NCBI GenBank assembly: GCA_003144275.1
Contig: NJBF01000034.1
Coordinates: 17,060-49,059, forward strand
DNA: 32,000 bases
Reading direction: 5' to 3'
Origin: Candidatus Heimdallarchaeota archaeon B3_Heim
Lineage (GTDB): Archaea; Asgardarchaeota; Heimdallarchaeia; Hodarchaeales; Hodarchaeaceae
Of the stretch, positions 1-32,000 are shown in pieces. Numbering within the stretch: the stretch's first letter is position 1; every line of letters starts with the position of its first letter. The position numbers and the translations under genes were made by a program. The notes beneath the pieces are model-generated. The model did not search any database. It had not been told where the DNA came from and saw nothing but the letters and a program-made list of their open reading frames with translations.

Positions 1-739
1 GTAAAGTATGATGTACCCGCTCTAAAACTGCTAAATGAACCTCTTGGATAAAACTTCTAGGTACTCCTTTATCTAAACCTATTTGAACTGGAGTTGTCAA
101 TCCCACTGTTTGTAGTTCCAATACTCCACGAGTGAGTCGTAAGCCAAATAATATAAGACGCAGAACAATCAAAATAACAAGAATACTGATGATTATAACC
201 GTCATTTGTGCCAAGAAGGAATCTATCAAAACATTTGTTAATATAAACATCATTAGTGAAACTGTGAGTGTTCCTAATAGAGCTAATCCTAGCGCTCCTC
301 GATTAAATGGTGCACGTCCATACGAGATAATTGAAATTTGATCGATTGAAAGAGAAAGCTCACGTTTGACCCTAAGAATTTTTTCCAGAATACTTAGGTA
401 CTTTATTACCACTCGTTCAGAAGATAAGAAAATCATTTCCACTCGTGTAGCAGAGTATACAACACCAATAAAAAGAAGAGCTAGTAATGTAGTTATCATT
501 ATGAAGGGAATGAATAATGTAGAGTTAAATATCCCTAATAAAATTACACTAATTATCACAACAAGAATAATAAAGGCCGCTAAATATAGAGATTCAGAAA
601 AATAGATGATTTCTGTTGCCGATACTAGCTTTTCTTCGTGAATCAACATTTTTTTCGCTTCATTGTTCAAGTTATACACCCCAACGAGTAAAGCCAACAT
701 CCTTAATCGAAATTTTTGGCGAATGTCCCTAATAATCAT
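1..739 (-). CDS. Membrane protein with PH-like (bPH/YdbS-YdbT-type) module; 3' end runs off the window
   Basis: Manual translation: ATG at 739 overlaps the upstream TAA (TAATG), and the frame stays open to base 1 (MIIRDIRQKFRLRMLALL...IFLSSERVVIKYLSILEKILRVKRELSLSIDQISIISYG...). TM pairs flank a beta-rich soluble segment, as in the upstream gene. Absent from the ORF track because no stop lies in the window. Confidence 0.75.
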   Translation of the reverse strand, partial: MIIRDIRQKFRLRMLALLVGVYNLNNEAKKMLIHEEKLVSATEIIYFSESLYLAAFIILVVIISVILLGIFNSTLFIPFIMITTLLALLFIGVVYSATRVEMIFLSSERVVIKYLSILEKILRVKRELSLSIDQISIISYGRAPFNRGALGLALLGTLTVSLMMFILTNVLIDSFLAQMTVIIISILVILIVLRLILFGLRLTRGVLELQTVGLTTPVQIGLDKGVPRSFIQEVHLAVLERVHHTL

Positions 740-2922
740 TATAATACCTCACTTAGTTTATTGACACCTTTAATATATGGGATTAACAAAGAGAAAAAGC
801 GGCTTTGAATTGACAGACTATATCGGGGAATTAGGGTGAATAGTTCAGATATAAATCTTGATATAATGATAATAACAACGAATGCTATCAACATTTCAGC
901 AAAATTAAGCAATATATGATATTCAATGGTCGAATGACGGATCATAGTATCAATATGTCTTAATGCAACAAACGACAAAAATAATTGCAGAAGAAGAAGT
1001 ATCAGTCTATGTGCAGAAGCAGGGATTTGCATGCGAAAATTGAGGCCCAAAATCGCTTCATTCTTAATTTCAGTAATTGTTCGTTGGGGTAATATGCCAA
1101 TCGTTCGAGCAATACGACGAGGCAATATTTCGTCAATAAATAGTAACCGACGTTCACCTGTTGATTCACGTTCAACAATTATTAGGGATCTATAACGATT
1201 GATCAACTGACTTAATGAAAGGATGGTAATCGAAATAAGTGAAATAAAAACAAAGATAGGCTTTAGCTGTGGAATTAGGTTATTCTGTAAAAATATCATG
1301 AAAGTAATCGCTAGTAAGAAACCCACCAATATCGATTGTCGATGATACGCCTTTGGCCCATATTTTCTCCAGGTTTCAACAATTTTTTCATCCCTATCAA
1401 GAAGATGGGTAAATTTTATTACATGACTCACATCTCGATGAGATTTATCAGACTCTGGGACAACTCGGCGACAGGCATTGAATAATCCCAGAATATTATC
1501 TTCATTGAGAATATTGGGAAATAATATCTCGTAGGGGACAAATCCTCGTATAGATTTCTCTTCGATGCGATGAGAAAACCATGAAAGTATTGCAGGAAGG
1601 CGATAACCAAAAGTTAGATTGGTACCTGAACTAGCTAAAAATGATATATTAGTGAAAGTACGGAAGAATGATAGAAAGAAAACAATAGCTAATGTGAAAC
1701 TAATAAATAACCAACCAATATCATTACTCTCATAGGTGGACAAGAGACCAAATAAGATAGTAGTTCCAATAAGAAGAGTTCCTGGAAGCGATATACCTGA
1801 AAAATTACTGATTGTAAAACCTTGTAAAAGTGATAGGGGTAACTCAGAATAAGTGTAAACTCGCTTACCCCATAATCCAGAAACTAAATTGCGCTCTTGT
1901 TGAATTATTAATCGTAAATTAGTCACAGCAAAACGAACATAACTTTTTGCAAATCGTATGGTATTTATAACTAGCAGAAACCCAAATATTCTAAGTAATC
2001 CAATAACGAGAGTTGTAAAAGAGAATGAATTTAGTATGAATGTGAAATTCTCAAGAGAATTAAGAAAAAATAGTAATCCAATTATTCCTAAGAATTGTGT
2101 TTTCTTGTCGATAAACCCTACTTGAGTTCTATAAGTCACAGTTTCATTTTCTAAGAGAGGAAGATCCCATGACCAATCTATTTGGGAGCTTAAGATTCTA
2201 TTTTTTCTGCTCACACTAGCTAGTAATGTGTGTAACTCCCGTGGATTACCTGCATTCAATCGAAATATTCTACCTCCAGTGGTTCGTATTTCTAATTCAG
2301 ATCGGTGGGGAAAACCGAATAGAAAGATTAAACCCCCAATGATTAGTAATGATAATCCCAAGTATGGTAAAAATTCAAGAATAGGATGGAGAAGATCGAA
2401 AAGGAATGAATTAAGAGGCGTACTAATATCCCCCACGAATATTTCAAGCAAAAAGAGAATAATCTCGACTTCTATTGGCAAAGAAAGATTCTGTGATAAG
2501 CCAAATTCGAGAAACATTAAGGCTTGTTGAATAATAAAAAACCCTGTAAGAATGATCCCTATTTTAATACGGGGCGTGATAGTTATCGTTTCAATATATT
2601 CTAAGTTAAAAGAATGAGTTTTAGAGAAGAATCCAATATTCCAAAAACGTTTCCTAGCAGAAAAACGTTTGTTGGATAATACAAGATCCCAAGGAGTAAC
2701 AAGTATTGGAAAAAAGATTAAAATAGTTAATAATAAACAAACAAGTGTTATTATACCTTCTATCGTACCAAATGCTAAGAAAGAGAGTATGGTTAAACAG
2801 AAAATGACTAAAATGACTCCGAAAATACGACCATATTGAATTTCAAAAACTCGTCCCGAAAATAATTTTCGTTCATGATTAACAGGATACAACCAGGGAC
2901 TTTTTAGGTCTGGAAATCGCAT
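739..2922 (-). CDS. Multi-pass membrane protein with about three repeated TM/PH-like modules
   Basis: ORF 739..3132; ATG at 2922 (MRFPDLK) is the likely start because upstream starts overlap the divergent ABC gene region. Repeated segments LVLSNKRF, FAVTNLRLII and LIIVERE each follow a TM pair; the xTNxRLI pattern is typical of bacterial PH domains. The domain call is an inference. Confidence 0.65.
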   Translation of the reverse strand: MRFPDLKSPWLYPVNHERKLFSGRVFEIQYGRIFGVILVIFCLTILSFLAFGTIEGIITLVCLLLTILIFFPILVTPWDLVLSNKRFSARKRFWNIGFFSKTHSFNLEYIETITITPRIKIGIILTGFFIIQQALMFLEFGLSQNLSLPIEVEIILFLLEIFVGDISTPLNSFLFDLLHPILEFLPYLGLSLLIIGGLIFLFGFPHRSELEIRTTGGRIFRLNAGNPRELHTLLASVSRKNRILSSQIDWSWDLPLLENETVTYRTQVGFIDKKTQFLGIIGLLFFLNSLENFTFILNSFSFTTLVIGLLRIFGFLLVINTIRFAKSYVRFAVTNLRLIIQQERNLVSGLWGKRVYTYSELPLSLLQGFTISNFSGISLPGTLLIGTTILFGLLSTYESNDIGWLFISFTLAIVFFLSFFRTFTNISFLASSGTNLTFGYRLPAILSWFSHRIEEKSIRGFVPYEILFPNILNEDNILGLFNACRRVVPESDKSHRDVSHVIKFTHLLDRDEKIVETWRKYGPKAYHRQSILVGFLLAITFMIFLQNNLIPQLKPIFVFISLISITILSLSQLINRYRSLIIVERESTGERRLLFIDEILPRRIARTIGILPQRTITEIKNEAILGLNFRMQIPASAHRLILLLLQLFLSFVALRHIDTMIRHSTIEYHILLNFAEMLIAFVVIIIISRFISELFTLIPRYSLSIQSRFFSLLIPYIKGVNKLSEVL

Positions 2923-3087
2923 TACATTATCAACCGAAGGAGAATTAATAAATTCTTGCCCATTTTTTCCGAAAATAATTCGAAAATCAGAAGAAATCCA
3001 CACCAACACATCTATCATACCAACAAAAATATAATAAGGAATATAATTTCGTTTAGCCCCCCCAGTTCTTTTTTGAGGCATTACAAA

Positions 3088-4932
3088 TTGACATCCGACT
3101 CCGCTAGCCGTAACCAAAATTATCTTTCTCAACGCTGGTACTCGCGCGGATACAAATGGTGGCTTTTAGGACACGTTCTTAAACATCGTTGGAAAATTCT
3201 AATTATAACAGTAACTACGATTATTGGTATCTTCCTTCAGACCTTAATTCCATTCATCCTGGGGTACGTCTTTGAGACTATACCCTCTGGTGAACTCAGT
3301 CTCATTCTGAGTGCTGGTACACTTATAATCGCAATTGGATTAATGAAGCTGGTAACAAATTCCATCGCGGCAGCCTTGAATGAAATAATTGCCCAATATG
3401 TCGAGATGCAGATTAGAATTGAATTTTATCAAAATTTAGAGACAAAATCAATGAGTTTTCACGATACAAGTCGAGCTGGGGATCTAATTCAAATGGCGAC
3501 TGGAGATACACGCCAGATAAATGCCAGCATTTCACCTGGAGTACGAATAACGGTAACTACTGTTTCAACACTACTTTTTACTTGGATAGCAATGTTTATT
3601 GCGTCACCGACTCTCTCAATGGTGTTTTTACTTACACTACCCCTCTATATATTCTCCTTAAACCGATTTGGGAAGAAATTACATCCCCTTTCCAAGCAAA
3701 GACAAGCCTGTGTGGCAAGAATGAATGCAGAATTACAGGAAAATTTGACTGGAGTTCGAGTAGTTAGGACATTTTCTGTTCAAGAACAGGAAATTGAGAA
3801 GTTTTCAGCAACTCTTGAAAATTTGGAAGACATTCTGAAAGTACGAGGAGTTACTTCAGCTTTTTATGTACCTAGTTTAGTATTGGGAATAACTACTGCG
3901 TTCATATTTATTGCAGGCGTGTATCTAATGGATATCACATTGTTGGGAGTCGCAAATGTTAGTATTTTTGGTTATTCCGTTTACATACAATCTGTTGGAA
4001 TGGGTGAAATAATAACATTCCTAGGCCTTACAAGTATACTTGCTATGCCAACAATGTTTCTGCGCTGGATCTTAGACATGACTCTTTTAGGCTTTGCTGG
4101 CGCAGCACGAATCTTTAATGTCGTAATTCATGATAATGTTATAGAAACTGGAGATTACATCCCTGAAAAGGAACCTCAAGGCCAGATAAAATTTGAAAGC
4201 GTATATTTTTCGTACAAAGAAGATAGCCCATCAGTATTGAATAATATAGCGTTAACAATTAAACCAGGAGAAACTGTAGCAATAATTGGTCCTACAGGTT
4301 GTGGAAAGACTACTTTGGGGAAAATGATATATCGGTTATATGATGTAACAAAGGGATCTGTTCTGATAGACAATGTTAATGTGAAAGATTGGGATATCAA
4401 AACACTACGCTGTCTTGTTGGCGTTATAGAGCAAGATACTTTTCTCTTTTCAACTTCCATAAGAAATAATATCACATATGGAAAAGACAATGCTACTAAC
4501 GAAGAAATTATGGCTGCAGCTATTGCTGCTCAAGCTCATGACTTTATACAAGAATTTACTGAAGGATATGACACAATTGTGGGAGAAAGAGGGGTTACGT
4601 TAAGTGGGGGACAACGTCAGCGAATTGCAATGGCCCGTGGATTTTTAGCTGACCCTAGAATATTAATTATGGATGATGCTACCTCAGCTGTTGATGCAGC
4701 GACAGAGGCACGTATCCAGAAAGCTATTCTGAACCTCCAAGAAGGACGAACAACAATAATCATCACACATAGGTTGGCGACACTAAAGACTGCAAATAAA
4801 ATAATTTTTATGGAGAGGGGAAATATTGTACGTATTGGGAACCATGCAGAATTAATTACAAGTTTTGCGCCATATAGACGAATTTTTAGACGCTATATGA
4901 CACTACCTCCTTTAGTTATTGAAGGGAATTAA
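3088..4932 (+). CDS. ABC exporter subunit (TMD-NBD) with degenerate Walker B
   Basis: Walker A GPTGCGKTT, signature LSGGQRQR, Walker B ILIMDD (D in place of the catalytic E), H-loop ITHR. Likely start is TTG at 3088 after GAGG. Confidence 0.92.
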   Translation: MTSDSASRNQNYLSQRWYSRGYKWWLLGHVLKHRWKILIITVTTIIGIFLQTLIPFILGYVFETIPSGELSLILSAGTLIIAIGLMKLVTNSIAAALNEIIAQYVEMQIRIEFYQNLETKSMSFHDTSRAGDLIQMATGDTRQINASISPGVRITVTTVSTLLFTWIAMFIASPTLSMVFLLTLPLYIFSLNRFGKKLHPLSKQRQACVARMNAELQENLTGVRVVRTFSVQEQEIEKFSATLENLEDILKVRGVTSAFYVPSLVLGITTAFIFIAGVYLMDITLLGVANVSIFGYSVYIQSVGMGEIITFLGLTSILAMPTMFLRWILDMTLLGFAGAARIFNVVIHDNVIETGDYIPEKEPQGQIKFESVYFSYKEDSPSVLNNIALTIKPGETVAIIGPTGCGKTTLGKMIYRLYDVTKGSVLIDNVNVKDWDIKTLRCLVGVIEQDTFLFSTSIRNNITYGKDNATNEEIMAAAIAAQAHDFIQEFTEGYDTIVGERGVTLSGGQRQRIAMARGFLADPRILIMDDATSAVDAATEARIQKAILNLQEGRTTIIITHRLATLKTANKIIFMERGNIVRIGNHAELITSFAPYRRIFRRYMTLPPLVIEGN

Positions 4933-4933
4933 T

Positions 4934-6721
4934 ATGGCATTCAGTAGCGCGCAAAAAAGTGATTACGATCAAGAGTACTCTTTCAAAGAGATCCTTGTTC
5001 GTCTTTGGGCATTTGCGGTTACAGAAAAGAGGAGACTTCTTCTTATACTAGCATTGTTTATGATAAACACCGTAATAAGTATAATTGTTCCGTTATTTCT
5101 ACGAGAAGCAATTAACGAGCTTAGTAAAACCGATCCGGATTTTAATTTTGTCCAATCTCTTGGATGGGGCAATTTAATAGGAACGGTGATGTTATGGATA
5201 GGCCTGTATTTAATCATTCGTTCAGAATGGTCAATAATAGCAAAAACTGTGACAACTTTACGTTTAAAGATGTTTATCCAGTTGCAAGTCCATGATCTTT
5301 CTTTTTATGACAAAAATAAAACTGGACGAATCATGAGTCGCGTTGTAAATGATGCATGGGAACTAGGTAACTTTATGCTGATTTTTGTGGAGCTTGCAGC
5401 AAATTTCATTACAATTGTTGGCATGATTGGAATCTTGTTCTATATTCATTCTGTATTAACACTCATTCTATTTATGATTGCCCCGATAATCTTTGTATTT
5501 ACACTTGGTCTTGGTTATTTGCTCATGCGATTCAATCGTCTTTGTAGGCGTACTGTAGGTGCTGTAAATGGGGCAACTCAAGAAAGTATTGCTGGAATCA
5601 TGGTTACTAAGAGCTTTGCTCGGGAAGCTCAAAACATAGAAGAATTCGTTGAACTAAACAATGAAAATTTACGTGCTAATATTAACCGTTCTCTGGTATT
5701 TAGCACCATGTTTCCAATACTTGAGTTTGTGTCAACATTAATATACTTCTTAATCGTAACCTCTGGGGGTGGTTTTGTAATTGATGGATCAATTACGATT
5801 GGTGATTTGTGGTTATTCTATATTTACTCTCTACTACTAATTCAACCTCTGATTAGTTTTTCTCAACAAATTGCTCAATTCCAGATTGGCCGTGCTGCTG
5901 CAGAACGCATTTTTTCCCTTATTGAAATTCCTAGTGAAATGAAATGGGGTGATATTATTCCTGGAGCAGATGTGAGAGGACATATCGAATTTAAAGATGT
6001 TACATTTGGATATTCAAAAGATGATCCTCCTTTGTTTTCACATTTAAACGTTACAATCCCAGCAGGACAAAATATAGCATTAGTCGGTCATACAGGGTCA
6101 GGAAAAACATCTTTTATATCACTGCTAGCACGTTTCTATGAATTTCAAGCTGGTGATATATATTTAGATGGCTATTCGATTAAAGCCTATGATATCGATG
6201 CTTATCGCAGTACATTGGGTATTGTATTGCAAGACCCTTTTTTATTTAGTGGTTCGATTGAAGAAAACATTAGATATGGTTCCCAGAAAGAGATTAGCGC
6301 TGAAACTCTTCAATCTGCGATTATGGCAACTCACGTTATTGATTTTGTTGAATTTCTACCCGAAGGATTACAAACCGATGTAGGGGAAAGAGGAGCTAAA
6401 GTGTCATTAGGACAAAGACAGTTGGTTAGCTTCGCACGGGCTTTAGTCGCTAATCCTAAAATCCTCATTCTTGATGAGGCAACTGCTTCTGTTGATGCTT
6501 ATACTGAAAGCTTAATACAAGATGGAATTGATAATTTGTTTGAAGGACGAACGAGTATAGTTGTTGCACATCGTTTATCGACAATAATTTCAGCAGATCG
6601 AATCCTCGTATTTAATCAGGGAGAGATTATCGGAGATGGAACTCATGAGGAACTAATGGTAAACAATGAGGTATATCGTGACCTTTATCAAACATATTAT
6701 GAGTTTCAGGGTAGAGTTTAA
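4934..6721 (+). CDS. ABC exporter subunit (TMD-NBD) with degenerate signature
   Basis: Walker A GHTGSGKTS, signature VSLGQRQ (degenerate), canonical ILILDEAT, VAHR. ATG lies 1 nt after the upstream TAA. Together with 3088..4932 this gives the TM287/288-type heterodimer pattern. Confidence 0.92.
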   Translation: MAFSSAQKSDYDQEYSFKEILVRLWAFAVTEKRRLLLILALFMINTVISIIVPLFLREAINELSKTDPDFNFVQSLGWGNLIGTVMLWIGLYLIIRSEWSIIAKTVTTLRLKMFIQLQVHDLSFYDKNKTGRIMSRVVNDAWELGNFMLIFVELAANFITIVGMIGILFYIHSVLTLILFMIAPIIFVFTLGLGYLLMRFNRLCRRTVGAVNGATQESIAGIMVTKSFAREAQNIEEFVELNNENLRANINRSLVFSTMFPILEFVSTLIYFLIVTSGGGFVIDGSITIGDLWLFYIYSLLLIQPLISFSQQIAQFQIGRAAAERIFSLIEIPSEMKWGDIIPGADVRGHIEFKDVTFGYSKDDPPLFSHLNVTIPAGQNIALVGHTGSGKTSFISLLARFYEFQAGDIYLDGYSIKAYDIDAYRSTLGIVLQDPFLFSGSIEENIRYGSQKEISAETLQSAIMATHVIDFVEFLPEGLQTDVGERGAKVSLGQRQLVSFARALVANPKILILDEATASVDAYTESLIQDGIDNLFEGRTSIVVAHRLSTIISADRILVFNQGEIIGDGTHEELMVNNEVYRDLYQTYYEFQGRV

Positions 6722-6925
6722 GGTATTTAGAGAGGAGAGAAGTTTATCTGAAGGTAAAGCATGCAGCTTCGTACTTAGCTCTACTAGGAGCAGCGGTATT
6801 ATAGGGAACAAAATATCCTTTCCTAAAGTGGGAGTTTTGCTAATCTGACAAATCTTTTTACTAGATTGCATGACAAATTCCTAGTCAAATGGAAGAAAAA
6901 ATATATAACTACGAAAGACCGTTTG

Positions 6926-6958
6926 TAATGTCAGACATTATTTGTTTTCGTCTGACAT
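6926..6958. promoter_or_regulatory. Tandem palindromic operator-like sites upstream of the RHH gene
   Basis: TAATGTC-A-GACATTA (6926-6940) is a perfect 7-bp inverted repeat. GTC-T-GACAT (6950-6958) is a second copy 20 bp centre to centre, immediately before the start codon. Confidence 0.55.
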
Positions 6959-6966
6959 AATGAAAA

Positions 6967-7257
6967 ATGGTGATGATGATTCCACGAAAAAGCTTGTCCA
7001 AGGGTGAATCGCGCCGACTCTCTATTCGAATATCGAGTGAAGTTGAGCAAATCCTCTCTCTAGTTGATGAAAAAAGAAAATCTCCTTTTGTACGAGATGC
7101 TATTTTATATTACGCCAAATTTGGTAATAGTCCAGATCTGAGTCCTAGGACATACAGTGATCATTTTTCAGAAGATTATAAAGGTTCTAGTAAGGAATTC
7201 GATGAAACAGAGTCTACTCCAATCGTGGTTGTAAATAAACCCGCTTGGCAGAGATAA
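6967..7257 (+). CDS. Ribbon-helix-helix (CopG-like) DNA-binding protein
   Basis: RRLSIRISSEVEQILSLVDEKRKSPFVRDAILYY fits the beta-strand/helix/helix RHH pattern, followed by an acidic tail. The start may be 6973. Confidence 0.7.
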   Translation: MVMMIPRKSLSKGESRRLSIRISSEVEQILSLVDEKRKSPFVRDAILYYAKFGNSPDLSPRTYSDHFSEDYKGSSKEFDETESTPIVVVNKPAWQR

Positions 7258-7283
7258 TGTCGAAATGAGGAACAAGGATACCC

Positions 7284-9260
7284 TCAGTAATCCCAATAAT
7301 AGTTACGGTAGAATTCTTCAATTACCTTTGGTTCTGGAATTTCCATTTTATCCCAAACATAAATTACTTCCTCCAGTTCCCTTTCACAGGCTTGTCCCTT
7401 GAACAGTTTCTTCAAGAAATTACCTCGCTCTTTTATATCTCTTTTAACAAATGCTAGATATTCCTTTTCACTATAATAGCGAAGACGATTGAACATCCTT
7501 CCAAAACGTTTCATTTCCCATTTATTCTCAAGCTCATTTGGATCAGGAAGAAGAATTCTTTCACCAAAAACCGGATGAGAAATCCATTGTTCAATTTTAC
7601 GATGCTCTGCAAGATCTAATAATCGTTTAGAGTGGGGAACCCTCACTTTCTTTCCTTGTCCTTGATAAACAATTTCTCCCAGTTCATTTCTGAGAATTTT
7701 ACCAGAATTTCTGTCAATCTTTGGTAAAAAATCACCATTTTCATCGGTTAATCGAATTTGATTGCCATTAATATCGTGTTCACCAATGGCTCCGGTATTA
7801 ATCACAATGAAAGCTAGTTTACCATCTGGTCCAAGTCCCATGTCTTTGTACATTTCCAACTTCAGTAGAGCTTGATGACAATGTTCACGGGCCATAAAAT
7901 CTGTAGCTGCATAAGAGCGGACTCTCGTTCCAGGTTTTTTAGCTGCCACTGCAGAGGTAATTATTGACTCTATGCCGCTATCTAACGCAACAGCAATAAT
8001 TGGATCGACTACTCGAAACATAGGATGCATATAATCGAACCGTTTCATAGAAAGGACGATAGTTTTAAGATAACGGGGTACTTCACAAGTCCCCCAATCA
8101 GGATTTAACTCAGAGAAAGAAAATATAAATCGACCATTTGTTGTACCCGAGCTATGATATTGTGTGCAGAGAAGAGATCCTACCTCTTTTCCTTCCTCTA
8201 CCTCAGGGACTTTAACGTTGTAACCATTTATATTCTTAATTTGGTATTTAACGTTTTCACAGTCGATGTTCATGGCTAAAACAACAGGATGTTCCCCATT
8301 TTCGTCCACTTCTAAGGATTTCATAAGGCCTGGCCATTCAGGACATAATGGGCCTAAATTCTGAGATTTAGCAAACGAACCTGCCTCTAACCCAATTAAT
8401 TGAACTTTTTCAATCTTATTTGTCTCTGAGTTTCGTATGATTTTTCCAATACAGGCGTCATCTTGCTGTAGTTCAGGACCCACAGATAAAGTGGTTTTCC
8501 CTGTACCAGATAATCCCTTGAGGACTCTATCTGATGTCATTCCTGCATGATAAGAAATAAATCCATCTGATTCGGCTTTGTTCCAAACCATTGTAAGATT
8601 TGGTTTTTTATATGCTCCACCAAAATAGTCAACCCGTAAGCTCATCACACGGCGTTTATTCTGCTCCATTTCACTGAAATCGTATAATGTGATTGGCTCT
8701 TTCGGATCAAAGTTCGGCCAAAATTCCCGTATTTCATTTATATACCGTAAAGGTAATCGTTCCTGAACAATGAAGTTCCAGCAGTCAATTTGCTGGTTTT
8801 CCTTCGGTGGAAATACCATTAACTTACCGAACCAACCAATATAGGTTGAATGAGGATTTTTTGCGCTAATTGTTACTCGAAGACCAACTTCATAACCGTG
8901 TTCCCCCTGAATTCCATCTTGCACAATAACGGGTACGTTTTCCTCTCTAAGATAACGGAGAACTACTTCATATAATTTCTTCCCTCTCTCACGATCAAAA
9001 GCCTTCTGTCCTTGTCCTAGACGATATCCCTCTGGTACCATATAGTACGCCCGATCGGGTCGTCGACCAGCTTGAGTGGATCCGAAAAGATACTGAAAAT
9101 CTTTCGTATGAACATAATATCTTCGTAAAAATATCCTAAACCAATCATGGTCGGGATTTTTAACAATTAAGCTATTTTTTGATACCTGGCAATCATAACC
9201 AATATCTATAATGGCTTCAGTCACATCTTCCATCTCTAATGGTTTATCGTTATTTTTCAA
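7284..9260 (-). CDS. pckA: Phosphoenolpyruvate carboxykinase, ATP-type, divergent
   Basis: GLSGTGKTTLS kinase-1a motif, KK pair (YKKPN), His (YHAG), DD (QQDD), and Arg motifs GRRP and NGRF appear in the order expected for ATP-dependent PEPCK. Confidence 0.75.
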   Translation of the reverse strand: MKNNDKPLEMEDVTEAIIDIGYDCQVSKNSLIVKNPDHDWFRIFLRRYYVHTKDFQYLFGSTQAGRRPDRAYYMVPEGYRLGQGQKAFDRERGKKLYEVVLRYLREENVPVIVQDGIQGEHGYEVGLRVTISAKNPHSTYIGWFGKLMVFPPKENQQIDCWNFIVQERLPLRYINEIREFWPNFDPKEPITLYDFSEMEQNKRRVMSLRVDYFGGAYKKPNLTMVWNKAESDGFISYHAGMTSDRVLKGLSGTGKTTLSVGPELQQDDACIGKIIRNSETNKIEKVQLIGLEAGSFAKSQNLGPLCPEWPGLMKSLEVDENGEHPVVLAMNIDCENVKYQIKNINGYNVKVPEVEEGKEVGSLLCTQYHSSGTTNGRFIFSFSELNPDWGTCEVPRYLKTIVLSMKRFDYMHPMFRVVDPIIAVALDSGIESIITSAVAAKKPGTRVRSYAATDFMAREHCHQALLKLEMYKDMGLGPDGKLAFIVINTGAIGEHDINGNQIRLTDENGDFLPKIDRNSGKILRNELGEIVYQGQGKKVRVPHSKRLLDLAEHRKIEQWISHPVFGERILLPDPNELENKWEMKRFGRMFNRLRYYSEKEYLAFVKRDIKERGNFLKKLFKGQACERELEEVIYVWDKMEIPEPKVIEEFYRNYYWDY

Positions 9261-9510
9261 GTCAATCTATTTTGGAATTGACTGTAGCTAAGGCGAATTT
9301 CATGGGTTTTTTATCTTTATTGTAATAAATTACAGCCATTTCTTAGCTAAATTGGAAATATATAATAGAAGTGTTATCTTAGTGCTACAGAGAGGGAACC
9401 CCTCTGATAATCAACTATTCCGTTAAACTGTGAAGAATCTAAATATTTACCTCTAGAAAGTTGACCTAATTACCTGAAAAGGGAAAAACACACAATAGGA
9501 AGAGCAATTC

Positions 9511-10131
9511 ATGTCACGAGCAAAAATGGATTTCGCTGAGGGAATATTCCGCTCAAATTTCAAGGTGTGTGTGCTTGGTGATGGAGGGGTTGGTAAAACG
9601 GCAATTATTCAACATTTACTGGGTAGGGCGTTTACAACGAATTATCTACTTACCATAGGAACAGATATTTCGACATTTCAGCTTCATCATAATGGCAAAA
9701 ATCTTCGTCTGCAGCTTTGGGATCTGGCCGGCCAAACTCGATTTGATGTTGTTAGGAACTTGTATTTTAGTGGTGCTCGTGCAGGTGTTCTTGTTTTTGA
9801 CCTGACCCGTGAAACATCACTTCACTCCCTTGCTAAATGGAAAAAAGAAATCTTCAGCCATTCTCAACGAAAAGTTCCCCTACTTATACTTGGAAATAAG
9901 TCTGATTTGGATGGTTCTCATTTCTCCTATCTTGATCCTGTTGACAATTTCATCCAAGAGATTGAGAAAGAATACAATAATGAATATGAGAATAACGAAT
10001 TACAGGTTCCTTTTCACACAACTTCTGCCAAAACAGGTAATAATATCTTGAAAGCCTTTGATTCCCTTGGACAAATATTGTTGACCTATCAAAAACAGAC
10101 TAGTGCTATTCCAAAAATTCCATTGGAATAA
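9511..10131 (+). CDS. Rab-like small GTPase
   Basis: G1 GDGGVGKT, effector YLLTIG, G3 WDLAGQ, Rab-like FDVVRNLYFSGARAGVLVFDLT, G4 GNKSD, G5 TSAK. Confidence 0.92.
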   Translation: MSRAKMDFAEGIFRSNFKVCVLGDGGVGKTAIIQHLLGRAFTTNYLLTIGTDISTFQLHHNGKNLRLQLWDLAGQTRFDVVRNLYFSGARAGVLVFDLTRETSLHSLAKWKKEIFSHSQRKVPLLILGNKSDLDGSHFSYLDPVDNFIQEIEKEYNNEYENNELQVPFHTTSAKTGNNILKAFDSLGQILLTYQKQTSAIPKIPLE

Positions 10132-10770
10132 AAACTACCGTTATTCTCTTAGTACTTACCGTGAAAAGTAATCTTTCATTTCTTCCAAGTGAACGCTTCC
10201 TAAATTCAAGGAAATTGGGGAAATTGTTATTAGTTTCTCCTCTAGTAAAACGTAACTATCGGTATCAATAGGTAAGTTGCTTTGCACTTGGCCCCAAAGC
10301 CAGTAAACAGGAATATTCCGTGGATCTAAAGCCTCAATTGCTTTATCAACGTACTTGACAGGACAGAGTTTAACAACTTTTATCTTTGTTGTTAGATCAA
10401 CGCTATTGGGAAAGTTAACATTGAGAATTTTCACTGAATTTGGAAAAGGATTCGATAGAACGTGTGAAACAATTTCTTTGGCTCGTTTCGCTGCGATGTT
10501 AAATCTAGAAGAAGAATCCTGAGTTTTCTCGAAAAGTTCATTTTCAGGTAGTTCTAAGGAAAACGCAAATGATGTAATTCCCAAGATACCTCCTTCTAAT
10601 GCAGCTGCACAGGTGCCTGATGTGAAAATAGCATGAATTGAGGTATTATCACCATGATTTATTCCACTAAGGATGAAATCTGGGATTTTATTATACTGCT
10701 GCATACAAATTTTCTGACCAATGATTACGCTATCAGCTGGAGTACCATAAACAGAATAAGCCTGTATTTT

Positions 10771-10774
10771 CATG
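10771..10774. repeat. CATG target-site duplication / core, left copy
   Basis: Identical CATG at 11129-11132; one copy is needed to rebuild GAC ATG AAA in surE. A 5-bp TCATG reading is also possible. Confidence 0.75.
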
Positions 10775-11128
10775 ACTAGATTTGTCAGACAACTCTTGAA
10801 AAGAGTTCTGGACAGGATGAGTCACACATCCGCTATCCGGCAGATTAGCACCACTAAAAGGGTTACTATTCATTGGGACTACTTGAAGCATCCTTACTGC
10901 TGATATCCCCAGCGCTAATACCTCTCACGCCTAAAGGGTCATTCTTCTCTTGCCTTTGACAGGTAACTCGTCTCACGTAGTTACAAGTGAATAAAACCCA
11001 AGAATTTAGGAATTTTTCTTTTCATCACCTCGCTTGGAAGAGGTTATGGAGGGAGACTTTTTATGAATATAAGAGAGAGGGAGAGGTTAGCGAATACGAG
11101 TAATCTCGCTTTGTCGGACAAAAATGAT
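10775..11128. mobile_element. 354-bp non-autonomous (MITE-like) insertion with imperfect terminal inverted repeats
   Basis: Flanked by CATG at 10771-10774 and 11129-11132. Left end ACTAGATTTGTCAGACAA versus right end (reverse complement) ATCATTTTTGTCCGACAA match at 13/18. Precise removal restores the surE frame. No ORF of 60 aa or more inside. Confidence 0.85.
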
Positions 11129-11132
11129 CATG
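11129..11132. repeat. CATG target-site duplication / core, right copy
   Basis: Matches 10771-10774. Confidence 0.75.
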
Positions 11133-11386
11133 TCATCGAGAAATTTCTCTTTCGCCTGAATTCTAACTGGTTGAGTATATGTTACTGATTTTCCTTTTCC
11201 TGATTGCTGTGTGGAAGGAGCAACGACAATAATGTCTCCTAAAGAACTCATTTCTTTAACTAGTTCCTTTAATCCTACGGCTTCTATGCCATCATCATTT
11301 GTAACTTAGAATAGCAAATATCCCACTCTCAGGTGTTAATTTAACGATGTAAAATAATATCTCTGGCTTACTGATAGTTCAGACTT

Positions 11387-12289
11387 CTATTTCGCTAATT
11401 CTAATGTAAAAAGTGAATAATTATCAGTAATTTTTGGTTTAAATTGAACAAGAGTTTTAGCAATTTCACTACCTTCTTCTGTATTAAAATGCAAAGGGTA
11501 TCTTTCCCAACCAGCCATTTTACATTCACGTGCAATGTCAGTAAGTAAAAGTGGCCATGAATCTTCAAATCCTGGTCGTGTAGCAGTAAAGCGTAGTACA
11601 AGCCTTGGTTTATCACTTGAAGGCTGATCTAAAAGAGGAGCACTAGCACAAACATCCTGGGATTCTTGTGAAATAATAATACAATGGCCATCTTTCAAAA
11701 CTTTATTTTTAAAGTAATCTTGGAAAAATTCTTCAGTTAATCCTGCTTCTTGAAGCTCTTTATCGACTCTACCAAGCTCTATCAATGAATCTATGTCGGA
11801 AGTTGTAGCTAAACGCGATTTATATTTCGTTTTATCATCTAATTTTTGATTACTAAGTTTTTCTATATCAAAACTGTAATCTAATCCTTTTACTTTAAGT
11901 ATAAATCCTCTCTCTGTGAAAAATTCCCGAACCTTGGACCATTGAGTTTTTATCCAATATTGGATTTCATCTGGGTTTTTCGATTTTAAATAGACCAACA
12001 TATCTGAGAAGAGTTTATTCTGAACATCTGGAGAACAATCAGCTGTACACCAAGGGTAGCCAAGATAAAAAACTTTACTTGAAACCTGTGATGCCTGAAT
12101 ATACGCAAGGGGTTTATTCTCATCAGTAAAAGCGTATCGTAATAAGCGGGGGTCCTTTTTATTCTTGATAATTTTCTGTTCAATATCTACCGCACTAACA
12201 TTGCTCCCCGTATTGCTATTAAAAAGATCAGCTTGAATCCTCTCAAATCCCAATCCAGACTCGTAGAATTTATACTTAACATTCTCCAT
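11387..12289 (-). CDS. Hypothetical protein, probably tandem GNAT-like fold
   Basis: 300-aa ORF. Segments LAYIQAS...YLGYPWC...QNKLFSDML...VREFFTERGF and YKSRLATTSDIDSLIEL resemble two GNAT domains (pattern recognition only). Confidence 0.5.
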   Translation of the reverse strand: MENVKYKFYESGLGFERIQADLFNSNTGSNVSAVDIEQKIIKNKKDPRLLRYAFTDENKPLAYIQASQVSSKVFYLGYPWCTADCSPDVQNKLFSDMLVYLKSKNPDEIQYWIKTQWSKVREFFTERGFILKVKGLDYSFDIEKLSNQKLDDKTKYKSRLATTSDIDSLIELGRVDKELQEAGLTEEFFQDYFKNKVLKDGHCIIISQESQDVCASAPLLDQPSSDKPRLVLRFTATRPGFEDSWPLLLTDIARECKMAGWERYPLHFNTEEGSEIAKTLVQFKPKITDNYSLFTLELAK

Positions 12290-12399
12290 TCAGATCACAC
12301 ACATGATACAATTAACGATTATTTTAAGGAGATTTTCACCTGTTTTTTAATGTACCTCTGATGGCAAGAGCTATCTGAAAATCATTCCAACGCCCACCC

Positions 12400-12933
12400 T
12401 TAATCATCAGTAGTTTGGGCTTGAAAACTAATGAATAAATCATCCAATTCATCCAACATAATTTTCGTAGCTGATAACAGATTTTCGAGAGTAGTTTGAA
12501 AGCGCAGAGTTTCAGGTCTTTTAAGAAGTTCTTCACTTAAATTTCCCATACGTTTCAGCGCGTTGGTCATAGGTGCTACGTTATTTCTAAGCATTGAAGT
12601 GAAAGATAAGATCATTCCACTGAGAAGGACAACAGGTGTATTCGATCGTTTTTCATATTGCCATTCTTTCGTATTGGGAATTTTTGTTTTCATAATTAGA
12701 GGTGGACTATCCGTTATGAGTTTAATATTCCGAGAAACAGTAGATAATGAAGTTCCTAACTTGTTAGCTATATCTTTTTGAGTTAAGGGTATGTCAGAAA
12801 GTAAAATCGTCATTAAAATCCGCCCAGCATATGGGCCAACACCTGTATCATTGAGCCAAGTCTCAAAAAGACTAGTAAATTCAGCAATGACTTGTTTCAA
12901 CGATTCTTCATCGGGAGTGGTGGTGGGAGACAT
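12400..12933 (-). CDS. GbsR/MarR-family winged-helix transcriptional regulator
   Basis: GRILMTILLSDIPLTQKDIANKLGTSLSTVSRNIKLI HTH, plus a C-terminal helical dimerisation region. Confidence 0.8.
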   Translation of the reverse strand: MSPTTTPDEESLKQVIAEFTSLFETWLNDTGVGPYAGRILMTILLSDIPLTQKDIANKLGTSLSTVSRNIKLITDSPPLIMKTKIPNTKEWQYEKRSNTPVVLLSGMILSFTSMLRNNVAPMTNALKRMGNLSEELLKRPETLRFQTTLENLLSATKIMLDELDDLFISFQAQTTDD

Positions 12934-13077
12934 GGTTACAACTTAATCTTACGTATTAAATTCAATTTTTTAATTTTTTCCATAATTGCACACAATTGAA
13001 ATATTTATAAAGGAGGATGCGTTTAGTGCTTTCTTGATAATTTATTCTTATTATTAATCAAAAATTGAGGGATTCCA

Positions 13078-16000
13078 TTGAGAAATCCATTTGAATTTAT
13101 AGCGGATATTAATCAATCATATAAAAAATTTATAGTCCCATTTGTCGTAATTTTAACCATAGCATTTGTACCCTTCGCTTTACGCGGTTTTACTGCAACT
13201 AGTGCAGATTTTGTTGGATTTTTACCCAAAAATATTGAGTCAGATCGAGCAGATCAAATTCTTGAACAAGAATTTCCAGGTCGATCGGATTCTAGTGTTG
13301 TTATCTTGTTACAAAGCAAAAACGCATCGCTGGATGTTTTTCATGAACAAATTGTTTCATTAATTCAGGAATTAAACGCTGAACTCAAAACAGAGGAAGA
13401 AATTCCAGATGTGAGTCTAACTTCGTGGGTGTCTTTGGAGGAGGATATTCAAGAGATATTTCAAGAAACGATGCTTGATCTTCAGAGTACGCTTGTAACA
13501 AGCCTGATACCTTTACTCAATGATTATCAAGGTAACATTACTTTAATGAAAGAATTATTGGGGGAATATACCACATTAGCAAAATCCATTGAATTATTTG
13601 CTCAGATCTTGGATTTCTATTTAATAACTTATTACGATTTTGCACGGAGTATCTATTACCTTTCAAACCTTACGAATGCCTATGATTCCTATTTCTATGC
13701 CTCTGATTATGAGTCATTGTATCCTGTTTGGGATAATACAACAGGAGAACTAAATCAAATAATGGTTCTACAGGCTTATTTCGCTACTTTCGATGTGATT
13801 GATCCTTTAGTAACTCCTGATTTTATCATGGATTCTTTGTTAAATGACCTTGTTCTTGGATTCTTTAACCAATCAATGGGAAGTATTGTACCGGTAGAAT
13901 ACATACCAGCTGTCAACCAGCTATTATTATTACTAGAAAGTACTTGGGGTGGTGAATTTGCAAATGAAACAACTTTGAATGGTCCTATGTATAGTACTTT
14001 AGACCTTACCCCTGTTAGTTCAATTAATCAACAATATTTACTTGGTCGCTTAGTAAATGTTTCAGTGTTAACATTGAGCTCTTTATTTGAGGCTGTTATG
14101 GCTGATTCTCAATTACAAGCTGGATTAGAATCTTTACAAGGCGTTTTAGATTTGTCTGGAGATCTTATTCCTACTGTAAATAGTACACTCATTGAAGGAT
14201 TACATGACGCCCCAATACAATACATGGGGTTATGGTTTGATCTTTCTCGCGCTATCTTTTACTTATCAAACGTTACTGCAGCGTACCAAGATGGATTAAA
14301 TATTACTCATCTTAATACAATCAATAACACATGGGCTGGGGTTCTGTATGACTTACCAAATCAGGATTATAACCTATCCACATTAGCCTATACTTCTACA
14401 AATATGACTTACATTCCTTTTGGTATTCCCCTTGGAGAAGCTATGTCAACAATTCCCTCCTTCGGAGATCCAACTCTCAATAATATATCATTCAATATCT
14501 TTAATGGGTCTGTTTTCCAAGCATGGGTTTTTGCTAATCCAAGTAATATTCAAGGATACACCCAGTCGCCTGAATATCAATATTTACTTCTTCTCCGAGA
14601 TACTTGGTCAACTTTATGGAATATTTCTTCCCTAGTTGATGGACCTTTATTTGGGGACTATCTAGGAACAGGATTCATAAGCCCTTTTGTAGAATTTTCT
14701 CAATTAGGGGTACTTGATCGATTAATGGATATTACTAATTCTACATTTCAAGCATATGCTGCAACAATATTTAGTACCATGAATTTCACTGACTCAGGAG
14801 CAGGAACTCCTCTCTCATACAAAATAAGTGAGATTAGTTCAACGAATGGAATTGCGGAAGTAATTGGATTAACAATCAAGAATGAGACAGAACTACAAGC
14901 TTTCGTTACGCAATTATCTGCAGGTGTACTCACACAGTATGTAGCAGACATTCCAATTAATATTTCAATCTTATCTGAAGCTTTAACTACACAAATTATT
15001 CCCTTGGCAGTTTTTTATCGTGATACAGGTTTCCCTCCACAAGTCCTTCAGAATATAATTGTCAATTTATTTGTTGCATTACTGGAAGGAACAGACATAA
15101 CAGCATTTTTCGACCCCTCAATGTTTGGGACATCAGACATTGGTTCTTTTGAGCTTAATACTACTCAACTTTTAGCATCGATAAATTTCACAGAGCTTGT
15201 AAGCAATCTATATCTAACCACCATTCCAGATAGTAATGTCACCACCTTACTTATCGCAGGTGGTATTAGTCAAACTTTAGTGACACAGATTACTTTGATT
15301 ATTCCTGAACCAACCATTCATTCACTTCCCCAGTCTGTAACAAAATCATTAATATCAGCTGATAATAAAACTACATTATTAGTAATTTCTTATCCAGAGG
15401 CTGAAGAAGGCGAAAGTTATGCGGATTCAATTGAACCTATCCGGGTACTTCTGAATGAACTGATGGCAGCTAATAATCTTGAAGATGATATTGATTACTG
15501 GGTCACTGGTGGTCTCGCACAGTTGTATGATAGTTCTCACTCGATGAATGAAGACCTTGAAACTGTTGATGTCGTCGCAGTAATTTTAGTCATTGTATTA
15601 CTATCCCTCGTCTTTCTCAGCTTCATTGCCCCTGTTATACCATTATTAGCAATTGGTATTGCTATCGTTGAGGCTATAGGTTTTGTATTCATTGTTGTAA
15701 CTTTAGCTGGTCATGAAATCCCTACTTTGATGTTAGCACTGCTAACCGTAACAATGCTTGGAGCGGGTGTTGATTATTGTCTATTCATCCTGTGGCGTTA
15801 TAAAGAAGAACGTCAATTCGGCCGTAACAGGTACTTAGCAATTCGTGAGGCCACTATTCATGCAGGAGAATCTGTGGTTTCATCGGGCTCTACAGTGATG
15901 ATTGGTTTCGGTAGTCTTCTCCTCTCAACTTTTCCATTGTTAAATCAACTTGGTTTAGGGCCAATGGTTGGTATTGCCTTCTCTTTATTAGCAGCATTGA

Positions 16001-17700
16001 CTATTATTCCAATTATCTTACACTTCCTCGGTGATAAAGCATTCTTCCCTCGTAATTTCCAAAAAGAATATGAAAAGAATCGGGGGCAAATACAAGCAGA
16101 AATTAAGGCAGAAAAAGCAGGCACAAGAAAAGCGGATAAACCTAAGAGATTTTCTATTAAAGGAATGAGTCACTGGACAGTTAAGCATCCCTGGCCAGTA
16201 ATTTTCGCGTTTTTAGCTGTTACCGCTTTCTTTGCTGTTAAAGCAATGGACATTCGAGTTAGCTACGATACAGCCGATTTGCTCCCCATTAATGTCGAAT
16301 CCATGGAGGGTTTTCAAGCTATGGAAGGGAACTTCCCTAAAGGACAGCTCTATCCAATTAAGGTTGTTTTAAAATTTGATGATCCACTTTCTGAACTTCA
16401 TGATGTCATGTACGATCCAACTAAACTGCAACAAATTGAAGAGTTTGCCAATGAAATAGAGCAAGAATTCAGTTTAACCTCGGATGGAGAAGCATTAGTT
16501 AGCCAAATTAATACCGTGACTAGGCCAAACGGAATCCCTCTTAACTTCTCAGAATCACTCGATGTGCTGACTTTGGGATTAATGACTCAATTTGTAGGCC
16601 CAGTATCAAATACCACGGTAGTTCTTGATGTGATAATGGATGTGGATCCTATAGGGGGAGATTCCTTAGCTTTTGTTGGCCATCTTCGCACCTGGACTGA
16701 GGAGTACCAAACTTCCCAAGAAGCTAATGGGTTCGGTGTTCAGGATGTAGAAATTATTGTCGGGGGCACAACTGCTAGTTTTAAGGATATGTCAGATATT
16801 ATTGAACAAGAAACTCCCCTGATTATTGCCTTCGTCTTAATAGGTATTTTTATTGTATTATACCTCATAACTGGATCCATCTTTACCCCTATTCGATTAG
16901 AACTTACAATCTTAATGACAGTAATCATTACTTTGGGTGCAAGTCAGCTTTTCTTTGTTGAATTTCTCGGATATGGCATTTCATGGATCATGCCAATAAT
17001 GCTGTTTGTCCTGATTTTTGGACTTGGAATGGATTATGATATATTCATAATTACTCGGATGCGTGAAGAAGTAGCTTTACGAGGATTATCGGATGAGGAT
17101 GCTATACTAGAAGCATTAGACAAAAGTTCCACAATTATTACAGCTGCGGGTCTGATTATGGCTTCTTCCCTTGGATCACTTTTTGTAGCTGATTCTGCTA
17201 TACTAAAATTGTTTGGATTTGCATTTTTCATTGGAATTCTCTTGGATGCAACACTTGTACGGCAGCTATTAGTTCCTGCGATCATGGTTGTTGCCAAGCA
17301 AGCCAATTGGTGGAATCCAATTAAATCATTACAGCGAGTACCCAGTGAAGAAGAAAGAAAGAAAATTCGAGAGGCGCAGCTAGTAAGACTGGAACAAGAT
17401 CATCTCGAAAAAGACCTTACTGATAATCAATTAACAGAATTCCGTGTTAAGATGAAACGGTTCTGGAAAGACCTTACAAAGATGGAAAAGATGCGTAAGG
17501 ATCTTTCACATGATGAATATCTTAATAATTTAGATAGAATCGAAAAATCAATAAGGAATTTACCATGTAATGTTCGAAAAACGTTTATTTTTGATGTCCG
17601 TCGGTTGATATCACGAATCCAAGTGTTACGAGAACATGTTACAAATGAGATTTTCGATACGATAGAGATTGATAATCTAAAATTCAAGTTGGAAAAGTAG
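13078..17700 (+). CDS. MMPL/RND-family transporter with a very large extracytoplasmic insertion
   Basis: Two TM clusters with the conserved GVDYCLF and GMDYDIF motifs, TGG and VGG loop motifs, and a C-terminal GxxNWW motif (QANWWNP); 1540 aa. Confidence 0.9.
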   Translation: MRNPFEFIADINQSYKKFIVPFVVILTIAFVPFALRGFTATSADFVGFLPKNIESDRADQILEQEFPGRSDSSVVILLQSKNASLDVFHEQIVSLIQELNAELKTEEEIPDVSLTSWVSLEEDIQEIFQETMLDLQSTLVTSLIPLLNDYQGNITLMKELLGEYTTLAKSIELFAQILDFYLITYYDFARSIYYLSNLTNAYDSYFYASDYESLYPVWDNTTGELNQIMVLQAYFATFDVIDPLVTPDFIMDSLLNDLVLGFFNQSMGSIVPVEYIPAVNQLLLLLESTWGGEFANETTLNGPMYSTLDLTPVSSINQQYLLGRLVNVSVLTLSSLFEAVMADSQLQAGLESLQGVLDLSGDLIPTVNSTLIEGLHDAPIQYMGLWFDLSRAIFYLSNVTAAYQDGLNITHLNTINNTWAGVLYDLPNQDYNLSTLAYTSTNMTYIPFGIPLGEAMSTIPSFGDPTLNNISFNIFNGSVFQAWVFANPSNIQGYTQSPEYQYLLLLRDTWSTLWNISSLVDGPLFGDYLGTGFISPFVEFSQLGVLDRLMDITNSTFQAYAATIFSTMNFTDSGAGTPLSYKISEISSTNGIAEVIGLTIKNETELQAFVTQLSAGVLTQYVADIPINISILSEALTTQIIPLAVFYRDTGFPPQVLQNIIVNLFVALLEGTDITAFFDPSMFGTSDIGSFELNTTQLLASINFTELVSNLYLTTIPDSNVTTLLIAGGISQTLVTQITLIIPEPTIHSLPQSVTKSLISADNKTTLLVISYPEAEEGESYADSIEPIRVLLNELMAANNLEDDIDYWVTGGLAQLYDSSHSMNEDLETVDVVAVILVIVLLSLVFLSFIAPVIPLLAIGIAIVEAIGFVFIVVTLAGHEIPTLMLALLTVTMLGAGVDYCLFILWRYKEERQFGRNRYLAIREATIHAGESVVSSGSTVMIGFGSLLLSTFPLLNQLGLGPMVGIAFSLLAALTIIPIILHFLGDKAFFPRNFQKEYEKNRGQIQAEIKAEKAGTRKADKPKRFSIKGMSHWTVKHPWPVIFAFLAVTAFFAVKAMDIRVSYDTADLLPINVESMEGFQAMEGNFPKGQLYPIKVVLKFDDPLSELHDVMYDPTKLQQIEEFANEIEQEFSLTSDGEALVSQINTVTRPNGIPLNFSESLDVLTLGLMTQFVGPVSNTTVVLDVIMDVDPIGGDSLAFVGHLRTWTEEYQTSQEANGFGVQDVEIIVGGTTASFKDMSDIIEQETPLIIAFVLIGIFIVLYLITGSIFTPIRLELTILMTVIITLGASQLFFVEFLGYGISWIMPIMLFVLIFGLGMDYDIFIITRMREEVALRGLSDEDAILEALDKSSTIITAAGLIMASSLGSLFVADSAILKLFGFAFFIGILLDATLVRQLLVPAIMVVAKQANWWNPIKSLQRVPSEEERKKIREAQLVRLEQDHLEKDLTDNQLTEFRVKMKRFWKDLTKMEKMRKDLSHDEYLNNLDRIEKSIRNLPCNVRKTFIFDVRRLISRIQVLREHVTNEIFDTIEIDNLKFKLEK

Positions 17701-17724
17701 GATCCTCAAGATCTACTTCTCCGC

Positions 17725-17762
17725 TATTTTTCTTTTGTCCAGCTCTTCCTCTTTTTTTTCTA
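17725..17762 (+). terminator. Oligo-T tract after the MMPL gene (archaeal-type terminator candidate)
   Basis: T-rich run (ctatttttcttttg...cttttttttc) 25-60 bp after the TAG, between convergent genes. Confidence 0.35.
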
Positions 17763-17911
17763 TTAAGCTAATAGCTTTAAATGGGTGGAAAATCAGCTAT
17801 TTTTGGTTCCTGTAAAAATAGTTGTAGTGAGGTATGTCAATTTGGTATTTATGTGATATTAATTTCTTCGATGATATAGTTCATTAACGTACTCGAAATT
17901 CCTTTATTCCT

Positions 17912-19219
17912 TTACTTGTTAGAGTTGTGTTTTCGTCGAAGGAATAAAATAACAGGAAAGACTATCAAAAAATTGAAGGTAGATGTCTTTGTTGTTGAGG
18001 AAATTCTGGTGGAACTGGTTGTAGTAAATTTTGTATTAGTGACAGTGGTGTTTTGAATGGTGGTTGTTGTTGAAGAATCAGTTGTAGTATCTGTGGAAAT
18101 TTCAGTAGTACTAGTAGTTTTATGTACGAGGTATTCTTCTGAAAAATGATAGAAAGTTGATGGATTATTGTAGTTATTCCACTCGATAGCGATTTGTTCT
18201 GCAGTTAAAGGAACACTCGAAACTCGAACTTCGTCAATTAAGCCATCCACGACTGTTTCTTGCCAACTTGAATGAGTATAATCACCCTCACGTCCTATAA
18301 AGAATTTTCCGTACTCACACCTGACAATACCCGAATGAGAGGATGAACCTTCAAGTACCCCATCTATAAATAACTTATTTGTATTATTGTCATACGTATG
18401 TACCAGATAATGCCAAGAACCGTCATTAATTACAGATTCACTTACTGTATTTACTCCTAGAGCACTCAGGTTATAATTTCTGGCTAGAACACTATTATTA
18501 TCCCAGTTCAACATTAATCTTTGAGCCACTCCAGTTAGAGAATGCGGGAGGGTAGTAAATGTTTGATCCACATCAGTATCTTCAATTTTAATCCAACAAG
18601 AGACAGTAAAGGAAGTATTTATCTGAAAATTTGTATTTGTGAATAGAAAATCATTACCATAACCATCAAATTCCTGTGCTGACGCAAATTTTCCACTAAT
18701 GTTTTCCAAAACCGAACCAACTTTCGTTAAATCATTAGATTTAGCTGAATCGTTTAAAATTGAAAGATGGTACACCGCAGCATATTCATTCCATACCGTT
18801 TCTTCGTGTTCCGAATTCACTGCACTGGGGTTTCCATAATAAACTCTAAAGCTAGTATCAACCGATGATGAAAGAAAGGGAATTTGTACCCAAGCACTTA
18901 ATTCTCCTGTTGATTTATTAAAACGTTCTACTTCATGATTGTATTGAATAGTGTTCTCAGAATTCCAAAAAGTTATATCATCACCATCATATTGACAATT
19001 AAATAAGTCTGAATCAACAATGGAGATAAATAAAGGAAAATTTACCATATCTATAGTGACTTGGGTATTGTTGATGGTAATTATCTTATAGTTATCAAAC
19101 TCAGTGATGCCAGTTGATTTAGCAAGTAGAGGGGGAAAATTCACAAACCAGAAAACACAGATTAGAATGAAGAGAATTGAAAACATTTTCATAGAGAAAC
19201 CTCTAGAATCTGTCTTCAT
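17912..19219 (-). CDS. Secreted, membrane-anchored DUF2341 + LamG-like domain protein
   Basis: Signal peptide; DGDDITF...HEVERF...WVQIP...YYGNP (DUF2341-like); SCWIK, WHYLV, LFIDG, IDEVRVS (LamG-like); Thr/Ser linker; hydrophobic tail ending RRK. The start may be about 27 nt downstream. Confidence 0.78.
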   Translation of the reverse strand: MKTDSRGFSMKMFSILFILICVFWFVNFPPLLAKSTGITEFDNYKIITINNTQVTIDMVNFPLFISIVDSDLFNCQYDGDDITFWNSENTIQYNHEVERFNKSTGELSAWVQIPFLSSSVDTSFRVYYGNPSAVNSEHEETVWNEYAAVYHLSILNDSAKSNDLTKVGSVLENISGKFASAQEFDGYGNDFLFTNTNFQINTSFTVSCWIKIEDTDVDQTFTTLPHSLTGVAQRLMLNWDNNSVLARNYNLSALGVNTVSESVINDGSWHYLVHTYDNNTNKLFIDGVLEGSSSHSGIVRCEYGKFFIGREGDYTHSSWQETVVDGLIDEVRVSSVPLTAEQIAIEWNNYNNPSTFYHFSEEYLVHKTTSTTEISTDTTTDSSTTTTIQNTTVTNTKFTTTSSTRISSTTKTSTFNFLIVFPVILFLRRKHNSNK

Positions 19220-19340
19220 TGTATCATTTAAAAAAATAACTCAAATCTATTATTTCATTAAGGGTGACATTAAAAAAGTTCTTTTTCTATTCTCTTGAGT
19301 TCTGTGTTTAATCATAAGAATTGTATTTGATACACAACTA

Positions 19341-19931
19341 TCAGAATTTTCCTTGGAATTCTTCTAGCAGCGATTCAGCTTTTTTAGCATCAGTTTGGTT
19401 ATTGGGATGCTCTTCACTCACACGTTTTACACTTTTATCTTGCTCTAATGAATTTGTTTGACCTTCAAGATTAGCTAGAATTTCTAGTATATCAAGCATT
19501 CCTTCACCAGTTTTCGCACTACTTTTTATGAAAAAATTTTCTTCATTAAGATGGGTGGGTGGGGTTTCAATCAAATCTATCTTATTGGTTATCAATGTCG
19601 TAGTTTCAAGTAAATCAGGGTTGAGTTCAGCGTTTTCATTTAAAAAATCGTGAAATTCCAAATAATCACTTTTATTGGTTATATCAATAACAAAAAATAT
19701 TTTTACTGGTTTTTGGTCCAAGGCAACTTTCCAATACTCTTTTAAACTCGCCTGGCCCCCAATTTCGATTACTCTTACCTTCGCTATAATTTCTTGAGAA
19801 AAACCTAAAGTTGGATCTTGATCATGAAATTTTCCCGTAACTAATCTTCTTAAAATACTTGTTTTACCAGCAGCACTTGGGCCAATGAATAAAACAAATC
19901 CTTTAATCATACGTAAGAAATCAGACAGCAT
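19341..19931 (-). CDS. Arf/Sar-like small GTPase
   Basis: G1 GPSAAGKT, G2 PTLGF, G3 EIGGQ, G4 NKID, G5 SAK. ATG at 19931 is preceded by GGAGG; 19910 is an alternative start. Confidence 0.85.
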   Translation of the reverse strand: MLSDFLRMIKGFVLFIGPSAAGKTSILRRLVTGKFHDQDPTLGFSQEIIAKVRVIEIGGQASLKEYWKVALDQKPVKIFFVIDITNKSDYLEFHDFLNENAELNPDLLETTTLITNKIDLIETPPTHLNEENFFIKSSAKTGEGMLDILEILANLEGQTNSLEQDKSVKRVSEEHPNNQTDAKKAESLLEEFQGKF

Positions 19932-21102
19932 ATTGCTTCCTCCAATTCGACTCAAAGACGTTCAATGATGTTTTCGTAAACTGTGGGGAGATATTGTAGT
20001 AAGGGAGGGTATTTGGAATCGAGGGAACGACTAAACAACCATGATGTTCAAATATTATGAAATCACGTGCCGTATAATCTCTATTAATGACGTCTTCAAT
20101 TGGTTGATACAGTATTTGTTTAGATTTCAGCTTTTCTAGAATGGAGGGTTTTTCATGTGATAAGATAAATAATTTGTGCTTCTGCTCTCGTATACCTTTT
20201 TTTTTCGTTGTTCCAAACTCAGTACTTTGAGTCAAAAGTTCCAATATTGAAGGGCCTATCTTCCTCTGATAAATTGCATTATCTATAATTCTGATAGTCG
20301 AATAGTTCTTCAAACATGTATCTATTTTCTTTTTAACATCAGAGGGGTATTTTAGAAGTTTATGGGGAGTTATTGCATTATATTCTTCAGATAACAAAGA
20401 CTGTAATGAGTTTAAAAGGTTCGTATAGTGCGTATTAAGAGATTCGAGATAAGCTAAACGATATTTGGCGAATAAGTCTAAAGGAAGACGTGGTTGTATA
20501 TACATCTCTACTTTTCTTTGTTTTCCATGAAGAATATGGAAAAAATCACTCAGATTCAGAAGAATTGAATCATAATCTTTGTACGAATATTCGCTGATCT
20601 TTTCGTTGGGGTTGAGTTGCTTGTATAACTCATCTCTTTTGAGCATTTGATGAATATATACGTATGCAATCATATTCGATAGTGTCCATTGATTTGGGAA
20701 CAATACCTGAATTGCTTGAAAGAAAGTATCTTTAATCTTAGATTTGTTTTCAAGTTCAACAGCTTTTAAGAGAAAGTTCACAGCTATACGTTGCGATCCT
20801 ATCCGTTTATTCAGTCGGATTTCCAAAAGGTCAATACTAAGAAGTAAAACTAGTACCATCGGCATAAGTTCAGTGTTTTTTCTGATTAAACCTTTTTGGA
20901 CTAATTCTTCAACTCTTACGCTTACCGTTGGTTGAGCAATGGCTAGATTATCGTTCAAAACATTTAAAGTTGTATATCCTCCGAGTTTGAACATTAATGC
21001 TAGGATCCTAGCATGTTGTTCGCTAACTTCATTACCTAATATATCCATAAAAAATGGCTCGTAACCAGCTGTGCCTTTTAATGAAGTTGAAAGGTCAACC
21101 AT
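19921..21102 (-). CDS. TrmB-like winged-helix regulator with extra domains
   Basis: N-terminal wHTH (ARILALM...AIAQPTVSVRVEELVQKGLIRK). The C-terminal RDFIIFEHHGCLV...VFESNW resembles the TrmB/PLD-like effector domain (inference). Confidence 0.6.
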   Translation of the reverse strand: MVDLSTSLKGTAGYEPFFMDILGNEVSEQHARILALMFKLGGYTTLNVLNDNLAIAQPTVSVRVEELVQKGLIRKNTELMPMVLVLLLSIDLLEIRLNKRIGSQRIAVNFLLKAVELENKSKIKDTFFQAIQVLFPNQWTLSNMIAYVYIHQMLKRDELYKQLNPNEKISEYSYKDYDSILLNLSDFFHILHGKQRKVEMYIQPRLPLDLFAKYRLAYLESLNTHYTNLLNSLQSLLSEEYNAITPHKLLKYPSDVKKKIDTCLKNYSTIRIIDNAIYQRKIGPSILELLTQSTEFGTTKKKGIREQKHKLFILSHEKPSILEKLKSKQILYQPIEDVINRDYTARDFIIFEHHGCLVVPSIPNTLPYYNISPQFTKTSLNVFESNWRKQYAV

Positions 21103-21587
21103 TGGATATCAGCTTGTTTTAAGAGAAAGATAGAATAAGTCATTAAATCCATTCTATTTATTTAAACTTTTTTGTTATAGTTAATTATATGAATTTAGCG
21201 ATAATATATCAGATATTTTTTTTGTCTATAAAGATCGTTACTGTGTATTTCTCTTGAGTGTTTCATATTCATGCACATAAGAATTATTTCTATATGAAAA
21301 ATATAATATTCTCTGCATTATAGCAAAATCTTGTCTAAAAAAAACTATTTTTCCGATCTGATATGAAAATATCAGAATTCCAGCTCATTTTATGAATATG
21401 ACTACGCTTAATTTAATTTCTTAAGTCTTTTATGTTATAGATAATAACCATAAACTATTTATAACATGTGAGTTTAGTAAGAATTACATCGTTAAATCAA
21501 CTACTCCAATAAGAATTTGCCACTTTTGGCTTGAAAATCAGGAGAAATGTGTTTCATGAATCAAAAGGGAAATGAGGAATTATCATT

Positions 21588-22013
21588 ATGTTAATACATG
21601 GTCCAGATTCCAAATTAGATCTCAAAAATGCTCTTTCGTCAAGCACTAGGAATAATTTTATCTCAGGACTGAAAGGACGAATGGTCCTTACTCTAATCGA
21701 ACTTGCTAACCTGTACCCCTATGAAACTAACCACACGTCTTTATGCAAGATTCTAAGCATCCCACCTTCAACGTTAAGTAATCAAATTAAGAAATTGATT
21801 GAATTAGATTATTTAGAATCCTCTAATTCCCCTAAATTAATGTATGATGCTCGGTATCGGAATTATCGCATAACTATGAAAGGTATATCATTTTTACATG
21901 TGTTAAAAGAAGTTCTGGATTCCTCTGTTAGACGACTCGAAGAATTGGCCTCTATTGAATTGTTAAATGAAAGATTTGATGAAAAGCTGATTGCAATTTA
22001 TTCTAATAGGTAA
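21588..22013 (+). CDS. Winged-helix (MarR/ArsR-like) DNA-binding protein
   Basis: LCKILSIPPSTLSNQIKKLIELDYL...RNYRITMKG is an HTH-plus-wing pattern. Confidence 0.8.
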   Translation: MLIHGPDSKLDLKNALSSSTRNNFISGLKGRMVLTLIELANLYPYETNHTSLCKILSIPPSTLSNQIKKLIELDYLESSNSPKLMYDARYRNYRITMKGISFLHVLKEVLDSSVRRLEELASIELLNERFDEKLIAIYSNR

Positions 22014-22206
22014 TTAATTTACAAAGCAAACCTTGATCTTATCCCTGATGTTTGAGCAGAATAATTCGCAGGGAAGAAATTTTAAGAACAATTATGAATA
22101 ATAGGATTAAATTGATTATCAGCAAGTTCATGAACTTAAGATCATTTACTTCGAATTTTATTCTTGTTCAAGTACGGATGAATAGATTAAGGTTTGAGGG
22201 AAGGTT

Positions 22207-24480
22207 ATGAGAAAAGAAATTGCATTAGTTTCAATTTTTTTCCTTCTGAATTTGTTTCTCAACGGTTTTTTAATTTCTAAATCCATTTACAACTCAGAAT
22301 GCCGAATATCTCTAAATGAATTTTCTAATGCTGAATTAGACAGTAAAATAACTTTTTCTCAATCTGGTACTTGGAAAAATTCCTTTAACAATGTATCAAT
22401 ATTGGATCTACTTTCTACCAATAGAAATATAACACCTCCCAATCAAAAAGTGTCATTCACTAATGCAGATCCAATCTATATTGATGACAACTCCGATTTT
22501 GGCCCTTCAGAATATAATTTTCCTGGTAATGGAACTGCAAAAAATCCATATCTAATCGAAGGATTAAACATTTCTCACTCCAGCGGAACCGCAATATATA
22601 TCCAAGGTACTACTGAATTCTTTAAAGTCAGAAATAATAATTTAAATGGGTTAAACAGTGCCTCAATTGGAATTCACCTTCAAAGCGTTTGGAATGGGTT
22701 TGTTGAGAATAATTTAGTGAAGAATTATTATGAGAATTCAATCAAAATTGGCCAATCGGTAAATAATACGATTAGTAGAAATATCATTGAAGATAATGAA
22801 GCAATATCTCCATTTCATACAAGTGAAATATGGTTTGTAGAATCTAGTATGAATATTTTTGAAGATAATATCATATCTAATAATCATTTTATGAATACTG
22901 TTTCTATTACTTCATCTTCTCACAATAATTTGCTTAGAAGTAACATTTTTCTACTTAATGGCAATGGGATCTCAATAAGCCATTCAAATGATAATATACT
23001 TTATCAAAACTTCGTTCATCGTATTTCAATTGATAACTCTGACCATAACTCGATTTATGGTAATGAAATCTTCGATAGTCTACATATCGATTCTTTATCG
23101 AAGGATAATTGCGTTAAAATAAACAATTTCGTGGACAATAGTAATGCTAATGATGAAGGATCTAATAATACTTTTTCTTATAACTACTGGAGCAATCACC
23201 ATGCAACAGATGATAATCCTTCAGATGGAATCCTAGATGTCCCCTACTCAATTGGAGGATTATCATTTAATGAAGATCCTTATCCAATAGCTTCTAAAAT
23301 TATTGATTATTTAACTCCCCCTGTAATAATCTCTCCAAATACTGGAGATCAAATTTCCACATATTTTACAGTAGAATGGGAGACTTCATTGGATTTTCTT
23401 AATAGAGACATAACTTACTCGTTATACTATTCGAATGATTCTGGTTTATCTTGGCATCAACTTTCATCCTATCAAGAATCATTATGGTTTGTTTGGAATA
23501 CAACATCGTTAACAAATGGCCAATATCAAATCCAAGTTATAGCTAACTCTACAGCATATAACACTGCTAATGTTTCTTCAAATGGAACATTTACTGTTCT
23601 AAACCATTTCCTTAGCCCAATAATTATTAATTTTCCTAATGATGGGGATGAATTAAACGGAAAAGTTAATTTGAAATGGACAGGAGGCGAGGATACTCTC
23701 AATCACCAAGTGAGCTATTCCGTCTATCTATCTACAAATAATGGCCAAAATTGGACTCTAATTAGAACAGGACTTCAAGTAAATCAATGCATATTCGACA
23801 CTTCGAAGTATAAAAATGAGACAAGATGTATAATAATGGTACAAGCAATATGTATCGAAGGTCGATCGATAACAGGTTTGTCTAATGGTACTTTCATTAT
23901 TGGAAATTTAATTTCAGATTTTGTAGAATTGCTGTATCTCCTTGTTTTTTTCTTATTCATTGGAATAGTTGTAGCCTTAGGCATTCAACAGGGAAAAGGG
24001 CTTCTTAACCAGAATAGTCGTATGAAAGCTGGAGTTTGTTTAAGTACATTTACTGATAAGGGATTTGTGATCCAATGGAAGAGTAAAAATTGTCCTTTCA
24101 ATACACAAACACTTAGCTCTATGATAGAATATACGGCAGTGATGTATCAAAAGGGTGAGTATGATAATCTTTTCGGACCTTTTCCTCAAATGGCACTAAT
24201 AAGATCTAAGGAATCAGAATGGCTTTTCGTCTCTTTTGGTATTCAGGCACAGGATGAATCTGTTGAAGATCCTAGAATAGTTAAAAAAGGAGGATTAATC
24301 CCTATAATTTTGTTAATTTTTTATCCAAAAAGGTTTGATTCGAAACTCCAGAACCAAAAGAAGGAGCTTCTTGAATACTTAAAGGGAGAATTCTCGTTAG
24401 TTTCCAATAAAGTCGATATAAATACTCGATATATGAAAGATATTGAGAATAATATCCTAAACCTATTTAATTCAAGATAA
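22207..24480 (+). CDS. Single-pass receptor-like protein: NosD/CASH beta-helix, two FN3/Ig-like repeats, TM, cytoplasmic domain
   Basis: Signal peptide; GTAKNPYLIEG; Asn-rich parallel beta-helix repeats; NYW...D..P motif; two SPxIxxPxxG...W...YS.DxG.xW repeats; TM at about 23920-23985; roughly 160-aa cytoplasmic tail. Confidence 0.8.
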   Translation: MRKEIALVSIFFLLNLFLNGFLISKSIYNSECRISLNEFSNAELDSKITFSQSGTWKNSFNNVSILDLLSTNRNITPPNQKVSFTNADPIYIDDNSDFGPSEYNFPGNGTAKNPYLIEGLNISHSSGTAIYIQGTTEFFKVRNNNLNGLNSASIGIHLQSVWNGFVENNLVKNYYENSIKIGQSVNNTISRNIIEDNEAISPFHTSEIWFVESSMNIFEDNIISNNHFMNTVSITSSSHNNLLRSNIFLLNGNGISISHSNDNILYQNFVHRISIDNSDHNSIYGNEIFDSLHIDSLSKDNCVKINNFVDNSNANDEGSNNTFSYNYWSNHHATDDNPSDGILDVPYSIGGLSFNEDPYPIASKIIDYLTPPVIISPNTGDQISTYFTVEWETSLDFLNRDITYSLYYSNDSGLSWHQLSSYQESLWFVWNTTSLTNGQYQIQVIANSTAYNTANVSSNGTFTVLNHFLSPIIINFPNDGDELNGKVNLKWTGGEDTLNHQVSYSVYLSTNNGQNWTLIRTGLQVNQCIFDTSKYKNETRCIIMVQAICIEGRSITGLSNGTFIIGNLISDFVELLYLLVFFLFIGIVVALGIQQGKGLLNQNSRMKAGVCLSTFTDKGFVIQWKSKNCPFNTQTLSSMIEYTAVMYQKGEYDNLFGPFPQMALIRSKESEWLFVSFGIQAQDESVEDPRIVKKGGLIPIILLIFYPKRFDSKLQNQKKELLEYLKGEFSLVSNKVDINTRYMKDIENNILNLFNSR

Positions 24481-24709
24481 CGATTTCTATTGGTTATATA
24501 TTAAGTAAAAACTGATACGAAGCAAATTCGATCCTGATTTCATTCTCTCACAACATATCGGCTGTAAAAAACCTTTAAGAGATTACAATTCCTAGATACA
24601 TATTTGTACTGAACTGAAGATATCAATCTTCCTGTCATAATGAGAAAATCAATGAGAATTACTCATTATGAAATATTGTATTATATTATGCTGATTGTGG
24701 AATATAACG

Positions 24710-27421
24710 ATGAGAAGAATAATTTGCTTCCCAGTGATCGCCATTCTCTCCATATTTTTCTTTCAGTCTCTTTCTTGTATCTTAATGGATATAGAACCAT
24801 CATTAAAGAACCAGCAATCTTTAGTCATTTTGAATTATGAAAATCCTCAAGAACAATTTTTTGAGTATGTAAATCATTCTTCTATTTGTATTCAAGGGAA
24901 TTATGAACTAGAGCTCTACGCTTCTCTGGAAAATTGGGAGGGGGATGGTAGTGAGCAAAATCCATTCGTTATTAGTGGATATGAGATTAATGGTTCGAAA
25001 ACAGATGGCTCTAGCACTTCACAGCCATTATTATATATGAATAAAACCGATTACCATTGCTTAGTTATCAACAATCTCTTTGTAGACGCAAATGGATCGA
25101 TAATTCATTTAGAGACTGTCACAAATATTAAAATAATTGATAACACAATTTCGAACGGTAATGACAATGGAATTATTGTAAACAATTCACATAACATCAT
25201 CATTTCTGGTAATAATATTTCCCAGAATGCTGGAAATGGAATTCTTCATTTCTTCAGTAATAATTCTTTAATCACCAACAATTCTATTTTCTGGAATAAG
25301 GGAAATGGTACCATTCTAATTGAATCACAAAATGTAACCACTTACAATAATTCAATCTTCAGTAATAATGGGAATGGTATTACTCCAGTATCATCTAAGG
25401 AACTGATAATATCTAAGAATTCAATCTATGCAAATAATGTCAGTGGAATTCGACTGGAAAAGTCGGATGAAACCCTCATACACGAAAATATCGTTCATAA
25501 TACAAATAATTATGAGGGTATTGTTTTATATTCATCTGAAAATAATTCTATTTCAGAGAATGTCGTTTATAACAATAGTCGTATCGGAATTGCTCTTTTT
25601 GACTCAAATAAAAATGAAATTGTGAATAATATCGTTTTTAATAATAACAGATTTGGAATTTTAATCGAATATAGCAATAACAATACTATCTCATATAATG
25701 TTGTCTATAGGACAAATTATTTAGACGGAATTCAATTATACTTCTCTGAAAATAATAATGTCTCTTATAACAAGGTCTATGAGAATATGAATGCTGGGAT
25801 ATTACTTTATTCCGCAACTAAAAATTTGATAGCAAATAATACGGTCTATAGGAATAATGGATCAGGCATCATATTTCATATCTCAACTAGAAATGATATA
25901 TTCAACAATGTATTCTATAGAAACGATATCGGAATGATTCTTTGGTCCTTTAGTAATCTAAATAGAATATACAACAATGTCTTCTACGATCCAGATAGAG
26001 ATGAAATATCGTTAAATTCAAATGTTTCTGACAACAATATATCCCAGAACGATTTTCACAATAGTTTTAACGGGGGTGAAATTAGCGATCATGGAGAAAG
26101 GAACATTTTTTCTTTCAATTACATAAGTAATTGGACAAGTCCAGATGCTAATGCTAATGGTATTGTTGATATTCCATTTTCAATTTCAGGATCAGCTTAC
26201 AATCAGGATACATCACCTAGAGTTTCACCTCTACATCATGTCCTTATGCCGCTTATTTTGTATTCACCGATGGGAAAGGAGATATTTTCCAAAGAAATTA
26301 CTATTCGATGGGAACCATCATTTGATACTTTTAGACATGATATTGCTTATTCATTATATTATTCTAGTGATAGAGGCACTTCTTGGAATTCGATTAGTGA
26401 TCAAATAATGTCAAACACATATCTATGGAACATTAGTTCATTGATAAATGGACAAAATTATATGATTAAGGTAGTAGCTAGTTGTTCCGAAGAGTTAAAT
26501 ATCGAAACAATCTCTAATAACCCCTTTACAATCATGAATCACTTTTTGTCTCCGATAACTCTTCTATATCCTAAAGATGGAGAAAGACTGAATAGGTTTG
26601 TCAATATTCGCTGGGAATCTGTAAATGACTCATTAGGACATCAGATTACCTATGCAGTATACTTTTCTAGTAATAATGGCCTTCATTGGATTTTATTAGC
26701 CCAAGAACTATCCTCTACAAGTTATGGCTGGGATACATCTACCTTAGACGATGGATCTGAATACAAAATCATGATTCTGGCGCAATGTGCCGAGGGGGAA
26801 TCGATCTATTTTATTCTAGAAGGAAACATCATAATTCAAAATACACCAGAAAATCCAATAGGTATAATATTACTAATTCTTTTTGTATTAGGTATAGTAA
26901 TTTTTGGAATAACTAGCAAAGGCGTAAGGATATATCGTGCGAATTTGGATATTTCTGCTCAATACAATTTAGAAGATTTACGTTTAGGGATATGCGTTGG
27001 ATCCTTTTCAACAGATAACTGGAAAATTGTTGATAAAAATGAGATTTGTCCTTTTGAGAAACCACGATTACTGTCTATGATCGAATTTAGTGCTGTATCT
27101 TATAAACATGGAGAATTTGGACAAATTTATGGCCCTTTTCCTCAAATTATGACACCAGATTCTCAAGAAAGGCAATGGCAAGTCATTTCATTTAGTTTTC
27201 ATTTAAAAAGCGATTCTTACCCAGATTCCGAAAAAAATTTGAATGTAGAAAATCATCAAGTACTGCTCTTGATATATTATGAAAAACAATTTGAAATTCT
27301 AATTAATTCAAAGAGAAAATCCCTACAGAAGTATTTAATTTCTTTACAGGATGATTTTGTATTTTCGAAAAATTTATTGGATGAAATGAAATCCAGAATT
27401 GTCGATTTACTAATTTTATAA
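24710..27421 (+). CDS. Paralogous single-pass receptor-like NosD/FN3-TM protein with longer beta-helix
   Basis: Same architecture as 22207..24480 (GDGSEQNPFVISG, many NxIxxNxxxGI repeats, two FN3-like repeats, TM, homologous tail). Likely ATG at 24710. Confidence 0.8.
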   Translation: MRRIICFPVIAILSIFFFQSLSCILMDIEPSLKNQQSLVILNYENPQEQFFEYVNHSSICIQGNYELELYASLENWEGDGSEQNPFVISGYEINGSKTDGSSTSQPLLYMNKTDYHCLVINNLFVDANGSIIHLETVTNIKIIDNTISNGNDNGIIVNNSHNIIISGNNISQNAGNGILHFFSNNSLITNNSIFWNKGNGTILIESQNVTTYNNSIFSNNGNGITPVSSKELIISKNSIYANNVSGIRLEKSDETLIHENIVHNTNNYEGIVLYSSENNSISENVVYNNSRIGIALFDSNKNEIVNNIVFNNNRFGILIEYSNNNTISYNVVYRTNYLDGIQLYFSENNNVSYNKVYENMNAGILLYSATKNLIANNTVYRNNGSGIIFHISTRNDIFNNVFYRNDIGMILWSFSNLNRIYNNVFYDPDRDEISLNSNVSDNNISQNDFHNSFNGGEISDHGERNIFSFNYISNWTSPDANANGIVDIPFSISGSAYNQDTSPRVSPLHHVLMPLILYSPMGKEIFSKEITIRWEPSFDTFRHDIAYSLYYSSDRGTSWNSISDQIMSNTYLWNISSLINGQNYMIKVVASCSEELNIETISNNPFTIMNHFLSPITLLYPKDGERLNRFVNIRWESVNDSLGHQITYAVYFSSNNGLHWILLAQELSSTSYGWDTSTLDDGSEYKIMILAQCAEGESIYFILEGNIIIQNTPENPIGIILLILFVLGIVIFGITSKGVRIYRANLDISAQYNLEDLRLGICVGSFSTDNWKIVDKNEICPFEKPRLLSMIEFSAVSYKHGEFGQIYGPFPQIMTPDSQERQWQVISFSFHLKSDSYPDSEKNLNVENHQVLLLIYYEKQFEILINSKRKSLQKYLISLQDDFVFSKNLLDEMKSRIVDLLIL

Positions 27422-27521
27422 GCAGATGACATAAAATCATACATCTAGAATTACCGTGTAATTAGTTACTAATAGCAAGCTTAATCTTTATTTATCTAAG
27501 AGTTACTGGGGAAAACTTTTT

Positions 27522-27701
27522 TTAATGTAAGAACTTCTTCAGGTCTTTTGGAGATGAAAGAAGGGATTCTAAAATTTTGAACTCTTTTCTATTTATCACC
27601 TCCGATGCTTAAGGATTTAATGGGAGGGGTCCTTTTAAGGCTTTCAGAGAGAGAGTAAGGTGAAAATGAGACTGGATATTTGTCGGACAAATTTGATCAT
27701 G
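27522..27701 (-). mobile_element. Degraded second end of the same element family as the surE insertion
   Basis: TTTGTCGGACAAATTTGATCATG (27679-27701) matches 11110-11132 at 21/23. Inward from it are a CT-rich tract, a TATA-like box and GGAGGTGAT at nearly identical spacing, then a short ORF MINRKEFKILESLL... Confidence 0.6.
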
Positions 27702-27789
27702 CTTAAATTGGATCATTTTTTAATATGAGTATCAATGTTGATTTATTTTGATTCGCGTGGGTATAACATATCCTTAGGAGAAAATAGAA

Positions 27790-28962
27790 ATGGAGAAATT
27801 AAGAGATCATTATAATGTTAAAGACCTCTATGCTTTTACAGTTGAAGTCTTAAAGACTGGAAACTATTCTGAAGAATCAGCACAAGCAACAGCATATGCT
27901 TTATTAGAAGCTGATAAGCGAGGTATATTTTCTCATGGCATTGCTGGAGGTACAGGTTTAGAAGAAGCTATTAAACGAGTAGGAATAACTGCTACAGTCA
28001 ATCCAACAGCAGAACCTATTATCTTGAAACAAAAATATCCCTCCATCGCAGTGATTAACGCTAATGGTGCTCCTGGTCATATCACTTCGATGATGGCAGT
28101 AAATAAGGTTCAAGCCTTGGGAAGAAGTCAAGGTTTAGCTAAGGTCTATGTGAATAATGCAAATCACTTTGGAGCTGCAGGTGTGTGGAGTGCAAAAATT
28201 GCTGAGAACAAGGAAATGATCGGGATAGTTAATTGTACGACAATAGCCTGTGCAAGACCCATGGGAGATGATCCAGAGGGGCTTGATTATACCAAGGGAG
28301 CAGGAAAAGATGTAAGAATTGGAACCAACCCAGTAGCTATATCAGTTCCGCATGAAGAGGGGATAATGACATTAGATATGGCGTTAACACGCATGGCGAT
28401 TAGCTATGGGATTAAAGCACTAAAAGTCGGAAAAAAATTGACAATACCTGAGTATATTGCAGACAAAGACTATAATTCAACGTTGGATCCTCTTGATCTT
28501 TTTGATCAAGAAGGCGGAGATCTGAAGGGAAGCCTTTTTCCTCATGGTTCAACTTATTCGGGATATAAAGGGGATATACAGCTAAGAATGATAGAAGTGA
28601 TTCATTCACTTGGAGGAGGACCAATAAAAAAAGTTTCTATAGGGAAAACGGACAGAAGACGAAGAATTTCCCATTCTTTTGAAGCTCAAATGACCGATTT
28701 TCTTTATACAAAAGAGGAAGCCCTTGAACGCGTGAGAGAGCTCATGAAGGATTACGAATTAAAGTATTTCGGACCAGCATCAAGGTGGCCAGGAGATCGG
28801 GCCAATGAAGCAATTCAATATGCATTGAGAGAAGGAATTCCTTATAGTGAAGGCCAAATCGAAATATTAAAGCGATCCGCAGCGTATGTAGGGATGGATT
28901 TCCATACAATGATCCAATCCGTAGGTAAAAAGCGTTACCCAGCGGAAGTATTCAAAAAATAG
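27790..28962 (+). CDS. Ldh_2 family (malate/L-lactate/sulfolactate dehydrogenase-like) oxidoreductase
   Basis: EADKRGIFSHG, NANHFGAAG, GTNPVAI and LDMA motifs. The substrate cannot be assigned. Confidence 0.85.
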   Translation: MEKLRDHYNVKDLYAFTVEVLKTGNYSEESAQATAYALLEADKRGIFSHGIAGGTGLEEAIKRVGITATVNPTAEPIILKQKYPSIAVINANGAPGHITSMMAVNKVQALGRSQGLAKVYVNNANHFGAAGVWSAKIAENKEMIGIVNCTTIACARPMGDDPEGLDYTKGAGKDVRIGTNPVAISVPHEEGIMTLDMALTRMAISYGIKALKVGKKLTIPEYIADKDYNSTLDPLDLFDQEGGDLKGSLFPHGSTYSGYKGDIQLRMIEVIHSLGGGPIKKVSIGKTDRRRRISHSFEAQMTDFLYTKEEALERVRELMKDYELKYFGPASRWPGDRANEAIQYALREGIPYSEGQIEILKRSAAYVGMDFHTMIQSVGKKRYPAEVFKK

Positions 28963-29028
28963 ATAATTATTGATATTACGAAAAATAATGAATATTTTCT
29001 AAAGCAGGGGGTGGATGGATCCGTTTAA

Positions 29029-29295
29029 ATGAAAAAGGAAACCATTCAAATTGTGAGAGATGATGTAGGATCCATTACTGCCCCAAAAACTGTCGAAGTT
29101 GTTACAACACTCCACAAAACACGATCAGGTAAAATAATGTGTAGAGTTCTCAAATGCGTTTAACACCCTTCACTGACAGCGAAATTACAATGTGAGGAAT
29201 GTGGGCGTTTCGTTTGTATCGAAGCGTATAGTGATATGTTTAAGGTTGGACGAAGTTCCTGTCCAATGTGTGATGGTCGTTTAATAGCTTCCTAA
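29029..29295 (+). pseudogene. Small B-box-like Zn-finger protein frame with one in-frame TAA
   Basis: Manual translation: MKKETIQ...MCRVLKCV*HPSLTAKLQCEECGRFVCIEAYSDMFKVGRSSCPMCDGRLIAS; the TAA is at 29161-29163. Confidence 0.65.
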
Positions 29296-29520
29296 TCATT
29301 TCATAGACTTTATAGTGAAAAAAGGCATGGAATTTTACAGTCAAGTGGAAATGGCTGAGCTCGTTAAATATATCGTGTTGAATATCTCGAGGTTATAGTT
29401 CACAATGGTACATTCTACTCGGAGGAATTTTACAAAGTAGAACTATTTTCTAAAAAACTTACCTCTATCAGAAGTCTTAAACCTTTTTTATTCTAGTTAC
29501 CCCTAATTCGAGTTGGTGAT

Positions 29521-30048
29521 ATGGACAACACTGACAGTGAAAAAGTGAAGACCAGATCAAATATTAAAACATTTATAATCATGCTTGTAGAGTCTATAAT
29601 ATTAAGCATAATACTCGTAGCAATAATCAAGATACCTATAGTCGAGGAAGTCCTTTTGGAGATTATTTTTCCAGAGAATCCTTTAATCATATTTCCCTAC
29701 AATCTTATTGGTCTATTAATACTTGTTTTGGGATTGGTATTGATTATCTGGGCGAATTATACGCTTTTACAGAAAATCAGCCTTGAGGAACGGGAACCGT
29801 TTCATACACCATCTGCTCTTGTTCTTAATGGTCCATTCCAATTTAGTAGGAATCCAGTCTATTTATCAGTAATCATGATGGCTTTCGGTTTAGCGACACT
29901 ATTGGGTAGTCTGATACTTTTTATTTTACCTCCAATCTTTTTCATTATATTCCATCGATTTCTTATTCGATGGGAAGAAAAGAAACTGGAAGAAACATTT
30001 GGAGAAAGGTATCTGGAATATAAAAGGCAAGTTAGACGGTGGTTCTAG
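29521..30048 (+). CDS. Isoprenylcysteine carboxyl methyltransferase / PEMT-family membrane methyltransferase
   Basis: GPFQFSRNPVYL and EEKKLEETFGERYLEYKRQVRRWF motifs, with TM helices. Confidence 0.88.
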   Translation: MDNTDSEKVKTRSNIKTFIIMLVESIILSIILVAIIKIPIVEEVLLEIIFPENPLIIFPYNLIGLLILVLGLVLIIWANYTLLQKISLEEREPFHTPSALVLNGPFQFSRNPVYLSVIMMAFGLATLLGSLILFILPPIFFIIFHRFLIRWEEKKLEETFGERYLEYKRQVRRWF

Positions 30049-30137
30049 TATCTTCTTCTATCTTGTTTTGTATTAACTGTATTTGTTTTGTCAAACGTCT
30101 TAAAATTAGGCTTTGACGACAAATAAATGTATTGAAA

Positions 30138-30653
30138 TTAGCTGAAATACCAGCTTAATTCATTGGTAAGCAAACTAAATATGATAAAATAAATAATCTG
30201 TCCAAAAACAAGTAACATTCCAAAAATCAATTGATTTTTATTTATATCATTAAAATCCGTTTTTCGAGTTTGACGGAAAACACTAATTAAGATTAAAAAA
30301 TCTCCTAAAACTAGTAAAAAAACTATAAATAGAAGTAAGAAGTATTGTATATCAGAATTTTCTACAGAAAGTACACCTACTAGAATTATGATTGTTAAAT
30401 ATGAATTTATTATGAGGAGAATAGTACTAATCCCAAGTGTAAGCGATTTCCAAAATGGTTTGAGATTTAAGAGTAAATACAATAAGAAAGATATTACAAA
30501 GCTACTGAAAATGGCAAATAATGGATCTACTTCATTTATAATCCAAACAATCGCTAATAGGGGTAGAAGACAGAATGGGATAAATAATCGAAAGTTTCTG
30601 GTGATTAAAAACCACATAGTAAGGTTTTCTAGTTCTATTTTCCTATTTGTCAT
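30138..30653 (-). CDS. Hypothetical membrane protein (about 5 TM)
   Basis: Highly hydrophobic ORF; ATG at 30653 (MTNRKIEL) is the likely start. Confidence 0.6.
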   Translation of the reverse strand: MTNRKIELENLTMWFLITRNFRLFIPFCLLPLLAIVWIINEVDPLFAIFSSFVISFLLYLLLNLKPFWKSLTLGISTILLIINSYLTIIILVGVLSVENSDIQYFLLLFIVFLLVLGDFLILISVFRQTRKTDFNDINKNQLIFGMLLVFGQIIYFIIFSLLTNELSWYFS

Positions 30654-30776
30654 TGGTCTTCCTATGGTTTTTATAGTAATAAAATGATCTACCTTCCGCT
30701 GAAATATAAAAAACTCAAAATTGAAAAAAAGATGCACGTCTACTGGAGTAAGTGCAATCTTCTTTTCACTAGGTAA

Positions 30777-31646
30777 TTACTTCTTCCTCTGTCTTTTTGA
30801 AATAAGGAGAGCTATCACCAACGTGAAGATAGAGGATATCTCAAATAGATTCCAAGGGGAAATGCTAGGAATTGTAGTAGTAGTTGTTGTCGTTTTTTCC
30901 TTTGTTGTTGTGCTAGTCGTTGTGGTAGTCGTGTCTGTTGTTTCTTCTTCAGTAGTGGTTGTCGTCTCAGGAATTAACTTCATTACGTAAATTTCGGTTA
31001 AACCAATATTTCCTGCAGTATCCTTTGCATAGAATTGGATTTTAACCGTTCCTTCTGCTAATAAACTCCATTCTTCCTGGTCAATTTGTCCTGTGGTGCT
31101 ACAGGTGAAGTTTGTCATTCCATTGTCGATTGTATACCAGATCGTATCTAAAAACGCTTCAGTAATAATTATGTTAAAATTTGGTGCTAATGATTCAAAT
31201 ACGTCCATTGAACTCGGTGAGATTATTTCGATAACAGGATCATTGATATCCTTTCTAATAATGATTTCTCCAGATCCAATATTATTCATTGTATCATTTG
31301 CATAAAATTGAAGAGAAACAAGACCTGATTCCAATTTATCCCATTCAGCCTGATCTATTGTACCATTTATTGTGAAACTGGTATTTGTTAAACCATAATC
31401 TAGTGAATACCACATCTGATCTAGTTCATAGATTAGATCAATTTCCACATTGAAATCGGGGGCTAGTTGACGGAAAAATGAGTTGGTACTCGGAACATTG
31501 ATTTTTATCGCAGTATTGCAGAACATATCTTGAAAAATATTTTGTCCACTCTTCTCTGAATAAATACACTCAATATTACTATTTAATAGCTCGAATGATG
31601 AGTAAGTCATCATCGGGGAGTAATGACGGAGCTGACCCACAAGCAT
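30777..31646 (-). pseudogene. C-terminal fragment of an Ig-like-repeat surface protein, probably truncated by the adjacent IS
   Basis: Two repeats of APxFNxxI...LDxxWYxxDxGxTN...IDQxEW..L..GxVxxQFYAxDTxxNIG, a Thr linker, and a TM with basic tail. No signal peptide; the 5' part of the frame runs into the IS region. Confidence 0.6.
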
Positions 31647-32000
31647 TTAACTTCTGAGCCAAATGTTTTTCTATGTTCGCAAAACAAGAAATACACCCGT
31701 TAGAAAACGAACTCCGTCATTATCCATCACGGACAGTCCAAGTTTTTAAAACTACCCATCTGACCCGTATTCTCAGGAAACACATTCACGAGACAGATGC
31801 CGACAAAAATAGGAAAGAATTCAGCTGTGAACAGTGGATTAAAGGTCTTTTCTTGATGCAGATTCATAAGTTAGAAGCGGTACGACCCTTTGTGCGACAG
31901 CTAGAGCAAAACAAATCCTGGCAAAAGATTTGTAGTTATCAGGGAAACGTCCCAACTCAGGGGCAGTATTCCCGAAAAATTCCTGATGAAAGGATTCAGG
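31629..32000 (+). mobile_element. Left part of an IS element; left end approximate
   Basis: Transposase-like ORF preceded by GAGCTGACCCACAA, a candidate left inverted repeat. The right end is not visible. Confidence 0.5.
31673..32000 (+). CDS. Transposase N-terminus (IS4/IS5/IS1182-like), runs off the window
   Basis: ATG at 31673, open to the window end: ...EAVRPFVRQLEQNKSWQKICSYQGNVPTQGQYSRK resembles the DUF772-type N-terminal motif of DDE transposases. GC content and codon usage shift here. Confidence 0.7.
   Translation, partial: MFAKQEIHPLENELRHYPSRTVQVFKTTHLTRILRKHIHETDADKNRKEFSCEQWIKGLFLMQIHKLEAVRPFVRQLEQNKSWQKICSYQGNVPTQGQYSRKIPDERIQ

Follow-up and report, generated by a model that had tools for sequence, protein, structure and literature searches.

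The Interrupted surE Locus

The window, meaning the whole 32,000-nucleotide stretch of Candidatus Heimdallarchaeota archaeon B3_Heim DNA analyzed here, contains a surE paralogue that is broken at positions 10771–11132 by an insert of 362 bp, counting the CATG tetramer at each of its ends (354-bp interior, 10775–11128). The minus strand is the sense strand of surE in the window, and every feature described below is given on that strand. The 5′ fragment of the gene (11133–11326) has a GTG start at 11326 and covers positions 3–56 of the Pfam SurE profile, and the 3′ fragment (10156–10773) covers profile positions 61–180 and is 93% identical to an uninterrupted orthologue in G013, the closest sister genome. 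In the sense direction, the surE codons TTT CTC GAT GAC run into the left CATG (11129–11132), the hexamer ATCATT (11123–11128), the palindrome TTTGTCCGACAA (11111–11122) and an interior of ~320 nt, followed on the right side by the palindrome TTGTCTGACAAA (10781–10792), the hexamer TCTAGT (10775–10780), the right CATG (10771–10774) and the surE codons AAA ATA CAG. Hexamer and palindrome together make up the left and right terminal inverted repeats (TIRs) at 11111–11128 and 10775–10792, respectively, and reading inward from either end gives CATG, a 6-nt spacer and TTTGTC-N-GACAA. An initial annotation had described an insert splitting surE at these positions, and each of its coordinates proved correct when the sequence was re-read and the two pieces were aligned to the Pfam SurE profile. 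Its statement that the insert encodes no transposase likewise stands; the longest sense-strand ORFs within the 362 bp are short remnants.

The same annotation had held that deleting the insert together with one CATG would restore the surE frame, and an empty allele bearing on this point was found in G013. There, the orthologue (~93–94% nucleotide identity in this region) is a single open frame of 278 aa with no insert, and it reads through the site as F-L-T-N-M-N-I-Q, with TATG in place of the window's CATG. Given this uninterrupted orthologue, the restored frame is correct, and the joint expected in the window with the insert and one CATG removed is GATGACATGAAAATA. Moreover, an in-frame TAA that the initial annotation had overlooked lies at 11306–11308, seven codons into the 5′ fragment, where the G013 orthologue has TTA, and a second, intact surE is present on a different contig of the same genome. 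By the premature TAA and the second intact gene, the interrupted surE is shown to be a dispensable paralogue and now a pseudogene; this copy was, or became, one independently of the insert.

Public runs containing the stretch are mostly marine sediment metagenomes, with no RNA run listed among them. Four contig-level runs yielded no contig joining across the insert, as an empty surE would, and no circle junction; instead, contigs from independent runs stop exactly at the insert's two ends. A high-depth contig that includes the right end does occur in a run labelled metatranscriptomic, but it is probably DNA. For purposes of annotation, the element accounts for the split surE pseudogene and for many contig breaks.

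Copies and Distribution of the Element

The reading of the insert as a mobile element was upheld by a copy search, which placed full miniature copies at ~22 sites in the genome, with unrelated flanks and nearly always bounded by CATG. Matches to the 362 bp comprise five full copies at 98–100% identity plus three cut by contig ends, ~11 copies at 73–79% and ~6 at 64–68%. Copy number is underestimated by these figures, as several contigs of the source genome (a metagenome-assembled draft of 103 contigs, 94% complete) end inside the element. Copies of the window's own subfamily differ at 0–9 of 362 bases (0–2.5%), and two of them, at different loci, are identical. This subfamily is absent from G013, where the best match is 79%, and it therefore spread after the two lineages separated, in a recent, lineage-specific burst. 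At a second locus, that of the C67 copy, the element is again absent from G013, although the intergenic flank is too diverged to define the junction. For a third empty-site comparison, the flanks lie on separate contigs in G013.

Beyond this genome, the end motif is found mainly in genomes of the same genus. It occurs 62 times here, 61 times in G013, 26 times in G073 and one to seven times in four other genomes of the same genus, and the rest of 83 genomes of the class gave a single one-mismatch hit, in one other genus, with no hit for a reversed control pattern. Named relatives are Candidatus Hodarchaeota/Heimdallarchaeota metagenome-assembled genomes. The family lives in a subset of one Hodarchaeal genus. 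As CATG contains ATG, a preference for start codons was also considered; frames of at least 80 codons are opened by six of the 38 right ends and four of the 40 on the left, compared with 13% of all CATG sites, and there is therefore no enrichment.

The Parent tnpB Insertion Sequence

The last ~115 nt of the insert match (~84%) the 3′ side of eight loci, each with an ORF of 417–440 aa directly upstream. These ORFs carry OrfB_IS605 (PF01385) and Cas12f1-like TNB (PF07282) domains and are therefore TnpB, and five to six of them are intact despite protein divergence of 11–33%. Alignment of five loci delimits an element of ~1.42 kb with the order CATG, ATCAAATTTGTCTGACAAC, a 150-nt leader, tnpB, GTTGTCTGACAAATTTAGT and CATG. 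The left end CATGATCAAATTTGTCNGACAAC bounds these 1.42-kb elements as well as the miniatures, and the ends common to both define a family end pair, CATGATCAWWTTTGTC and its inverted partner. Taken together, the insert is a miniature, protein-less deletion derivative of a tnpB-only (OMEGA) insertion sequence (IS). The initial annotation was thus right in calling the element non-autonomous, and the IS/MITE family that it had left unnamed can now be named from full-length copies that lie between the same ends and enclose tnpB, a parent element that the annotation had missed.

The RuvC-I aspartate, a relocated glutamate, the CxxC..CxxC motif and the RuvC-III aspartate are all present in this TnpB, the relocated glutamate belonging to the pattern E-x6-CxxC-x15-CxxC-x6-D, and the canonical RuvC-II glutamate is absent. 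Relocation of this glutamate has been described for Fanzors and their closest TnpB relatives (PMC10711439). The closest relatives inspected in genomes and metagenomes (53–86% identity) are all solo tnpB genes, and those with readable ends have the same kind of ends. The parent is itself non-autonomous, with tnpB as its only gene.

Inverted Repeats and Element Architecture

The palindrome occurs six times in the window (both strands, at most one mismatch) versus 1.0 expected, a count reached by none of 100 shuffles. In the window's copy, the two ends agree across the 12-bp palindrome and at two of the six outer bases, and in the parent ~20 of 23 bases agree. The symmetric, conserved palindromes noted in the initial annotation are thereby confirmed, with the refinement that they form part of a 23-bp inverted repeat in the parent, whose mismatches, across the five aligned loci, fall at two outer positions and the palindrome center. 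The outer 6 nt had been judged poorly conserved, and this does not hold: within any one copy the left and right hexamers are unlike, but across copies the left end reads ATCAWW in 31 of 38 cases and the right end ACTANA in 35 of 38. Both palindromes have a pyrimidine at their center on one and the same strand. Alignment of the left ends revealed no phased direct repeats. A 6-bp duplication of AAATTT as target DNA was also considered and ruled out, as AAATTT lies within the inverted repeat in every copy.

The miniature arose through internal deletions in a parent IS, of which it retains three parts: the left leader, a hairpin block of 40 nt that lies within tnpB, and the final ~115 nt. Homology to the parent leader, seen when the left ends of miniature and full-length copies are aligned, spans 11018–11110 and includes a CT-rich tract (11073–11085), an A/T-rich box (11057–11065) and, where the parent has the tnpB start codon, a degenerate GAGGTGATG remnant (11018–11031). 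The leader is presumed to act as a promoter. No consensus secondary structure was predicted for the left ends, and hence no left-end hairpin.

Within the internal hairpin domain (10937–10998), a core block at 10952–10986 shares homology with the part of tnpB that encodes RuvC-I. Miniatures are most conserved at their two ends and in this block (element positions 141–180, identity 0.85–0.94), and the same 30 nt form the top-conserved window of the full IS (0.99 versus a mean of 0.85), exceeding even the guide-RNA core. The block folds as a GTAACT/AGTTAC stem with a covarying outer stem, CTYG/CRAG, that appears as CTTG/CAAG or CTCG/CGAG. Two deletions, where one might have been expected, were needed to keep the block, and this speaks for a function in cis, for which an RNA domain, a processing site and an internal protein-binding site are candidates. 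Exchange with full-length copies by gene conversion could make the blocks common to both forms look more conserved than they are.

The Right-End RNA Module

A putative omega (guide) RNA scaffold occupies the right end of the insert (10771–10885); it is common to the 3′ end of the tnpB elements and stops at the element boundary. Its predicted structure comprises a helix at 10843–10871, which covaries at 8 of 8 pairs, an invariant GGATG/CATCC helix at 10815–10831, a variable hairpin at 10791–10807, which covaries at 6 of 7 pairs, an invariant UGUC/GACA helix pairing 10811–10814 with 10783–10786, and a possible pseudoknot, also invariant, between the loop GUGACU (10820–10825) and the terminal AGUCAU (10772–10777). 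These five helices were tested on 31 distinct right ends drawn from miniature and full-length elements of this genome and its relatives. Pairing was found in 91.6% of cells, versus 30–46% when the 3′ partners were slid by 1–3 columns; 14 pairs have changed on both sides, and the covariation score was reached by none of 500 shuffles. The three invariant pairings neither support nor contradict the structure, and the right-end hairpin varies freely between subfamilies. In addition, the structure overlaps the 3′ end of tnpB, as omega RNAs do. The right ~115 nt therefore form a covarying RNA structure at the position of an omega RNA, a guide-RNA-like module that had escaped the initial annotation. 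A search of Rfam at a permissive threshold assigned no family to the insert (E up to 10) or to the full IS (E up to 1), returning noise only.

The mechanism by which TnpB is guided in OMEGA systems has been described (PMC10055086; 10.1101/2023.11.20.567912), and protein-less IS605 derivatives are known in which an omega RNA is retained and serves TnpB in trans (PMC10055086). By analogy, the right module may be made and used as a guide RNA. Were it read through, the 3′ flank (10751–10770, beginning with surE AAA ATA CAG) would supply the guide portion, as expected from the OMEGA/TnpB mechanism.

Junctions and Target Sites

Tabulation of target sites confirmed a preference for CATG: in this genome, 30 of the 38 left junctions and 31 of the 38 on the right have this tetramer, with CATA as a recurrent right-end variant. 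When the tetramer was left free in five relatives, CATG was found at 62 of 72 ends; at the other ten, the outermost base is changed, alone or with others (C to T reading inward), and none has an inner or middle change alone. Single changes in this genome are outermost in five cases, innermost (next to the element) in three and in the middle in three. In all seven elements with both ends readable, the variant is one-sided, for example with CATG at the left and CATA at the right, or TATG at the left and CATG at the right. The junctions read Y-AT-G ... C-AT-R, and the empty site has one tetramer.

A 4-bp duplication of CATG predicts the same variant on both sides, which none of the seven elements shows; duplications of CA, TG, CAT or ATG likewise predict paired variants. 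The data fit only models in which the element owns the G that adjoins it on the left and the C that adjoins it on the right, leaving at most the central AT common to both sides. Most likely, the outer C of the left CATG comes from the target and its inner G from the element, and the inner C of the right CATG comes from the element and its outer G from the target. The target is thus Y-AT-R, with CATG preferred, and the initial annotation's suggestion of a CATG-specific target stands, with the refinement that CATG is not a simple 4-bp target duplication. Bases beside the target are also biased, with A or C before it in 33 of 38 cases (T once, versus a background of 32%) and A or G after it in 28 of 38. 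The earlier alternative of recombinase-type insertion is favored by flank variants that are one-sided and outermost. An AT core fits a 2-bp duplication of the IS630 kind equally well. IS630 duplicates TA within CTAG, and the junction tetramer CATG contains no TA, the IS630/Tc1-mariner feature.

The Search for a Mobilizing Enzyme

Most tnpB genes are orphans without a nearby transposase, and their mode of movement is understood only in part. The present genome is 94% complete; no IS607-type serine TnpA was found in it, nor were Y1_Tnp (PF01797), IS630-type DDE_3 (PF13358) or Cas1; Y1_Tnp was also not found in four of the five relatives carrying the element. The only serine recombinase of the genome is a classic resolvase beside a reverse transcriptase. 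Clustering of multi-copy ORFs revealed three multi-copy DDE families and another family of tnpB, none of which has ends related to these, and the ends of a fourth, two-copy DDE family are unrelated as well. Across 83 genomes of the class, the paired ends that were inspected enclosed no longer element, and none with these ends turned up in seven genomes or in metagenome relatives; viral contigs gave one chance hit only. The closest metagenome relatives and the named Asgard loci inspected have solo tnpB.

IS607-type TnpAs do occur in sister genomes, in elements with other ends. The TnpB of the parent is 36% identical to a G013 TnpB that follows a 195-aa TnpA with helix-turn-helix (HTH) and serine recombinase domains (a genuine IS607), and it is 34% identical to a bacterial relative whose upstream ORF has an N-terminus that, judged by eye, resembles the HTH of IS607-type TnpAs. 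Together with the relocated glutamate, these two relatives point towards a link to IS607, against which stand the different ends of the G013 IS607, the TIRs present here and the solo status of all family members. Attempts to delimit the sister-genome IS607 copies by comparing them with one another failed, as the copies are too diverged. A right-end motif of the sister IS607 (ATTTGT..GATAAC) loosely resembles the TIR; it was not relied on.

On this evidence, an IS607-type serine transposase acting in trans is a plausible candidate for the mobilizing enzyme, if somewhat short of an even chance. Some other enzyme, not yet linked to TnpB, is a more tentative suggestion, and a TIR-binding DDE enzyme making a 2-bp duplication is rather unlikely. 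A Y1 enzyme is highly improbable.

Proposed Mechanism and Alternative Explanations

The overall explanation, considered quite probable, is that of a tnpB-IS miniature whose guide RNA would be read through the right end and used in trans, with movement as double-stranded DNA at an AT core. The element entered the spare surE paralogue once this lineage had diverged from that of the nearest sister genome. Transcripts would start in the left leader and cross the right end into the flank to give a guide RNA, which TnpB from full-length copies could load in trans. TnpB might then cut the vacated site, recognized by target motif and flank, and the copy would be restored by recombination. Such vacated-site cutting and copy restoration have been shown for the TnpBs of IS605 and IS607. 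Movement itself would proceed via double-stranded DNA, with the enzyme supplied in trans and strand exchange within the central AT of Y-AT-R, such that the element would take along the G at its left border and the C at its right border. It is also conceivable, albeit doubtful, that the family represents a distinct IS architecture that is neither IS605, IS607 nor IS630, with TTGTC-N-GACAA inverted ends, an AT core in CATG, a cis hairpin in the tnpB frame and mobilization by an enzyme not yet linked to TnpB, for instance a novel type of transposase or a recombinase that is unlinked or carried by an MGE.

Among the alternatives, a classic cut-and-paste MITE deserves the most attention, though it is judged unlikely. 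Here, a DDE transposase encoded elsewhere would bind the repeats and make a staggered cut at CATG, leaving a 4-bp or a 2-bp (AT) duplication. The 23-bp TIRs and the fixed distance from palindrome to end speak for such an element, and DDE-linked TnpB genes, including the IS630-linked branch, all have inverted ends (PMC10691335). The 4-bp version predicts paired flank variants, of which there are none in seven elements, but one-sided variants are as compatible with the 2-bp version as with a recombinase. However, none of four DDE IS families in the genome, of which three are multi-copy, has ends related to these, no IS630-type DDE_3 domain was found, no longer element with these ends was found in the seven genomes, metagenome relatives or viral contigs, and the TnpB relatives that do have a neighboring transposase have a serine one. 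Far less probable is a PATE of the IS200/IS605 type, moved as a single strand by a Y1 HUH enzyme, inserting 3′ of CATG and ending in an element-borne CATG. It would suit the fact that tnpB is most often found in the IS200/IS605 family, the tetranucleotide target, the conserved hairpin close to the right end, and the pyrimidine at the center of both palindromes on the same strand. Nevertheless, Y1_Tnp was not found in this genome or in four of the five element-carrying relatives, and the TnpB is of the relocated-glutamate rather than the canonical form. The ends are true inverted repeats and not same-strand hairpins, and their 5-bp arms with a 1-nt center cannot make a stable hairpin. Moreover, the right-end hairpin is free to differ between subfamilies, which is a better fit to a role in RNA than to a protein site, and the last base of the right tetramer varies (CATA) although it would be element-borne in the PATE model.

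Two further explanations can be largely set aside. That the insert is an intron within a functional surE, whether it splices itself (a group I IStron) or is spliced by enzymes (the archaeal bulge-helix-bulge type), is hardly credible: its removal restores the frame exactly, and IStrons do combine tnpB elements with introns (10.1101/2023.11.20.567912), but Rfam recognized no intron family on the insert (E up to 10) or the full IS (E up to 1), the ends form no bulge-helix-bulge, most copies lie outside surE with unrelated flanks, and surE itself carries the premature TAA. Finally, an assembly chimera, or else a native, lineage-specific surE insert, might be suspected in a metagenome-assembled draft of 103 contigs. 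Both are refuted by the copy and boundary data, with identical boundaries at >60 ends here and 61 in another genome and contigs of independent runs that break at the same positions; in addition, the orthologue has no insert.

Comparison with Known Systems

The family is of interest in several respects. Its burst is recent (copies 0–2.5% apart) in a genome with no visible cognate transposase, and the two established families of TnpB transposons both differ from it in the architecture of their ends. The ~60 ends per genome offer a natural set for working out a target rule (Y-AT-R, with CATG preferred and T avoided at −1), and the TnpB target motif is probably readable from the same ends. In addition, a Hodarchaeal/Heimdall Asgard host and a Fanzor-like glutamate make the family relevant to RNA-guided nucleases that ride inverted-repeat transposons.

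IS607 elements are described as having no terminal inverted repeats, and as possessing a GG core and phased direct repeats. The present family (compared with IS607, IS1535 and CboIStron) resembles them in the relocated-glutamate form of its TnpB, whose only transposase-adjoining relatives sit beside IS607-type serine TnpAs, in an identical short core at both junctions and in the target, with no true long duplication and the potential for scarless excision, and in imperfect subterminal inverted repeats, a putative guide RNA at the right end and a TnpB target motif that would coincide with the insertion site. It differs in having AT within CATG rather than GG as its core, a near-perfect 23-bp TIR at a fixed distance without phased direct repeats, and no tnpA in any family member, with no IS607-type TnpA found in this genome; the IS607 copy in G013 also has different ends. 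For IS607 itself, the same core at both ends and in the target, without true duplication, and imperfect subterminal inverted repeats have been documented, as have a GG at the ends and target and a TnpB target motif, TGGG, that coincides with the insertion site (PMC6188088; 10.1101/2023.11.20.567912).

The symmetrical inverted ends are shared with TnpB in DDE transposons (IS630-linked, PMC10691335) and with Fanzor2 in transposons with TIRs and target-site duplications (PMC10711439). IS630 also has a palindromic tetranucleotide target (CTAG) with a duplicated central dinucleotide, and the glutamate placement of the TnpB resembles that of Fanzor. Unlike the IS630-linked TnpBs, no DDE gene was found here, linked or otherwise, and the dinucleotide is AT instead of TA. 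Much like the PATEs of Meers et al. (PMC10055086), the element is a miniature with only ends and a putative guide-RNA module, and it would depend on TnpB and a transposase in trans. PATEs, however, have same-strand subterminal hairpins and move as single strands by Y1, whereas inverted repeats are present here and no Y1 was found. Given the lack of a Y1 enzyme and the inverted-repeat ends, the element is not a member of IS200/IS605.

What is unusual here is the set of inverted-repeat ends, a CATG-centered target and the absence of a recognizable transposase from the genome. Classic prokaryotic MITEs are likewise small, non-coding and multi-copy, derive by deletion from a longer element, have inverted ends and are flanked by a short repeat that is constant, but the parent of this element is itself non-autonomous, and a structured RNA module and an internal conserved hairpin have been kept. 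In its overall way of life, the element resembles MITE/PATE-type parasites that exploit TnpB transposons, a known kind of mobile element.

Conserved features within the element and its ends

The strongest conservation in the parent insertion sequence, a tnpB-only element of ~1.42 kb, falls on a 40-nt hairpin block within the RuvC-I coding region of tnpB (window positions 10937-10998; positions 771-800 of the full-length element, e.g., at locus L021), and this block has been kept by every miniature subfamily. At the right ends of several full-length copies, an antisense frame starting MSHTSAIRQ is open for 94-124 aa (e.g., L049:4952-5233 and L050:4904-5233, both on the minus strand), and in the surE insert the frame extends over 43 aa (10772-10903, plus strand). 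Its openness may be a mere by-product of constraint on the sense strand.

Unusual end arrangements also occur in G000, the genome containing the window. Two 33-bp "solo" elements (G000:C8:64499-64531 and G000:C35:1462-1494) consist of two CATG motifs enclosing both element ends, left and right, which have one palindrome in common, and they look as if they arose by interior deletion between two directly repeated palindromes. One diverged miniature copy has a right-end CATG (G000:C82:62618) followed by ATCAAATTTGAT, the first 10 nt of which are identical to a left-end start. This arrangement, the sole such case in G000, is a relic, either junction-like or derived from tandem insertion.

The surE paralogue and its surroundings

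Apart from the insert, the surE paralogue has an in-frame TAA at codon 7 (11306-11308, minus strand), where the orthologue of the sister genome G013 has TTA; this stop disables the gene a second time, independently of the insert. A gene for a small Ras/Roc/Arf-type GTPase, a kind common in Asgard archaea, adjoins surE (9511-10131, plus strand), and a 300-aa ORF at 11387-12289 had no Pfam matches.

Elsewhere in the window, a left-end fragment of the surE-insert family (27573-27701, minus strand; ~130 bp, beginning CATGATCAAATTTGTCCGACAA...) matches the insert over the latter's first 130 nt at 67% identity, and no right end was found in its vicinity. The contig ends with the start of a multi-copy DDE_Tnp_1 insertion sequence (31587-32000; family of G000:C54:5872-7140), whose ends (CTCGAATGATGAGTAA...) have no kinship to the surE insert.

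Other recombinase and tnpB loci

A classic resolvase/invertase of 183 aa (L031, G000:C2:5532-7731) and a 416-aa ORF, which by eye was taken as a putative reverse transcriptase, are arranged tail to tail; together they possibly form a retron- or DGR-like module. G000 also harbors a second tnpB family of eight copies (G000:C48:22888-24276 and seven other loci), which has an HTH_OrfB_IS605 domain, is unrelated to the surE-insert family, and has no Y1 transposase anywhere in the genome. Finally, a genuine IS607-type pair was found in the sister genome (L118, G013:C54:5509-8919), where a 195-aa TnpA (HTH plus serine recombinase) overlaps a 402-aa TnpB, and the right end of this pair also occurs after a tnpB-only copy at G000:C33.
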